Assembly (NCBI GenBank): GCA_963674755.2
Contig: CAXXVS010000001.1
Location: 64,001-128,000 of the forward strand
From: Desulfobacterales bacterium
Lineage (GTDB): Bacteria > Desulfobacterota > Desulfobacteria > Desulfobacterales > UBA5852
Length of the DNA: 64,000 nt
Direction: 5' to 3'
The position numbers were made by a program, and so were the translations under genes. This document shows, piece after piece, positions 1 through 64,000 of this stretch (position 1 is its first letter; every line of letters begins with the position of its first letter). The notes under the pieces were generated by a model. That model saw nothing but the letters and a program-made list of their open reading frames with translations. It searched no databases and was not told where the DNA came from.

Positions 1-2
1 TT

Positions 3-587
3 GCGCGCCCCCATATCCCCGCAGATGCCCGCGTGCATCCCCTGGCCTTTCCCATGACCCGGGATATCGAGGCCAAGCAGGCCGCCTGGGCCGCCAATGC
101 CGACATCGTGGCCGACTACCTGTTGCAGGGACGGGATGCGGCCTTTCTCACCCTGGGGGATTCCCTGACGTTTTCCACGTTCGGCTATTTGCTGCGCCAG
201 ATCGGGGCGCGCTACCCGGACATTCCGGTGGAGACCGTTTCCGGCATCACCTCGTATCAGGCGGCGGCCGCGGCCCTCAACATGCCGCTGGTGGAGGGCG
301 AGGAGTCGCTGCTGGTCCTGTCCGGCGCCGAGGGAGGCAACCGCCTGCGGGAACAGACCTGCCAACCGGACAATGTGGTTTTCATGAAAGCCTACCGCAA
401 TATTCCCAGCATCTGCGAGGCGCTGGACGAAGCCGGGATGCTCGGCCAGGCGGCCGGCGTGGTGAGCTGCTCCCTGCCCGGCGAGGAACTGGTGCGGGAT
501 GTAAAAACCCTGTTGCACCGGGAACCCAATTACTGGACCCTGATCATTGCCAAAAAGTCCCCCTCGAATGGCGCGCCGCAGAAATAG
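3..587 (+). CDS. cbiL: Precorrin-2/cobalt-factor II C20-methyltransferase (5' truncated by window edge)
   Basis: Motifs LAFPM, AFLTLGDSLTFSTF, VSGITSYQAAAA, VFMK of the CobI/CbiL tetrapyrrole methylase family; frame is open to the window start. Confidence 0.85.
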   Translation, partial: ARPHIPADARVHPLAFPMTRDIEAKQAAWAANADIVADYLLQGRDAAFLTLGDSLTFSTFGYLLRQIGARYPDIPVETVSGITSYQAAAAALNMPLVEGEESLLVLSGAEGGNRLREQTCQPDNVVFMKAYRNIPSICEALDEAGMLGQAAGVVSCSLPGEELVRDVKTLLHREPNYWTLIIAKKSPSNGAPQK

Positions 588-1620
588 GCATCCCTACCGG
601 GTCCTCGCCTTTTCCCTGGGGCTGACCCTGGTCATGCTGACGGCCGGCGTCTACGGGATCGAGAGCCTTTCCTGGGCCAAGGCGGCGGGCCGGTTGATCC
701 GGCCGCTTTTGCGCCTGCTGGGCTTTATCCTGGTCGGTCTGGCGGCCGGCCAGGTGATCGAAGCCCTGGGCTGGACCCGGGCCCTGGCCATTGCCGCCCG
801 TCCCGCGTTCCGGTTCGGCCGCCTGGGCCACCGCTGCGGGGCGGCCTTCATGGCGGCCTTCGTCTCCGGCGTAACCGCCAACGCCATGCTGGTGGAATTT
901 TACCGAGACGATAAGATCACGCGTCCCCAGCTGTTTCTGACCAACTTCATCAATCAGTTTCCGGCCTTCTTTCTGCACCTGCCCACCACCTTTTTCATTG
1001 TTATTCCCCTGACGGGAAGGGCCGGTGGGCTCTATTTCCTGCTGACGTTTTTCGCGGCCCTGCTGAGGACCCTGCTGCTGCTGGTCTACGGCCATTTCCG
1101 GTTGCCCATGCCACTGGGCGAGGGAGCACTGCCGGATGCCGCCCAAGGGCCCAAGCGTCCATCGTGGCGGGAGGTTTGGGCCGGCGTGCGTCGTAAACTG
1201 CCCCGGCGCATGACCATGGTGGCGGTCTGGGTGATGCCCATTTATGTGGCGGTATTTCTGGCCAATACGCTGGGGTGGTTTAGCTTCATGCAGGATGCCC
1301 TGGCGCATCTGGTGGTCTCTTCCTTCATGCCCGTGGAGAGCCTCTCGGTGGTGGTTTTAAGTTTCGTGGCCGAATTCACTTCCGGCTTCGCCGCCGCTGG
1401 CGCGCTGATGTCGGCCGGTGTGCTGACCGTCAAACAAACTGTCGTGGCCCTGCTCATGGGGAATGTCCTGGCCTTTCCCATCCGGGCCCTGCGCCATCAA
1501 CTGCCCCACTATATGGGCATCTTTCAGCCCAAAATGGGCACCCAGCTGCTGGTCATGGGGCAGATCCTGCGGATCGGCAGCATCCTGGCGGTGGGCGCGG
1601 TCTATGTTCTGCTCGGCTAA
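568..1620 (+). CDS. Nucleoside-recognition (Gate) domain membrane protein
   Basis: Multi-TM protein with two internal repeats (AFVSG..ANAML; F..EF.SGFAAAGAL); lies in the cobalamin operon; start at ATG 568. Confidence 0.65.
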   Translation: MARRRNRHPYRVLAFSLGLTLVMLTAGVYGIESLSWAKAAGRLIRPLLRLLGFILVGLAAGQVIEALGWTRALAIAARPAFRFGRLGHRCGAAFMAAFVSGVTANAMLVEFYRDDKITRPQLFLTNFINQFPAFFLHLPTTFFIVIPLTGRAGGLYFLLTFFAALLRTLLLLVYGHFRLPMPLGEGALPDAAQGPKRPSWREVWAGVRRKLPRRMTMVAVWVMPIYVAVFLANTLGWFSFMQDALAHLVVSSFMPVESLSVVVLSFVAEFTSGFAAAGALMSAGVLTVKQTVVALLMGNVLAFPIRALRHQLPHYMGIFQPKMGTQLLVMGQILRIGSILAVGAVYVLLG

Positions 1621-1732
1621 TTCCCTGTTGACCCGGCCACGGCTTTTCGCTACATTGCCTACCCAACTGCGGGGCGAACCCCGCCGACGGCTTGATTCAT
1701 CCAAATAATCGTTATCTTTCGCCACGGCATAA

Positions 1733-1787
1733 GCGCCACGAAGGTGCCCTTCCCCATGAAGGTGGGCGGCTTGCGTGGCGTTTTTTT
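1733..1787 (+). promoter_or_regulatory. Terminator/attenuator-like hairpin in the leader of the DUF4198 gene
   Basis: CGCCACG (1734-1740) pairs with CGTGGCG (1774-1780), with an inner stem, followed by T7, just upstream of the RBS. Confidence 0.5.
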
Positions 1788-1804
1788 ATGCATGGAGGAA
1801 AGTT

Positions 1805-2587
1805 ATGTCCAGATTGGCAGGCAAAATGATCGGCGCGGCAATGGTGACGGTATTTCTGATGGCAGGGACGGCCGGGGCGCATTTCGGGATGGTGATCCCC
1901 TCAGACAACATGGTCATGCAGGATGATGCCCGCAGCGTCGATGTCACTCTCAGCTTTTCCCACCCCATGGAAATGGTGGGCATGGACCTCGTCAAGCCCA
2001 AGGTCTTCAGCGTCCGGGCCAACGGGGAAATGCAGGATCTGCTGGGCCAGCTGCAGTCCACCAAGGTCATGGACCACCAGGCCTGGAAGACCGCCTACAA
2101 GGTCAAACGCCCGGGCGTCTACATGTTCGTCATGGAACCCCAGCCCTACTGGGAACCAGCCGAAGACTGCTACATCATTCACTATACCAAGACGGTGGTG
2201 ACGGCTTTCGGCGACGACGAGGGGTGGGACGAAGAGGTGGGGTTGGCCACCGAAATCGTCCCGTTGTCCAAACCCTACGGCCTTTACGCCGGCAATCTCT
2301 TCCAGGGCATCGTCAAGCTCAACGGAAAGGCCGTGCCCAATGCCGAAGTGGAAGTGGAGTATTATAATCAGGACCACAAGGCGACCGCCCCTACGGATTA
2401 CATGGTCACCCAAACCATCAAGGCCGACCAGAACGGGGTGTTTTCCTACGCGGTGCCCCAGGCCGGCTGGTGGGGATTTGCCGCGCTGAACACGGCCGAT
2501 TACAAACTCAAGGCCGACGGCGAGGACAAGGACGTGGAGCTGGGTGCCGTGATCTGGATCAAGTTCGAACCGTGGCAGACCAAGTAG
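1805..2587 (+). CDS. DUF4198 periplasmic Ni/Co-uptake-associated protein
   Basis: Signal peptide ending AGA-HF, FSHPME, PQPYWEPAEDCYIIHYTK, GWWGFAAL; RBS GGAGGA. Confidence 0.85.
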   Translation: MSRLAGKMIGAAMVTVFLMAGTAGAHFGMVIPSDNMVMQDDARSVDVTLSFSHPMEMVGMDLVKPKVFSVRANGEMQDLLGQLQSTKVMDHQAWKTAYKVKRPGVYMFVMEPQPYWEPAEDCYIIHYTKTVVTAFGDDEGWDEEVGLATEIVPLSKPYGLYAGNLFQGIVKLNGKAVPNAEVEVEYYNQDHKATAPTDYMVTQTIKADQNGVFSYAVPQAGWWGFAALNTADYKLKADGEDKDVELGAVIWIKFEPWQTK

Positions 2588-2784
2588 TGCCCATCCGTAA
2601 ATAGCATCTCTCGGCCCCTGGCGGCATTCTCGCCTCCTGTCGGTTCTCGGGCGTAGCCCGGCTACGCCTGTGGGCGCCAGTCGGCGGTGATTTGTTGAAC
2701 ACCGATGTGCCCAAAGATCAGACATGAAATCCCGCGCTGTGCGCCGGGACCAGGAACCAAAATCTGCCATTTATGGATGGGCAC
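2587..2784. repeat. MITE-like non-coding element with 16-bp terminal inverted repeats
   Basis: GTGCCCATCCGTAAAT (2587-2602) versus ATTTATGGATGGGCAC (2769-2784), 15/16 complementary; internal palindrome GGCGTAGC-ccg-GCTACGCC (2650-2668). Confidence 0.6.
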
Positions 2785-2877
2785 GAAGGAAGACCGTCCC
2801 GCATTGCTGCAGGACATGGCGGTCACCGTCCGGCCTGCCCGGGCGGCGGCCATACGGTTACACAGAGAAGGTTGCCC

Positions 2878-3516
2878 ATGCATATTTCCGAAGGTGTTCT
2901 CTCGGGCCCCGTGCTGCTCACCGGCGGCGCCCTGGCGGCGGCCGGTACGGCTGTCGGGCTTAAAACCCTGGATTACGATCATATCGCCCGGGTGGGCCTG
3001 CTGTCGTCGGCTTTTTTCGTGGCCTCGCTGATCCATGTGCCCATCGGTCCATCCAGCGTACATTTGATTTTAAACGGCCTGGTCGGGTTGATGCTGGGCT
3101 GGGCGGCTTTTCCGGCTATTTTGGTGGCCCTGATCCTCCAGGCCGTGTTTTTTCAATTCGGCGGGTTGACCACCTTGGGTGTCAATACCGTGATCATGGC
3201 CGGGCCGGCCGTGGTCTGCCACTATCTGTTCGGGCCGCTGGTGGTCCGGAACAACCGCATGACGCTGCCCGCCGCCTTTGCCTGCGGATTTGCCGGCACG
3301 TTGTTGGCGGCCGTGGTGGCCGGTGCGGCTTTGATGTTCACTGAAACAGGTTTTCTGGAAGTCACGTTGCTGATCATGACGGCCCACCTGCCGGTCATGG
3401 TGATCGAAGGGCTGATCACACTATTCTGCGTGGCGTTTTTCCGGCGGGTGCAGCCGGATCTTCTGCCGATGAGCGGCGGCGATTTCGTTGCACCGGCCGA
3501 AAGGAAGGGACCATGA
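2878..3516 (+). CDS. cbiM: ECF cobalt/nickel transporter substrate-binding component CbiM
   Basis: N-terminal MHISEGVL metal-binding motif, GPSSVH, QFGGLTTLGVN. Confidence 0.9.
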   Translation: MHISEGVLSGPVLLTGGALAAAGTAVGLKTLDYDHIARVGLLSSAFFVASLIHVPIGPSSVHLILNGLVGLMLGWAAFPAILVALILQAVFFQFGGLTTLGVNTVIMAGPAVVCHYLFGPLVVRNNRMTLPAAFACGFAGTLLAAVVAGAALMFTETGFLEVTLLIMTAHLPVMVIEGLITLFCVAFFRRVQPDLLPMSGGDFVAPAERKGP

Positions 3517-4148
3517 AACAGGAAAACGATGGGGCGATCTGGCGGACGCGAGTCGTCGCAGGGTCTATCTTGGGAATTGCGGCAGGATTGTTCCTGCTGC
3601 TCGCTCCGGTCCGGGCACTGGCCCACAAAGTCACGGTCTTCGCCTGGGTGGAAGGTGACACCGTCCATACCGAGAGCAAATTCAGCGGCGGGCGGGTGGC
3701 CAAGGAGGCCCGGATCGAAGTCTATGATGCCGCCGGGCAAAAACTCCTCGAAGGCCGGACCGACGACCAGGGACGCTTTATCTTTAAACCCCCACGCCCG
3801 GAAGCCCTGCGCATCGTTTTGATTGCCGGCACCGGCCATCAGAACGAATGGCGCGTAGCCGCCGACGAATTCACCGATGCGCCCGCGTCCACCGCCCCGG
3901 CGACGCCAGCCCCCGCATCGGCCCCGTCTTCCACGGGCAAGGCTGGGAGCGGCACGCTGACCCTTTCCCCCGGCGAGTTCCAGACACTGATCGATCAGGC
4001 CCTGGACCGGAAGCTGGCCCCCATCATGCACCGTTTGGTAGCGCTCGATAAGGGGCCTTCCGTGAGTGATATCCTCGGGGGGATCGGTTATATCATCGGC
4101 CTGGTGGGCCTGGGGGCCTACCTTCAATCACGGCGCAAAAGCGGATAG
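3513..4148 (+). CDS. Additional periplasmic/membrane component of the Co/Ni ECF transporter (NikL-like)
   Basis: Signal peptide ending AH-KV, GRTDDQGRFIF, AGTGH, C-terminal DILGGIGYIIG TM; between cbiM and cbiQ. Confidence 0.7.
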   Translation: MKQENDGAIWRTRVVAGSILGIAAGLFLLLAPVRALAHKVTVFAWVEGDTVHTESKFSGGRVAKEARIEVYDAAGQKLLEGRTDDQGRFIFKPPRPEALRIVLIAGTGHQNEWRVAADEFTDAPASTAPATPAPASAPSSTGKAGSGTLTLSPGEFQTLIDQALDRKLAPIMHRLVALDKGPSVSDILGGIGYIIGLVGLGAYLQSRRKSG

Positions 4149-4152
4149 CGTC

Positions 4153-4905
4153 ATGATTGCCGAACCACTGGCCTATGGTGATTCTTTTTTACACCGCATC
4201 GATCCCCGGCTGCGAATCGTCGTGGCGGCCCTGTTTTCCTGCAGCGTAGCGGTATTTCATGCCCTTGCGGCCCTGCTGGCGGCCTGCCTGTTAGCCCTGC
4301 TGCTTCTTTTGGTGTCAGGTTTGGATTGGCGGGAAATCGGCCGCCGGATGGCGGTGCTGCTGGGGTTTTTGCTGCTGCTGTGGTGCCTGCTGCCCCTCAC
4401 CTATAAGGGAGATGTCCTGGGGCGGGTGGGTCCTTTGACGTTCTATTGGCCGGGGGTTCTGCTCTCGAGCCAAATCACCTTGAAATCCCTCGCCATCGTT
4501 GCGGTCTTCACCGCCCTGGCGGCCACGATTCCGATCAATACCCTGGGGCAATCCCTGGCCCGCTTGCATGTGCCCGCCAAGCTCGTTTACCTGTTGCTGA
4601 TGTGTTACCGCTATATCTTTGTGATTGAGCAGGAATACCGTCGTTTGGTGGCCGCGATGAAGATCAGGGGCTTTCAGCCCCGGACCAACCTGCATACCTA
4701 CCGCAGCTATGCCTACCTGGTGGGCATGCTTTTCGTGCGGGCGGCAAGCCGTGCGGACCGCGTCCACCAGGCCATGCGTTGCCGGGGCTTCGACGGCCGC
4801 TTTCATTCCTTGGCCGTATTCCCGGCTCATCCGGTCAATCGATGGTTTGCCGCTACGGCCGCATCTGCTATGATCGTTCTCCTCTGGATGGAGTGGTTTT
4901 TTTGA
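4153..4905 (+). CDS. cbiQ: ECF transporter T component CbiQ
   Basis: HRIDPR, YRYIFVI, AMKIRGF, AMRCRGF motifs. Confidence 0.9.
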   Translation: MIAEPLAYGDSFLHRIDPRLRIVVAALFSCSVAVFHALAALLAACLLALLLLLVSGLDWREIGRRMAVLLGFLLLLWCLLPLTYKGDVLGRVGPLTFYWPGVLLSSQITLKSLAIVAVFTALAATIPINTLGQSLARLHVPAKLVYLLLMCYRYIFVIEQEYRRLVAAMKIRGFQPRTNLHTYRSYAYLVGMLFVRAASRADRVHQAMRCRGFDGRFHSLAVFPAHPVNRWFAATAASAMIVLLWMEWFF

Positions 4906-4962
4906 AAAAACGGCAGGGATTCGGCATGCCCCTGTGGATTCCCCGAAGGAGAGGGCCCCTAC

Positions 4963-5757
4963 ATGATCGCGGATCAAGATCGGATGCCGGTGGTTCTGGT
5001 GGCATCCGGAACGGCAACGCAAGCATTCGATACTTATCGACAGATCGAAGCGGGATGCCGCCGCTGCTTCCCGGGGCATCCCTTCCACCTGGCGTTTTCT
5101 TCACGCGCCATCCGCAGGCGCGCCCATGAAACAGCGGGCGTGCAACTGGCGACGCCACAAGCCGTTCTGGAACAGCTGGCCCGATCCGGCCATCGCCAGG
5201 CGGTGATTCAATCCCTCCATTTGATCTGCGGTCTTGAATTCCATCAGATGGTCTGGAAGGCTGCCCAGGGCCCTCTGGAACTACATCTTGGCCTGCCCCT
5301 TCTGGCATCTCCCGATGACTTCGAGGCCGTTCTGGCTTGGATTGCCGCCGTCCGTCCCGGGCAAGGGGAGGATGGCCTGGTACTGGTGGCCCATGGGACG
5401 GATCACCCGGCCTGGATGGCCTATGCTCTTTTGAGGGCGAAAATGGCGGCCCGTTTCGGGGATAAGATTTTTCTGGGGCAGGTGAAGGGCGGCCCCGCCC
5501 CGGCGGTGGTGGCCGAACGGCTGGCGGCCGCCGGCTGCCGTCGGGTGCACTTGCGCCCCTTCATGCTGGTGGCCGGCGCGCATTTCATGAAAGATGTGGC
5601 CGGCGATGGGCCCACCTCCTGGAAGGCGCAATTGGGCAAACAGGGTCTGACCGTCATTCCCCAAGGGGAAGGTTTGGGAACCCACCCGGCGGCGGTCGCT
5701 CTTTTTTGCCGTCACATCAAGGCGGCCCTCGCCGCCCCACCCTTGAAACTGGATTGA
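4963..5757 (+). CDS. cbiK: Sirohydrochlorin cobaltochelatase (CbiK family, no signal peptide)
   Basis: AFSSRAIR, QSLHLICGLEF, AHGTDH, PFMLVAGAH..D.AG..SWK. Confidence 0.8.
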   Translation: MIADQDRMPVVLVASGTATQAFDTYRQIEAGCRRCFPGHPFHLAFSSRAIRRRAHETAGVQLATPQAVLEQLARSGHRQAVIQSLHLICGLEFHQMVWKAAQGPLELHLGLPLLASPDDFEAVLAWIAAVRPGQGEDGLVLVAHGTDHPAWMAYALLRAKMAARFGDKIFLGQVKGGPAPAVVAERLAAAGCRRVHLRPFMLVAGAHFMKDVAGDGPTSWKAQLGKQGLTVIPQGEGLGTHPAAVALFCRHIKAALAAPPLKLD

Positions 5758-5766
5758 AACGCAATC

Positions 5767-6504
5767 GTGGCGAACCACGATCAGAACAATTCCTTAATTT
5801 CGTTACGGGACATCCATTTCGGTTATCCGGGCAGGCCCCAGGTTCTCAACGGCCTGGACTTTGATCTTTTCCAGGGCGAGCGGGTAGGATTGGTGGCCCC
5901 CAACGGCAGCGGCAAGACGACCCTGTTTCATGTGATCATGGGCCTTTTGAAGCCGGCCAGGGGCCAGATCCGGCTGTTCGGCCGCCTTGTCGAGACCGAA
6001 GCCGATTTTGCATCGGCAAGGCGCCGTATCGGATTGCTCTTCCAGGATGCCGACGACCAGCTCTTCAGCCCGACGGTTCTGGAGGATGTGGCCTTCGGGC
6101 CCCTCAACCTGGGCAAAAGCCGTGACGACGCCATCGATGTGGCCCGCCGCACCTTAGCCGGATTGGGGCTGTCCGGTTTTGAAGACCGGGTGACGTTTCG
6201 TCTTTCAGGCGGCGAGAAGCGGCTGGTGTCGTTGGCCACCGTTTTGGCCATGGAGCCCGAGGTTTTGCTGCTGGACGAGCCCACCAGCGGTTTGGATGAT
6301 AAGACCCGCCATACCCTGACCCATCTGATCCAGGGGTTTGAATTGGCCTACGTGGTCATTTCGCACAACGTCCGCTTTCTCGCTGAAATCACCACAAAAA
6401 CCTATTCCATGGCCGACGGCCGCGTTCTGGTGGATGAAGAAGTCCATTTTCACGAACACGTACATGCCCATCGTCATGGCCAGGTACCGCATCGTCACGA
6501 GTAG
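5767..6504 (+). CDS. cbiO: ECF transporter ATPase CbiO with His-rich tail
   Basis: Walker A APNGSGKT, FQDADDQLF, LSGGEK, LLLDEP; tail HFHEHVHAHRH. Confidence 0.9.
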   Translation: MANHDQNNSLISLRDIHFGYPGRPQVLNGLDFDLFQGERVGLVAPNGSGKTTLFHVIMGLLKPARGQIRLFGRLVETEADFASARRRIGLLFQDADDQLFSPTVLEDVAFGPLNLGKSRDDAIDVARRTLAGLGLSGFEDRVTFRLSGGEKRLVSLATVLAMEPEVLLLDEPTSGLDDKTRHTLTHLIQGFELAYVVISHNVRFLAEITTKTYSMADGRVLVDEEVHFHEHVHAHRHGQVPHRHE

Positions 6505-6718
6505 GCCAAATGGGGGGTTATGGGTTATATCCCATTGTAATTACGCCATTTTTTTTTGGCACTGCCAAATACTGATGGCGCTTGGCCGCCTGAATCTCGT
6601 GCTTCCAAACGGCGTTAAAGTATCATCCTCCATTTCCCCAGCGATTTATCTGCCGAATATATTTGGTATTCCGGTTGCGGACCGCAGCGGCCTGTTCTGT
6701 GATGGGTTTAGCGGCAAC

Positions 6719-6734
6719 TGGTATATTCCTTGCA
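6719..6734 (+). promoter_or_regulatory. sigma54 (-24/-12) promoter of the molybdoenzyme operon
   Basis: TGGTATA-TTCC-TTGCA with exact GG-N10-GC spacing, about 110 nt upstream of the ATG. Confidence 0.65.
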
Positions 6735-6846
6735 TTTTGTGCATCGCTGTGCAATTCGTTGATCCTATTCATCAGAGCCCTTACGGGTATCTCACAATGA
6801 TGTCTGCTCCGGCAGCTAATCATTTTTATTATTGGGGAGGAAAAGC

Positions 6847-8931
6847 ATGACGCAATCAATTTACAGCCTCTGTTTCATGTGCTCGGTGCGGTGCCCGATC
6901 AGGGTTGAAGTCAAGGACGGGCAGGTGAAATGGATTGAAGGCAACCCTCACGTGGCTGGCATGGAGGGCAGTCTGTGCCCCAAAGGAGCAGCGGGGATTT
7001 CGCTGCAGTACGACGCCCAGCGCGTCCAAAGTCCGATGATTCGCGAAGGCGATCGCGGCGAAGGCAAATGGCGCAAGGCTTCCTGGGACGAAGCGCTCGA
7101 CTACGTGGCGGAAAAACTCAAGACCGTTATCGACACTTACGGCGGGAAAAGTGTGGTGCTGGGGGAACGCGCCAACCTGGCCACCCATGTCAGCAAGACC
7201 TTTCTTAAGGCGATTGATTCACCCAACCATTTCACCCACGATGCCCTCTGCAAGGGGTCGGTCAACACGGCCTGCCGCAGTCTCTTCGGCTATACCGACG
7301 CCCAAATGGGCATGGACTACAAGAACGCCCGCCACGTCGTGCTCTACGGACGCAATATGTTCGAAGCGGTATCGGTCAAGGAGGTCAACAGCCTGATGGG
7401 GGCCCTGGGCAAAGGCGCCAAACTGACCTATATCGACCCCCGCGTCACGATCACCGCCACCAAGGCCCACCGCTACTGGATGATCAGGCCGGGAACCGAT
7501 CTGGCCCTCAACTATGCCCTAATGAACGTGATTCTCGAGGAGCGCCTCTACGACAGCGCTTTTGTGGATCGCTGGGTGGAGGGCTTGTCCGACCTTCAGG
7601 ACTTTGTGCGGCCCTATACACCGGAATGGGCGGAAAAGGAAACGGGGGTGGCGGCCGATCAAATCAGGGACCTGGCCCGGGAGCTGAGCAAGGTCAAACC
7701 GGCGGTCATCTTCCATTACGGTTATCGGGGAGCCCACCATGCCCACGAAATTTATTTGCGGCGCTCGATCCTGATCCTCAATTGCCTCATGGGCAGCATC
7801 GAAACCCCGGGCGGTTTGTTCTTCAAAAAGGGCCCCGGCGCGGCCGGCGGCAAGCCCGCCCGCAAACTGACCGAACAGGCATTGCCCAAGCCCGACAAGC
7901 CGCGTTTCGACAAAGTGGGAACCAAGGATTTCCCCCTGCCGGACAGCGCCCACGGCGTGGCTCAGATGTTGGCGCCGGCCATCTTGAACGAGGATCCCTA
8001 CCCGATCAAAGCCCTGATCATCAATCGCCTCGACCCGATGAAGTCGATCCCCGACACCAACCAGATGAAGGAGGCCCTCAAAAAGCTCGACCTGGTCGTG
8101 GCTGTGGACGTCAACTACAGCGACCTGGCCTGGTATGCGGATGTCATCCTGCCGGAATCCACCTATCTGGAACGCACCGATTGTGTCCAGCAGGCCAATG
8201 GCCTGAAACCCCAGATGTTTTTGCGGCGTCAGGTCGTGGGCCCGCGCTATGACACCCGGGAGTACTCGGTGATCATGCGGCAGCTGGCCGAACGGCTCGG
8301 GATCGAGAAGTATTTCCCTTACACCACCATGGATGAATTGGTCGCGTGGCAGTTGGAGGGCACCGGATTCACCATGAAGGATTTCGAGGCCAAGGGCTTT
8401 GTGGCCTACGGGAAAAACCAGATTTTCTGGGATCGTTTGGAAGACTTGAAATTGAAGACCCCTTCCGGGAAGATCGAATTCCGGTCGTCACTCCTGGAAG
8501 ACGCGGGATATGAATCATTTCCGGCCTACACACCGGTTCCGGAAGACCGGAAGGACACCTTCCGGCTGGTGGTGGGCCGGGTGGCCCTGCACACCCATGT
8601 GTCCACCCAGAACGTGCCCTATCTGAACGAATTGTTTTCGGAAAACGTTTTGTGGATCAATGCCGCCAAGGCGGCGGCGCTCGGCATCAAAACCGATGAT
8701 CTGGTGGAGATTAAATCCAAGGCCGGTTCCGGGATTCTCAAGGCCTATGTGACCGATATGATTCATCCGGAAGCCGTTTTCATGGTGCACGGCTTCGGGC
8801 ATGAAGCCAAGCTGGCGGCCCGCTCTTACAACAAGGGTGTTTCCGACAGTGTGCTGCAGGAAAACATTACCGACCGGGTTGGTGGAAGCCCGGCGCTGCA
8901 CGATACCTTTGTGACCGTGAAGGCGGCCTAA
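6847..8931 (+). CDS. Mo/W-bisPGD oxidoreductase catalytic subunit, PsrA/PhsA-like, no Tat leader
   Basis: N-terminal CFMCSVRC...C [4Fe-4S] motif starts at residue 9; DALCKG Cys ligand region; ADVILPESTYLER; C-terminal molydop-binding domain. Confidence 0.85.
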   Translation: MTQSIYSLCFMCSVRCPIRVEVKDGQVKWIEGNPHVAGMEGSLCPKGAAGISLQYDAQRVQSPMIREGDRGEGKWRKASWDEALDYVAEKLKTVIDTYGGKSVVLGERANLATHVSKTFLKAIDSPNHFTHDALCKGSVNTACRSLFGYTDAQMGMDYKNARHVVLYGRNMFEAVSVKEVNSLMGALGKGAKLTYIDPRVTITATKAHRYWMIRPGTDLALNYALMNVILEERLYDSAFVDRWVEGLSDLQDFVRPYTPEWAEKETGVAADQIRDLARELSKVKPAVIFHYGYRGAHHAHEIYLRRSILILNCLMGSIETPGGLFFKKGPGAAGGKPARKLTEQALPKPDKPRFDKVGTKDFPLPDSAHGVAQMLAPAILNEDPYPIKALIINRLDPMKSIPDTNQMKEALKKLDLVVAVDVNYSDLAWYADVILPESTYLERTDCVQQANGLKPQMFLRRQVVGPRYDTREYSVIMRQLAERLGIEKYFPYTTMDELVAWQLEGTGFTMKDFEAKGFVAYGKNQIFWDRLEDLKLKTPSGKIEFRSSLLEDAGYESFPAYTPVPEDRKDTFRLVVGRVALHTHVSTQNVPYLNELFSENVLWINAAKAAALGIKTDDLVEIKSKAGSGILKAYVTDMIHPEAVFMVHGFGHEAKLAARSYNKGVSDSVLQENITDRVGGSPALHDTFVTVKAA

Positions 8932-8964
8932 CCGACACCGGATGAACGCTATCGGAGGATTTTC

Positions 8965-9483
8965 ATGAGTAAATACTACCTCTTTCAGGATACCAAAAAG
9001 TGCATTGGCTGCAATACCTGCACGATCCAATGCAAAAGCAACAAAAACCTGCCCTTGGGCCCCAAGATCAGCCAGATCATTCCGGTGGGGCCCAAGATGG
9101 TGGGAGGACTGCCCCGGGCGACCTATGTGTTCATGCCCTGTTTCCACTGCGAAGACCCCTGGTGCGTCGCAGCTTGCCCCACCGGCGCCATGCAGAAACG
9201 GGCCAAGGACGGCATCGTGTTTATCGACCACAGCCTGTGTGTGGGCTGTAAAGCCTGTATTACCGCCTGCCCCTGGGGAGCCCCCCAGTGGAACCCGGAG
9301 ACGGGCAAAGCGGTCAAATGTGACTATTGCATGGACCGGGTGGATCAGGGCCTCAAGCCGGCCTGCGTCACCGTATGCACCACCCATTGCCTGGAGTTCG
9401 GTACGAACGTGGATGAGATCGTCAACGTGCGCAAGCAGCGGCATGCCGAAGCGGTGGCCGCCCTGGACAGCAACGCCCCCTGA
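8965..9483 (+). CDS. 4x[4Fe-4S] electron-transfer subunit (PsrB/DmsB family)
   Basis: CIGCNTC, CFHCEDPWCVAACP, CVGCKAC, KCDYC..PACVTVC. Confidence 0.9.
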   Translation: MSKYYLFQDTKKCIGCNTCTIQCKSNKNLPLGPKISQIIPVGPKMVGGLPRATYVFMPCFHCEDPWCVAACPTGAMQKRAKDGIVFIDHSLCVGCKACITACPWGAPQWNPETGKAVKCDYCMDRVDQGLKPACVTVCTTHCLEFGTNVDEIVNVRKQRHAEAVAALDSNAP

Positions 9484-9499
9484 TCGTGCGGGGTAAGGG

Positions 9500-11665
9500 A
9501 TGGAGAGGTTTGAGATGACCGAGAAGACCTGTCCGGTTGCGCAGCTTCGTCAGGAACTGGAGAACGTGCTGGCCTCCGGCCGGCTGCATGATGCCAAGAA
9601 CCACCGGCGCGGTGAAGAAATCCGGGCCTTGCTCAACGATGTGGCCTGGGGCCGGGCCGGCCAGGATCATTTGCCGGCGATCCGGCAGTTGGCCGGGGAA
9701 ATGGGCCGGGAGAAGACCGACGATGCGGGCGCTGAGACCGGCCAACGCATCCTGCGCGCGCTTGCCGAAGCCGGTGAAGTTTTTCAAAGCCATATTGAAA
9801 CCCATAACTGCGCCAGCGGGGACTGTGTCCGCCTGGCGCCGGCGCCCTGCCAGATGACCTGCCCGGCCGGCATCGACGTGCCGACCTATGTGTCGCTGAT
9901 CGGCGAGGGGCGCGATGCCGAAGCCATCGAGGTCATCCGCAAGGACAACCCCTTCCCCTGGGTGTGCGGGCTGGTCTGCACCCGCCCTTGTGAATTCATG
10001 TGTGTCCGGGGGCGCATCGACAAGCCCGTTTCCATCAAATTTATCAAGGCATTTGCTGCGGAGCGGGCCCTCTCCTGGGGGCAGTACAAGAACCCGTCCA
10101 AGGCACCCGGCAAAGATCAGGCCGTTTGCATCGTGGGGGCAGGTCCGGGCGGCATGAGTGCCGCTTATTATCTGGCCCTCAAAGGCTATAAAGTGCGGGT
10201 GATCGAAGCCCAGCCCAGCGCCGGCGGCATGATTCTGCTGGGCATCCCCCGCTACCGGCTGCCGCGGGAGGTCATCGACCGGGAAGTCGCCATGCTTCAG
10301 GAGCTGGGGGTGGAATTCATGTTCAACACCCGGCTCGGTGAGGATGTCACCATCGATGCGTTGCGCCAGGAGGGTTTTACGGCCTTCCTGCTGGCCATCG
10401 GGGCCCACAAAGCCTACCGGCTCGGCATTCCCGGGGAGGACGACTATCCTCGGGTGCTGGATGCGATCACCTTTCTAAGGGCGGTGGCATTGGGGCAACG
10501 CGAGGTGCCCGGCAAGCGGGTGGTCGTCATCGGCGGCGGCAACGTGGCCATCGACGCGGCCCGCACCAGTTTGCGTCTGGGGGCGGAATCGGTCATCCTG
10601 GCCTATCGGCGGACACGGCATGAAATGCCGGCCGATGAAGAAGAAGTGGAGCAGGCCGAGGAGGAAGGCGTGGAGATGCGCTTTCTCACCATCCCCGAGG
10701 CGGTGGTGGGCCGCGACAACCATCTCGAGGGGCTGCGCTGTCTGCGGGCGGAGCTGGTGGCCCAGGAGGGCAGCAAGCGCATGCGCCCGGTGCCGGTCAA
10801 GGACAGCGATTTCGTCATGGAAGTGGATGCCGTTATATCCGCCATCGGGCAGCGGGTGGACAACGACTGCCTGGCCCCCCTGGAGGGGCTGGACTGGACC
10901 CGCCGCAGTACGATCAGCGCCAATATGGTCAGTATGGAAACCTCCCTGCCGGGTGTCTTTGCGGTGGGTGATGCGGTTACGGGGCCGGCCACCGTGATCG
11001 AGGCCATCGGCGCCGGCAAGCGGGCGGCAGAGGGCATCGACCGCTACCTGCACGGCATTCCCCAACCCAAGATGCCGCCGGTCCCGGTGCGGCGCGGGCG
11101 GATTCCCTACCGAAAGCTTTCGGCCACCCAGAAAATGACGGCCAAGCGGCCGGAAATGCCCCTGCTCAATATCGATCGGCGCCGGACCACCTTCCAACAG
11201 GTGGAGCTGGGCTATGCCGAACCGGATGTGCGCGAGGAAGCCGGACGTTGCCTGCGCTGCGATATCTGCCTGCGCTGCGGCAAATGTGTCGAGATCTGCC
11301 GTGACAGGATGGGCGTCAATGCGCTACAAATGGGGTACTTTGAATTCGACCATCCGGTGGAAACCGATTTCCGGGAAACCGCCGAGCGTTGCATTCTCTG
11401 CGGCGCCTGCGCGGCCAACTGCCCCACGGGTGCCATGCAGATCGAGGATCGTGACGGCGAGCGGGTCTTGTCCCTGTGCGGTACGGTGCTCAATCATGAG
11501 GCCCTGACCGAATGTGCCGTTTGTGGCACCCGGATGGAACCCTACCGCTATCTGGAGTATGTACGCAAACGCACCAAGGGGGTCGGCCTCCTGGTGAACA
11601 ATCGCCTGTTATGCGATGCCTGCGGCCGCAAAGAGGCCGCCCGGGCCATGCAGCCCGAGCAATAG
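9500..11665 (+). CDS. FAD/NAD(P)-dependent FeS oxidoreductase (GltD/NfnB-like core, degenerate NuoF C-terminal domain at the N-terminus, C-terminal ferredoxin)
   Basis: APCQMTCP, CGLVCTRPCE, IVGAGPGG, VIGGGNVAID, VFAVGD, RCLRCDIC, CILCGACAANCP. Confidence 0.85.
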   Translation: MERFEMTEKTCPVAQLRQELENVLASGRLHDAKNHRRGEEIRALLNDVAWGRAGQDHLPAIRQLAGEMGREKTDDAGAETGQRILRALAEAGEVFQSHIETHNCASGDCVRLAPAPCQMTCPAGIDVPTYVSLIGEGRDAEAIEVIRKDNPFPWVCGLVCTRPCEFMCVRGRIDKPVSIKFIKAFAAERALSWGQYKNPSKAPGKDQAVCIVGAGPGGMSAAYYLALKGYKVRVIEAQPSAGGMILLGIPRYRLPREVIDREVAMLQELGVEFMFNTRLGEDVTIDALRQEGFTAFLLAIGAHKAYRLGIPGEDDYPRVLDAITFLRAVALGQREVPGKRVVVIGGGNVAIDAARTSLRLGAESVILAYRRTRHEMPADEEEVEQAEEEGVEMRFLTIPEAVVGRDNHLEGLRCLRAELVAQEGSKRMRPVPVKDSDFVMEVDAVISAIGQRVDNDCLAPLEGLDWTRRSTISANMVSMETSLPGVFAVGDAVTGPATVIEAIGAGKRAAEGIDRYLHGIPQPKMPPVPVRRGRIPYRKLSATQKMTAKRPEMPLLNIDRRRTTFQQVELGYAEPDVREEAGRCLRCDICLRCGKCVEICRDRMGVNALQMGYFEFDHPVETDFRETAERCILCGACAANCPTGAMQIEDRDGERVLSLCGTVLNHEALTECAVCGTRMEPYRYLEYVRKRTKGVGLLVNNRLLCDACGRKEAARAMQPEQ

Positions 11666-11696
11666 GCATCGGTCGGACGTGAAAGGAGGCGGGGGC

Positions 11697-11906
11697 ATGG
11701 TTTTCCGCAGAGGGCAGAAGGTTGAACTTTATCGCAAGTCCGACGATGAGAGTTGGGCGCCTTTCATGGATGAGTTCATCGGGCTCCATGGGATCGTTAC
11801 CGACCCGGACACGGCCATCAACGATCCGGATGCACTGGTGGAGATCAGTCTGGAGGGCAAGGGGACGCACCGTCTGCCTCAGGACTGCCTGCGCGCCCTC
11901 GACTGA
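11697..11906 (+). CDS. Small hypothetical protein (69 aa, SH3/KOW-like pattern)
   Basis: GGAGG upstream, in operon; FRRGQKV...GIV...VEI...HRLP..CL beta-strand pattern. Confidence 0.6.
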   Translation: MVFRRGQKVELYRKSDDESWAPFMDEFIGLHGIVTDPDTAINDPDALVEISLEGKGTHRLPQDCLRALD

Positions 11907-12026
11907 CCAACCGGCCGCACGGGATAATCCGGCGAATGTTTTATACTGTAGGCGCTATCCCCGATACAAAGGGAATCGAGAACGGCGCGAGGCGCCGCGC
12001 CGCATTCATTTGAAATGGTTTAAGGA

Positions 12027-12788
12027 GTGAAATCCGTGATCACCGTCACCATCGACGATAAACGCCTGGAGGCCGAAGAAGGCCAGACTGTGATGGAAGT
12101 CGTCCGGGCCAACCAGATTCCGTTGCCGGCCCTGTGCTATCATCCGGCCCTCAAACCGTCGGGCGCCTGCCACCTGTGCGCGGTCGAGCTTGAAGGCAAA
12201 AGCGGCCGTCCCACCACCATGCTGGCCTGTGTGCTGCGGGTCAAAGACGGGCTGGCGGTACGGACCACGGGGGCGTTGGTGGAGCGCGCCCGCCGTCAGG
12301 CCTTTGAGCGGCTATTGGTGATGGCGCCCCAGTCCGAATCCGTGCGCAAGCTGGCCGCGGACTGGCATGTGGATCTCGGTCCCCGGCCGGACGGCTGCAT
12401 CCGTTGCCGTCTTTGTATCCGCGTTTGCGCCGAAATCGTCGGCCCAGGTGCTCTGGTCATGCACAAGCGCGACGACGTCCCGTTCGTGGAGCCCATTGAG
12501 GGCCGCTGCATCGGCTGCGGCACCTGCGTCAATATCTGCCCCACCGATGCCATCCGCATGGAAGACAAGGACAATGTGCGCACCATCTCGATCCGCGATG
12601 AGGTGATCGGCCGTCATCCCCTGGAGCGTTGCGAGGGATGCGGCGCCCTGTTCGCCACCCCGCGTTTTCTCGATCACATCCACGACCGGGTGACCCCCCA
12701 TCCCGACCTCAAGGAGCACCATCGCTACTGCCCCACCTGCAGCAAGCTGTTTTCCGATCGCGTGCGCGCCGTCGGCCGGCGGAAATGA
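12027..12788 (+). CDS. [2Fe-2S]/[4Fe-4S] protein (NuoG/HoxU N-terminal-like)
   Basis: PALCYHP..GACHLCAVE..AC, CIRCRLCIRVC, CIGCGTCVNICP; RBS AAGGAG. Confidence 0.85.
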   Translation: MKSVITVTIDDKRLEAEEGQTVMEVVRANQIPLPALCYHPALKPSGACHLCAVELEGKSGRPTTMLACVLRVKDGLAVRTTGALVERARRQAFERLLVMAPQSESVRKLAADWHVDLGPRPDGCIRCRLCIRVCAEIVGPGALVMHKRDDVPFVEPIEGRCIGCGTCVNICPTDAIRMEDKDNVRTISIRDEVIGRHPLERCEGCGALFATPRFLDHIHDRVTPHPDLKEHHRYCPTCSKLFSDRVRAVGRRK

Positions 12789-12871
12789 GCCGTCGGCGCG
12801 GCTGGTTATCCATTCATTGATAATCAGGATGTCCGGAGTGTCGATCGCGGTGAGGATTGCGCCGCCGGGTT

Positions 12872-13651
12872 TCAGGCCGGGAAGGGTTCAAACGGCGCGC
12901 GATGGCGGCGGCCGGTGCGCGCCTCCCATTCCGCCAGCTTGCGTCGATAGGTCGGACTCATTTCAAAAACTGGCGCCCGGTCGCCCTGCCGGGTTTTCTG
13001 GGCCCAGGCCCACCAATTGTCCTTGATGCGAAAATTGGCATAGTCGGGGTGCTGCATCACCAGGAACTGGAAGATCAGTTCGATGTGGGGTTCTTCAAGT
13101 TCATCCGGCCCCATGGTGCGCAGCGAGATGCCGTCGGATTTTGATTTGCCTTCCGCCTTTTTGCTGCCGTAGGTCCACTGCAGATCGTCGAACAACAGCC
13201 ATCCCCCGGGCTGAAGCAGCTTGTCCATCAAAAAGAAGGCCGCGCTGTCGATGGTCCAGTTTTTGGCGCCGTCCAGAAAGCAGAAATCATAGAGGGGCTG
13301 GCAGGCCTGGTTATGGGTTTGCTCCGCGATCTTGCGTTTTAAAAACCAGGTATAGCTGGTGGGTTCCCGCACGATGCTGACCTGGGGCGCCAGCCCGGTG
13401 CGCGCCAGCAGATCTTCAATGGCCGGCTGCTGCCATTCGCGTTCCGGCTCAAGATCCACGGTGGTCAGGTGGCCGTGGCCGACTTCTTCCAACGCCGCGG
13501 CGATATAGCAGCTGGAGGCGCCGTGCCCGAAACCGAGTTCGAGGCATTGGCGGGGCTGCGTTTCCAGAATGAAGTCGTAGATGTCCCGGGCCAGTTCCGG
13601 CATGATGAAGGGAACGCCTTCAATCAGCTTTTGAACGATCTCAAATTGCAT
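12872..13651 (-). CDS. Class I SAM-dependent methyltransferase
   Basis: LELGFGHGAS motif I, YDFCFLDG, LQPGGWLLFDD. Confidence 0.8.
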   Translation of the reverse strand: MQFEIVQKLIEGVPFIMPELARDIYDFILETQPRQCLELGFGHGASSCYIAAALEEVGHGHLTTVDLEPEREWQQPAIEDLLARTGLAPQVSIVREPTSYTWFLKRKIAEQTHNQACQPLYDFCFLDGAKNWTIDSAAFFLMDKLLQPGGWLLFDDLQWTYGSKKAEGKSKSDGISLRTMGPDELEEPHIELIFQFLVMQHPDYANFRIKDNWWAWAQKTRQGDRAPVFEMSPTYRRKLAEWEARTGRRHRAPFEPFPA

Positions 13652-13688
13652 GGCGGCGCCCTATGGCAGACATTTTAACATTTGACGT

Positions 13689-14150
13689 TTAATCGACCTT
13701 GCGTTCCGCAGGGGCATTTTCACCCCCCTCGTTCGCGTCCGGATTCTCCTGGTCGGGTGGAGGCGGATTTTCACTTTTTTCGGCAGGGCCGGGAGTTCCG
13801 GCTGCGGTGGTGTCATTGCCCCATCCCTTTCGCTGCCAGTAATCGTCACGGTAAGTGGAATTGTTTGCATTTCCCCCGATCGGGCCGGCATCTTCATCTT
13901 CGGTGGGCTCGGTGTCACCCTGTTCGACAGCACCGGTATTTTCATGTTTATCCGGGCCGGTCTTTGATCGCGGCTCATCGGGCTGCCTTTCCGAAAGGCC
14001 TTCGACGCGTTCGGCGCCGGGCGGCGGTGGCCCATCCGTGAAATGCTGGACGCCATCCTTGTCAATCCATTGGTAAATTTCACCGGCTCCAAGACCTGCT
14101 GCCAGACCCAAAAGCAATATGAGTACACCAAAAAGGATGCGAAATTTCAT
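13689..14150 (-). CDS. DUF4124 family secreted protein
   Basis: Signal peptide followed by IYQWIDKDGVQHFTDGPPP, then a low-complexity tail. Confidence 0.8.
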   Translation of the reverse strand: MKFRILFGVLILLLGLAAGLGAGEIYQWIDKDGVQHFTDGPPPPGAERVEGLSERQPDEPRSKTGPDKHENTGAVEQGDTEPTEDEDAGPIGGNANNSTYRDDYWQRKGWGNDTTAAGTPGPAEKSENPPPPDQENPDANEGGENAPAERKVD

Positions 14151-14578
14151 AACAAAGCCTTTCACAGCCCTCTGAAGAGATTCGTTGGCGTCAATGGCAC
14201 TGGAAGCGGATCTGAATTACAAGCTGAAAATAGCGAGCTGGCAGGGTCGTCGCCCTAACAAGCTGACTTAATTTATTGCATGTTCTCAGCATTGGTTTGG
14301 AATCACTATCGCATAAGGTGGGTTATCCTTCAACATCGATATGCCGGCGAGGGACTGCGATGAACGTTGGTGCGTACCGCAGGGAGGGAAAAGGGACATT
14401 GACTAAGAGTGAAGGGTTAGGTTTGTACTCGTAGTCACCAACGTTATATATTGAAATAGTTAGAGAATATACCTCCAAGAGTAGTAAAAACAAAAGTAAT
14501 TATCGCCTTGAAAAGAAAATAGCCTCCAGGTAGCACAAAGGTGGACAAACCTTCAACACGAGCTACGAGGAGGCTATT

Positions 14579-15862
14579 ATGGGTAACAGAGAAATTAGCA
14601 GGTACGAGGAATACTGTCAATTTCGCACCTCCGTGCGAGGCAGCCGGGATTATATGCTCGTCGGCATCGATGTGGCTAAGGAACGCCATCATGCCTTCTT
14701 CGGCACCGCCACCGGCAAGACGCTCCTAAAGCGCCTGATCTTTGACAACGACCGCACCGGTTTCGAGCAGCTCATCGAAAGAGCTGAACAACTGATGGTG
14801 GCCCATTCCTGCCGAAGGGTCGCTTTCGGACTGGAGCCCACCGGCAATTACCACAAGCCTTTGGCCAACTGGCTTTTGGAACAGGATCAACTTCTGGTAC
14901 TGGTCTCCAACAAAGCCATTGCCGACAACCGCGAGAGTCTTGACGGGCGCTGGGATAAGAACGACACCAAAGACAGCGCCAATGTGGCCGACCTGATGGC
15001 GCAGGGCAAATGCCAGTTCTTTGAAAAGCCTTCGGCGGAGCTTACTGCGTTGCGCAGCTTGCTTTCACTTCGCAAGCGGCTCAAACGCGATGAACACAGC
15101 GTACGCATGCAGATCCGCAATGGGCTTCTGGTTCGCCACTTCCCCGAGATGGATCGCCTGTGGGGCAGCTGTCTTAAAGAGAATCTGGCCATTGTGCGCA
15201 GCTGCCTTGACCCGCGTACCATCAGCGCCATGCCCTTTAACGAGTTCCTTCGGCGGGTGACCGATCGTGATAGAGGCTTGCGCCAGGTCAAACGTTTGCA
15301 GCGCATCCACGAGGTCGCTGGCACCTCCATCGGCTGCCCCGTGGATGAAGCCGTCCAGTTTGAGGCTCTCCAACTGGTGGATCGCTTAGATGATCTGCGT
15401 GACCGTATCAGCCACACCGAAAACCAGATTGCGGATATCTGTCAGGGCTTTTCATCTTACCGGCGATTGTTGACGATCCCCGGCTTTGGTCCCTACGTGG
15501 CCTCTCAAGTGATCGCCCGCATCGGGGACCCACATCGCTTCGCCGGTCGCAAACAGCTCATCCGCCTGGCGGGATACGACCTGAACGCCAAACGAAGTGG
15601 CAAGACCAGTGATAAGGCCGTGCCGGTGATCTCCAAGCGCGGCAATGGCGACCTCCGCTACGCCCTTTATCAGGCGGCCCAGATCGCCTCTTATCATGAC
15701 AATGGATTCCGCGCTTTATACACCCGCTATCTGCAGGGGCGGGAGCGTGAGCGTGGCATCAAGACCAAGATGCGGGTGAAACTGGCCGTCAAGATGCTGG
15801 TCATCGCCTGGTGCATGATGCGTGACGATACGGATTACAATCCTTCGCTGCTAAAGGTGTAA
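14579..15862 (+). CDS. IS110-family DEDD transposase/recombinase
   Basis: GIDVAK, GLEPTG, KNDTKDS (DEDD); LLTIPGFG; RSGK serine; ISKRGN..LR.ALY. Confidence 0.95.
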   Translation: MGNREISRYEEYCQFRTSVRGSRDYMLVGIDVAKERHHAFFGTATGKTLLKRLIFDNDRTGFEQLIERAEQLMVAHSCRRVAFGLEPTGNYHKPLANWLLEQDQLLVLVSNKAIADNRESLDGRWDKNDTKDSANVADLMAQGKCQFFEKPSAELTALRSLLSLRKRLKRDEHSVRMQIRNGLLVRHFPEMDRLWGSCLKENLAIVRSCLDPRTISAMPFNEFLRRVTDRDRGLRQVKRLQRIHEVAGTSIGCPVDEAVQFEALQLVDRLDDLRDRISHTENQIADICQGFSSYRRLLTIPGFGPYVASQVIARIGDPHRFAGRKQLIRLAGYDLNAKRSGKTSDKAVPVISKRGNGDLRYALYQAAQIASYHDNGFRALYTRYLQGRERERGIKTKMRVKLAVKMLVIAWCMMRDDTDYNPSLLKV

Positions 15863-16060
15863 GCGGTCCTCTGGACCGCCGTGTTCTTCACAATCGAAGT
15901 CGTTTGTTCGGCGAGAGAGCCCTTTTATGGACGTTGAGGTCATAACCTCGGTGGGGACAATACCCGGGCCTCTCTCTGAACTCCAAGCCTGGATAAGGAA
16001 TGATGGGTGCCGCCGTCTCCGGCAGGACACCGGATAACCGTAACGATCAGGCCATGAGTT
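15863..16060 (+). ncRNA. Candidate IS110 bridge/seek RNA in the 3' non-coding end
   Basis: 5' hairpin GCGGTCC/GGACCGC, then two stems with large internal loops; loop 1 contains GGGGACA (15953-59), complementary to the flanking target TGTCCCC (16186-92). Confidence 0.45.
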
Positions 16061-16200
16061 CGCCGGCCGGAGAGATACTCGCCGATCTACAAAACCGACA
16101 GGAGAAGTGTTTCTTGTCTCTGACAACAATTGTAACTATTTGATTATTCTATTTTAATTATTTTGTTGACATGGAGAATATAGAATGTCCCCAACTTTCC

Positions 16201-16642
16201 CCGGGCCGCTATGTTTCGCTGACCGACCCCAAAGAACTGGCCGAACACGTGCTTGAAGACACGTAGCGCCGGGGTTCGCAAAAAAGGTGCAACACGAGGA
16301 TAGCATTGTCTCCGGAAGGAACTTTGGCTGCGGCTCCACCGCGAATATGCGCCGAAAGGCATCCGGGGTGTGGGGGTCGCCGCTGTGGTGGCAGACTCGT
16401 TTGCCCGCATCTTTTTCCGTAACGCCTTGAACCTGGGGCTACTTGCGATCCCCATTCCGGGGATCAGCACGGCGGTAAACGAGGGCGACACGCTGGAGAT
16501 CGATCTGGGGAAAGGCATTGTTAAGAACACCGTTTCCGGGAAGGCGTTTTCCTTTATGCCTTACGACGCGTTCCTAATGGACATGATCCGGGAAGGCGGC
16601 ATTATCAACTTCGCCTACAAAAAATGCCTGGAAGGGAGGTAG
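16201..16642 (+). pseudogene. leuD: 3-isopropylmalate/homoaconitate dehydratase small subunit remnant
   Basis: PGRYVSLTDPKELAEHVLED* / PGFAKKV..GRNFGCGS / REYAP..ADSFARIFFRNALNLG occur in successive reading frames; N-terminus missing. Confidence 0.8.
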
Positions 16643-16690
16643 AACAAGGGTAAGGAATAGGACTGTCGAGGATGACGTCTAAACTTGATT

Positions 16691-16740
16691 AAAAAATTAA
16701 GCCGTTCCCAGTATGGCTGGAAACGGCTTAATTTATTTTA
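16691..16740. terminator. Bidirectional intrinsic terminator
   Basis: AATTAAGCCGTT...AACGGCTTAATT with A/T tails between convergent genes. Confidence 0.75.
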
Positions 16741-16756
16741 AAATTTTAGGCTGTTA

Positions 16757-17443
16757 CTACCGCTTAAATTTTTTCCTTCCTAAGCCGGCAAGTCCGATCA
16801 AGCCTGTCCCCAGTAAAATGATCGTACCCGGTTCAGGAACGGGAGCGACCTGGGCCCTTGCAATGAGATCTTGATAATCCCTATCGCTGCCCTGCAGCAA
16901 GAGATCTTCAAAGCCAACGATATATTCGTTGTCGAATTCGAGAACCTTGTAAATGACCGCTTGGTCCGGTGTCATTCCGGAATACATTCGGTTTGTCGAA
17001 TCGCCGTTAGGGTCGAGATAAAAGCCGAATGTTACTGGCCCTACAAAGTCTTTATCATAGGAGGCGCCAGAAGCGTCCGAACCGGTAAATATAGGCGTGG
17101 CATTATCTGAATTCGCCACATCGTACCATCCCAAAACGTTTCCCGCGGCATACCCAGCATATTCTGCAAGCAGATCTGCCTGAACCCCGGATCCGGTAAA
17201 CGTCTGCTGGCTTACGCGTTGAAGTGTTATGGCCGCAACACCGCTGTAAATACTTCCGAGCAATGAATCTGCGTTGTTCAAGAGAACATCCTCTATGTTT
17301 CCTATCGCGGCCCCATCAGAAGAAGTTCCAAAGTCAAGTTTGTATTCAGCGGTATCAAATGACAATGATAATGCCGCCGCAGTCGTGCCGGACAATAAAA
17401 AAGCGATCATGATGCAGGTAAGCAATAGAAGGTGTTTTTTCAT
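16757..17443 (-). CDS. PEP-CTERM sorted surface protein (DUF4114-like domain)
   Basis: Signal peptide; GFEDL...SDRDYQDL; VPEPGT + TM + RKKFKR. Confidence 0.9.
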   Translation of the reverse strand: MKKHLLLLTCIMIAFLLSGTTAAALSLSFDTAEYKLDFGTSSDGAAIGNIEDVLLNNADSLLGSIYSGVAAITLQRVSQQTFTGSGVQADLLAEYAGYAAGNVLGWYDVANSDNATPIFTGSDASGASYDKDFVGPVTFGFYLDPNGDSTNRMYSGMTPDQAVIYKVLEFDNEYIVGFEDLLLQGSDRDYQDLIARAQVAPVPEPGTIILLGTGLIGLAGLGRKKFKR

Positions 17444-17491
17444 TTGATTAGTCCTCGGTAAGAATTGAGTCTTGCTTGACGCTATTCCTAG

Positions 17492-17507
17492 AGCAAAAAA
17501 CGAGCCA
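17492..17507 (-). promoter_or_regulatory. sigma54 promoter of the PEP-CTERM gene
   Basis: Minus strand TGGCTCG-TTTT-TTGCT with GG-N10-GC spacing. Confidence 0.7.
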
Positions 17508-17951
17508 GAAAAAAAATAACATAATAACAAGTTGTTATGAAAAATATTCGGCAAATTAGGAAAAAAATTACCATGCAAAACTGATAAATTCTTTATCCCA
17601 TAGGGATATTTTTACATAATGGGGACAGGCCAGTCCTTACAGGTGTTTCAGATTGGATTTAAAGGGTGAAGGTCAAAGGACTGCCGGATGGTTCGCCCTC
17701 TATGAGGGGCGATTGTCAGGCGATCACTTGAGCATCCCTCTTCGGCGGAGTTTGCCTGCTGTTCAGCTATACTGAAATCATCGTCAGGCAGCCCGATGAC
17801 GATGGACTGACGGGCATTTTTAGATGCGGTTATCCGCCGATGCCAAGCAGCGCTATCGGAGAAAAGATCAGGAATTGGAGCGAAACAGGAAGAGCTTATC
17901 AAGCCCCATATCGTAAAATAGAGGTGTATCGATCAAAAACGATATGAATCC

Positions 17952-18000
17952 AAAAAGAAAGCGGGCTTTCGGTAATTTGCCGAAAGCCCGCTTTCTTTTT
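17952..18000 (-). terminator. Intrinsic terminator outside the distal att (probable pre-insertion tRNA-Val terminator)
   Basis: 21-bp perfect inverted repeat AAAAAGAAAGCGGGCTTTCGG/CCGAAAGCCCGCTTTCTTTTT adjoining the duplicated tRNA 3' end. Confidence 0.8.
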
Positions 18001-18001
18001 G

Positions 18002-18048
18002 TGGTAGGCACGATTGGATTTGAACCAACGACTTCTACCGTGTCAGGG
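18002..18048 (-). repeat. att site: duplicated 3' 47 bp of tRNA-Val
   Basis: Identical to 25934-25980. Confidence 0.95.
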
Positions 18049-18152
18049 GGGAATGGATATTTTATCTATATGATAACACTATGAATTTTGTACGTTTAGC
18101 ATGATAACACTAATATGTGTTACCATCTAAATGATCATTGGGCTACGTCCGA

Positions 18153-18461
18153 CTATGGTGCATGGCAAACATTTGAATTGCTCGCAATAGCAGCAAGGTC
18201 TTTTTCAGAGGGGACATATAAGACTTCTTGCAGTTCTGCATCATCATCTCGCAGAATAAGAATAAAATTGTTATTTTTGTTTTTTTTCAATAGCTTACGA
18301 AATTTTTTTTCTCTTGCTTTATCACTTTGTCCATAGATGGTGAAATAGTTCACATCTTCAGGACTTTGTGCCGTAAGCCTTCGAAATAACGGGCTTATAA
18401 AATTAGCGCCAGCTAGGGCGATTACCCAGTTATTTCTTTTTAGCTCTGTTAACGTTGGCAT
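18153..18461 (-). CDS. Hypothetical protein (AT-rich cargo, 102 aa)
   Basis: Open frame with purine-rich RBS (AGGGGG), 40 nt downstream of the 360-aa gene. Confidence 0.6.
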   Translation of the reverse strand: MPTLTELKRNNWVIALAGANFISPLFRRLTAQSPEDVNYFTIYGQSDKAREKKFRKLLKKNKNNNFILILRDDDAELQEVLYVPSEKDLAAIASNSNVCHAP

Positions 18462-18501
18462 CCCGCATCCCCCTATTGTTAAAAAGAGTATGGATATCAG
18501 A

Positions 18502-19584
18502 TTAAATATCCATAGTAAATATTTCTTTTATTTGATTGAGGACCCATTGCAAAGGGTAAATGAAGCTTGGCGCATGGGTTCTAGTCTCAATTGATCGTGC
18601 GGCCAGCGCCATGAAAGCCACTTCCTTGGCTGCCGCTTTTTGCTCATCCCATCCAGAGGCCTCCTCAATTTTTTTCCTGGAATCAGGTAGCAACTTGCAA
18701 AGTTGCGTCATGACATCCCGTGGGAATATCCCCTGGCCTGGATCCCCTTCCCCAACTATGGTTAATTTTTGGGTTAATTTCCCGTCCCTTTTACTTTTCA
18801 AGGTCTCAAAATCTGTAAATTTTTCCGGATCCTGTGAGTCTATTGATAGGACAGCTATCAATTTTTGATATCGTCCAAGTATCCCAACCGCCATATATGA
18901 CTGTATTTTACTCTTATCTGAGCTCAATGATTCATAAATATCATTATCCGTAATTCCAAAATTTTCTTTAAAAAATCTTCTCGTGGCTTTTTCATCTTTT
19001 AAAATCGCGACCGGAATGTTGCCTATTTGGATGCTATTTAAAATCTCATCAACTTTAGTTCCTGAAGAGGCAGTATCCCAGGCTTTACCAGGAATTCCTT
19101 GGCCTTTTCTAAAAAAAGCCTTACCTTCTTCAAAATCACTATCTCCGATTCCGTAACTGATTCTTTCGTAAATTTTCAGCTTATTCTTATATGGGATGAA
19201 AAGAGAGGCTCTGCACGTTCCACGCCATTCATAGTGATCCATTAAAAATGTGATTAACTGTTTAATCAGTTCTTTCTTAAATTCAAAGCCAACGATATTT
19301 GATTTTGATAAATAGAACTCCTTGAAGAGATTAATTGCTGATAAAATGGCAATGAGCCAAGCAAATATATTGAAGAGCATTAAAAAAGAATGAAAGACCG
19401 TGGCATCAAGTAGATTCACGTCAATACTATAGAAATTAAGCAGGCTTCTAACGATTAAATCGGATAGGCAGGGGAGGATAATTAATAGTAAGGTGAGGTA
19501 AAACTGAAGGCCACTGAGCGTCTTTAGGAGTCGGGCCTTTTTGTAATGCTTAAGTCTGAGTAGGTTAAGAATAGATGTGAACAT
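18502..19584 (-). CDS. Membrane protein, two N-terminal TM helices plus GAF-like domain (AT-rich cargo)
   Basis: Two hydrophobic stretches; RASLFIP, F..GQGIPGKAW, SYMAVGI..IAVLSIDS GAF-like pattern; RBS GAGGA. Confidence 0.65.
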   Translation of the reverse strand: MFTSILNLLRLKHYKKARLLKTLSGLQFYLTLLLIILPCLSDLIVRSLLNFYSIDVNLLDATVFHSFLMLFNIFAWLIAILSAINLFKEFYLSKSNIVGFEFKKELIKQLITFLMDHYEWRGTCRASLFIPYKNKLKIYERISYGIGDSDFEEGKAFFRKGQGIPGKAWDTASSGTKVDEILNSIQIGNIPVAILKDEKATRRFFKENFGITDNDIYESLSSDKSKIQSYMAVGILGRYQKLIAVLSIDSQDPEKFTDFETLKSKRDGKLTQKLTIVGEGDPGQGIFPRDVMTQLCKLLPDSRKKIEEASGWDEQKAAAKEVAFMALAARSIETRTHAPSFIYPLQWVLNQIKEIFTMDI

Positions 19585-19786
19585 ATCCTCAGATCAGGTT
19601 TTGGTTAACCTTTTTGGGATCAGATATTTTTGAGCCATGTCTGGCATAATTTGAAGGATTGCAGCTGGAGGGATTTCTTGCCGCCTGAAAATACTATATT
19701 TTATGCAGTTAGCAAGAAATTCTTAATATGTAAAGACTTTTTTTGATGCTTCATTTGCGGCATTGCTCAATAGATCAAGACCAAAA

Positions 19787-20899
19787 TCATTCTAAGGGTT
19801 TGATAAGTCCAATAGTCTTACGCCTCAAGCGGTTGGTAACATGCTGATAGTGTTTCCGCAAGGTCTCCGGCGAGCTTCCAACGATCGCAGCCACGGCGCC
19901 GATGTCGGCACCCTCCTCGAGGGCGGCGGTGATGAAATTGTGGCGCATATCGTACGGTCTCAGGCGGCGCTTGATGCCGGCGCGGATCAGGGCGTTTTCC
20001 CAGGCGGTTTTGATGCTGCCGACCGGTTTGTCGCGGTAGCGGATAATCGGACCCTTTTTGCCGTCCTGTTTCCACCAGGTTTTCAGTTCTGAGATAAAGC
20101 CTTCGTGGATGGGGACATGGCGGCGGTCCATGCCGCCCTTCTCGGCGGAAATAACCTCGATGGTGTTGGTGTCCCAGTTGACTGCGTCCCAGGTGAGGCC
20201 CAGCATTTCGACGGCGCCGGGGCGCATGCCCATGTAGTAGCTGAGCTTGATGAAGCGCACCAGGTGGGGCTCGGCCGCTTTCAAAATGGCCCGGGTTTCG
20301 GCCATGGACGGCGGACGGATATCGACCCGCTCTGGCCTGGGCTTTTTGAAATCCCGCACGGGATTGTAGGAGATCAAGGGGGGCTCCTGGCTAACCGCCC
20401 AGTTGAGGATCGCTTTCACGTCGGTTAGCTCGCGGTGGATGGTGGCGTCGCTGATGGGCTTTTGGATACGTTTGCCTTCCAGCTTCTTGCGCCACTTTTT
20501 GACCGACTTGATGGTGGTGCGATCGATGACTGTCCGCGTGGCTTTACGTCGCTCGGCCACGTAGCGCCGCATGTCCTCATGGCTGATCTGGGTGGCCACC
20601 ATGGTGCCGAAAAAGGGAAGGATGTTAGCAGAGAGCCGATAACCGAGCATTCTGCGGCTGTTGACGTTGAATTCCTTCTCCTGCATGTAGCTCACGGCCA
20701 GCTGGGAGAAGAGGGGGCCGCTGGGCTTTTCTTTGGTGCGCCGGCGGCCGAAGCCAAGCTCGTCATTACGCACCCGGGCAGAGGCCTCAGCCTTAGCACC
20801 GTGGCCGAAATATTCCCGTGTGCGATTGGGATCGTCCGGGATCGTTCCCTTGCGATACCGGACGATCCAGCGCCCGTCTTTTAGTTGGTGGACCGCCAT
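19787..20899 (-). CDS. Tyrosine recombinase/integrase
   Basis: N-terminal arm-binding beta strands (DGRWIVRY), GMR..E, K, YDMRH, and HY catalytic tyrosine. Confidence 0.9.
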   Translation of the reverse strand: MAVHQLKDGRWIVRYRKGTIPDDPNRTREYFGHGAKAEASARVRNDELGFGRRRTKEKPSGPLFSQLAVSYMQEKEFNVNSRRMLGYRLSANILPFFGTMVATQISHEDMRRYVAERRKATRTVIDRTTIKSVKKWRKKLEGKRIQKPISDATIHRELTDVKAILNWAVSQEPPLISYNPVRDFKKPRPERVDIRPPSMAETRAILKAAEPHLVRFIKLSYYMGMRPGAVEMLGLTWDAVNWDTNTIEVISAEKGGMDRRHVPIHEGFISELKTWWKQDGKKGPIIRYRDKPVGSIKTAWENALIRAGIKRRLRPYDMRHNFITAALEEGADIGAVAAIVGSSPETLRKHYQHVTNRLRRKTIGLIKPLE

Positions 20900-20911
20900 A
20901 ATGAATCTATC

Positions 20912-21124
20912 TCAAGTTTTGGACAGCCTGTCCACAGAGCAGTGCTCACTATCAACGCCCTCCCTGGCGTTTTTTCTCGATTTGATCTCTGTTGGATTAG
21001 CTTTACAAAAGGCGCGTATAAAAATTTTTTCAATCTCTCTTGCCCGCCGGGCAACTCTTTCACGTCTAAGCTTTTCCTCAACACGCTCGACACGAAAGTC
21101 ATCTAATACGATCAATTTCCCCAT
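20912..21124 (-). CDS. Small basic hypothetical protein (70 aa) directly upstream of the integrase
   Basis: Strong RBS AAGGAGG before ATG 21124. Confidence 0.55.
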   Translation of the reverse strand: MGKLIVLDDFRVERVEEKLRRERVARRAREIEKIFIRAFCKANPTEIKSRKNAREGVDSEHCSVDRLSKT

Positions 21125-21134
21125 TTGAACCTCC

Positions 21135-21280
21135 TTTAAAAACAAAACGCGCCGAGTGCTCTCAAGCCCCAATAAGGCTCCCCGGCCCTCACGGAATCCG
21201 GGACACTCGGCGCGCGTCATTTTTAAAGACTAAATAAAAATTCCAGATAACGGACTGGAAGCCGTATTGGGTTTGAGAGG
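21135..21280 (-). ncRNA. Structured leader RNA resembling phage P4 CI / P1 C4 antisense modules
   Basis: 11-bp perfect stem 21148-58/21204-14 enclosing a CC-GTGA-GG hairpin and a segment (21159-74) complementary to 21265-79. Confidence 0.5.
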
Positions 21281-21501
21281 GTTTAATTATTACCCAATCC
21301 AACAGCGGAGATCAAGTAAAAAGAAACGGCTCGAAATCGGCCATGGTTAGTGTAAGCGTTAACCCGAGATCGTCCAATAAACGTGAAATGGCGCCGTCGG
21401 TTTTACGGGCCGTGCTATAAAAAGTGGCAAAATAGATGTTTAGGACTATAATTTATTTCAAAAGCTGCAAGAGGCCTTCTGATAATTAATTTCCATAGTG
21501 G

Positions 21502-21735
21502 CTAAGGGCATTGCAGCTTAGATAATCTTCTCTTTCCTTCAAGCATACGATAGCGCCGATACAATCCAGGCTTAAAGATCGCCCATAGGAGAAGATAAAA
21601 ATTCGTGCCGTCGCCGTACCCCGGGTTGCGATTCGCCCGAAAGCAAAGACATCCGTCGCAATCAAGGTCATCATCATTGGCCCTGGCGACGGTCATTAAG
21701 CAGTCCGCATACCGTTTGCAATCCGGTTTTCGCAT
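21502..21735 (-). CDS. Small Cys-rich (putative Zn-binding) protein
   Basis: C-x5-C...CDGC pattern, 77 aa, co-oriented with the element. Confidence 0.5.
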   Translation of the reverse strand: MRKPDCKRYADCLMTVARANDDDLDCDGCLCFRANRNPGYGDGTNFYLLLWAIFKPGLYRRYRMLEGKRRLSKLQCP

Positions 21736-21981
21736 GGCATGAAAATAGGGTGTGGGCGGGTTACCCCGCCCGTGGCAATGAGGGGCATCAAAAGGAAATG
21801 GTCATCGCGGACCCCAAATGCCTCACCCACCACGACCCGCGATCACCCGCACGTTGATTATGGCGCCTTTTTTACGGTTGACGAGACCGCCAGGGATGGC
21901 CCCATGACCTAAATGCTTTTCCCTGTAGACGCAGGCGGGGAGGGTGCCGGGAAGAGCACAAACCGCCTGCGCCTAAGTCTG

Positions 21982-23808
21982 TTACGGAGCGTTATGGCCT
22001 GCACAGAAGGCGCCGGCCTGGCGAACGCCTAAATCGCAATCAAACAGCGCCCGGACGCGGACGTTGCCGGAAGTAAATCCCGTATAGGGATCAGCCAGCA
22101 GCTCCAGGACACCCCAGTGACCGATAAGCAGCTGGGAGAAGTCGCCCAAAAGAATATACCCGGTGGGCATCTGGTTGGTAGCAAAAGCCCGATAGCCGTT
22201 CACGCGCCCTTCGCCGGGCTCCGCGCTGTTCTCCCACACAAAAACGGGATAACCGGCAATTTTGGGTTGGGTCTTTAAGCCTTTGCAAAGCGCCGGCGTC
22301 GTGAGATATGCGCAGCCCTTGGGATCTACGTTGGCGGTCAGGACATCTTCTTCAAGCTCGCAGACTTCCGCAAACGTGGGGGTGTCCGCCACAAAGTCCA
22401 CGACGCCGATACCCGTGGTGACCAGGATCCCGGATGGCTGATTGTCCGCACCGGTACCGTTGATGCCGGCGGAATCCACCGCAACGGCCACCGTGTCAGC
22501 CAGGTCCTGGCGGACCAGGTTTTCAATGTCCGGACTGGACTGGACCAGCATCCGGTGGGAGAACTCCACCAGGCCGGCAACGGTGTGCGGCGTCAAGGGA
22601 ACAGCGCCGAACGCCGGAGTGGATTCGGTGATTTCTCCGGATCCGTCGTTGGCGATCCAGTAGGCCGAGGCCGCCCCTGTTTTTTTAGGGATGGACACAT
22701 TGCCGATAAGGCCGGAAATGATCCGCGCCCCCAGGGCTTGCAGCAGCATGCGGTTGCGCAGCACGTCAATAAACTGGTCGGCAAGGTGCTGTGTTTCGAC
22801 CAGGTTGCTTCCGGTGCCGGCATAGGTGATGTCACGCCGGCCGTATGTCTTCTGAATATCCAGGGGAATCAGAATGCCCTTGGCTTCCCGGCCGAGCTTT
22901 TTGGCCGTAGCTTCCGAGCATTCCAGCTCGAAGCCGGCATGACGGGCGAACTTGTGGTCAACCAACGCCAGGATTGCATTGGATATGCTGTAGCGCTGCA
23001 TTTCGCGTCCGGACAGGCCGAGCTCGAAGCCTCCCATCCCTGCATACATGGTATCGCCGGCCGGAAAAGGTCCCGAAACCATGGGACGTGCATTCGCCCC
23101 ACTCCGATCCATGACAAAGTTGCGGAACTCATCGAGCGTCTTTCCCTGTTCCATAAACTCCAATGCTTCCTTTTGGAGGCCGGTTCGTTTGCCGATGGCG
23201 ATGATTTCAAGATGGTCATTACTCAGATTGCCGTTGTCTCTGGTGGTCGCGGATGCGCCTTTCATTGGAAACTCCCTCCGTTCAATAATCGTTTCGAATT
23301 TATCACCGCCGGCGGCCGCCCGTCCGAAGCCCACGGAAATATCGGCTGGGACCGCCACAATCGAAATTTCGAGCGGCTCCCAGTCGGTGGCACGGAAAAT
23401 AGGGTTGTCCGGATCCGACTCCTCCTGAACCATTTTATGGATACAATATCCGACTGATACATTCTGACGGATACCGTCGATGACATCCTGATAGATTTCT
23501 TCTCCTGCATCCGACTTCGAGAAACGCACTGTGGCCCGGCACTTGCCGCCCTGTATCTTGGCATCCTCGACAACCCCGACCTGCTTCCCGGTGTCATGAT
23601 CCAGGAGCACGGCGCCGCCCCTTTTGATGCGATCCAGGCGAACGGATCCCGGGCGATGGTCAAGGATTTCGGTGCCGAAATAGCGCTCGAAGGGGTCTTC
23701 TGAGGAAAAGGAAAGATTCAGTGTCCGATCTTTTTTCCGGGCACGCTGGACCTGGTCAATTTTTACATCGCGGAATAGTTTGGATGGCGTTTGGATCTTG
23801 CGAGGCAT
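21982..23808 (-). CDS. Prohead protease / HK97-fold major capsid protein fusion
   Basis: N-terminal LSFSSE, LLDHD, VSVGY, PLEISIVAVPAD (caudoviral prohead protease); C-terminal capsid patterns QSSPDIE, GTG..NQPSGI, GDFSQL. Confidence 0.92.
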   Translation of the reverse strand: MPRKIQTPSKLFRDVKIDQVQRARKKDRTLNLSFSSEDPFERYFGTEILDHRPGSVRLDRIKRGGAVLLDHDTGKQVGVVEDAKIQGGKCRATVRFSKSDAGEEIYQDVIDGIRQNVSVGYCIHKMVQEESDPDNPIFRATDWEPLEISIVAVPADISVGFGRAAAGGDKFETIIERREFPMKGASATTRDNGNLSNDHLEIIAIGKRTGLQKEALEFMEQGKTLDEFRNFVMDRSGANARPMVSGPFPAGDTMYAGMGGFELGLSGREMQRYSISNAILALVDHKFARHAGFELECSEATAKKLGREAKGILIPLDIQKTYGRRDITYAGTGSNLVETQHLADQFIDVLRNRMLLQALGARIISGLIGNVSIPKKTGAASAYWIANDGSGEITESTPAFGAVPLTPHTVAGLVEFSHRMLVQSSPDIENLVRQDLADTVAVAVDSAGINGTGADNQPSGILVTTGIGVVDFVADTPTFAEVCELEEDVLTANVDPKGCAYLTTPALCKGLKTQPKIAGYPVFVWENSAEPGEGRVNGYRAFATNQMPTGYILLGDFSQLLIGHWGVLELLADPYTGFTSGNVRVRALFDCDLGVRQAGAFCAGHNAP

Positions 23809-23911
23809 GCGACCCCCTCCCGGATAGAGAAGAATTAAGGTGATGCCTTGCGTTTTTCATATTTTGGGGTGTCAGGGGAAGCACCAGCGCCGCCAATGGC
23901 ACGGATGGCAC

Positions 23912-24130
23912 TTAAAGTTGATTTGTGCGGCCTGTTTCGAGGGAAAATGCGGCTTCCTGCCGGCGAATATAGTCATTAAGGCTGTCCTCGCGCACCCGTA
24001 TGCAGCGCTGTCCGAAGCGTGCCGCCACGATCGCGCCGCTTTCGATCAGCCGGTAAGCGGCCCGTTTGGAAATATCCAGGCGCTCGGCAACGGTCGTAGG
24101 CCTCAGCCATTTGGTTTTAGTAGAAGACAT
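23912..24130 (-). CDS. Excisionase/AlpA-like HTH DNA-binding protein
   Basis: WLRPTTVAERLDISKRAAYRLIESGAIVAARFGQRCIRV, an HTH_17-type pattern. Confidence 0.85.
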   Translation of the reverse strand: MSSTKTKWLRPTTVAERLDISKRAAYRLIESGAIVAARFGQRCIRVREDSLNDYIRRQEAAFSLETGRTNQL

Positions 24131-24159
24131 CCGCCCCCGCTTGAACATCCTTTCCAAAA

Positions 24160-24485
24160 CGGAAATGGTCCTGCTGGTCCTGGCCTGGTCATGCGGCCGT
24201 CATTTACCGCAATAAACTGAATCTATAGGGAAAATTAAAAAGCGTTCGGTGCTCTGGACAAAAAAAGACCAGATCCTGAAATCTATTTATATAAAAATAT
24301 ATTTTTTTTATTTACTTCTTTATTTTGGCTAATAAAGGTCCTAAAGGTCTCAAGATAGCGAAATAATTAAAAATCGAAACTGGACCATGCCAGGACCATA
24401 GATGCTTTTTTGGTAAATTAGCCAACAGTTTTTAGGACTATTAGGGGTATTGTCCTATTCAATCATCCTAAATGGTCCTATGGGA
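24160..24485. other. Putative replication origin (AT-rich core with GGTCCT-like iterons)
   Basis: TGGTCCT 24166, 24175, 24473; AGGTCCT 24336; inverted TGGACCA 24381, AGGACCA 24392, AGGACTA 24434; AT-rich core around 24280-24330. Confidence 0.55.
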
Positions 24486-24493
24486 GCACCCGT

Positions 24494-25039
24494 TTAGGCC
24501 GCTTTACTGGCTTGGTAGGCCCTCCCCTGGGCGGTCAGCCGCAGGCCAAGATAGAAGACGATCGATCGCTTTTCACGCTGGAAATGCTTGCCGAACTCGA
24601 CGCCAAATCGTTTCCAGCTGGGCGGATCCTCGCCGGCGGTCGACTCCCACCACCTGCGAAAGGCCTCATACACCTGGCGAGCCGGCACCCGCGATCCGTC
24701 CGGAGCCGGCGAAATGCAGACCTTCGCGAAGTCGACCACGGCCCGCGCCAGGCCCTGGTCATCACCACAGCTCGGCAGCGGCTCATATCGTCCCGCCAGG
24801 GCGCCGGCAAGCTTGGCCGCGTTCCGCCTGGTGGCCCTTGCTTGGTCGGCTGCCAGGGATGCCTGGCGCTCGATGGCGGCCGCTGCGGCAAGGAAGCCCT
24901 TCATCCCTCGCTCGGCATCGAGGCGGCCGGCCTGGTAGCCTTCCGCAAATATTTCCTCGCAAATCCGTGGGAACCGTCTTTTGATGCTTTCAACGGTTGG
25001 GGTCTCCACTTGGTCAAGCAGGCTTATTTTTTTCCCCAT
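24494..25039 (-). CDS. Protein with C-terminal D5/P4-primase-type winged-helix DNA-binding domain, without primase or helicase domains
   Basis: F...C....V....VYEAFRRWW...GE.P.S.KRFG..F......R.....YLGLRL; RBS GAGGTG. Confidence 0.7.
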   Translation of the reverse strand: MGKKISLLDQVETPTVESIKRRFPRICEEIFAEGYQAGRLDAERGMKGFLAAAAAIERQASLAADQARATRRNAAKLAGALAGRYEPLPSCGDDQGLARAVVDFAKVCISPAPDGSRVPARQVYEAFRRWWESTAGEDPPSWKRFGVEFGKHFQREKRSIVFYLGLRLTAQGRAYQASKAA

Positions 25040-25096
25040 GGGGACACCTCATTCCATTTTCCATTCCATTTTCAATTTTCACCTGGGCACTTTGAT

Positions 25097-25142
25097 CGCG
25101 ACCGGCCAAACCGCATATGGCGACCTCTGAGGAAGGACCCGC
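25097..25142 (-). other. Candidate lambda-type cos packaging site (cosQ-cosN)
   Basis: Minus strand GCGGGTCCTTCC...ATGCG-GTTTGGCCGGT-CGCG; GGGTCCT equals lambda cosQ, with similar spacing. Confidence 0.5.
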
Positions 25143-25310
25143 TGTGCCGATTGCCATTTTAGGACCTTTGGCTAGTCTGCCTGAAAGGTGAGGAGGCGGG
25201 GCGACGGCGACGGCGGACAGCTTTGAAGAGGAATCCTGTCTATTTTGATTCCATCCAAAGTAGCAATGTAGATCAGTAGCCGACATGCCCCAACTCCCCT
25301 TTGGCAATCT

Positions 25311-25679
25311 TCATGGAAGAGTCATAATTGTGAGTGGTTTACCAGAGGCTTTTGCCTTCTCGCGTGAATCTGGCGTTGACATGGCTTTCAACTGTTGGCC
25401 AAGTCGCTGCATCTCTTTTTCGATCTCATTAGAATCAAATCCTAACGCTTCCATTTTAAAACCCACGCTCCTAATCTTTGAATCGGCGTTTATTTCCTTT
25501 GGATCAATTCCGGCCTCTCCATACCAATAAGCGAGCTTTTGACGACGGAAGAACGCCTCCTTCTCAATCAATTTGGACAGGAGTTTGGGAATAGCAATTC
25601 CAGACTCTCCCGCCATTTGTTGAAGCTTTTCGTGCGTGTCATCCTGCAGCCTTACTGAAACAACTTTCGTCGGTGACAT
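25311..25679 (-). CDS. Ribbon-helix-helix (CopG/Arc-like) regulator
   Basis: TKVVSVRLQDDTHEKLQQMAGESGIAIPKLLSKLIE; RBS AAGGAGG. Confidence 0.75.
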   Translation of the reverse strand: MSPTKVVSVRLQDDTHEKLQQMAGESGIAIPKLLSKLIEKEAFFRRQKLAYWYGEAGIDPKEINADSKIRSVGFKMEALGFDSNEIEKEMQRLGQQLKAMSTPDSREKAKASGKPLTIMTLP

Positions 25680-25880
25680 AAATCCTCCTTTTGGAATTGA
25701 ATACAAATAATTACAAACGTAGTCGTATAGACTACAAAAGTCAATGAAAATTGTCAGAACATCTGGAGGCATCGAGTTGTGAAGATAAATTTCTTTTTCC
25801 CTGGTGAAGCTAATTTTTTGTGGGGGGTGTGGGGTAAAGGAGGATATCGGACAGACAAATGGTAACACCTGTGTTACCAA

Positions 25881-25923
25881 AAACACTTAGGGCCGCCTCG
25901 TTGAGAAGCGGCCCTAAGTGTTT
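25881..25923 (-). terminator. Element-supplied terminator downstream of tRNA-Val
   Basis: 16-bp perfect inverted repeat AAACACTTAGGGCCGC/GCGGCCCTAAGTGTTT. Confidence 0.75.
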
Positions 25924-25933
25924 GTTCTCATTA

Positions 25934-26008
25934 TGGTAGGCACGATTGGATTTGAACCAACGACTTCTACCGTGTCAGGGTAGCGCTCTCCCCCTGAGCT
26001 ACGTGCCT
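25934..26008 (-). tRNA. tRNA-Val(GAC)
   Basis: Cloverleaf AGGCACG...CGTGCCT-A-CCA, anticodon loop CTGACAC, GGTTCAAATCC T arm. Confidence 0.95.
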
Positions 26009-26086
26009 ATAAACTGTAAAAGGGGCAATTAGCACCCCGGGCCGGTCCTGTCAAGGGAAATAGCGAATTCCCAACAATGTCAACGC

Positions 26087-26641
26087 TTAGCGCTTAAGGT
26101 CGATCGAAGGGTCTTCGTTCAATAACCGAATGCCTAAATACAGGTAGTGCAGCCCGGAGGCCAGGCTTAAGCCTGTGGTCAGCCAGAACAAGGGCACCAG
26201 CGCGGAGTGGACGGCGGTGATTTCCCGCGCCAGGAGGACCGCCAGAACGGTCGCCAATTGGGCCGCGGTGGTGCATTTGCTGACCATGCTGGGCTTGACG
26301 GTGACGGCGATATTGAAATAGCGCAGGATGGCAATGCCGGTGAGGATCAGGATATCGCGGCTGATGACCACCACGGCCAGCCAGCTGGGAATGGTCTGCT
26401 GCACGGCCAGGGCCACGAAGGCCGATATCAGCAGAAGCTTGTCGGCAATGGGGTCGAGGTGGGCCCCCAGGACGGTTTTCTGGTTGAACCAGCGGGCAAA
26501 AAGCCCGTCCAGCCCGTCACTGACACCGGCCAGAAAGAACATCAGGAGCGCCAGCCGGTAATGCCCCTTGATCATAAAGATCACGAACAGCGGCGTGATC
26601 AGGATTCTGAAAAGCGTCAGCAGATTGGGGATGTTGATCAT
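26087..26641 (-). CDS. CDP-alcohol phosphatidyltransferase (PgsA/cardiolipin-synthase-like)
   Basis: NIPNLLTLFR, SDGLDG..AR......LGAHLDPIADK. Confidence 0.9.
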   Translation of the reverse strand: MINIPNLLTLFRILITPLFVIFMIKGHYRLALLMFFLAGVSDGLDGLFARWFNQKTVLGAHLDPIADKLLLISAFVALAVQQTIPSWLAVVVISRDILILTGIAILRYFNIAVTVKPSMVSKCTTAAQLATVLAVLLAREITAVHSALVPLFWLTTGLSLASGLHYLYLGIRLLNEDPSIDLKR

Positions 26642-26659
26642 GGCGCCGCAGGGCCGCCG

Positions 26660-27376
26660 TCAGGGTTGTTCTTGCGGCTGCGGCGTTTCGGCCGGCGCCA
26701 GGTCGATGCGGAACGTGTTCTCGGATTCTTGGAAGACCCTAACGGTATACCCTTCGTGGGGTTCGCGCAGCAGGGCTTCGGCAAAGGCACTCGCTGTGCC
26801 GCGGTATTTCACGTCCAAGGTGGTTTGGTTGGGCAGCATCTCGCTGATTTGAGCGCTTTCAACACCGGCCATCTTGTTCAGCGCGCTACGGAAGAGCACA
26901 AAGCCGGAAAGATTGTCGGATCCGACGACGACGAGGGAGAGCTGGACAAGGGGCCGGGCATCGGCGGTCAGAATGCCCGCCTGGCGCAGCCGTTCCTGAA
27001 TCATGCGGGCCGAAACCTTGGCCTGCACCAATACCCGAAAACGGTTGCCATCCTGACGTTCGCCCAGCAGCTTGTAATACTGGATGAATTTATCGGCCTG
27101 GTTGTAGATCACCGTGTCGATGGCCGCAAACTGCTGGATCAGGACGTCGAGGGGCAGGATCTCAGCCGTCATCTGTTCCACCGCGATGCGCTTGCCGTCG
27201 GCAATGGCGTTATCCTTGGCGGCGTTGAGGCCCGCCTTGGGAATGTTACTGGAGCCGACCACGAGAAATGTTTTGGATTCGGGGGCGGGAGATTGAGCGA
27301 CGGCCGGATTTCCCGTAACGAGGAGCAACAGGACAACGCTGATTCCCAGACTTATGCTGCGCGGTAAGGACGCCAT
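26660..27376 (-). CDS. Secreted hypothetical protein (FlgT-N/LPP20-like N-terminal region)
   Basis: Signal peptide; AAKDNAIADGKRIAVEQ pattern. Confidence 0.6.
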   Translation of the reverse strand: MASLPRSISLGISVVLLLLVTGNPAVAQSPAPESKTFLVVGSSNIPKAGLNAAKDNAIADGKRIAVEQMTAEILPLDVLIQQFAAIDTVIYNQADKFIQYYKLLGERQDGNRFRVLVQAKVSARMIQERLRQAGILTADARPLVQLSLVVVGSDNLSGFVLFRSALNKMAGVESAQISEMLPNQTTLDVKYRGTASAFAEALLREPHEGYTVRVFQESENTFRIDLAPAETPQPQEQP

Positions 27377-27419
27377 GCGTTAGAAACCTCATTCATTTTG
27401 GGGTGATAGGCCCTCTTCA

Positions 27420-28400
27420 TCAGGCCCGACGTTGAAGGGTGAAGTCCGCCAGATCATTTAAAATCGCCGTTGTTTCCGACGGCTTGAAATGCGCTAAAGC
27501 CTCTTTGGCGATGTGAACATGCTCACGCGCCTTATTGCGGGTGTATTCCATCCCGCCGTAGCGTTCCAGCAGCCCTTTCAATTCCTCGAATTCGTCCATG
27601 GTAAACTGCGGATTGGCGATGATCGCGCCCATGCGCGCCCGGTCCTGGTCGGCGGCGGCATCGAGGGCCGCGATGACCGGCAGGGTGAGTTTGCCTTCCC
27701 GGAGGTCCGCACCGGCCTTTTTCCCCAAGGCCCGGGTGTCGGAGGTATAATCGATAAGGTCGTCGGCCATTTGAAAGGCGATGCCGAGATTGGCCCCATA
27801 ACAGGAGAGGGCTTCGATCTGCTCTCCGGAGGCATCGGCCAGCAAGGCGGCGGAGCGGCAGGCGCCTTCAAAGAGGACAGCGGTTTTGCGCCAGATGACC
27901 TCCCGGTACTCCGCTTCGTTCAGCGAGAGATCCCCTTTGCGGCTCAGTTGATGAATTTCGCCTTGGGACATGTTTTCGGTGATGGCGGAAACCACCTTGA
28001 TGATCTCGATGTTGCCGGTGCCGGCCGCGATGGAGAGAGCCCGGGCCAGGAGAAAATCCCCCACCAGAATGGTGGTGGCGTTGCCCCAGATGGAATGTGC
28101 CACCGGACGGCCGCGCCGCAGTTCGGCCTCGTCGATCAGGTCGTCATGCAGCAATGTTGCGGCATGCAGATATTCCAGCGAAATGGAAAAGGTCTTGTCG
28201 TAGCTGCCCTGGTAATCGCACATGCGGGCGGCCAGGACCAGCAGGAGCGGCCGCAGACGTTTGCCGCCGCTGAATAGGATGTGGCCGGCCACCTCGCGCA
28301 CGAGATCCAGATGGGGATTGAGGTGGTGCTCCAGTTCGGCCTCGATGGCAGTCAGGTCGTCGGCCACCAGGGCGAGGATGCGGGTTTTGAGATCAGTCAT
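27420..28400 (-). CDS. ispB: Polyprenyl diphosphate synthase (IspB-like)
   Basis: GGKRLRP, LLHDDLID..LRRG, FQMADDLID, DLREGKLTLP. Confidence 0.85.
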   Translation of the reverse strand: MTDLKTRILALVADDLTAIEAELEHHLNPHLDLVREVAGHILFSGGKRLRPLLLVLAARMCDYQGSYDKTFSISLEYLHAATLLHDDLIDEAELRRGRPVAHSIWGNATTILVGDFLLARALSIAAGTGNIEIIKVVSAITENMSQGEIHQLSRKGDLSLNEAEYREVIWRKTAVLFEGACRSAALLADASGEQIEALSCYGANLGIAFQMADDLIDYTSDTRALGKKAGADLREGKLTLPVIAALDAAADQDRARMGAIIANPQFTMDEFEELKGLLERYGGMEYTRNKAREHVHIAKEALAHFKPSETTAILNDLADFTLQRRA

Positions 28401-29734
28401 GCCGGCTCTCCAACCAGATCATATTCCAGCGTATCGACAATCCGGGCCTTGACAAATTGGCCGATATGCAGCCCGGGCTGGGGGCCAGGGGTGCGGACAT
28501 AGGTCAGACCGTCGACTTCAGGGGCCTGGAACATGGTCCGCCCGATGAACAGCCCCTCTTCCGGCGCTTCTTCCAGCAGGACCTCACAAGTGGTCTGGAG
28601 GTACCTTTCCTGCCGCTCTTCTGAAATGCGCCGCTGCTGCTCCATGAGGATATCCCTGCGCTGCTGCGCTAATTCCTGCGGAACGTGGTCCGGGAGCCGG
28701 TGGGAGGCCAAGTCCTCGGCATCCGAGTAAGTGAACACGCCTAAATGATCAAAGGGCACGGTCCGGATAAAGGTTTGCAGCTGATCGAAATCCCGGTCGG
28801 TCTCCCCGGGGAAACCGACGATCACCGTTGTGCGCACGGCCGCCTCCGGCATAAGCTGACGAATGCGTTGGACCTGCCCGGCAATGCGGGCGGGATCATA
28901 GGGGCGGCCCATGCGCCGCAGCAGTTCGGAGCTGACGTGCTGAATCGGAATGTCGAAATAAGAGCATAGATTCGGATGGGACGCAACGGTTTGTAGGATC
29001 GTCTCATCCAGACTTTCCGGGTGGCCGTACATAAAGCGGATCCAGATCTTGTCCTCGAGTCGGCTGAGTTCCGCCAGGAGGTCGGCCAGGGTGGGACTCC
29101 CCGGAGGTTGATCGTGCCCATAGCGGGTGGTTTCCTGCCCCACGAGAACCAGCTCTTTGATCCCGGCCCGGACCAGGGCGTGGGCTTCCTGCAGGATATC
29201 CGTCAGGGGGCGGCTTTTCTGGCGTCCCCGCAGCTTGGGTATAATGCAGAAGGTGCAGTGCCGGTCGCAGCCTTCGGTGATTTTCAAGTAGGCCATGGGG
29301 CCGCCTGCCAGGGTGCGGGGTGTGGCGGCGGTTTGGGGCGCCAGGGCATCCGGATCCGGCAGCAGACAGGCGGTGGCCGAGGCGATGGGCCGCGCCTCGA
29401 TCGCCTCGATAACCCGGTCGTAGGCGCCGGTCCCCAGGAAAAAATCGACTTCCGGCAGGGCCTCTCGGATGGGCTCCCGGTAGCGTTCGGGCAGACACCC
29501 GGCCACGATGAGCCGCCGGCAGCGCCCCTCTTTTTTGTAGGCTGCCGCTTGCAGGATGGTATCGATGGACTCCTCGGCCGCCTCTTCGATGAAACAGCAG
29601 GTGTTGATGATGATGGCTTCCGCCTGACCGGGATCCTCGACCATGACATGACCGGCCTGCGCCAGTCGCCCGGTCATGACTTCACTGTCCACCTGGTTGC
29701 GGGCGCATCCTAAATTGATCAGGTGAATTTGCAT
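28397..29734 (-). CDS. rimO: Ribosomal protein S12 methylthiotransferase
   Basis: LGCARNQVDSE, NTCCFI, CDRHCTFC radical SAM motif, APEVDG TRAM domain. Confidence 0.92.
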   Translation of the reverse strand: MQIHLINLGCARNQVDSEVMTGRLAQAGHVMVEDPGQAEAIIINTCCFIEEAAEESIDTILQAAAYKKEGRCRRLIVAGCLPERYREPIREALPEVDFFLGTGAYDRVIEAIEARPIASATACLLPDPDALAPQTAATPRTLAGGPMAYLKITEGCDRHCTFCIIPKLRGRQKSRPLTDILQEAHALVRAGIKELVLVGQETTRYGHDQPPGSPTLADLLAELSRLEDKIWIRFMYGHPESLDETILQTVASHPNLCSYFDIPIQHVSSELLRRMGRPYDPARIAGQVQRIRQLMPEAAVRTTVIVGFPGETDRDFDQLQTFIRTVPFDHLGVFTYSDAEDLASHRLPDHVPQELAQQRRDILMEQQRRISEERQERYLQTTCEVLLEEAPEEGLFIGRTMFQAPEVDGLTYVRTPGPQPGLHIGQFVKARIVDTLEYDLVGEPA

Positions 29735-29783
29735 CCGAATCCTTGATTAGCCAAAGCAGCCGGTCATATTCACGGGTTGCCGT

Positions 29784-30878
29784 TTATTCGACGGTTTGAA
29801 ATCCCTGTGAAGCGCTGTCATGCAGACGATTCTGGTCGTCACGGGTAATAATCAGACACTCCACCCCCGGCAGGCGGTTGACAAGCGCGATGCCGGCCGG
29901 GGCGCCCATGACCTCGATAGCGGTGGCCAGACCGTCGGCCAGGGCGCAGGTCGCGGCGGTCACCGAAACGCTGACCACGCCGTTGGACACCGGATAGCCG
30001 GTGCGCGGATCGATGATGTGGGCATAGCGCCGGCCGTCGATCTCGAAATAATTGCGGTAATCGCCGCTGGTGGCAAAGGCCCGATCCTGCAATTGTACGA
30101 CCCGGTAGACCTGATCAAACGGCGCCTCCGGATCGGGTTTGTTGATCCCGACGCGCCAGGGCTGGCCGTCGGGGCGGAGGCCGGCGGCATAGACTTCGCC
30201 GCCGATTTCCACCAGATAATCGGTAAAGCCGCGCTCCCGGATTAAAGCGGCAATGGCATCCACCCCGTAGCCTTTGGCGACCGAGGCCAGATCCAATGAT
30301 ACGGACGGGTGCGCTTTGCTCAACCGGCCCTCGGCATCCATAGCGATTTGCTGGAAGCCGACCCGGGGGAGCAGGGCCTGAATCGCTTGTGCCGACGGCA
30401 CCCGGTCCTCAGGCCGCTTGGTCCGGCCAAAGCCCCACAGGTCGATGAGCGGGTCGAGGGTGCCGTCCCAGGCGCCGTCCGTTATGTGAAAGAGTTCCTT
30501 GGAAACCTTCATGACGGCCTGGAAATCCTCACTGACCGGGAAAGGGGTATCGGCACCCTGCAACCGGTTGAAGCGGCTGATTTCGCTGTCCGGCTGGAAG
30601 GTGGACATGCTGGCATTGATGGCGGCCAGGCGTTCGTCGATGGCCTTTTGGAGGGGCGCTACAGCGCTAAAATAGCTCCCGACCACGGTGACATGATAGG
30701 TGGTCCCCATGGTTTTGCCGGCCAGCTTGATCTCGCGGTTGCCGCTGCAGCCCGCCACAAGAAGCAGCAGCACCAGCCCCAGGCTTTTCCAGCCGGGTGC
30801 CCATGGGGTCCGAAACGTTTGGGCATCGATCTTGTTCGGAGAGGGGAAGCAATGCATCATGGATTTTCCGATAGACAT
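29784..30878 (-). CDS. apbE: FAD:protein FMN transferase ApbE (lipoprotein; start uncertain)
   Basis: Lipobox LVAGC, TMGT, DSEISRFN, AKGYGVD, ATSGDYR, HIIDP. Confidence 0.9.
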   Translation of the reverse strand: MSIGKSMMHCFPSPNKIDAQTFRTPWAPGWKSLGLVLLLLVAGCSGNREIKLAGKTMGTTYHVTVVGSYFSAVAPLQKAIDERLAAINASMSTFQPDSEISRFNRLQGADTPFPVSEDFQAVMKVSKELFHITDGAWDGTLDPLIDLWGFGRTKRPEDRVPSAQAIQALLPRVGFQQIAMDAEGRLSKAHPSVSLDLASVAKGYGVDAIAALIRERGFTDYLVEIGGEVYAAGLRPDGQPWRVGINKPDPEAPFDQVYRVVQLQDRAFATSGDYRNYFEIDGRRYAHIIDPRTGYPVSNGVVSVSVTAATCALADGLATAIEVMGAPAGIALVNRLPGVECLIITRDDQNRLHDSASQGFQTVE

Positions 30879-30920
30879 ACGAAGGCGGAGCGCCGGAGGA
30901 TCCCGCCGGTTTTCTATTCC

Positions 30921-31934
30921 TCAACAAATGCGCGGCAGCTGCTCGCCGGTGAGCATATCCACAATCCGGCGGCCGCCGATACGGGTTTCCAGCACCACTC
31001 GTCCCGGGTGGTCGGCCGTGACCTCGCCGATAAAGCAGGCCTCCCGGCCGAAGGCATCCGATTGAATCGCTTTTAAAACCGCGTCCGCGTCGTGGGCCGC
31101 CACAAAGGCCAGCAGCTTGCCTTCGTTGGCCACATAGAGGGGATCGAAGCCCAGCAATTCGCAGACCCCGGCTACGGCCGGACGAATGGGGAGCGTATTC
31201 TCCTGAAGGACGATGCCGATGCGGGAACTCTCGGCGATTTCATTCAAGGTCGTGCCCACCCCGCCCCGGGTGGGGTCCCGCAGGACGTGCACGTTGTTGC
31301 TGGCGGTGAGGATTTTGGCCACCATGCCGTTCAGGGGCGCCGAATCGCTTTGCAGGTCACTCTCAAAGGTCAGGCCCTCCCGCTGGGTCAGAATGGTCAT
31401 GCCGTGATCGGCCATGGTGCCGCTGAGGATGATCTTATCGCCGGGCTGGGCAGCAGTGCTGCCGATCGACACATTGTCGGGGATGATGCCGATGCCCGAG
31501 GTGTTGATGAACACGCCATCGGCCGCCCCCTTGGGCACCACTTTGGTATCGCCGGTCACCACCATGACGCCGGCGGCCTCGGCCGCCCGGTGGATGCTCT
31601 GGAGGATCCGTTTCAAATCCGGCATGGGAAAGCCCTCTTCGATGATCAGGGCCAGGGAGAGATACAGGGGCGTGGCGCCGCACATGGCAACATCGTTGAC
31701 CGTTCCGTTGACGGCCAGTTCGCCGATATCCCCCCCCGGGAAGAAGAGCGGCGTCACCGTGAACGTGTCCGTCGAAAAGGCGATGCGGGTGCCGCCGTTC
31801 AAGGTCAGCACCGCGCCATCGTGCAGATCGGAGAGAACCGGGTTGTCGAAAAGGGGCAGGAGCAGCTCCGCCGTCAGGCGATGGGCAATCTTGCCGCCGC
31901 TGCCGTGGTCCAGCGTGATTACATCGGACGTCAT
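30921..31934 (-). CDS. hypE: Hydrogenase maturation protein HypE
   Basis: HGSGG, FFPGGDIG, DPTRGG, C-terminal PRIC. Confidence 0.95.
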   Translation of the reverse strand: MTSDVITLDHGSGGKIAHRLTAELLLPLFDNPVLSDLHDGAVLTLNGGTRIAFSTDTFTVTPLFFPGGDIGELAVNGTVNDVAMCGATPLYLSLALIIEEGFPMPDLKRILQSIHRAAEAAGVMVVTGDTKVVPKGAADGVFINTSGIGIIPDNVSIGSTAAQPGDKIILSGTMADHGMTILTQREGLTFESDLQSDSAPLNGMVAKILTASNNVHVLRDPTRGGVGTTLNEIAESSRIGIVLQENTLPIRPAVAGVCELLGFDPLYVANEGKLLAFVAAHDADAVLKAIQSDAFGREACFIGEVTADHPGRVVLETRIGGRRIVDMLTGEQLPRIC

Positions 31935-31953
31935 GGGGTTTCCTTTGTCAGCG

Positions 31954-33066
31954 TCATTTTTCGGCGGCCGGGGGCGATGCGGAATCAAAGCGGTAGTAGG
32001 CTGCACAAGTGCCCTCACTGGACACCATGCAAGGGCCGATGGGATTCTCGGGGGTGCAGACCTTGCGAAAGAGCCGGCACTCGGGCGGGGTTTTGGCCCC
32101 GATCAGGATGTTGCCGCAGTCGCAGCCGGGGGGCTCTTTCGACGGGGGAACCTGGATCGGGATTTGGACGGCGGCATCGTAGGCGGCATAGGCCGGACGG
32201 ATGCGCAGCCCGCTCCCGGGAATGATCCCGATGCCGCGAAAGGCGGCGTCAACAGGCTCGAAGACCTGTTCCATGATGGCCCGGGCCTTGGGATTGCCGT
32301 CTTCGCCCACGGCCCGGCGATAGGCATTGTCCAGCTGGGGCCGGCCGCTTTCGATCTGGGCCACCAGCCGGCGTATGGCTTCCAGAATGTCGGCCGGCTC
32401 GAAACCGGCCACCACGCAAGGCACCTGGTAGCGGTCGAAAAAGGGTCGGTAGGCCTGAAGACCCAGGATGACCGATACATGGCCCGGCAGAAGAAACCCG
32501 TTGATCTGGACCCGGTCGTTGTCCATCAAGGCCTGCAGGGCCGGGGGGACGGTCTTGTGGGCGCTGGCCACCAGAAAATTGGGTACGTGCATGTCCCGGG
32601 CGGCCAGGATGGACGCGGCAATGGTGGGGGCGGTGGTTTCAAAGCCCACCCCGAGGAAGACCACCCGCCGGTCCGGATTGGCCTGGGCGATTTTAAGGGC
32701 GTCAAAAGCCGAATAGACGATACGGATGTCACGGCCGGCGGCTTTTTCTTTCCGCAGACTGGAATCGGTACCGGGGACACGCATCAAATCGCCGAAGGTG
32801 GTGACAATGGTGCCTTCCTCCCGGGCATAGGCGATAAAGGCATCGATTTCGGGCTGGGCCGTGACACAGACCGGGCATCCGGGACCGGAGAGCAGCCGGA
32901 TGGTTTCCGGCAGCACATCGCGTATGCCGTGGCGGAAGATGGACATGGTATGGGTGCCGCAGACCTCCATCAGATGGACCGGCCGGGAGCTCATTTGGCG
33001 AATGGCTTCGATCAAAGGGCGGGACAGGTCCGGATCCCGGTATTCATCCTGATGGTGGAGCGGCAT
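31954..33066 (-). CDS. hypD: Hydrogenase maturation protein HypD
   Basis: MEVCGTHT, GPGCPVC, GFETT, PGHVS, CMVSSEG. Confidence 0.95.
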   Translation of the reverse strand: MPLHHQDEYRDPDLSRPLIEAIRQMSSRPVHLMEVCGTHTMSIFRHGIRDVLPETIRLLSGPGCPVCVTAQPEIDAFIAYAREEGTIVTTFGDLMRVPGTDSSLRKEKAAGRDIRIVYSAFDALKIAQANPDRRVVFLGVGFETTAPTIAASILAARDMHVPNFLVASAHKTVPPALQALMDNDRVQINGFLLPGHVSVILGLQAYRPFFDRYQVPCVVAGFEPADILEAIRRLVAQIESGRPQLDNAYRRAVGEDGNPKARAIMEQVFEPVDAAFRGIGIIPGSGLRIRPAYAAYDAAVQIPIQVPPSKEPPGCDCGNILIGAKTPPECRLFRKVCTPENPIGPCMVSSEGTCAAYYRFDSASPPAAEK

Positions 33067-33154
33067 GGCGCATCATTCCCGTGCAAGCTTTGATGGTTTT
33101 AAAATCCGCTAGTTATAAACAAAATGGAGATATCCGACAAGCGGTAATTTGACG

Positions 33155-35440
33155 TCAGAGCCCTGCGGCCAGCATCGCGTCGGCCGCCACGGCCTGCCCC
33201 AAAGCGATGCCGCCGTCATTGGGCGGGACCAGCCGGTGGGTATAGACCCTGAAACCAACTTCGGCCAAAGCGTGCGTCAAGTCCTCCGTCAGGATGGCGT
33301 TCTGAAAACTGCCGCCGCTCAGCACCACCTGATCCACAGCGGTCTCGCGGCCCAGAAAGATACAGAGCTCGGTGAACAGGCGCACCAGGGTCGTGTGGAA
33401 TTTCTTGCTGATCAGGGCGGCATGGGTCCCCCGCTGGAGATCGGCCACCACGCCCTGCACGATCGGGGCGGTGGGGATTTTGATGCTCTCCGAGGGCTGC
33501 CAGTCCACATCGTAGCGACCGGCGTCATGCGGGCCGGCGGCCATTTCCAGTTCCATGGCGGCCTGGCCCTCGAAGGCCACGGTATGACGCAGTCCGATCA
33601 AGGCGGCAACCCCGTCAAAAAGCCGCCCCATACTCGATGTCAGCGGGGCATTCAGCCCCTTGGCGATCATGGCGGACACGATGGCGGCCTGGTGGGGATC
33701 GATAGCCGTCGTAAATTCGATATCCAGATCCCGAAAGCCTGGACCGAAAGCTTGGATCAAATAACTGACCGCCATGCGCCAGGGGGCCTTGATCGCGGCT
33801 GCCCCGCCGGGCATGGGCAATGGTTCTAAAAAGGCGACCCGTTCGAAGCACGCTTTTTCCACCAGAAGCACTTCACCCCCCCAGATCGTGCCATCGGTGC
33901 CATAGCCGGTGCCGTCGAAGGCCAACCCGATGACCTGGCCGTCCAGATGGTTCTCCGCCATGCCGCTGACAATGTGGGCATGATGATGCTGCACGGGCAC
34001 CACCGGCAGCTCCTGCTGCCCCTGGGCATAGCGCGTGCTGAGATAGTCCGGATGCATGTCGCAGGCCACTGCCTGGGGCTGAACGTCCAGAATCTTCTCC
34101 AGGTGGGTGATGGTGTCCAGGAAGGCGTCGTAGGTGGCCAGGTTTTCCAGATCACCGATATGCTGGCTGACGAAGGCCCGGTCTTCCTTTGTCAGACAGA
34201 CGGTATTCTTGAGCTCGGCGCCGCAGGCCAGCACCGGCCGCAAGGGACTGCGCAGGAAAACGGGAGTGGGCACAAAGCCCCGGGCACGCCGGATAAACCG
34301 TGTGGTGCCGGCCGTCTTGCGGACGATGGAGTCGTCGCAGCGCAGGCGGATATCGCGGTTGTGGACCAGAAACCCATCGGCAATGCCCCCCAGACGCTCC
34401 ACCGCTTCCTGGTTGTCGATCACGATGGGCTCTTCGCTTAGGTTGGCGCTGGTCATGACCAGCGCGGTGAAATCGCCCTCCAGTATCAGGTAATGCAACG
34501 GCGCATAGGGCAGCATCACGCCGAAATAGCGGTTATGGGGGGCTACTGCCGGTGCAATTGCATGCTGGGTGCGCTTTTGCAAAAGCAGGATGGGACGCTG
34601 GGGGGACGACAGAACGGTGATTTCCTCCGCGTCGAGATGGGCGAAGTTGCGGATCCTCGCGATGTCCCGCGCCATCAGCGCAAAGGGTTTCTCTTCGCGA
34701 TGCTTGCGCCGGCGCAGGCGCTGGACCGCCGCTTCGTTGGCGGCATCTACGGCCAGATGAAAGCCGCCCAGTCCCTTGACCGCCACGATGCGGCCCTGTT
34801 GCAGCCGCGCAACCACTTCCCGGACCGGATCGGCCGTGGCTAGTGGACGGCCCCGGCGGTCGAGCAGCTGGACGTGGGGACCGCAGACCGGGCAGGCATT
34901 GGGTTGGGCATGAAAGCGCCGATTGGCCGGGTCGTCGTATTCCGCCTGGCACTGGCGGCACATGCAGAAATCCCGCATCGCGGTCTGGGGACGGTCATAG
35001 GGGATATCGTCGATGATGGTATAGCGCGGCCCGCAATTGGTGCAGTTGATGAAAGGGTAGCGGAAGCGCCGATCCCGGGGGTTACGCATTTCCGCCAGGC
35101 AGTCGTCGCAGATCGCGACATCCGGCGATATCAGCGCTGATTTGCCACTGTCCGGGCGGCTGGCCACAATCGTGAAGGAAGCGGCCTGCTCAGGGACGGC
35201 CGCGTTTGCGCTGACCTCGGTGATCTGCGCCAGGGGTGGGGCTTCGGCGGGGATGCTGGCCAGGAAGGCTTCAATGGCGGCTGGCGGGCCCTCCACGTGG
35301 ATGTCAACACCGGAGGCGGTGTTGGCTACATGGCCGCAGAGTTTGTAGCGGCCGGCCAGCTGATAGATATAGGGGCGGAAACCGACGCCCTGGACAATGC
35401 CTTTGACACGGATCTGTTGGGCGGTAAGCGATTCCGTCAT
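33155..35440 (-). CDS. hypF: Carbamoyltransferase HypF
   Basis: VQGVGFRP acylphosphatase domain, zinc fingers, QHHHAH, PPNDGGI. Confidence 0.95.
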   Translation of the reverse strand: MTESLTAQQIRVKGIVQGVGFRPYIYQLAGRYKLCGHVANTASGVDIHVEGPPAAIEAFLASIPAEAPPLAQITEVSANAAVPEQAASFTIVASRPDSGKSALISPDVAICDDCLAEMRNPRDRRFRYPFINCTNCGPRYTIIDDIPYDRPQTAMRDFCMCRQCQAEYDDPANRRFHAQPNACPVCGPHVQLLDRRGRPLATADPVREVVARLQQGRIVAVKGLGGFHLAVDAANEAAVQRLRRRKHREEKPFALMARDIARIRNFAHLDAEEITVLSSPQRPILLLQKRTQHAIAPAVAPHNRYFGVMLPYAPLHYLILEGDFTALVMTSANLSEEPIVIDNQEAVERLGGIADGFLVHNRDIRLRCDDSIVRKTAGTTRFIRRARGFVPTPVFLRSPLRPVLACGAELKNTVCLTKEDRAFVSQHIGDLENLATYDAFLDTITHLEKILDVQPQAVACDMHPDYLSTRYAQGQQELPVVPVQHHHAHIVSGMAENHLDGQVIGLAFDGTGYGTDGTIWGGEVLLVEKACFERVAFLEPLPMPGGAAAIKAPWRMAVSYLIQAFGPGFRDLDIEFTTAIDPHQAAIVSAMIAKGLNAPLTSSMGRLFDGVAALIGLRHTVAFEGQAAMELEMAAGPHDAGRYDVDWQPSESIKIPTAPIVQGVVADLQRGTHAALISKKFHTTLVRLFTELCIFLGRETAVDQVVLSGGSFQNAILTEDLTHALAEVGFRVYTHRLVPPNDGGIALGQAVAADAMLAAGL

Positions 35441-35474
35441 AGCAGCGCCATCGGGCGGGACAGGGGATTTTCCC

Positions 35475-35729
35475 TCAACCTTGGGCCGCGGTGTCCGGAT
35501 CATCCTGCTCGGCAACCAGCTGGGCCGCCTCCCTCAGGTACTGGAGGGACTCCTGGGCCGTGGCCTCGTCCATTTTCTGGATGGCGAATCCGGCATGCAC
35601 GATGACCCACTCGCCCACCTGCGGGTCTTCGAGCAACAGCAGACTGGCTTCGCGCCGTACGCCGGCCACATCGATAACCCCCATCTGGTCGTTGATGGCG
35701 ACGATCTTGGATGGAATGGCAAGGCACAT
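35475..35729 (-). CDS. hypC: Hydrogenase chaperone HypC
   Basis: MCLAIP, VIVHAGFAI. Confidence 0.93.
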   Translation of the reverse strand: MCLAIPSKIVAINDQMGVIDVAGVRREASLLLLEDPQVGEWVIVHAGFAIQKMDEATAQESLQYLREAAQLVAEQDDPDTAAQG

Positions 35730-35731
35730 GG

Positions 35732-36244
35732 TCATGCGCTCCTTTTCTGACAGGTGACGCCCAGCATATCCAGCTCCTGGATGACCTGCGCCATCATATC
35801 GTCCACCCGGGCGGCTACGGTCGGTGTCAGGTCCACGCTGTGGGTGGTGATATCTTCCGGCTCCACACCCAGCACCACGGTGGTCTGAGGCACTTTGTCG
35901 ATGGCCTGGCATAAGGTCAAGGTTTCCAGGAAATCGGTTTGGTGTAGGGAGTTCTTCAGGAGGATGCGCTCGGGGAGTTCCTCTTTCTCGAGGCGATACA
36001 GCGTACCGGGGGGTTGCTTGTTCTTAACGGCATCCACCACGATAAGGTGCTGGGCGTCTGCGATAACGCCTAAAAGATGAATCCCCAGGACCCCGCCGTC
36101 AACAAGGGCAACGTGGTCCGGGAAATCGTATTCCTGGTAGAGCTTTTCAATCACCCGCACACCGAAACCTTCATCGCTTAGCAAGATGTTTCCGATGCCC
36201 AGGACGGTGATCTTGGGTTGGGGCGTTTGGTCATCCGTCATCAA
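35732..36244 (-). CDS. Hydrogenase maturation protease (HyaD/HybD family)
   Basis: GIGNILLSDEGFG, VDGG, VVDAV, SLHQ. Confidence 0.92.
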   Translation of the reverse strand: MMTDDQTPQPKITVLGIGNILLSDEGFGVRVIEKLYQEYDFPDHVALVDGGVLGIHLLGVIADAQHLIVVDAVKNKQPPGTLYRLEKEELPERILLKNSLHQTDFLETLTLCQAIDKVPQTTVVLGVEPEDITTHSVDLTPTVAARVDDMMAQVIQELDMLGVTCQKRSA

Positions 36245-36398
36245 TTGTCTTCCTTTGGCAAACCCATATCCGGGACCCTATAGTATGGTTTAACGTGTCA
36301 TGCAAGCCATGGATGGGTCTGGTGCTTTGTTGGCGGTGGGTATCCATTGCAGGGGGGATAAGCAATCTAGCGGCAGCCGGCTGGTCCCTAAAAAGAGA

Positions 36399-36427
36399 CA
36401 GCCGCTCCGCATATGGCGGAGCGGCTG
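36399..36427 (-). terminator. Hairpin terminator after the hydrogenase large subunit
   Basis: CAGCCGCTCCGC/GCGGAGCGGCTG followed by TCTCTTTTT on the minus strand. Confidence 0.7.
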
Positions 36428-36439
36428 AAGGATACATGA

Positions 36440-38089
36440 TTACAGAACGTTGACTTTAATAACCTCGTTGGAATTCGGATCGATCACATGGACCGCGCAG
36501 GCAATACAGGGGTCGAACGAGTGCACGGTGCGCAGGATTTCGAGCGGTTTCTGGGGATCCGCGACCGGGGTGCCGATCAGGGCTTCTTCCACAGGGCCCA
36601 ATTTACCCTCGGTACAGCGGGGACCGAAGTTCCAGGTGGACGGCACGACATACTGGTAGTTGCCAATCTTGCCGTCCTCGATCCGGATCCAGTGGCCCAA
36701 GGCCCCGCGCGGTACGTCGTTGAGGCCGACGCCCTTGGCGGAGTCGGGCATTTCATAGGCTTCGTAGGTCTTGGAATCGCCGTTTTTGAGGTTGGCGAGC
36801 AGGGCCCCGATCCAGTTTTCCATCTGGTCGCCGATGGCGATGGTTTCCAGGCCCCGGGCCGCCGTACGTCCCAGGGTGGAGAACAGCGCCGTAACCGGAA
36901 TATCGAGTTGTTTCAGGGTGCTGTCCACCAGAGGTTTAATGTCTTTGTGGCCATTGCCGTAAGCCACCAGAACGCGCGCCAACGGACCGACCTCGCAGGA
37001 TTCCTTGTTGTAGCGCGGCGCCTTCAACCAGGAATACTTCCCTCCACCCGGACGATATTTGGGATTTTCCTTCAACGGCTTGGTTTCCCCATTCCAGGGA
37101 TGCTTGGGATCGCCCTTTTCGTACCAGCCAAAGGTCACGTCCTCGGTCACCATTTGCGGATCGACCATTTGGACGTTGGCCACGTCGCGTTTGAAGATGG
37201 CGCCCCGCGGCATGTAGAGGCTTTCGGGTTCTTTTGCGCTTTGCGGAAAGTCGCCATAGGCCAGGAAGTTGGTGCAGCCGCCGATGCCGCCCCAGTCTTT
37301 GTAGAAGGAGGCCACCGCCAGCAGATCGGGGATATAAACCTTTTTAACAAAGTTTTGGGTCTCGCGGGTGAGATAGAGAAATTCCGCGATGCGATCGGGA
37401 TTGAGATCCCGGACGCAGGTGACGCCGCCCACCACCAGGGACTGCGGGTGGGGGTTCTTGCCGCCGAAGATAGCGTGCATACGGGCGGCTTTGGCCTGCA
37501 GGCGCAAGGCTTCGATGTAGTGCGCCGCGGCCATCAGGTTGGCTTCCGGCGGCAGTTTGTAGGCCGGATGCCCCCAATAGGCATTCGCAAAGGGACCCAG
37601 CTGGCCGCTTTCCACGAACGCCTTTAGGCGGTTTTGGACCTCGCGGTAATAGGCTGTTCCGCCCCATGGGGCTTCGCTGACGTTGTCGGCCAGGGTAGCG
37701 GTTTTCTGGGGATCGGCGCTTAACGCGCTGACGATGTCCACCCAGTCCAGGGCATGCAGATGATAGAAATGAACGATGTGATCATGCTGGTACTGGGCGC
37801 CGTGCAGCAAATTGCGGACAATGCGGGCATTGGCGGGAATGGTGACGCCCACCGCATCGTCAACGGCGCGGACTGAGGAAACCGCGTGTACATAAGTGCA
37901 GACACCGCATGAGCGCTGAACGAAATGGTGTGCGTCACGAGGGTCCCGGCCCTGGAGAATCATTTCGATTCCGCGAAACATCTGCCCGGAACTCCACGCA
38001 TTGACGACCTTGCCACCCTCTACTTCCACCTCAATGCGAAGGTGGCCCTCTATTCTGGTAATTGGGTCAACCGTGATTCTCTTACCCAT
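36440..38089 (-). CDS. hynA: [NiFe] hydrogenase large subunit (group 1, periplasmic)
   Basis: TRIEGH, QRSCGVC (L1), SFDPCIACAVH (L2; Cys, not Sec); symbol follows D. vulgaris usage. Confidence 0.92.
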   Translation of the reverse strand: MGKRITVDPITRIEGHLRIEVEVEGGKVVNAWSSGQMFRGIEMILQGRDPRDAHHFVQRSCGVCTYVHAVSSVRAVDDAVGVTIPANARIVRNLLHGAQYQHDHIVHFYHLHALDWVDIVSALSADPQKTATLADNVSEAPWGGTAYYREVQNRLKAFVESGQLGPFANAYWGHPAYKLPPEANLMAAAHYIEALRLQAKAARMHAIFGGKNPHPQSLVVGGVTCVRDLNPDRIAEFLYLTRETQNFVKKVYIPDLLAVASFYKDWGGIGGCTNFLAYGDFPQSAKEPESLYMPRGAIFKRDVANVQMVDPQMVTEDVTFGWYEKGDPKHPWNGETKPLKENPKYRPGGGKYSWLKAPRYNKESCEVGPLARVLVAYGNGHKDIKPLVDSTLKQLDIPVTALFSTLGRTAARGLETIAIGDQMENWIGALLANLKNGDSKTYEAYEMPDSAKGVGLNDVPRGALGHWIRIEDGKIGNYQYVVPSTWNFGPRCTEGKLGPVEEALIGTPVADPQKPLEILRTVHSFDPCIACAVHVIDPNSNEVIKVNVL

Positions 38090-38149
38090 ATGTTTTCCTC
38101 TCCTTCTTGAAAAGGGATCTTTTCCAATGATTCAACGGTGCTGCGGTGT

Positions 38150-39097
38150 CTACAGCTCTTCGTAGAACGGCGTCATCGTATCCCAGAAATCGGGCTGGCT
38201 GCATCCAATGCAAGGTGCGCCTGCTTCCACGGGCCAACTGGTGCCGTCGTTGAATTTGGCTACGGCGCAGTTGTTGTAGGTTTCGGGACCACGGCAGCCC
38301 ATTTTGTATAGGCAATAACCCATTGCGGCTTCTTCGGAACCGAATTGTTCCACGAATTCGTCGTTTTCGAAATGGGCGCGCCGGGGGCACTGGTCGTGAA
38401 TGGTTTTGCCATAAGCGAAAAGCGGGCGGCCCTTTTCATCCAGCGCCGGGAGTTTGCCGAGCAGCAGGTAGTTGACAATGGTACCGACCAGGTTGATGGG
38501 ATTCGGCGGGCAGCCGGGGATGTTGACGATTTTGCCTTCCATTCCCAGAGCAGCGCCCACACCCTTATAGCCTCCCGGGTTGGGTTTGGCGGCGGGTATA
38601 CCACCGAAGCTGGCGCAGGATCCGATCGCAATGGTGGCAGCCGCTTTGGGGACCACATCCTGGGCGATTTCCAGGAAGGTGCGATCGCCAACCTTGCCGT
38701 AGCCGCCGTCGTAATTGGTGGCAATCGAACCTTCCACCACACAAACGAATTGCCCGGCATACTGCTTGACGGCGTTGTGAAGATTTTCTTCGGCCTGCTG
38801 TCCGGCCGCGGCCATGATGGTTTCGTGGTATTCCACATCCAGAATTTCCAGAACCAGCTCGTCGATCCAGGGATACATGGACCGCAAGAGTGCTTCCGAG
38901 CATCCCGTACATTCACCAAAGTGCAACCAAACAACCGGTGGCCGTTGCTTGGGGGCGGCGAACACTTCGGCCACTTTGGGCACGAAGGACGATGAAAGCC
39001 CCATGGTCGCCGTCAGGAACGTACAGAACTTCATGAAGTCCCGGCGTGAGACTCCCTTTGAATCCAAACGTTCATAGAACTCCTTCTCCTTTTCCAT
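38150..39097 (-). CDS. hynB: [NiFe] hydrogenase small subunit with Tat leader
   Basis: SRRDFMK, ECTGC, PGCPP, HDQC, CLYKMGCRGP, CIGC; no C-terminal anchor. Confidence 0.92.
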   Translation of the reverse strand: MEKEKEFYERLDSKGVSRRDFMKFCTFLTATMGLSSSFVPKVAEVFAAPKQRPPVVWLHFGECTGCSEALLRSMYPWIDELVLEILDVEYHETIMAAAGQQAEENLHNAVKQYAGQFVCVVEGSIATNYDGGYGKVGDRTFLEIAQDVVPKAAATIAIGSCASFGGIPAAKPNPGGYKGVGAALGMEGKIVNIPGCPPNPINLVGTIVNYLLLGKLPALDEKGRPLFAYGKTIHDQCPRRAHFENDEFVEQFGSEEAAMGYCLYKMGCRGPETYNNCAVAKFNDGTSWPVEAGAPCIGCSQPDFWDTMTPFYEEL

Positions 39098-39595
39098 CAG
39101 CACCTCCTTGATGCGGTTGAAAAAACGCCTGAGTACCTCTCCAGCACGATATGAATACAAAGCCGGCATAACGGGGCGATTTTTGCTGGATATTTACCCC
39201 GCCTGCCGGTTCAAGTCCTGAGGGTTGCCTGTAAGGGTTTGTAGGACAAAAATAAAATAAATTCCATTCATATGCGCTTTATCTTGTTAGAAGAATGCGG
39301 CACGCAAGTCAATACCTAACTTCGTTTCGACCGGGTAAACCCACTGGCGCCAACTGTCCGCCTTCGATGGCATGGATACCGATTGCTGAACGAATAACCA
39401 ATATCAAAAGAAGGAACATGTCGCAATTGATTCCTGTCTGACGGGTGCCCTACGTCCATTGGGCGGTCTTACTCCGTGGTCACAGGTATGGGGATAGGAT
39501 TGCGAGGGCTGAACAGAAGGCGGGGCACCGTTTGGGGCGCCCCGGTTGGCAGGAAACGATTGAAATGACCCGGTCTGTTGGTCCTTTCCGCCGGG

Positions 39596-40072
39596 TTAGA
39601 GTTCCTCATCCAGATCGGATGAGGTGTCATCGTCAATCTTGATCGGGGAGTTTATTTTTTTGATATCGTTTTCGTCGTTGTCGTAGTCGTCTTCGAAGTC
39701 GTCATCCAGAAGTTCGTCGATTTCCCCGGCTTCATCGTCGATATCGTCAAGAATAGCCGCCTGAGCACGTTCGTGGGTTAACAAGTCCAGATCGTCGAAT
39801 AACAGTTCGGCCGCATCGCTATCTGAGGATTTGTAGAGATTATGGACCGTATCCGCTATCATCTCGGCATAGATGCGCGGGGGATACATGTTGCGCGTAC
39901 GCAATGCCGCAATCAACGCCTCCCGTCCGCTTTCCATGGCCCGCTTGATCACATCCGCTTCAAACGCCACTTCACACAGGAGGGACATCACGTCCTTGTC
40001 CAATTCGGCACTTTCTTTGATAATGAGCTGCTGGTCGGCATCGTTTTTCTGGATTTGGAATTTTTGTTTCAT
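39596..40072 (-). CDS. Hypothetical protein with highly acidic C-terminus
   Basis: RBS AAGGAG; 158 aa; D/E-rich tail. Confidence 0.75.
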   Translation of the reverse strand: MKQKFQIQKNDADQQLIIKESAELDKDVMSLLCEVAFEADVIKRAMESGREALIAALRTRNMYPPRIYAEMIADTVHNLYKSSDSDAAELLFDDLDLLTHERAQAAILDDIDDEAGEIDELLDDDFEDDYDNDENDIKKINSPIKIDDDTSSDLDEEL

Positions 40073-40261
40073 ATGGAACTCCTTGCGCGGCCAATCCTGC
40101 GCTGAAATGATTGTCAGTCCTAATTATACAAGCATTTTAGTTGCTTTTTGGCCCTTGGAAACCATATTCAAAATGGCATGTCAACTTCAAAACGTACGGT
40201 GTCATGAAAAAATATTGACCCCATCCTGATGACTTGATAACAAGCACAATTCACATTGCAG

Positions 40262-40349
40262 GGAGGGATGGCTGAGTGGTCGAAAGCGGCGGTCTTGAAA
40301 ACCGTTGAGGGTAACACCTCCGTGGGTTCGAATCCTACTCCCTCCGCCA
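40262..40349 (+). tRNA. tRNA-Ser(TGA)
   Basis: GGAGGGA...TCCCTCC-G-CCA, long variable arm, anticodon loop CTTGAAA. Confidence 0.95.
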
Positions 40350-40363
40350 TCCGACAGCATAAC

Positions 40364-40456
40364 GGAGAGATGACCGAGTCGGCTGAAGGTGCTCGCCTGC
40401 TAAGCGAGTGTGGGGGTTAAACTCCACCATGGGTTCGAATCCCATTCTCTCCGCCA
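40364..40456 (+). tRNA. tRNA-Ser(GCT)
   Basis: GGAGAGA...TCTCTCC-G-CCA, anticodon loop CTGCTAA. Confidence 0.95.
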
Positions 40457-40466
40457 CCCCAAACAC

Positions 40467-40498
40467 AACGCCCGGCTGTCGCAGCCGGGCGTTTTTTT
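40467..40498 (+). terminator. Intrinsic terminator after the tRNA-Ser pair
   Basis: AACGCCCGGCTG/CAGCCGGGCGTT plus T tract. Confidence 0.85.
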
Positions 40499-40513
40499 GT
40501 AGGGCTGTGGTCC

Positions 40514-40711
40514 TCAGCGGTCTTTTTTATCGTCATTAAACGTTTCGATATCCATATTCAAATGCTCAAGGATGTCCATGAGGGGCGCCGCATAGGCTTC
40601 CGCCCGTCGTTGGGATTCATCCTGGCAGACCTTAAAGCCGGCGCGATAGGCAGAGATGTAGATCGCCGTGACACATACGATATGAATGACGATGAGCATA
40701 AATTCTTCCAT
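40514..40711 (-). CDS. Small single-TM hypothetical protein (65 aa)
   Basis: RBS AGGAGG; N-terminal hydrophobic helix. Confidence 0.55.
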   Translation of the reverse strand: MEEFMLIVIHIVCVTAIYISAYRAGFKVCQDESQRRAEAYAAPLMDILEHLNMDIETFNDDKKDR

Positions 40712-40842
40712 GACGTCCTCCTGTCGATCGGTGTTGCGGTCCTTATCGGCTTTTAAGTCCTGCCGCTTTAATCCTGAAAAACGCCCCGACCAATGCCACG
40801 GCGCGGCGTTAAACAAGCATGGTTGTTGACGGTATAGGGAGG

Positions 40843-41217
40843 TTAGCCGTTGTTTTGGGTGAAGCGGCGGATATAATCTTGGAGGCGGGTTTTCTGGGCT
40901 TCTGTCAGGGCAATGAATTGCAGGCTGGTTTGGCGAAGCGGAATACCGGAAAAGGACGTGCCGGAGGGAAGGTCGACATCCGCAATCCGCTTGACCGGCA
41001 CCCCATCGAGCCAAATGCCTTTGCCGGCGAACATCAGTTGGAGTCTGGCCATCCCATCCAGGTCGGCTTCAGGGGAATCGTCGGCCATGTAACGAAACGC
41101 CACCCCGTTCAAACTGATGTCCTGAATCTGGCCGACACGTCCGGTGGCGGGGGATAAAGCGGCCAGGGCGCCATCAACGGCCCGGAAACGTTTTGCAATA
41201 CGGCGTTCAGTGACCAA
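40843..41217 (-). CDS. PilZ domain protein
   Basis: RRIAKRF (RxxxR) and DISLNG (DxSxxG). Confidence 0.8.
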   Translation of the reverse strand: MVTERRIAKRFRAVDGALAALSPATGRVGQIQDISLNGVAFRYMADDSPEADLDGMARLQLMFAGKGIWLDGVPVKRIADVDLPSGTSFSGIPLRQTSLQFIALTEAQKTRLQDYIRRFTQNNG

Positions 41218-41555
41218 AGCGATTGCCTGATTTATCCATATATTGTGTCCATTATCGATTTAACCCCAACATTCTGTGTAGAGAAGATAAGATAGATCCA
41301 CGCCTGAATCAAGCGTTTTTTTCCTAACGGTGCTTCTGGATTTATGGAAGGGTCCGCGTGCCGTCGGGGATTTACGTGCCAGGAAGGTGACGTTCCACCC
41401 CTGTTTCAGCCCCCTTCAGGCAGGGCCGCTATCACCGTTCATTGTACTTGACAAATAACAGCTCCCCTATTAATTATCAGCCCTTAAGCTGCGACCGTAC
41501 GTCGTTTTTACGACTTGTCAGGGATAGAAAATCAATCAGAAGGAGAGGAGAGCAA

Positions 41556-42827
41556 ATGGCTAAGTTAATCGAACCTCATGGTGGTAAAGGCTTAACAGTT
41601 TGTCTGCTGGAGGGCGCCGAACTGGAAGCGGAAAAAAGCAAGGCCGCTGGCCTCAAGAAGGTGGCGATTTCACCCCGCGTCAAAGGCGATCTCATCATGA
41701 TCGGCAATGGCGGTTTCAGTCCGTTGACCGGTTTCATGACCAAGGCGGACTGGAAAGGTGTCTGCGAGAATTTCCTCACCGCCGACGGCACGTTCTGGCC
41801 GGTGCCGGTGAACCTTGACGTCTCCGGTGAAGATGCGGCGGACATCAGTGTAGGCGATGAAATCGCCTTGTACGATCCCAAAGGTGATGAAATCATGGCC
41901 ACCATGAAGGTTACCGAAAAATGGGAACAAAGCCTAGACGAGAAAAAATGGGAGTGCGAGAAGGTTTTCATGGGAGAAGGCACTCCGACGGCGGAAGAAT
42001 TCTGGAAAATCGCCGAAGAAGATCATCCCGGCGTTCAGATGGTCATGGGCCAGAAAGAGGTCAACCTGGCCGGTCCGGTGAAGGTGCTCAGTGAAGGCAA
42101 TTACCCCACCAAATATGCCGGTGTCTACCACCGTCCGGCCGAATCCCGCAAGATTTTCGAAGAGCGCGGCTGGTCCGAAGTGGCTGCTCTGCAGCTGCGC
42201 AACCCCATGCACCGTTCCCACGAATACCTGTGCAAAATTGCTGTGGAAGTCTGCGACGGCGTCTATATTCACTCCTTGGTGGGCAACTTGAAACCGGGCG
42301 ATATTCCGGCCGAAACTCGTGTCAAATGTATTGATGCCTTGGTCAAAAACTACTTTGTCGAGAAAAACGTCGTGCAGGGCGGCTATCCGCTGGATATGCG
42401 CTATGCCGGTCCTCGCGAAGGCTTGCTGCACGCCGTCTTCCGTCAGAACTACGGCTGCTCCCGCATGATCATCGGTCGCGACCACGCCGGTGTGGGCGAT
42501 TTCTACGGCATGTTCGAAGCCCAGACCATTTTCGACAAGATTCCGCATCCGGCCGGCGGCAAAGGATTGCTATGCCAGCCTTTGAAGATCGACTGGACCT
42601 TCTACTGCTACAAGTGCGACGGCATGGCCTCCCTGCGGACCTGCCCGCATGCCAAGGAAGATCGCGTCCTGCTGTCCGGCACCATGCTGCGCAAGATGCT
42701 TTCCGAAGGTGGGGACCTGCCCGATCACTTCGGCCGTGACGAAGTCGTGGCCATCCTGCGTGAGTACTACGAAGGTGTGACGGAAAAGGTCGAGATCAAG
42801 ACCCACAAGGCGGCCACCGGAAATTAA
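41556..42827 (+). CDS. sat: Sulfate adenylyltransferase
   Basis: [36 protein letters not shown]. Confidence 0.97.
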
Positions 42828-42889
42828 GCCGCTCTTATCTGCGGCCGGGGTGTAAATGAAACATTCTCCGGCTAACGGCCCACAATAGA

Positions 42890-42923
42890 GGGGGATACCT
42901 TAGAGCAAGGTATCCCCCTTTTT
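42890..42923 (+). terminator. sat terminator
   Basis: GGGGGATACCTT/AAGGTATCCCCC plus T tract. Confidence 0.8.
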
Positions 42924-43112
42924 ATTGCACTGCGAAAGATATCCTAAGCGGCCTTGAGCTCAAAGGCGGTGATAGGGTTATGCGCCTCGCCGTCGAAGAC
43001 GATCCTCATGGACTTGGCGCGCAAGACCGCTCTTCCCGAAAGACACCAAAAAAGAAGGGAGCCCCTACAGGCTCCCCTCATGACAGGCTTTCGTTATATA
43101 GGTGTTACAGGT

Positions 43113-44267
43113 TTAGAAACCGCGGCCGGAATACTCGGAATAGGCCATGGCCGTGGTGCGGTAGACCAAGTGGGCCAGTTTGGAGAAAGGCGTAAAGCAA
43201 AACAGGCACCATATGGCTATGAGATGCAGAAAATAGACAAGGGCCATCAGGTTGTAGAACCCGCCCAGCCGCAGGAGCTCCGTTCCCAGGCCGGTAATAC
43301 CCAGGGCCAGGACGAGGCCCACAAGATACCAGTCCCAGTAGCTCGAAACGCTGTCCGTCTTGGCAAGGCGGTTTTTCCACAGCAGCAGTGCGCCCACGAT
43401 CAAAGCGATGCCGGCAATATTGCCGAGCCATTTGATGGGGTTGAACTGTGAGTAAGGTCCTTCAATGTGCAGAACCCATTCCGCAATGAAAAAACAGTTG
43501 GTTACGATGAAGAGACCGATGAAACTGAACAGCACCATCATGTGCGCGGTCGAACGTTCCTTGTTTTCAGTGCACTCGTTGAATTTCTGGTGCGTGAAAA
43601 TCGTAGGAATGATTTTAATCAAGGCCTGCACAAAGCCCGCCGGATCGATTTTTTCCTTCTGCGTTTTGCCTTCCGCCAAGGCATTGGCGTGCATATCGGC
43701 GATGAAGCGTTTGAGGCCTAGAGCGAAGGTGATGACAGCAAAGAAAAAGGTGGGGATCATGATGATATCCACCAGGTAGTTGTTGATATAGCTGCTTTGC
43801 CAAACGGCGTGACCCTCAGCCGGGGTGAAGTTCAACCAATTGAGTCCCACCAGGTTGGACAGCAAGCCCACGACCAAAAAGATAGCGGCCGGGATGGCCA
43901 GCAGGACCGGCAGCTTGGATTTGTCGCGGACGAGTTTCCCCAATCCTTTGGGGCCGGCGTAATCCTGAACCGCATAGGCACGAACCGCCCCCAAAACATC
44001 GCCGGGTTTGGCCCCCCGCGGGCAGCGGGTGGTGCAGTCGCCGCAATTGTGGCACAGCCAGATGTCGGCGTTGCTGACCAGTTTGTTTTTGAGGCCCCAA
44101 GAGGCCGCTATCATTTCCTTGCGGGGAAACGGCTTATTCTCAGGTGCAATGGGACAGACGACGGAACATGTCGCGCACTGGTAGCATTTTTTCAGGTCGC
44201 CGCCGCCCAGCGCACACACGTCCTTAATAAAACCAACATCAGGATCAAGCATGATCGCTTCCGACAT
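43113..44267 (-). CDS. qmoC: Quinone-interacting membrane oxidoreductase subunit C
   Basis: CYQCATCSVVCP, WLCHNCGDC..RCPRG, TM domain ending SKLAH. Confidence 0.95.
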   Translation of the reverse strand: MSEAIMLDPDVGFIKDVCALGGGDLKKCYQCATCSVVCPIAPENKPFPRKEMIAASWGLKNKLVSNADIWLCHNCGDCTTRCPRGAKPGDVLGAVRAYAVQDYAGPKGLGKLVRDKSKLPVLLAIPAAIFLVVGLLSNLVGLNWLNFTPAEGHAVWQSSYINNYLVDIIMIPTFFFAVITFALGLKRFIADMHANALAEGKTQKEKIDPAGFVQALIKIIPTIFTHQKFNECTENKERSTAHMMVLFSFIGLFIVTNCFFIAEWVLHIEGPYSQFNPIKWLGNIAGIALIVGALLLWKNRLAKTDSVSSYWDWYLVGLVLALGITGLGTELLRLGGFYNLMALVYFLHLIAIWCLFCFTPFSKLAHLVYRTTAMAYSEYSGRGF

Positions 44268-44387
44268 GTGTATACCTCCTTTTTCGGACGGGCAGGTGCT
44301 GCGCTGCTTCTGCCCGCTACGAAATGATACTGTGAGCGCCCGGCCGGCCGCTATTTTTACATGACAGCCGACCGGCGTATGTGCAAT

Positions 44388-46730
44388 TTAGAAACCCTTG
44401 AAAGGGTTCGGTCCCATTGCTTCGATGGATTCGACAAAGTCGTTGATGATCTTGGGGATCTTGTCGTATTCATCGATGGCCACTTCGAACTGGGCCACGC
44501 GTTCTTCTTCCAATGCCAGGCTGGCCAAAGCATCACCGATTTTTTTCATGCGGATACTGGCCAATTCGCTGCCCTTGATAAAATGGCACTGGTAGTCGTC
44601 GCCATGTTTGCATCCCAGCAGGAAGACGCCGTCCATGCCTTGGGAGAGTGCATCCTTGATCCAGATGACGTTGACCGAGCCGAGGCAGCGCACAGGAATC
44701 AGGCGCACGTCCGCCGAATAGGACAGTCCCCTGAGGGAAAGCATGTCCAGAGCCGGATAGGCATCGTTTTCGCACACCAGACCCAGGATACGGAAGGGCG
44801 GTTCGGAATAGTCGTCTTCCGACGGCACCTGCACCGCTTTGACCTGGGAGCCGATGCTGTCGATGTTGTAGTCGGCAAAACCGATGATGCGCTCGGGGCA
44901 GGCGCCCATGCAGGTCCCGCAACGGCGGCAGCGCGCCGGGTTGGGCTTGGGCGTGCCTTTTTCATCATCATCCAGGGCGCCGAAGGGGCATTCTTCCGTA
45001 CAGCGCTTGCACTGGGTGCAGCGTTGGAAGAAAAAGTCGGGATAAGTCAAATCGCCTGAGCGCGGGTGGACGGCCATGCCACGGTTGACCGACTCGAGGC
45101 ATTGGATGGCTTTGAGGGCCGCGCCGGAGGCATCCTCGATGGATTCTTCCATGGTCATGCTGCGCCGTATGGCACCGGCCGCGTAAATGCCGGTTCGCTG
45201 GGTTTCGTAGGGGAAGCAGATAAAGTTGGAGTCGCAGAACCCGTTGAACAGCGTGATATTGTCACGGAAGGATGGCCCCTGGCGATAGGCCAGATTGATG
45301 ATCGGATCATCTTTGGTGGCAGGCACCATGCCGGTGCCCAGAACCACTAGGTCGGCCCTGACGTTGACTTTTTCTCCCAGAAGGGTGTTCTGGGCTTCAA
45401 CGACCATGCCGTTGCCGTTCTTGGAAACGCCGGTGACTTCCCCTTTGGTCATAAAAATGCCAGGGTCCTGCTGGATACTCTTGTAGAAGTTTTCCTGCAG
45501 ACCGGGGGTGCGCATGTGTTGGTAAAACACGTAGGCTTTGCCGGTGTCCGGGTAATCCTCACGCACATAGGTGGCCTGTTTCAAGGCCACCAGGCTGGTC
45601 ACGGCACCCGCATATTCGAAGTCGGTGTCATTGTCCTGCCCGGGGCTCTGAACAAAGACCACCGATTCGGCGGTTTTGCCGTCCGAAGGGCGGACAATTT
45701 TCCCGGCTTTGGCCATTTTTTCAAACGTAGCGTTGGTCACCACATCCGGCAATTCGCCGTAGCCCAAATGGGCAAATTCGCCTTCGGCCGGCTCGTAGGG
45801 TTTGTATCCTGCCGCCAGCACGACGGCCCCGAATTTTTCGCCATTCGGGTCAAACTTCAGAATGTCCACACGACCCTTGTTGTATTCTAAATATTTTTCA
45901 TGCTGCTGCTCGGCATTGAGCTCTTTCCCGCTTTCATCCACCTTCATTTCTTCGGGAAGGGGGTAAGGCACGTCGAACTCGATCTTTTCACCCGGCTTTT
46001 TCAGTGTGACCGTAAAATTTCCTGGTTCACCTGCCATTCGGGCGACAACGGTGTTGGTAAGAACAGTGATGTTGCTGTAGTTTTCAAGCTCTTTGATTTT
46101 ATCCCCAATGGCCGGAGACAAGGTGGCGTCATAAGGGTAGCTCAGGGGCAGCTGCTTGCGCCAGTTATTGGCCTGGCCGCCGAGCTGGTCCTCCTTTTCG
46201 ACGATGGTGACCTCATAGCCTGATTTGGCGGCATCGATAGCGGCTGAGATGCCGGTAATGCCGCCCCCGATCACCAGAATTTTGCGGGTGAAGGTCTCCA
46301 GTTCATAGGGTTCCGGGAGTTTGACCTTTTGCACCCGGGCCATCCCCATACGCAGGTAGTCTTCGGCCATCATCTGAACGCGGTCAAAGTTGTCTTCGTT
46401 TTCCTTCTCTTCGGCCGTAAGGGCCGGAAACTTGTCACGGGAATGAGACCAGACCACCCCTTCGCGCAGGTTGACCCGTTCAACCATGCTGCCCACAAAC
46501 CGAAACGTATCGAAATTAACGCGCCGCGAACAGGCCGCAAGCACCATGGTATTGATGCCTTTTTCTTCAGCATCCTTCTTGATGATTTCCACGCCGGCCT
46601 GGCTGCAGAGAAACGGATGAGTCTGGACGGGCAGCCCCTCCTCCTCGGCCACGCCGCTCAGCGCTTCGATATCCAGGGCATCCCCGATACCGCAGCCCGT
46701 ACAGATATACACACCATATTTCTTATCCAT
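44388..46730 (-). CDS. qmoB: QmoB (HdrA-like plus MvhD domain)
   Basis: VYICTGC, FAD motif GGGITG, CTQCKRC, C-terminal CENDAY..RCLGS..GC..CH. Confidence 0.95.
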   Translation of the reverse strand: MDKKYGVYICTGCGIGDALDIEALSGVAEEEGLPVQTHPFLCSQAGVEIIKKDAEEKGINTMVLAACSRRVNFDTFRFVGSMVERVNLREGVVWSHSRDKFPALTAEEKENEDNFDRVQMMAEDYLRMGMARVQKVKLPEPYELETFTRKILVIGGGITGISAAIDAAKSGYEVTIVEKEDQLGGQANNWRKQLPLSYPYDATLSPAIGDKIKELENYSNITVLTNTVVARMAGEPGNFTVTLKKPGEKIEFDVPYPLPEEMKVDESGKELNAEQQHEKYLEYNKGRVDILKFDPNGEKFGAVVLAAGYKPYEPAEGEFAHLGYGELPDVVTNATFEKMAKAGKIVRPSDGKTAESVVFVQSPGQDNDTDFEYAGAVTSLVALKQATYVREDYPDTGKAYVFYQHMRTPGLQENFYKSIQQDPGIFMTKGEVTGVSKNGNGMVVEAQNTLLGEKVNVRADLVVLGTGMVPATKDDPIINLAYRQGPSFRDNITLFNGFCDSNFICFPYETQRTGIYAAGAIRRSMTMEESIEDASGAALKAIQCLESVNRGMAVHPRSGDLTYPDFFFQRCTQCKRCTEECPFGALDDDEKGTPKPNPARCRRCGTCMGACPERIIGFADYNIDSIGSQVKAVQVPSEDDYSEPPFRILGLVCENDAYPALDMLSLRGLSYSADVRLIPVRCLGSVNVIWIKDALSQGMDGVFLLGCKHGDDYQCHFIKGSELASIRMKKIGDALASLALEEERVAQFEVAIDEYDKIPKIINDFVESIEAMGPNPFKGF

Positions 46731-46740
46731 GGATAACCTC

Positions 46741-48012
46741 CTACTTCGCTGCCAGAGTTTGAATCGCTTTCAGAGCCATACCGGTTGCATTCTGGTTGGA
46801 TGACACCACATCCGCCGGTTTGTTCGCACACCCCGCTGCAAAGATGCCGCCCTTCTGGAAATCATTGAGGATGAAGCCCTCTTCGGTATAGTTGATTTCC
46901 CCGGGGAGTTTGGCCTCGGCGGCTGTAGGCTGCATACCCGTGGCCAGCACGGCCATGTCCACAATTTGGCTCATTTTTTCGCCGGTAACGGCATTCTCGG
47001 CCGTCACTTTGACCGCGCCGTCGGCAGCGGCCTCCACAGCGGCAACCTTACCTTTAATAAAGATGATGTTGTCATCGTCTTTGACTTTTTGGTAAAATTT
47101 TTCGTAGCGCTGGCCGGGAGACCGGATGTCGATGTAGAAGATATAAATCGTGGCGTCCGGATACTGTTCGCGGACATAAAGGGCTTGTTTCAGCGAGGCC
47201 ATACAACAGATGTAAGAGCAGTAAGGCAAATGGTTCTCATCACGAGAGCCGGCGCATTGCACAAAGGCCACGCTTGCCGGGGCTTTCTGGTCCGCCGGTC
47301 GGAGGATTTGTCCCTGGGTCGGCCCGTTGGGGGCGGCCAGTCGTTCCATCATCATATTGGTGATGATATTGGGAACCTTACCAAACCCCAAGTTATCGAT
47401 TTTAGCGGCATCGTACGGTTGCCAGCCCGTGGCGAAAACAACGGCGCCGACCTTGAGATCCAGGGTGCGGGCTTTCATATCCAAGTCGATGGCATCATAG
47501 GCGCAGGTGTCCTTGCAGCGGACCGCGTCTTCCGTGCCGATAATTTCAGGTGCCAGAACGTAGCGGGCCGGAAAGGCCATTTCAAAGGGCAGATAAGCGC
47601 CCTTAATTTTTTTCATGCCAAAGTCATAGGCGCTTTCGATTTCCGTCTGGCATACTTTGGCGCATTCGCCGCAGGCGGTGCAGTTTTCATTGACATAGCG
47701 GGGGCTGATTTTCACCTGCACGTCGTAATCGCCTGGTGCGCCCGAGACGTTGGTTACCTCTGCCATGGTCATAACTTTGATCTGGGGGTTGTCCTTGATG
47801 CGCCGGAAATTGATTTCCAGGCCGCAGGTCGGGGGGCACAATTTGGGGAAATACTGATTGAGCTGGGCGACGCGTCCTCCCAGGTAGGGATTCTTTTCAA
47901 CGAGAAACACCTCGTATCCCACCTCGGCAGCTTCCAGGGCCGTTGTTAAACCGGCGATGCCGCCGCCCACAACGAGAATGCTTCCACTAGCAGGAGCTTT
48001 ATTTTCTGTCAT
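46741..48012 (-). CDS. qmoA: QmoA (HdrA-like)
   Basis: GGGIAG, YFPKLCPPTCG, QCAGSRD, YCSYICC. Confidence 0.95.
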   Translation of the reverse strand: MTENKAPASGSILVVGGGIAGLTTALEAAEVGYEVFLVEKNPYLGGRVAQLNQYFPKLCPPTCGLEINFRRIKDNPQIKVMTMAEVTNVSGAPGDYDVQVKISPRYVNENCTACGECAKVCQTEIESAYDFGMKKIKGAYLPFEMAFPARYVLAPEIIGTEDAVRCKDTCAYDAIDLDMKARTLDLKVGAVVFATGWQPYDAAKIDNLGFGKVPNIITNMMMERLAAPNGPTQGQILRPADQKAPASVAFVQCAGSRDENHLPYCSYICCMASLKQALYVREQYPDATIYIFYIDIRSPGQRYEKFYQKVKDDDNIIFIKGKVAAVEAAADGAVKVTAENAVTGEKMSQIVDMAVLATGMQPTAAEAKLPGEINYTEEGFILNDFQKGGIFAAGCANKPADVVSSNQNATGMALKAIQTLAAK

Positions 48013-48239
48013 TCTGTCCCTCCGTGCTTACAGAATTTGTCGTTACCCGAACGATCTAAGCGTCAATGTTCCTTCAATCGTCCCAGGCGATATCCGGTTA
48101 GGTCTATGCACACACGTCGGCGCGGGTCGATGCCGGGGACAACGCGCCGGCGTCTGTCCAGAGCCATGGGAAAACAGCGGATACCGCCGTGAAACAGGAA
48201 GATCTAATATATAGAATGAATACGGATTCTTAATAAAAA

Positions 48240-48271
48240 CCTCCAGGCGCCCGTTGCCGGGCACCTGGAGG
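48240..48271 (-). terminator. Terminator hairpin after aprA
   Basis: CCTCCAGG...CCTGGAGG stem with T tract on the minus strand. Confidence 0.65.
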
Positions 48272-48315
48272 CTGGGTATTGGACTAAGCTAACATCAAGT
48301 CTTCATATCCATCAA

Positions 48316-50292
48316 TCACGGGATGATCTTGATGTAGTCCTTCTTGAAGACATCCCATTGCTGCGTTTTCGGATCGTATTTGGAGTTAACGAAACAGAAC
48401 CAGTTTTCGTCATCCTGACCCGGATAGTCCGCCTGATAGTAGAAACCGGGATAGCGGGTTTCTTTGCGGAACTGGATGTGACGCAGGTGGGATTCTACCG
48501 TCCAGATGCGGTGGGTGATTTCCCAGGCGCGCATCAGTTCATGCAGGTCGCCGGCCGCCATTTTTTCGCAGTCTTCGCGCATGGTCTGGAGCAGATCCAT
48601 GACGATTTCCAGCGACTTGCTGCTGGTCTGGTAGTAGGTGGCCGTACCGGCACCGTACTCGTGGGTGGCTTTCATCAGCCGGTACATCATGCCTTCCGGT
48701 TTGATGTAGTTGGGGTTGATGTTGATGGCCGTGGTATAGTCCTTGTGATCCAGGAAGGTGCGCACCGGCTTATAGATCAGGTCAACCAGTTCGTCCTTGC
48801 TCTGGGCCAAGGTCGGGGTGAAGTCCGCAAAATCCTTTGCGTAGCGGACCATCTGCTTGGCCGCGATACGCCCCTCGGCATGGGAGCCGGAGGAGAATTT
48901 ATGGCCGGAGCCGCCCACGCCGTCGCCGGCCGTGAACAGACCTTCCACCGTGGTCATCTGTTTGTAGACTTTGCCGTTGCGGGCCTTGATTTTGTAAGCG
49001 TCCGGAACCCAGTCATAGTCCGGTCCGGAGGTCCATAGACCGCAGCAGCCGGAGTGGGAACCCAGCAGGTAAGGTTCGGTCGGCATGACTTCGGAGTTTT
49101 TCTTCTCCGGTTCGCAGTTTTGGGCGCACCACAGGTTGGCCTGGCCGCAGGTCATGTCCAGGAAGTCTTCCCAGGCTTCGGACTCGAGATGCTTGAGTTC
49201 CTTCTTGTCCATGGTTTTGCCGAGTTCGGCCAGCGCGGTCACGGTATCCATGAGGATGGGTCCGCGGCCTTCCTTCATCTCGAACAGCATCAGGTGGTTA
49301 CGCAGGCAGGTCGGGGTGATGGCGGCGGTGCCGTAGGGAGCGTAATTCTCCAACTCTTTCTTGGCGGCATCGCTGCCGGCAAAGGCTTCGCCCAGACCGT
49401 TGAGGGTCTTGGCCTTGAACAGCAGGAACCAAGCACCCACCGGACCGTAACCGTCTTTGAAGCGGGCCGGGGTGAAACGGTTTTCCATCATGGTCAGCTC
49501 AGCACCCACGCGCATGCACATGGTGTAGGTGGAACCGGCGTTCCAGACCGGGTACCAGGCGCGACCTTTACCTTCACCCACCGAACGGGGCTGGTAGATG
49601 TTCACGGCGCCGCCGCAGGCCACCATCATGGTCTTGCATTTAATGATGTAAACTTTGTTTTCGCGGACCGAGAAGCCCACGGCGCCGGCGATCTGGTTTT
49701 CGACATTGGCATCCAGCAGCAGCTCGACAATGAAGCAGCGCTCGATGATGTTGTCTTCGCCCAGGGCCAGTTTGGCGGCTTCCGCCACGATGCGTTTGTA
49801 GGACTCGCCGTTGATCATGATCTGCCATTTACCGGTGCGGACCGGTTGGGCGCCGGACTTCAGGGTGCCCATGGTCTGGCCTTTTTTACCGTCGAGGTTT
49901 TTGCCTTCGGCAGATTTTTTCCAGACGGGCAGACCCCATTCTTCGAACAGATGGACGGAGTCGTCCACGTGGCAGCCCAAGTCGAAGATCAGGTCTTCAC
50001 GCACCAGACCCATGAGGTCGTTGCGGACCATGCGAACGTAATCTTCAGGCGCGTTCTCACCGATAAAGGTGTTGATGGCGGACAGGCCCTGGGCCACGGC
50101 GCCGGAGCGCTCCATGGCGGCCTTGTCGCACAGCAGAACCGTCTGATCGTCGCCCAGCCATTTTTTGACTTCAAACGCCGTACCGCAGGCTGCCATACCA
50201 CCGCCCACGATCAAAACGTCAACTTCGCGCTCCTCGACTTCCGGATCACGTACGGTCTTGAGTTCGCCCAATGGTTGATTCGGTAATGCCAT
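48316..50292 (-). CDS. aprA: Adenylylsulfate reductase alpha subunit
   Basis: RSGAVAQGLSAIN, WQIMINGES, GSHSG, GHKFSSGSH. Confidence 0.98.
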   Translation of the reverse strand: MALPNQPLGELKTVRDPEVEEREVDVLIVGGGMAACGTAFEVKKWLGDDQTVLLCDKAAMERSGAVAQGLSAINTFIGENAPEDYVRMVRNDLMGLVREDLIFDLGCHVDDSVHLFEEWGLPVWKKSAEGKNLDGKKGQTMGTLKSGAQPVRTGKWQIMINGESYKRIVAEAAKLALGEDNIIERCFIVELLLDANVENQIAGAVGFSVRENKVYIIKCKTMMVACGGAVNIYQPRSVGEGKGRAWYPVWNAGSTYTMCMRVGAELTMMENRFTPARFKDGYGPVGAWFLLFKAKTLNGLGEAFAGSDAAKKELENYAPYGTAAITPTCLRNHLMLFEMKEGRGPILMDTVTALAELGKTMDKKELKHLESEAWEDFLDMTCGQANLWCAQNCEPEKKNSEVMPTEPYLLGSHSGCCGLWTSGPDYDWVPDAYKIKARNGKVYKQMTTVEGLFTAGDGVGGSGHKFSSGSHAEGRIAAKQMVRYAKDFADFTPTLAQSKDELVDLIYKPVRTFLDHKDYTTAININPNYIKPEGMMYRLMKATHEYGAGTATYYQTSSKSLEIVMDLLQTMREDCEKMAAGDLHELMRAWEITHRIWTVESHLRHIQFRKETRYPGFYYQADYPGQDDENWFCFVNSKYDPKTQQWDVFKKDYIKIIP

Positions 50293-50361
50293 ATTGCTTC
50301 CTCCTTAATATCGATAATTTCAGAATTGTCTTTTAAATCAAGGAATCATACCTAAAAAGGC

Positions 50362-50793
50362 TTAGACCTTCGGTGTCGGAATGGTGTATCCGTCGGATTC
50401 TTCCGTGCTCAGCAGGCCGCTTTCGAGGTCCTTGCCCTTAAGATCAGCATAGGCATTGGCACCACCTTCCGGGGTGGTCCGGATGGGGAACTTGAAGCGT
50501 TTGACAACGCCGTTGCGGAATTTGCAGGTCCACATGACATCTTCGGTGCCCATCATCGGCATGATGCTGCTTCCCAACGGCACGAAGTCGGCATAGCCGC
50601 GGACTTCAATGGCCTGGGTCGGGCAGATTTTGACACAGGAGAAACACTCCCAGCACTGATCCGGTTCCTGGTTGTAGGCTTTCATGGCATTGGGATCCAG
50701 GACCATCAGGTCGTTGGGGCAGATGTACATGCAAGCTGTCTTGTCACCGCCTTTGCAGCCGTCACATTTTTCCTGAATTACAAAGCTTGGCAT
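50362..50793 (-). CDS. aprB: Adenylylsulfate reductase beta subunit
   Basis: KCDGCKG..TACMYICP, CWECFSCVKICP, KRFKFPIRTTPEG. Confidence 0.98.
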   Translation of the reverse strand: MPSFVIQEKCDGCKGGDKTACMYICPNDLMVLDPNAMKAYNQEPDQCWECFSCVKICPTQAIEVRGYADFVPLGSSIMPMMGTEDVMWTCKFRNGVVKRFKFPIRTTPEGGANAYADLKGKDLESGLLSTEESDGYTIPTPKV

Positions 50794-51229
50794 TTAAGAT
50801 CCTCCTAGAAATGAAGTCATAAAAGTTTTACCGCGGGAATTCCCCCGGTAGGGTCGAGTCCTGCGTCGAGTCTGTAACACCTCCCTTCATTTTCATGATC
50901 CGGACAGGCGAACCTTCCGGTCGTCCCTTTGAGTGAATCGCGAAGAACGGGGATTGCCCCCTCCATGGTTTGTCAAGAGCAGCTAACGTTGCAAAAAATG
51001 TTAAAAATTTCAAGAGGATATAATTTAAACGAGATAGTTTAAATATCATCCGCCCCTAGGCTTGTCAAGAATTTTCGATGAAGGAAACGCAATCCGGCAG
51101 GCCGTTTGCGGCCGTTTGGAGAGGCTTTCCCAGATGTTGGAACCTTGTACCAATTCCATACAATATATGGTATGAAAAAGGCCTAAAACAGCATCCAATC
51201 ATACTCCCTGTGAAAACGAAAGGCCAATC

Positions 51230-51964
51230 ATGGAAAACGATATGATACCGTTGGCACGCGAGGATCGGTTTCAGTTTGCTTGCGGCCCGGACGTGGACTG
51301 TTTCAATGCCTGTTGTCGTGATCTCAATCAGTTTTTGACGCCCTACGACATTTACCGCCTCAAAACCCGTCTGAAGCTGGTTTCCGGAGAATTCTTGCAG
51401 CGCTATACCATCGAGCACCTAGGCCCCCAGACAGGCTTGCCTGTCGTGAGCCTCAAAGCCGTTCCCGAAAAGGACCGGCAGTGTCCGTTTGTTGCGGATA
51501 CAGGCTGTGAGGTTTATGAGGACCGCCCATCGTCCTGCCGGACCTATCCACTGGCACGGGCCATCACTCGATCGCGGGAAACCGGTGAAGTCACTGAACA
51601 TTTTGCCCTGATGTGCGAAGATCATTGCCGTGGCCACAAACAGCCGCACACCCAAACCGTACGGGAATGGGTCGCAGACCAGCGGCTGGAGGAATATCAT
51701 CGTTTCAATGACATGCTGATGGAGGTTATCAGTTTCAAGAACCAGTTTCACCCGGCGCCGCTGGACCTTCGGGAACAGCGGATGTTCCACCTGGCTTTCT
51801 ATGATTTGGATGGATTCCGACAACATCTTGCGGAAAGGAATTATAAAAAATCTCCCTTATTTAAGGCGGTACACACTGCTTTGGAGGGAACCGAAGTGGA
51901 CCTCCTGGTTTTCGCCCATACCTGGATCAAGTGGGCCTTGTTCGGCAAAGGACCGTCCGAATGA
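51230..51964 (+). CDS. YkgJ-family cysteine-cluster protein
   Basis: CFNACC, CPF...GC.VYEDRP..CRTYP. Confidence 0.85.
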   Translation: MENDMIPLAREDRFQFACGPDVDCFNACCRDLNQFLTPYDIYRLKTRLKLVSGEFLQRYTIEHLGPQTGLPVVSLKAVPEKDRQCPFVADTGCEVYEDRPSSCRTYPLARAITRSRETGEVTEHFALMCEDHCRGHKQPHTQTVREWVADQRLEEYHRFNDMLMEVISFKNQFHPAPLDLREQRMFHLAFYDLDGFRQHLAERNYKKSPLFKAVHTALEGTEVDLLVFAHTWIKWALFGKGPSE

Positions 51965-52800
51965 GCGGCCGTCCTTCGTCCAGGGCAGATAAAACGGGCC
52001 GGGTGGCGCTGGTGCTGGGGGCCATCAAAGGCATCGGAAAGGGGATCGCCCTGGATCTTGCCCACCGAGGATTCAAGGTGGCCCTCACCTATCACGATTG
52101 GCCGGAAGCGCTGCCCGGTTTACAGGCCGATTGCGCCGCTTTGGGCGATCAATGCGGTCTATTTAATGTCGATTTGCGCGATTGTGAAGGCATTCCTCAT
52201 TTGATCAGTGCTGTGCTGTCCCGCTTCGGACGACTCGATGTACTGGTCAACAATATCGAAAGGGGGGGGTGGCCGGTGGTGCATGGTCCCTATATTCCGG
52301 ACCAATGGGACCTGGAGATGGAAATCACCCTGCGGGCCAAGCGCTGGGTGTTCGATGCCGCGCTGCCCCACCTCAAAGCGAGCGGCAACGGCTGTGTGGT
52401 GAATCTGTCCTCCATCGCGGGAGTGGTGGGGCGCAGCGGACCGGCCAGCCTGATCTTTAACGACGGTTACGCCGCTGCCAACCGGGCGGTTTCCCTGCTC
52501 ACAGAAACCTGGGCGCGGGTTGCGGCACCGGAAGTCCGGGTCAATGAAATCATGCTGGGTCTTGTGGCGACCCGCCATGGCCAAGAGACCCGGGGATGGG
52601 GGCTATTGGACGACGAACAGAAAGACGCATTGCTGGATCACACATTATTGGGGTGTATCGGTACGATCGAGGACGTGGTAAAAGCGGTCCGCTTCGTCAT
52701 TGACGAAGCGCCGTTCATGTCGGGCAGCGTCATTCGCCTGGATGGCGGCTATGTGTTAGGGGGCGACAAGGTCGGGCCGATGCCGCCCGGCGTCGTTTAA
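51961..52800 (+). CDS. Short-chain dehydrogenase/reductase (atypical)
   Basis: LVLGAIKGIG, GRLDVLVNN, VVNLSS, YAAAN, VRVN, LDGG. Confidence 0.85.
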   Translation: MSGRPSSRADKTGRVALVLGAIKGIGKGIALDLAHRGFKVALTYHDWPEALPGLQADCAALGDQCGLFNVDLRDCEGIPHLISAVLSRFGRLDVLVNNIERGGWPVVHGPYIPDQWDLEMEITLRAKRWVFDAALPHLKASGNGCVVNLSSIAGVVGRSGPASLIFNDGYAAANRAVSLLTETWARVAAPEVRVNEIMLGLVATRHGQETRGWGLLDDEQKDALLDHTLLGCIGTIEDVVKAVRFVIDEAPFMSGSVIRLDGGYVLGGDKVGPMPPGVV

Positions 52801-52834
52801 AGGCGAAGTCCGGAAAAGGGTTCGGCAGGGTATC

Positions 52835-53617
52835 TCAGCGCAGGCGGATCTTTTTGCTGGGGAGGCCCCATACGAAAAGGGCGACCCAATCCATGCCGAA
52901 CAGCAAAAGGGCGGTATCGTCCCTGCGAAGGCGGGCCAGAAGCTCCCTTTTGACCTTGTAGCGTTTGAGAAAGCTACTGGCAAAGACGAATTCGCGAAAC
53001 GCATCTATATTGTAGGTGGCCATGAAAGCCATGCGGCCCTTCGGGCCATCGGGACCCTGCCCTTGCCAAGGGTCTTTGGCAAAAAGGCCCTTCAGCGCCG
53101 CCCACTTGCGGGTCATCCGGTTGTGTTCGGCCGCCGCCTGATCCGCTTGCCAGCCTTCCAGTGTCCATTCCTTTGATTCGTGCTGCCCCTGGCAGAAGTC
53201 CGGTGGTCGGAAAAAGCTGACCTGTTCGGGGGGCGCGCCCGCAGCGTCGTAGCGCAAACCATGCTCGACCGGGAAGGTACGACAGGTGTCCGGGCGGTCC
53301 GGGTAAACGCGGCATCCTTCAGCCGTCAGAAAAGGGCAGGTTTGCTCAGCGTCGTTCGACATGCGCAGCAGGACGTCGGGGAAGCTGTTGCCTTCCCGCA
53401 GAACGATATCCACGTAACGGTCAATAAATTGTTCCGAACTGATGCCGAGACACGTTTTAAGGCGGATGACGTCGTAAGGATAGAGAAACAGGTTCAAATT
53501 GCGGCAGCAGCGGTTGAAGCAGCCGATACCCGGATGGCAACGAAACCGGAAACGGTCCCCAGTCGTGAGGCATCGCCCGGCGATTTGATCCAAGGCTTCA
53601 GGTGGAACGGTTTTCAT
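52835..53617 (-). CDS. YkgJ-family cysteine-cluster protein
   Basis: CFNRCC, CPFL..GC.VYPDRP..CRTFP. Confidence 0.85.
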   Translation of the reverse strand: MKTVPPEALDQIAGRCLTTGDRFRFRCHPGIGCFNRCCRNLNLFLYPYDVIRLKTCLGISSEQFIDRYVDIVLREGNSFPDVLLRMSNDAEQTCPFLTAEGCRVYPDRPDTCRTFPVEHGLRYDAAGAPPEQVSFFRPPDFCQGQHESKEWTLEGWQADQAAAEHNRMTRKWAALKGLFAKDPWQGQGPDGPKGRMAFMATYNIDAFREFVFASSFLKRYKVKRELLARLRRDDTALLLFGMDWVALFVWGLPSKKIRLR

Positions 53618-53662
53618 GCACGTTATCCTAACAATTCCCGGTTCATCAAGTCGGTATGTTCC

Positions 53663-54295
53663 CTATTCGGTACCATCCCGATCTCCAAAGATAAGGATCA
53701 TTTCGGCGATGGTCAGTCGCACCGGGCTTTCGATCCCCGAAGCCTGTCGCAGAGATTTTTCCAGCATGGCCATGGCAGCATACAGCGGCGTGCGATCCAG
53801 CGGATGCCCGGCAGCTTGGCTGCAGGAGGCCTCGAACAGGTGGCATCCGGTGCCCGCGATCAGACCACGTCTCGGATGCCGCATCACATGGGGGATTCCG
53901 TGCAGGCGGCAGATCATGGGGCGTTGCCGGTAAAGGAGACAGCGTTCATCGCTATTTAACGGGCAAAGGTGTCGCAGCGGCCGATCGAGATGTGCACTGG
54001 CTTTCAACGCCCGGCAGTAGGCTCGGGCCCGTTCTATGATGGAAGCTTTCTGGCATTCCGGCAGCTCCCGGTAGCCCATCAGGAGGCCCGCCGCCTCCAG
54101 CAGCGTATGATGATAGAATCGGGTCCGGCAGCAGTTGTCTTCACATCCCCGGCATTGGAAACCGTAGCGTTGGGCAACGGCGCCATAGGCGGCATCCATT
54201 TCGTCATAAAGGGCGGCCAGCCCTTCAAGGGCATCGGAATGCCGTTCAAGGATGCGGTTCAGGGAGGCGGAAGTTAGCGTCGGTTTCAAAGGCAA
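53663..54295 (-). CDS. YkgJ-like cysteine-cluster protein
   Basis: CRGCEDNCC, CPLN...CLLY..RPMICRLHG. Confidence 0.75.
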   Translation of the reverse strand: MPLKPTLTSASLNRILERHSDALEGLAALYDEMDAAYGAVAQRYGFQCRGCEDNCCRTRFYHHTLLEAAGLLMGYRELPECQKASIIERARAYCRALKASAHLDRPLRHLCPLNSDERCLLYRQRPMICRLHGIPHVMRHPRRGLIAGTGCHLFEASCSQAAGHPLDRTPLYAAMAMLEKSLRQASGIESPVRLTIAEMILIFGDRDGTE

Positions 54296-54299
54296 ACCA

Positions 54300-55415
54300 T
54301 CACACTGTCGAGGACGGAAAAAACACCCGTTTATAAAGGCTCATGGCATAGCGGTCGGTCATGCTGGCCAGCAGGTCGCACACCAGGCGCTCGCGTGGTT
54401 GGGTGCGGTTGTTGCAGCCATGCATATCCAGGCTGCGCAGCTCGCATTGCAGATCCGCTTCATTGTCGAGCAGGTGGCGGTAAAGGTCTGAAAGGATTTT
54501 TTTGGCTTTGACGAACTCGCGATGAACCGGCGCAGAACGATAGACATTTTCATAAAGGAACTGGCGCAGGGTCTGCATGGCTTCGTTGACCGGATCGCTC
54601 AACTGGAGGGTGAGCTGATCCCCGGCGGGGGCACTGTTGGTAATCAAGTCCCGGATCATCCTGATGGCGCGCTCGGAGTGGGTGTGCCCCAATACGCGCA
54701 AACAGCTTTCAGGGACCTGATGGGGGGTAATCACACCGCTGCGGACCGCGTCATCCAGGTCATGGTTAAGATAGGCGATGATGTCGGCGTAGCGGACGAT
54801 ACGACCCTCTGTGGTGATGGGCAATTCCGCCGGGTCATCGGGCATTACCTCTCCGAACCCTTTGGAATGTTTAAGAATGCCGTCGCGTACTTCCAAGGTC
54901 AGATTCAACCCCCGCCCATTGTTTTCCAGACAGTCGACAACACGTAGGCTTTGCTTGTTATGGGTGAAGTTGGCGGAATGGATTTCCTTGAGGGCGATTT
55001 CTCCTCCGTGACCAAACGGGGTGTGGCCCAGGTCATGCCCCAGGGCGATCGCCTCGGCCAGATCTTCGTTCAGGAAAAGGGCGCGTGCAATGGTGCGGGC
55101 GATTTGCGACACTTCCAGGGTATGGGTGAGGCGAGTGCGGTATTCGTCCCCCAGAGGATTGAGGAAGACCTGGGTCTTGTATTTTAGGCGTCGAAACGCA
55201 TTGGAATACACAATGCGGTCACGGTCCACCTGAAAAGCGGTTCGGACCGCGCATGGCGCGGTATCGGGTATTCGCCGGCGGGCTTTGGCGCTTAAGCTGC
55301 CGTAAGGCGCGATAAAGCGCCGCTCCCGGGCTTCAAATTGCTCCCTTAAAGAGGCCGGCGGGGGGTTCGTCCGGCCCGCAGGGGCTGCGCAACGGGGGGT
55401 CATTCTGTAGTTCAT
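54300..55415 (-). CDS. dgt: Deoxyguanosinetriphosphate triphosphohydrolase-like HD protein
   Basis: FRRLKYKTQVF, RTRLTHTLEV, GHDLGHTPFGH, MTDRYA. Confidence 0.9.
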   Translation of the reverse strand: MNYRMTPRCAAPAGRTNPPPASLREQFEARERRFIAPYGSLSAKARRRIPDTAPCAVRTAFQVDRDRIVYSNAFRRLKYKTQVFLNPLGDEYRTRLTHTLEVSQIARTIARALFLNEDLAEAIALGHDLGHTPFGHGGEIALKEIHSANFTHNKQSLRVVDCLENNGRGLNLTLEVRDGILKHSKGFGEVMPDDPAELPITTEGRIVRYADIIAYLNHDLDDAVRSGVITPHQVPESCLRVLGHTHSERAIRMIRDLITNSAPAGDQLTLQLSDPVNEAMQTLRQFLYENVYRSAPVHREFVKAKKILSDLYRHLLDNEADLQCELRSLDMHGCNNRTQPRERLVCDLLASMTDRYAMSLYKRVFFPSSTV

Positions 55416-55545
55416 GGCTTTACTTTAGTCGTCGATGCGACTAGATTAAAAGTGACGATACGCATAAACGCATCCATTTTACCCGGCCCCAGAGGGAATT
55501 GTAAAGGTCAAATCGATTAGCCGGTATTGGGCGGGAGTATTTCCA

Positions 55546-56106
55546 TTGGGCGGACATCATCTGATTTTGGGCGAAATCAGGGACTATGTAACTGGAGAGG
55601 TCCTGGCGGATACCCATGACGAGCGCTATCGTCAGAAAGTGGCCCGCTTTCTGGTCGTGCACAAAGGCTATATAAAGGAAGACCTCAGACCAAGAGTTCC
55701 CATCGATCTGAACATCGACGGTAAACAGGCCAGAATCAGGCTGGATTTGGTGGTTTGTATTGACGAACAGGTGGCGATGCTGGTTAAATACGCTCCCGGA
55801 TCTTTGACCACCCGCCATCAGGTCGCCTTGGCCGCCTCGCGCCTGCTGGCACCCTATCAGGTGCCTCTCAGTGTTGTAACAAATGGGAAAGAAGCTGATA
55901 TTATAGATAATCACTCCGATAGCGTGATTGCCGAAGGGCTGGATGGCATCTTATCGCGGGGGACACTCGCGGAGTACCTCCACGCACACGATCCTATTTC
56001 CGTGGCGGACCGCCATCGTGACATGGCGGTCCGAATTCTGTATGCCTACGAAGTGGACGGACGTTGTCCCTGCGACGACACGGTTTGTGATTATGAGCAA
56101 CGCTGA
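55546..56106 (+). CDS. Stand-alone HsdR N-terminal-like domain protein
   Basis: DERYRQ..L...KGY, R.DLVV, VVTNG. Confidence 0.65.
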   Translation: MGGHHLILGEIRDYVTGEVLADTHDERYRQKVARFLVVHKGYIKEDLRPRVPIDLNIDGKQARIRLDLVVCIDEQVAMLVKYAPGSLTTRHQVALAASRLLAPYQVPLSVVTNGKEADIIDNHSDSVIAEGLDGILSRGTLAEYLHAHDPISVADRHRDMAVRILYAYEVDGRCPCDDTVCDYEQR

Positions 56107-56641
56107 TAAACCGGGGCCAGGAAGTCCCCGAGGGGATGATGCTTACTTCATGCGGGCCGCACTGGAGGAAGCACGGCGGACGTTGGAAGACGGCGAGTTC
56201 CCGGTGGGATGCGTGATCGTAGGGGCCGGGCGCATTATCGTCCGCAGTGCCCGCAAAGGCAGCCGGACGATAAATCCCAGCGAGATTGATCACGCCGAGA
56301 TGCTTGCACTGAAGCGCCTGGAGAACCTCGATTGCCATATGGCCCATGAAAATCTTGTGGTTTACAGTACGATGGAGCCCTGCCTGATGTGTTTCGCCGC
56401 TTTGACCCTGAGCCGCATCGGAAAAGTGGTTTATGCTTACGAAGACGTCATGGGGGGCGGAACAAATTGTGATATGGAATCCCTGCCCCCTCTTTACCGC
56501 GCTCTCAGGCCGCAGGTGGTTGGCGGGATTTTGCGATCCGAGAGCCTGGCCCTGTTCAAAGCCTTTTTTGGGGCTGCGGCCAATACATACTGGCAGGGCA
56601 GTTTACTGGAGACCTACACGTCCGATCAGGCGATGCCTTGA
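56093..56641 (+). CDS. Zn-dependent nucleoside deaminase (TadA-like)
   Basis: FM..AL.EA, GEFPVGCVIV, HAE, TMEPCLMC. Confidence 0.85.
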   Translation: MSNADKPGPGSPRGDDAYFMRAALEEARRTLEDGEFPVGCVIVGAGRIIVRSARKGSRTINPSEIDHAEMLALKRLENLDCHMAHENLVVYSTMEPCLMCFAALTLSRIGKVVYAYEDVMGGGTNCDMESLPPLYRALRPQVVGGILRSESLALFKAFFGAAANTYWQGSLLETYTSDQAMP

Positions 56642-56874
56642 ATCAGCCCGTGGAGACCGTTTCTGACAAGGAGCAACGGGGCTATCCAAGGAATTTTTAC
56701 TTGCATTTTTTACTTGCATTTCCTAACGTTGTCTTATATAGGCAATTTTCTACATTTGCACATGTGCGCCTTTTCGGCGCATTGAAGGTGGGATGTTGCC
56801 TCGCGTCCGGGAAACCGAATCGGGACCGCAATATAACCCCGACACGAACTTGTATTTTATAGGGAGGTGGAAGC

Positions 56875-57414
56875 ATAGCTCAACCAAAGAGGACATTTCA
56901 GTCGAACAGATCGGATCGTGTTAATATTAACCGAAGCATTCGCGCACGCGAAGTGAGGGTAATCGATCCTGAAGGTAACCAGCTGGGCGTTGTATCGATT
57001 GAGGATGCTCTGAAGGCCGCGGCCGAATTCGGACTTGATCTGGTAGAAGTTTCGCCTAATGCAGCACCGCCGGTCTGCAAGATTATGGACTACGGGCGTT
57101 ACAAGTACGAACAGACCAAGAAGAAACAGGAAGCCAAGAAAAAGCAGAGTACCTTTCAGGTCAAAGAGATCAAAGTCCGCCCCAAGACCGGTGATCATGA
57201 TCTTGAGACCAAGCTGGGCCACATTCGAAAATTTCTCGGCCGGAAAGACAAAGTCAAAGTGACGGTTCTTTTCCGGGGGCGGGAAATAACCCTCTCGGAT
57301 CGCGGCCGGGAGTTGTTAAAGAGAATTGCGACCGAGCTTGAAGAGATTGCCGTGGTTGAGCAGTACCCCAAATTTGAAGGTCGCACCATGATGATGGTAT
57401 TATCGCCTAAGTAA
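56875..57414 (+). CDS. infC: Translation initiation factor IF-3 (ATA start)
   Basis: GGAGGT RBS then in-frame ATA; INRSIRAREVRVID, MDYGRYKYE, KEIKVRP. Confidence 0.93.
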   Translation: MAQPKRTFQSNRSDRVNINRSIRAREVRVIDPEGNQLGVVSIEDALKAAAEFGLDLVEVSPNAAPPVCKIMDYGRYKYEQTKKKQEAKKKQSTFQVKEIKVRPKTGDHDLETKLGHIRKFLGRKDKVKVTVLFRGREITLSDRGRELLKRIATELEEIAVVEQYPKFEGRTMMMVLSPK

Positions 57415-57637
57415 TCGGGCGTGATGGCGTAGATTTGAATAGCCTTGGGAGCACTCGGTTGACCGCCGGGTGATCCGAATTGCCGCTGTGGTGGTGGGCA
57501 GCGGAATTGGCGTGGGCCCGTAAAAATCCGGCCGCGCCAAAGCTTTTTGGGCCGGTGCCGGTTTCGATAAGCGTCAGGGTGAACGATGGGCGGCCCGCTG
57601 GCCGCTGAAAAGAAGCGAATGATAAGGAGAAGATTGT

Positions 57638-57835
57638 ATGCCTAAAATTAAAACGAACCGGGCGGCTGCCAAACGGTTTAAAAAAACAGGTTCCGGGAAG
57701 TTTGTGTATAATAAATCTCACGCCAGTCATATTTTGACCAAGAAAACGCGCAAGCGTAAACGGGCCCTGCGACTGAGCCAGGTTATTGACAAATCCGATA
57801 TGCGCGAACTGCGTCTGCTGATGCCCAACGGGTAA
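57638..57835 (+). CDS. rpmI: 50S ribosomal protein L35
   Basis: [21 protein letters not shown]. Confidence 0.97.
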
Positions 57836-57972
57836 ACGGCAAGCCGCAAGGCGGGCGGCCTCGGCTGGATAAGACGCTATCCAATAAGGGGGCCGGCCGG
57901 ACTTGACGGTTAACATGATTCAAACCTGTCGAACCGCGCCAGACAGGACTCGAGGTTGAAGGAGAAAATACC

Positions 57973-58323
57973 ATGCGTATTAAGAGAGGGTTCAAAGCCC
58001 GAAGACGAAGAAAGAAAGTGCTGAAACTGGCCAAAGGGTTTCGGGGCGGCCACAGCAAACTTTTTCGTACGGCGGCGGATACGGTCGACAAGGCACTCAT
58101 GTATGCCTATCGCGATCGCCGTGTCCGTAAACGAGACTTCCGACGCCTGTGGATTATTCGCATCAATGCGGCTACGCGCATGAATGATATGTCCTACAGC
58201 AAGTTCATGAACGGGCTCAAAAAGGCTGGCATTGAGCTGGATCGCAAAGTGTTGGCTGACCTCGCCGTTTCCGATCCCGCCGGTTTTACCCAAATCACCG
58301 CTCTGGCATCTCAGCACGTATAA
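57973..58323 (+). CDS. rplT: 50S ribosomal protein L20
   Basis: [31 protein letters not shown]. Confidence 0.97.
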
Positions 58324-58419
58324 GCATTATCAGCCAGGGTAGCGGGCGGCCGATCATCATTCACAGGATCGGCTGCCCTCCTGCGCAATTAACCCCCTAT
58401 ACACAGATCGAGCGACACC

Positions 58420-59427
58420 TTGGACAAGTCGATAGATGGAATATACCAGGAGGCCCTGGATGAGTTGCGCGGGGTGACGGACCCCGGCGCTCTGGATGCC
58501 TTCAGCGTTCGCTATCTGGGACGAAAAGGTCGGCTGACGGCATTCCTGCGCAACATTGCGACTTTGCCGCCGGAACAGCGGGCGGAGGCCGGCAAAAAAG
58601 CCAATCAGTCCAAAAAGAAGCTGGAAGCGGCCATCCAGGCCCACGTCAAACACCTCGCGGACGGCGACGGGCATCAGGAAGAGCATATCGATATTACGCT
58701 GCCGGGTCGCCAAACCCTTCCGGGTGCCATGCATCCGATCACCCGTGTGAACCAGGAAATATGCGACATTTTTCAGCGTATGGGTTACAGCATCGCCGAG
58801 GGGCCGGAAGTCGAGGCAGATTATTATAATTTCGAGGCGCTCAATGTCCCCAAGTATCACCCGGCGCGGGACATGCAGGACACCTTTTATGTGTCTGAGA
58901 ATATCGTGCTGCGCACCCAGACCTCTCCGATGCAGATCCGCGTGATGGAGCAGCAGACCCCTCCGGTGGCTGTGATCGCCCCCGGCAAGGTCTACCGTTG
59001 TGACTCCGATCTGACCCATACCCCCATGTTTCACCAGGTGGAGGGGCTTCTGGTCGATGAGGATGTGTCCTTTGCCGATCTGAAGGGCACGCTGACCGCT
59101 TTCGTGCATGCCATGTTTGACGATCAGACCAGTTTGCGCTTCCGGCCCAGCTTTTTCCCCTTTACCGAACCCAGCGCCGAAGTCGATATCCTCTGCGTCA
59201 TGTGCCGGGGCGAAGGGTGCCGGGTTTGTTCCCATTCGGGGTGGATTGAGATCCTGGGCTCGGGCATGGTGCATCCCAATGTGTTTCGCAGCGTCGGCTA
59301 CGATACAGACCGCTATTCCGGCTTTGCCTTCGGCATGGGGGTCGAGCGCATTGCCATGCTGAAATACGGCATCGATGATATCCGCAAGTTTTTCAACAAT
59401 GACATGAGATTTTTGAGGCAATTCTAG
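58420..59427 (+). CDS. pheS: Phenylalanyl-tRNA synthetase alpha subunit
   Basis: HPARDMQDTF, LRTQTSP, FPFTEPS, GFAFGMGVER. Confidence 0.97.
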   Translation: MDKSIDGIYQEALDELRGVTDPGALDAFSVRYLGRKGRLTAFLRNIATLPPEQRAEAGKKANQSKKKLEAAIQAHVKHLADGDGHQEEHIDITLPGRQTLPGAMHPITRVNQEICDIFQRMGYSIAEGPEVEADYYNFEALNVPKYHPARDMQDTFYVSENIVLRTQTSPMQIRVMEQQTPPVAVIAPGKVYRCDSDLTHTPMFHQVEGLLVDEDVSFADLKGTLTAFVHAMFDDQTSLRFRPSFFPFTEPSAEVDILCVMCRGEGCRVCSHSGWIEILGSGMVHPNVFRSVGYDTDRYSGFAFGMGVERIAMLKYGIDDIRKFFNNDMRFLRQF

Positions 59428-59428
59428 T

Positions 59429-61843
59429 ATGAAAGTCAGTTTGAGTTGGCTTAAGGAATACGTCCCGCTCGAGTGGGATGCCGACCGCTTGGCGGAAGCA
59501 CTGACCATGGCCGGCCTTGAGGTGGATGCCATCTATGACCGTTTTGCCTATCTCCGTCAGATAAAGGTCGCCCAGGTCCGGGCGGTGCGCGAACACCCCA
59601 AAGCCGATCGATTGAAACTGTGCGATGTCTCCACCGGAGACCGGCAGTACCAGATCGTGTGTGGTGCGCCCAATGTGAACGAAGGCATGCTTTCCGCTCT
59701 GGCGGTTCCGGGGGCCGTCTTGCCTGACGGTCGCACCCTGACGGAAACGCGCATCCGCGGCGAGGTCTCTCAGGGCATGTTGTGCAGTGAAGCGGAACTG
59801 GAGCTTGGTTCCGACAGCAGCGGCATCTGGTCCCTCCCGGAAGATCTGCCTCTCGGGGCTTCCCTGGCGGAGGCGCTGGGCCTGTCGGACATCGTGCTGG
59901 AAATCGACCTGACGCCGAATCGTCCGGATTGCCTGAGCATCCTCGGTGTGGCCCGCGAAGCCGCGGCGCTTCAGCATAATCAACTGCGTCCTCCGGATAT
60001 TCAATTGTCGGATGCGGGCCAGGCCATCGCAGACTACACCAGCGTCACTATCGAAGACCCGGACCTTTGTCCGCGCTATACGGCGCGCTTGATCGAGGGA
60101 GTGACGATCGCGCCGTCGCCCGCTTGGCTCCAGGATCGGATTCGATCGGTAGGCATGCGCCCGATCAACAATGTCGTGGATATCACCAACTTTGTTATGA
60201 TGGAGCTTGGACAGCCGCTGCACGCGTTTGATTTCGACCGTTTGGCCGGCCAGCGCATCGTGGTGCGGCGGGCTCGAGACGGGGAGGCCTTTGTTAGCCT
60301 GGATAACAAGGAACGCATCCTCGACAGCGAAATGCTGATGATATGCGACGGGGAAAAGCCGGTCGGCATCGGCGGCGTCATGGGGGGCTTGAACTCCGAG
60401 GTGGAGGCTTCGACACGGCGCGTGCTTTTGGAGAGTGCCGGCTTCAATCCGGTCAGCATTCGCCGGACCGCCAAACGGCTGAACCTGAATTCCGAAGCAT
60501 CCCACCGCTTTGAACGGGGTGTCGATCCCCAGGGCACCGTCGTGGCGCTGCATCGCGCGGCCCAGCTGATTGCCGAATTGGGTGGCGGAACCCTCGTCGA
60601 GGGGCATCTCGATGTTCATCCGATCCCCCATGAAACCCCGTGCATTCGTCTGGATGTCGCCCGCACCAACCGTTTGTTGGGCACTTCACTCGGGGCGGAC
60701 GAAATCGCCAATCTGATGGAATCCATTGAAATCAAAACTAAAATTCTTTCAAAAGAACAGATTGAGGCCCGTCCTCCCTCCTTTCGCGTGGATATTCATC
60801 AGCCGGAGGATCTTCTTGAAGAGATCGCGCGGCTTTGGGGATACAACCGGATTGCCCCCCGCAAACCCTGTGTGGCCACTGATAATGTGCGCTCAAGCCG
60901 GTCTCTCGACATAAAAAAAAGAATCCGATTCCTCTTGAATGGATTCGGTTTCACAGAAACGATCAATTACAGCTTTATCAGTGAACGGGCCTGTGATCAT
61001 CTGGGCTTGTCCTCTGAGGACCCGCGGCGCGCAATGGTCAAAATCCTTAACCCCTTGACGGAAGACCAGAATGTCATGCGGACGTCTCTGGTTCCGGGCA
61101 TGCTTGAGACCGCCCTGCGGAACATCGCCCAACAAACCAAAAATTTAAAGCTGTTTGAAATCGGGAAGGTGTTTCTCAGTCAGGGCCAGGACCTCCAGCC
61201 GGATGAACACAACATTCTGGCGGCGCTGTGGACGGGTGCCCGTCATGAAGGTGGCTGGAATCGCCAGGCAACGGCCAGCGACTTTTATGATATCAAGGGT
61301 GTTTTGGAAGGGCTTTTAACGGGCCTGCAGGTGCAAGACAGCCAATTCACGCGCGTGAAGGCAGATCGGGCTCCGTATCTGCGTACCGGCGCGGCTGCCG
61401 AAATTTCCGTCGGGGGCCACACCATCGGATGCATCGGGGAAATCAATGACGGCGCTCTCTCCAATTTCAATCTAAAACAACCCGCCTTTCTTTTTGAAAT
61501 GAATCTGGATCGTTTGATAGCGCTGATCCCGGATCATATTCAAGCGACTCCTCTACCGCGCTACCCTTCCACTTCACGGGATATCACCTTAATCGTCGAT
61601 GTCGATCTGGATGCCCAGGCGGTCTTGTCGGGAATTCACCGGATGGAGAATGAACTCGTTGAAACGGTTTGGATCTTTGACGTGTTTAAAGGCCGTCCGA
61701 TTCCCGATGGCAAAAAGAGCCTTTCCTTACGGGTCGTCTACCGTTCATCCGAGGGAACACTTGAAGATGAGGCGATCAACCGGATCCACCACGATTTGAC
61801 GCAGCAGCTGCTGGCGGTTTGTAAAGCGGATTTGCCTTCCTGA
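59429..61843 (+). CDS. pheT: Phenylalanyl-tRNA synthetase beta subunit
   Basis: HPKADRL, TPNRPDCLS, GQPLHAFD, RFERGVD. Confidence 0.97.
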   Translation: MKVSLSWLKEYVPLEWDADRLAEALTMAGLEVDAIYDRFAYLRQIKVAQVRAVREHPKADRLKLCDVSTGDRQYQIVCGAPNVNEGMLSALAVPGAVLPDGRTLTETRIRGEVSQGMLCSEAELELGSDSSGIWSLPEDLPLGASLAEALGLSDIVLEIDLTPNRPDCLSILGVAREAAALQHNQLRPPDIQLSDAGQAIADYTSVTIEDPDLCPRYTARLIEGVTIAPSPAWLQDRIRSVGMRPINNVVDITNFVMMELGQPLHAFDFDRLAGQRIVVRRARDGEAFVSLDNKERILDSEMLMICDGEKPVGIGGVMGGLNSEVEASTRRVLLESAGFNPVSIRRTAKRLNLNSEASHRFERGVDPQGTVVALHRAAQLIAELGGGTLVEGHLDVHPIPHETPCIRLDVARTNRLLGTSLGADEIANLMESIEIKTKILSKEQIEARPPSFRVDIHQPEDLLEEIARLWGYNRIAPRKPCVATDNVRSSRSLDIKKRIRFLLNGFGFTETINYSFISERACDHLGLSSEDPRRAMVKILNPLTEDQNVMRTSLVPGMLETALRNIAQQTKNLKLFEIGKVFLSQGQDLQPDEHNILAALWTGARHEGGWNRQATASDFYDIKGVLEGLLTGLQVQDSQFTRVKADRAPYLRTGAAAEISVGGHTIGCIGEINDGALSNFNLKQPAFLFEMNLDRLIALIPDHIQATPLPRYPSTSRDITLIVDVDLDAQAVLSGIHRMENELVETVWIFDVFKGRPIPDGKKSLSLRVVYRSSEGTLEDEAINRIHHDLTQQLLAVCKADLPS

Positions 61844-61882
61844 GTACGATCCCATCGTCTATCCGTTCATGAGGGAGGAACC

Positions 61883-62218
61883 ATGCCTTCCGAAGCGAAA
61901 GGTGCCAATAAGCTCTATTATCGCATTGGGGAGGTCAGTGCGATAACCGGTGTGCCATCCTACGTCCTGCGGTTTTGGGAAGGGGAGTTCTCCAGCATCA
62001 AGCCTCGCCGAACAGAGTCCGGGCAGCGACTGTACCGTCCCGCGGATCTCGAGCGTATCCGACTCATCAAGGATTTGTTGCACCGACAAAGGTATACCAT
62101 ACAGGGGGCTAGGCGGTTTCTAAAGCAGCAGGAGTCGCCACCGCCCGCCGCCGATTGGTGGTCGGAATTGCAGATGATTCGCAGGGAACTCAAGGCCATT
62201 CGGGAGCTGCTTTCCTAA
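61883..62218 (+). CDS. MerR-family transcriptional regulator
   Basis: KLYYRIGEVS...YVLRFWE..F..P.R...GQRLY. Confidence 0.9.
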   Translation: MPSEAKGANKLYYRIGEVSAITGVPSYVLRFWEGEFSSIKPRRTESGQRLYRPADLERIRLIKDLLHRQRYTIQGARRFLKQQESPPPAADWWSELQMIRRELKAIRELLS

Positions 62219-62330
62219 TATCCGGCGGGGCATGTTTGTGTCGTTGCCCATTTTGTTTCCCCGAAGGGGTGGCTTGTGGCGAAACGTGTTGACAAAGCAC
62301 CGCTTTTGTCCTAATTAGAGATCCTTGGAA

Positions 62331-62406
62331 GCGGGCATAGCTCAGTTGGTAGAGTACAAGCTTCCCAAGCTTGGTGTCGCGAGTTCGAATCTCGTTGCCC
62401 GCTCCA
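62331..62406 (+). tRNA. tRNA-Gly(CCC)
   Basis: GCGGGCA...TGCCCGC-T-CCA, anticodon loop TTCCCAA. Confidence 0.95.
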
Positions 62407-62538
62407 ACTTCCGCCTTTTTTTTAAAAGGTCGTTTAAGGGAAGCGTTATGTATGGAACCGGGAATGTAGCCTATCAATCATGGTACCTTGCATGAGTACA
62501 TAACGTCTCACGCCATTTTGGCGGTGCACCTGAAGTTG

Positions 62539-62562
62539 AAAACGGGCGGAAGCCCGTTTTTT
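62539..62562 (+). promoter_or_regulatory. rimP leader hairpin
   Basis: AAAACGGGC-GGAA-GCCCGTTTT upstream of rimP. Confidence 0.6.
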
Positions 62563-62585
62563 GTTTTGGATTTTAGGCGAAGACA

Positions 62586-63116
62586 ATGACGCAACCGGAA
62601 GCGGAAGAGAAAAGCATTTCCCAAAAGATGAATAGCGGGCTGCAGAAGAAGGAGAAGCAGATTGCCTCCCAGGTCTGGAGTGCTGCGGAGCCGCTTTGCT
62701 TGGATGAAGGCATGGAGTTGGTGTTCATTGAATTTCGGCGGGAAGCCCAGGGCCGTGTTTTGCGTCTTTATATCGATAAAAAGGGTGGCGTGGCCCTGGA
62801 TGATTGTGCGCGTATCAGTCGCCAATTGAGTGATATCCTGGATGTTACCCTAGAAGATATCGGGCCTTACAGCTTAGAGGTTTCTTCACCGGGTGTTAAC
62901 CGGCCGATCGGGCGCCTTGAAGATTATAACCGTTTTAAAGGTCAGCGGGTGCATATCAAAACACGTCAGCCCATTGATGGGCGGAAGAATTACCGAGGCG
63001 TTCTTCACGGAATTGATGAAGGTATTGTCGCAGTCGTATGCGACAATGAAGAGTTTTACATCCCTCATGAAGCGATATCCATTGCACGGCTTGTCAATTT
63101 TAATGGAGAAAAATAA
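62586..63116 (+). CDS. rimP: Ribosome maturation factor RimP
   Basis: LRLYIDK.GGV.LDDC..SR, YSLEVSSPG..RP. Confidence 0.95.
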   Translation: MTQPEAEEKSISQKMNSGLQKKEKQIASQVWSAAEPLCLDEGMELVFIEFRREAQGRVLRLYIDKKGGVALDDCARISRQLSDILDVTLEDIGPYSLEVSSPGVNRPIGRLEDYNRFKGQRVHIKTRQPIDGRKNYRGVLHGIDEGIVAVVCDNEEFYIPHEAISIARLVNFNGEK

Positions 63117-64000
63117 TGTTTGTAGCGGATATTAAACGCGTCGTCGAACAGGTCAGCCGAGATAAAGGCATCGATCGTGAGATCTTGATCAGCGCGCTGG
63201 AGGAAGCGCTTAAGTCGGCCGCCCGAAAGAAATTCGGAAGCAAAATCGACATTGAAGTGCAATACAATAACGACTCCGGCGAAATCGAGGTTTTTCAATT
63301 TAAAGACGTCGTGGAGACGATTGAAGATCCTGCTATTGAGATAACGCTGGAGGAGGGGCGCAAGCTGGATGCCGAGTGTGAAATCGGGGATAGTCTCGGC
63401 ACCAAAATGGATACCTCGACGTTTGGACGCATTGCCGCTCAATCCGCCAAACAGGTCATCATTCAGAAGATGAAAGATGCCGAAAAAGACGCCATTTACG
63501 CGAGCTTCATTGATCGCAAGGGCGAAATCATCAACGGTATTGTCCAACGCATGGACCGCGGCGACATTATCGTCAATTTGGGGCATACCGAAGGCGTTTT
63601 GCCGGTACGCGAGCAAGTGCCGCGTGAATCCTACCGGCGTGGCGATCGCATCCGGGCGTATATCCTGGACGTCTTGCATGAAACGCGTGGCCCCCAGATT
63701 ATTCTATCGCGGGGGCACAAGGATTTCCTTATGGACCTATTCAAAACCGAGGTCCCGGAAATCAGTGAGGGCATTGTCAGCATTATGGGGGCGGCCCGTG
63801 AGCCGGGCGTGCGCGCGAAGATCGCTGTCTCTTCCAACAATTCCGATATCGATCCTGTGGGGGCCTGTGTCGGTATGAAAGGCAGTCGCGTTCAGAATGT
63901 CGTGCAGGAATTGCGAGGAGAGAAAATCGATATTATCCCTTGGCATGTGGATGCCGCCAAATTTGTGTGCAATGCGCTGGCACCGGCTGAAATATCGCGT
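63116..64000 (+). CDS. nusA: Transcription factor NusA (3' truncated by window edge)
   Basis: Translated by eye: MFVADIKRVVEQVSRDKGID, FGRIAAQSAKQV, AREPGVRAK, DPVGACVGMKGSRV. Confidence 0.95.
   Translation, partial: MFVADIKRVVEQVSRDKGIDREILISALEEALKSAARKKFGSKIDIEVQYNNDSGEIEVFQFKDVVETIEDPAIEITLEEGRKLDAECEIGDSLGTKMDTSTFGRIAAQSAKQVIIQKMKDAEKDAIYASFIDRKGEIINGIVQRMDRGDIIVNLGHTEGVLPVREQVPRESYRRGDRIRAYILDVLHETRGPQIILSRGHKDFLMDLFKTEVPEISEGIVSIMGAAREPGVRAKIAVSSNNSDIDPVGACVGMKGSRVQNVVQELRGEKIDIIPWHVDAAKFVCNALAPAEISR

Follow-up and report, generated by a model that had tools for sequence, protein, structure and literature searches.

A phage-derived integrative island at a tRNA-Val gene of a Desulfobacterales bacterium, possibly a helper-dependent satellite with a capsid homolog as its only virion gene

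The 64,000-nucleotide stretch of Desulfobacterales DNA analysed here, termed the window, holds a phage-derived integrative island, probably still excisable and most likely helper-dependent. To this reading, that of a PICI-like satellite with a capsid homolog as its only virion gene, we give a little less than an even chance. The gene content fits a helper-dependent element, with complete parts for integrating and excising, an origin, a single capsid gene and cargo, and with portal, terminase, tail and replicase enzymes missing. The original prediction had described a capsid-only satellite of a different design; its view of the gene content largely stands, whereas the novelty and the special position of the integrase do not. 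The features, with positions in the window and strand, are as follows.

18002..18048, no strand: distal att copy, matching 25934-25980 at 47/47 positions; the island unit measures 7,932 bp
18153..18461, minus: AT-rich cargo ORF, 102 aa, sub-threshold matches only (Pfam, PHROGs)
18502..19584, minus: AT-rich cargo gene, 360 aa, N-terminal membrane-type helices and central GAF-like domain
19787..20899, minus: tyrosine integrase, 370 aa, full length (Pfam E 1e-14; phrog_1 E 1e-46)
20912..21124, minus: 70-aa ORF behind AAAGGAGG, read from the sequence; a longer reading of 102 aa starts at 21220
21502..21735, minus: putative Cys-rich ORF, 77 aa, without clear RBS
21982..23808, minus: prohead protease-scaffold-HK97 MCP fusion, 608 aa, apparently intact (Pfam, PHROGs, NCBIfam)
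23912..24157, minus: HTH_17 excisionase / AlpA-like DNA-binding protein, 81 aa (Pfam E 4e-12)
24163..24481, no strand: origin-like region, with inverted blocks of (A/T)GGTCCT iterons on both sides of an AT-rich core of ~190 bp
24494..25039, minus: winged-helix protein, 181 aa, keeping only the C-terminal Pox_D5-type origin-binding domain of a D5-like SF3 helicase
25014..25307, minus: small ORF of at most 97 aa, akin to the small gene that lambda-like prophages of the order have ahead of their D5-like helicase
25311..25679, minus: putative ribbon-helix-helix (RHH) protein, 122 aa, start behind AAGGAGG, sub-threshold matches only
25860..25933, no strand: tRNA-proximal arm with two hairpins, blastn likeness to prophage-side sequences
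25934..26008, minus: tRNA-Val(GAC), carrying the tRNA-side att repeat (ARAGORN; Rfam tRNA 68.8 bits)

As predicted, identical 47-bp repeats bound a one-way gene run of 7,932 bp in the valine tRNA gene. The direct repeat pair extends over 56 nt at 95% identity (17993-18048 and 25925-25980, spacing 7932), and the tRNA-side copy of its exact core corresponds to the 3′ 47 nt of the tRNA. Genus mates conserve both flanks, the left one (to 18050) at 85% in G358 and the right one at 73-81% in several of them. The tRNA-proximal arm resembles both the arm by tRNA-Val(CAC) of a defective lambda-like remnant in the same genome (prophage A) and the sequence by tRNA-Pro beside another region of that genome (prophage region B), with blastn matches of 25863-26001 to C2:196844-196982 (83% identical) and of 25873-25964 to C2:1154970-1154881 (78%). 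All candidate genes lie on the minus strand and are tightly packed, with RBSs where read, an arrangement that speaks for a satellite. GC content is a mosaic of 35-66%; the region of the two predicted AT-rich cargo genes (18.0-19.6 kb) has 35-37%, against 55-62% for capsid and integrase.

The protease-capsid fusion of the original prediction is confirmed by Phage_capsid (E 5e-41) and Peptidase_S78 (E 4e-6) in Pfam and by phrog_617 (E 8e-140), which spans residues 9-606 of 608. It retains 74 of 77 columns that 13 homologs share without exception, where other members lose 0-12, and this absence of decay also favours a satellite. Its length is mid-range among the 120 matches listed (561-746 aa) and therefore nothing points to a size-reducing scaffold, a point against the satellite reading. 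The closest relative (P0002, 52% identity) lies on a 10.5-kb contig, and fusions of the same type in Escherichia phages vB_EcoM_ECO1230-10 and ep3 and Pseudomonas phage PPpW-3 are 39-43% identical over 90-98% of the island protein; unlike the island, these are complete phages of 41-44 kb. Within the same genome, prophage region B has a fusion 40% identical overall (range 40-51%) alongside genes for TerS, TerL and tail, and its portal belongs to the family found elsewhere with capsids of this kind; this favours a satellite. In relatives, the capsid gene usually comes right after a portal gene, the metagenomic order being TerL, small gene, portal, fusion. Of the metagenome relatives, 48 extend at least 2 kb upstream; a lambda-type portal lies at most 2.6 kb upstream in 39 of these and at most 4.5 kb upstream in 3 more, which tells against a satellite. 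For the other 6, the ORFs ahead of the fusion matched phage genes of other kinds or unknowns, with no integrase or excisionase among them.

In agreement with the original prediction, portal, terminase, connector, tail and lysis families were not found in the island with Pfam, PHROGs and NCBIfam, helicase-ATPase and primase are absent, and portal and TerL profiles built from the relatives' neighbours reached best E values of only 3.5 and 5. None of 713 ORFs neighbouring the capsid gene in relatives matched the island either, i.e., there is no gene debris, as would suit a satellite. The island also has no terS, its HTH_17 protein showed no similarity to the TerS of prophage B, and no word of at least 13 nt shared with prophage B pointed to a common cos site; the missing terS and cos candidate weigh against a satellite.

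The left module of the island is derived from the lambda-like prophage replication module of this order, made of a small ORF, a D5-like helicase, an origin and a primase, of which the primase is missing and the origin kept. In tblastn the small ORF is 48% identical over 31 aa (E 1e-4) to locus L216 and 37% over 51 aa (E 2e-3) to locus L217, its residues 57-87 matching the small gene upstream of the helicase in these related phage loci, and in the genus mate G240 the 62 bp that immediately precede the helicase start share 76% identity with the DNA at 25050-25111. A cos-like site had been placed at 25040-25310; this is not supported, as the stretch overlaps the small ORF with its phage-locus homology and cos evidence was not found. 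The predicted winged-helix domain is real: positions 459-529 of 534 in a profile of six helicases match residues 101-170 of the 181-aa protein (E 5e-16), with no further significant stretch, and neither D5_N nor the P-loop domain is present. An HMMER search of 1.84 billion representatives gave 19 other matches, all to residues ~86-174; domain scans of 16 of these found Pox_D5 in 8 and Bro-N in 5, three of the eight Pox_D5 relatives standing in helicase contexts (two with D5_N and DUF5906, one with DUF5906 only). Judged by its sequence, the gene looks like a D5-type helicase reduced to its C-terminal domain, a deletion product in a phage helicase gene, and the prediction that the ORFs are intact, which holds for capsid fusion and integrase, does not extend to it.

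The ori-like repeats were likewise correctly foreseen. Four of the eight TGGTCCTR matches in the window fall in 24166-24480 (2.5 expected over the whole window), with inverted arms on either side of the AT-rich core of the predicted origin. Positions 24278-24399 are 82% identical over 122 bp to C2:172316-172437, which has the same inverted-iteron layout and lies directly upstream of a primase-derived ORF of prophage A, and this apparently common origin would favour a satellite. Prophage A carries a primase::TerL chimera without the first 122 positions of the ATPase domain; the chimera was the one match when a primase of the matching type was sought in this genome, and the lack of an intact one counts against a satellite.

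Both integration proteins were rightly named in the original prediction, the HTH_17 excisionase scoring 38.6 bits with TIGR01764 (cutoff 28.8) and E 2e-6 with phrog_66. The integrase has a paralog in the same genome (C2:1183917-1185050, 39% identical) and truncated copies in three genus mates, 80-88% identical over residues 188-370, 259-370 and 108-370, two of these mates being sister species (G058 and G358) with decayed islands at the same tRNA. Against these copies, the complete integration parts of our island (att 47/47, integrase of 370 aa) support the satellite reading. The internal integrase had been considered special, but G058 also shows integrase, AT-rich cargo and att in this order; in G358, AT-rich cargo follows the integrase fragment and higher-GC chemotaxis and signalling genes lie beyond, before the att copy. 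Because both place AT-rich cargo after the integrase, a cargo slot adjoining the integrase is suggested. One sister island has Abi_alpha and AAA_16 as cargo by the integrase fragment; the other has Fic together with a fragment of SMODS. Decaying elements are in general plentiful in this genome and its relatives, examples being the prophage A chimera and the truncated integrases of G058 and G358.

The 360-aa cargo protein of the island has 13 unnamed homologs (34-69% identity), and its AF2 model (mean pLDDT 71.6) gave 16 Foldseek matches at E<=1e-3, most of them to GAF and IclR effector domains and all at low TM-scores (0.22-0.54). Neither this protein nor the 102-aa cargo ORF has a PADLOC match, and the six island ORFs searched gave zero. 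The ORF predicted as an RHH regulator exists, and its matches stay below threshold (phrog_3180 E 0.004, RHH_7 E 0.06, NikA-like E 0.01), with no match among solved structures (PDB) at E<0.7. The Cys-rich ORF is likewise present, and neither it nor the 70-aa ORF matched a family in Pfam, PHROGs, NCBIfam or PADLOC; the nearest Atlas clusters of the former are unnamed proteins, most commonly of the phylum Thermodesulfobacteriota. A structured leader at 21221-21501 is not supported, its fold being no better than that of shuffles (z of -1.0, with 33 of 200 shuffles folding as well).

No element with the gene set of the island was found in ~1,100 related genomes or 160 metagenomic or viral loci; the original prediction had proposed looking for relatives with the same gene order. 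Among 400 other genomes of the order, six have the capsid fusion itself (E<=1e-20), none of them among the nine same-genus genomes within that sample, and in a phylum sample 5 of 400 genomes have it (E<=1e-30). The other nine island ORFs, compared with 80 metagenome, 80 viral and other fetched loci, matched only the integrase paralog of the same genome. The original prediction had itself named such a lack of relatives, or regions that are fragments of full prophages, as grounds against a satellite; the unshared gene set, the deletion-like helicase remnant and the decayed sister islands thus lean against that reading.

If the island is a satellite, Int and Xis would excise a 7.9-kb circle after induction or infection, and a lambda-like phage that has the same iterons, whether co-resident or incoming, would supply the D5-helicase/primase pair to fire the circle's origin, which the winged-helix protein may mark or compete for. 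The capsid fusion could then build shells on, or co-assemble with, the lambda-family portal of a phage using the same fusion type, and the helper terminase would package the island DNA at a putative site. Since the phages with related capsids have genomes of 41-44 kb, a concatemer of ~5 units would probably be packaged, unless the island capsid protein makes smaller shells.

We regard it as quite possible, though at a chance somewhat below even, that the island is instead an inert remnant of a temperate phage or a tandem element pair at tRNA-Val, reduced by two or three deletions, in which the capsid gene is a leftover that has not yet decayed, and which may still excise without ever being packaged or transferred. 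A helicase cut to its C-terminal domain beside its native upstream neighbour, with the primase gone and the origin kept, is what deletions are expected to leave, and since a portal usually stands immediately before the capsid gene of relatives, that of the island must once have belonged to a head module from which it was cut; the prophage A chimera records a comparable deletion in the same genome. The mosaic GC, the gene set without relatives, the truncated integrase copies of sister species (two at the same tRNA) and the abundance of decaying elements here and in relatives point the same way. However, all remaining genes are open, the fusion keeps the invariant residues of its family, att copies and integrase are intact, unlike those of the sister islands, and fragments of neighbouring phage genes are absent on both sides of the capsid gene. 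Moreover, what survives (int, xis, origin, origin-binding domain, possible regulator, one capsid gene and cargo) is exactly the set that satellites need and typically carry, and random deletions would seldom leave it.

An anti-phage island, in which the capsid fusion and origin-binding domain act mainly as decoys and transfer is secondary or absent, appears improbable. Here, the capsid copy would poison or divert head assembly of phages with related fusions, the winged-helix protein would block origins with the same iterons, and the cargo would add defence. The island does hold diverged parts of two resident phage lineages (capsid 40-51% to prophage B, iterons 82% to A), and Ccm of SaPIbov5, a capsid homolog, is described as blocking its helper 10^3 to 10^4-fold when expressed by itself (PMC5052747). 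Defence-type cargo occurs in the sister islands, and the 360-aa protein, according to its model, may pair membrane-type helices with a GAF-like sensor fold. Yet PADLOC found nothing in the six ORFs, co-assembly is uncertain at 40% identity, and the protease and capsid domains look fully functional, not crippled, as far as sequence tells. Interference and transfer also go together in known satellites, so that this explanation overlaps with the satellite reading.

SaPIs have a primase/replicase, whereas the island keeps only the origin-binding domain and no cos site was found in it. SaPIbov5 reportedly has no terS of its own. In its published account, it carries the helper's cos site and relies on the helper terminase through cos, and size redirection falls to ccm, whose product is an HK97-fold homolog of the helper's MCP and redirects or blocks helper head assembly (Carpena et al., 2016; PMC5052747). 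It thus resembles our small integrative island, although Ccm is described as a 355-aa protein with a shortened delta domain and without protease (PMC5052747), where the island has a full 608-aa fusion of ordinary family length. By their description, PmCI172 and EcCICFT073 (c1499) share with the island site-specific integration, one-way genes, a repeat origin 3′ of the replication gene and a capsid homolog without portal or TerL; they differ in having pri-rep, and int beside alpA at one end, whereas the island lacks a replicase, has its HTH_17 gene 3 kb from int and carries cargo between int and att (Fillol-Salom et al., 2018; PMC6092414). Capsid-forming PICIs (cf-PICIs), as reported, also supply a capsid protein of their own, fused in Firmicutes variants to the prohead protease, but their 11 core components include TerL, TerS, portal, head-tail adaptor and connector, and the island has none of these five (de Sousa et al., 2023; PMC10085698; 10.1101/2022.09.08.507074). 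PICI-like tycheposons have either terS or MCP as sole packaging gene, and the MCP type, likened here by description, shares tRNA integration, a tyrosine recombinase, an excisionase and replication parts with the island, but lives in marine cyanobacteria and has its own primase/helicase genes (Hackl et al., bioRxiv 10.1101/2020.12.28.424599). By analogy, these published precedents would favour the satellite reading; and because satellites with a capsid homolog as the only virion gene are, as described for SaPIbov5 Ccm, PmCI172 and MCP-type tycheposons, already in print, the island would be at most a variation on a known kind of design, not the different one of the original prediction (PMC5052747; PMC6092414; 10.1101/2020.12.28.424599).

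The evidence supports a phage-derived island in the tRNA-Val(GAC) gene that holds intact integration parts, one complete capsid-building gene and an origin that it cannot fire alone. The identical 47-bp att repeats said to bound a 7,932-bp unit were recovered by a repeat finder, which returned a single strong direct repeat (17993-18048 vs 25925-25980, 56 nt, 95%, spacing 7,932 bp) around an exact core of 47 nt (18002-18048 = 25934-25980) that is the 3′ part of the tRNA gene. Since the flanks are conserved in genus mates, the borders are fixed: the left flank up to 18050 is 85% conserved in the genus mate G358, and the right flank is 73-81% conserved in G358 and several other genus mates. GC content forms a mosaic, with cargo at 35-37%, the origin at about 40% and the winged-helix, capsid and integrase genes at 55-66%. 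Ten island ORFs were scanned against Pfam, PHROGs and NCBIfam and six of them against PADLOC; the genes run one way, as originally described, every plausible one lying on the minus strand.

Features of the island, listed from the tRNA gene inward
25934-26008, minus strand: tRNA-Val(GAC), identified by ARAGORN
25679-25311, minus strand: 122-aa protein with ribbon-helix-helix matches, all sub-threshold
25307-25014, minus strand: small ORF, homologous to a small gene preceding a phage helicase
25039-24494, minus strand: 181-aa protein with weak matches (Pox_D5, E 0.003; C-terminus of a primase family, E 1e-4)
24163-24481: non-coding stretch of about 330 bp, origin-like, with iterons
24157-23912, minus strand: 81-aa HTH_17 excisionase (Pfam E 4e-12; TIGR01764 family)
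23808-21982, minus strand: 608-aa prohead protease-major capsid protein fusion (phrog_617, E 8e-140; Phage_capsid, 5e-41; Peptidase_S78, 4e-6)
Between the capsid fusion and the 70-aa ORF, minus strand: 77-aa Cys-rich ORF
21124-20912, minus strand: 70-aa ORF with a good ribosome-binding site upstream
20899-19787, minus strand: 370-aa tyrosine integrase (Pfam Phage_integrase, E 1e-14; phrog_1, E 1e-46)
Last in the gene run, minus strand: two AT-rich ORFs of 360 aa (18502-19584) and 102 aa

A perfect hairpin with a 20-bp stem and a T run (17955-17997) lies directly outside the distal att copy and is probably the native tRNA-Val terminator, displaced by insertion of the island, which has a hairpin of its own behind tRNA-Val (25885-25919). 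Promoter and terminator scans were at chance level (9 found vs 8.9 expected, and 13 vs 12.2). Elsewhere in the window, two tRNA-Ser genes with TGA and GCT anticodons stand 14 bp apart (40262-40456).

The capsid gene is the only recognised virion component. A protease-capsid fusion had been predicted, and residues 9-606 indeed align with positions 7-623 of the 626 in phrog_617, a full-length match to an HK97-type prohead protease-capsid fusion with protease, linker and capsid domains. Its NF045541 score of 145 bits is below the curated cutoff of 525, and it is therefore placed in the broader family and not in that equivalog. The family has many members (2,039 proteins out of 8,000 candidates scored reach E ≤ 1e-30; best identity 52%), the nearest isolated phages carry fusions 39-43% identical in genomes of 41-44 kb, and the island copy is mid-range in length. 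Of 77 columns invariant across 13 homologs it retains 74, where other members lose 0-12; judged on its sequence, this copy is not decayed. Among 80 metagenome loci with capsid relatives (33-44% identity), 48 have at least 2 kb of upstream sequence. A lambda-type portal lies no more than 2.6 kb upstream of the fusion in 39 of these, usually within 350 bp, and at 2.8-4.5 kb in 3 further loci; the scanned upstream ORFs of the last 6 gave glycosyltransferase, baseplate or virion-structural, HNH-endonuclease or esterase-like matches, or nothing, and no integrase or excisionase. Because the portal is mostly found just upstream, the fusion is normally part of a TerL-portal-capsid head module.

A head module of this kind resides in the same genome. 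Prophage B, at about 1,155,000-1,185,500 of another contig (C2; loci L007 and L008) and adjoining tRNA-Pro(CGG), encodes TerS, TerL, portal, a protease-capsid fusion, major tail, tape-measure and fibre proteins, together with a ParB-like gene, a CI-like repressor and two integrase-family genes. Its portal falls in precisely the family found alongside this capsid fusion (custom profile, E 3e-182). The capsid fusion of prophage B is 40-51% identical to that of the island (40% overall, the island lacking about 65 linker residues after the protease domain), and its integrase is 39% identical. Within 1180-1192 kb of C2, a search for a second copy of the tRNA-Pro 3′ end detected none. Prophage B is a possible helper of the island.

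The left part of the island leads to a different phage lineage. When the 181-aa protein was searched with HMMER against 1.84 billion representatives, 19 other hits were obtained, all to residues ~86-174. Domain scans of 16 of the 19 placed Pox_D5 in eight, three of them in SF3-helicase contexts (two with D5_N and DUF5906, one with DUF5906 only), and D5_N plus DUF5906 without a Pox_D5 match in one more; Bro-N occurred in five, and several hits are small stand-alone proteins. Next to this gene, inverted blocks of (A/T)GGTCCT iterons at 24163-24481 flank an AT-rich core of about 190 bp. Four of the eight TGGTCCTR matches in the window fall within this stretch, where 2.5 would be expected over the entire 64 kb. 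Over 122 bp, the same stretch shares 82% identity with C2:172316-172437, where 33-nt arms, 97% complementary, enclose a similar core directly upstream of a 770-aa ORF.

This ORF belongs to prophage A, a lambda-like element of 27 kb in tRNA-Val(CAC) (C2:169,842-196,915; L193 and L194) with a lambda-type portal, S49-type protease, scaffold, capsid, tail and lysis genes; no integrase was found in it. The ORF (C2:172425-174737) is a chimera, its residues 1-292 being primase-like and the rest a GpA-type large terminase without the first 122 positions of the ATPase domain. Prophage A is thus a deletion-scarred, defective prophage; in run X1 it appears as one contig of 27,140 nt. The tRNA-proximal arm of the island resembles the arms beside prophage A (83%) and prophage B (78%).

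With the primase part of prophage A as query, relatives turned up in 24 of 300 further genomes from the order. Five of six extended loci have a small ORF followed by a D5-like helicase (535-556 aa), and the primase (455-505 aa) comes directly after the helicase in four of those five and several genes on in the other (L218); in three, GpA terminase and a lambda-family portal lie further downstream. The six loci (L215-L220, from G155, G276, G179, G231, G005 and G240) represent a recurrent module of lambda-like prophages of the order, consisting of a helicase of ~540 aa with a C-terminal winged helix and a separate DnaG-type primase of ~480 aa, the latter fused to a family A DNA polymerase (897 aa) in G005. 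A profile of the six helicases matched the 181-aa protein only at positions 459-529 of 534, corresponding to residues 101-170 (E 5e-16). The small ORF of the island has its counterpart in the small gene that precedes the helicase (E 1e-4 and 2e-3), and the 62 bp immediately ahead of the 181-aa gene share 76% identity with the 62 bp immediately preceding the helicase in the genus mate G240. These matches therefore identify the left part of the island as the phage replication module without its helicase core and without its primase. Neither D5_N, nor a P-loop, nor a primase domain was detected in the island, only the C-terminal Pox_D5 winged-helix domain being left, and the own genome contains no intact primase of the matching type. 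What remains of the module is a predicted stand-alone origin-binding domain with its origin. A MAFFT alignment suggested an in-frame internal deletion of the helicase that kept the N-terminus, which the profile search did not bear out, being significant for the C-terminal domain only.

The original prediction that no portal, terminase, connector, tail or lysis gene is recognisable holds: none of these families was found by Pfam, PHROGs and NCBIfam, nor by PADLOC on six ORFs, and custom profiles built from the neighbours of capsid relatives (26 portal and 35 TerL sequences) reached no better than E 3.5 and 5, respectively. No TerS family reached E ≤ 0.01 among the island ORFs, and the HTH_17 protein was rejected as a mini-TerS (phrog_57 at only E 0.044; BLASTP against the TerS of prophage B, E 1.9). 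The same protein does bear out the expected Xis/AlpA gene as a member of the HTH_17/TIGR01764 excisionase family. For the proposed RHH regulator, the 122-aa ORF is present, but its ribbon-helix-helix identity is suggested by sub-threshold matches only. Two non-coding elements did not stand up. The supposed cos-like site overlaps the small ORF with homologs elsewhere. Satellites like SaPIbov5 carry the cos site of their helper; a comparison with the sequence around the terminase genes of prophage B, a candidate helper only, gave no common word of at least 13 nt and no blastn match at E ≤ 0.01. The supposed structured leader (21221-21501) folds no better than shuffles (z -1.0), and at E ≤ 1 tRNA alone exceeds the gathering score in Rfam. 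Of the cargo, the 360-aa protein has no PADLOC match and is one of a small family without a name, its 13 homologs (34-69% identity) all being annotated as hypothetical. Its structural model (mean pLDDT 71.6) has N-terminal membrane-type helices and a central domain for which Foldseek returned GAF and IclR effector domains at low TM-scores; a ligand-sensing membrane protein, perhaps a defence gene, may be taken from this model as a lead, no more.

At the same tRNA-Val(GAC), the sister species G058 and G358 carry islands of ~6.1 and 10.3 kb between att copies, with integrase fragments corresponding to residues 259-370 (80% identity) and 188-370 (88%) of the island integrase; a third fragment (residues 108-370, 82%) sits at another genomic site in G168. 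After the integrase fragment come AT-rich genes of defence type, namely Fic and a SMODS fragment reaching the att copy in G058 (L108, G058:C9:10000-24000), and Abi_alpha and an AAA_16 ATPase in G358 (L109, G358:C9:120000-137000), where higher-GC chemotaxis and signalling genes lie between the AT-rich cargo and the att copy. No capsid, excisionase or winged-helix gene was found in these islands. In G358, about 200 bp, comprising 150 bp of chromosomal flank and the att core, are duplicated at both island ends. Since AT-rich cargo beside the integrase recurs, the internal position of the island integrase is explained by a cargo slot; the integrase does lie away from the att site, as first described, but this layout is not special to the island.

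No element with the same gene order was found among 400 genomes of the order, 400 of the phylum and the fetched loci. Six of the 400 genomes sampled elsewhere in the order carry the capsid fusion (none of the 9 that belong to the same genus), as do 5 of 400 in the phylum sample, and the better order-level hits with upstream sequence (L004, L009 and L015) have a portal upstream. The other nine island ORFs matched nothing in the 80 metagenome loci and a few genome loci except one integrase paralog, 39% identical, in the own genome. No other island genes were seen in 80 viral loci retrieved with P0002, the closest capsid relative, which is 52% identical and lies on a contig of 10,492 bp; P0003, the other of the two closest, is 46% identical. 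Genome contigs searched with the island capsid yielded three loci, of which one, on a 4.2-kb contig, is full-length at 39%, and viral contigs searched with the capsid or winged-helix protein yielded none. The contexts of integrase relatives (L110-L112) showed no likeness to proteins of either prophage A or prophage B. Within the reach of these searches, the island is alone in its gene set.

Seven public runs, none of them RNA, are listed as containing at least part of the window, and four were examined, all as assembled contigs. The island forms a single contig of 7,942 nt, breaking at the att repeats, and neither an excision joint nor a contig joining across the island was present in the assembled contigs of the four runs. 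Contig depth was 20.5 for the island vs 12.3 and 18.3 for the flanks, values that are not interpretable as copy number.

Two readings of the island stand close to each other. We tentatively regard it as a working helper-dependent satellite, at slightly below even chances, because integrase, att copies and capsid gene have all stayed intact, debris of other genes is absent, the genes kept are those that a satellite needs, the origin is common to a resident phage lineage and a portal of the right kind is encoded by a resident phage. An inert remnant is a serious possibility, though also short of an even chance: the helicase gene has been cut down and the primase is gone, neither terS nor cos was identified, the layout was not found in any relative, and decaying elements are plentiful both in this genome and at the same site in sister species. 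A mainly defensive decoy role, which overlaps with the satellite reading, appears quite improbable. We also considered, as a rather unlikely reading, a minimal satellite that exploits two phage lineages at once. Such an element would keep only the origin-binding domain of its own and would draw on a lambda-like phage, by way of iterons common to both, for helicase and primase; its self-contained protease-scaffold-capsid gene would build the entire shell on the portal of a second lineage, from which terminase and tails would also be taken. If this were true, no capsid-supplying satellite smaller than the island (7.9 kb) would be known, and sulfate-reducer-type Thermodesulfobacteriota would have their first candidate; we know of no described satellite in the phylum.

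An active island would show how far a phage parasite can shrink, with one gene serving as protease, scaffold and shell and an origin functioning without a replication enzyme of its own, the remainder coming from helpers, and it would extend capsid-type satellites to this phylum. If it is a remnant, it is nonetheless a clear example of how a few deletions in a lambda-like prophage can leave a gene set like that of a satellite, and real satellites could plausibly arise in this manner. In both cases, caution is due in naming single islands without relatives as new satellite designs by gene content alone.

Compared with known satellites, the island differs from typical PICIs, cf-PICIs and P4, as had been claimed, in missing core components of the lists given in PMC10085698. 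As listed there, the PICI model of SatelliteFinder has five core components, types A and B needing 5 or 4. The island has the integrase and the capsid gene, lacks primase-replicase and TerS, and for the regulator component has a candidate in its HTH_17/TIGR01764 excisionase-family protein, as assigned by Pfam and NCBIfam profiles, which amounts to at most three of the five in a tally from that list. The same source gives 11 core components for cf-PICIs and seven for P4-like satellites. The island has no cf-PICI-specific component (Pfam, PHROGs, NCBIfam and custom portal and TerL profiles); relative to P4-like satellites it lacks the psu-delta-sid operon, epsilon and the alpha primase-helicase (PHROGs, Pfam, NCBIfam), the overlap being limited to the integrase and one AlpA-like HTH protein. 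On these component lists it is therefore not filed under any SatelliteFinder family. A wholly different satellite design, however, is not sustained, because satellites with a capsid homolog as the only virion gene, the closest by function, are already published. These are SaPIbov5 with Ccm (PMC5052747), PmCI172 and EcCICFT073 (PMC6092414) and the MCP-type 'PICI-like tycheposons' (10.1101/2020.12.28.424599); VEIMEs, by contrast, have no capsid gene (PMC9618062). The island differs from these capsid-homolog satellites in its full-length protease-scaffold-capsid fusion, the lack of a replication enzyme and its small size, and it is therefore at most a variation on an already known satellite type, of which it is a candidate working element.
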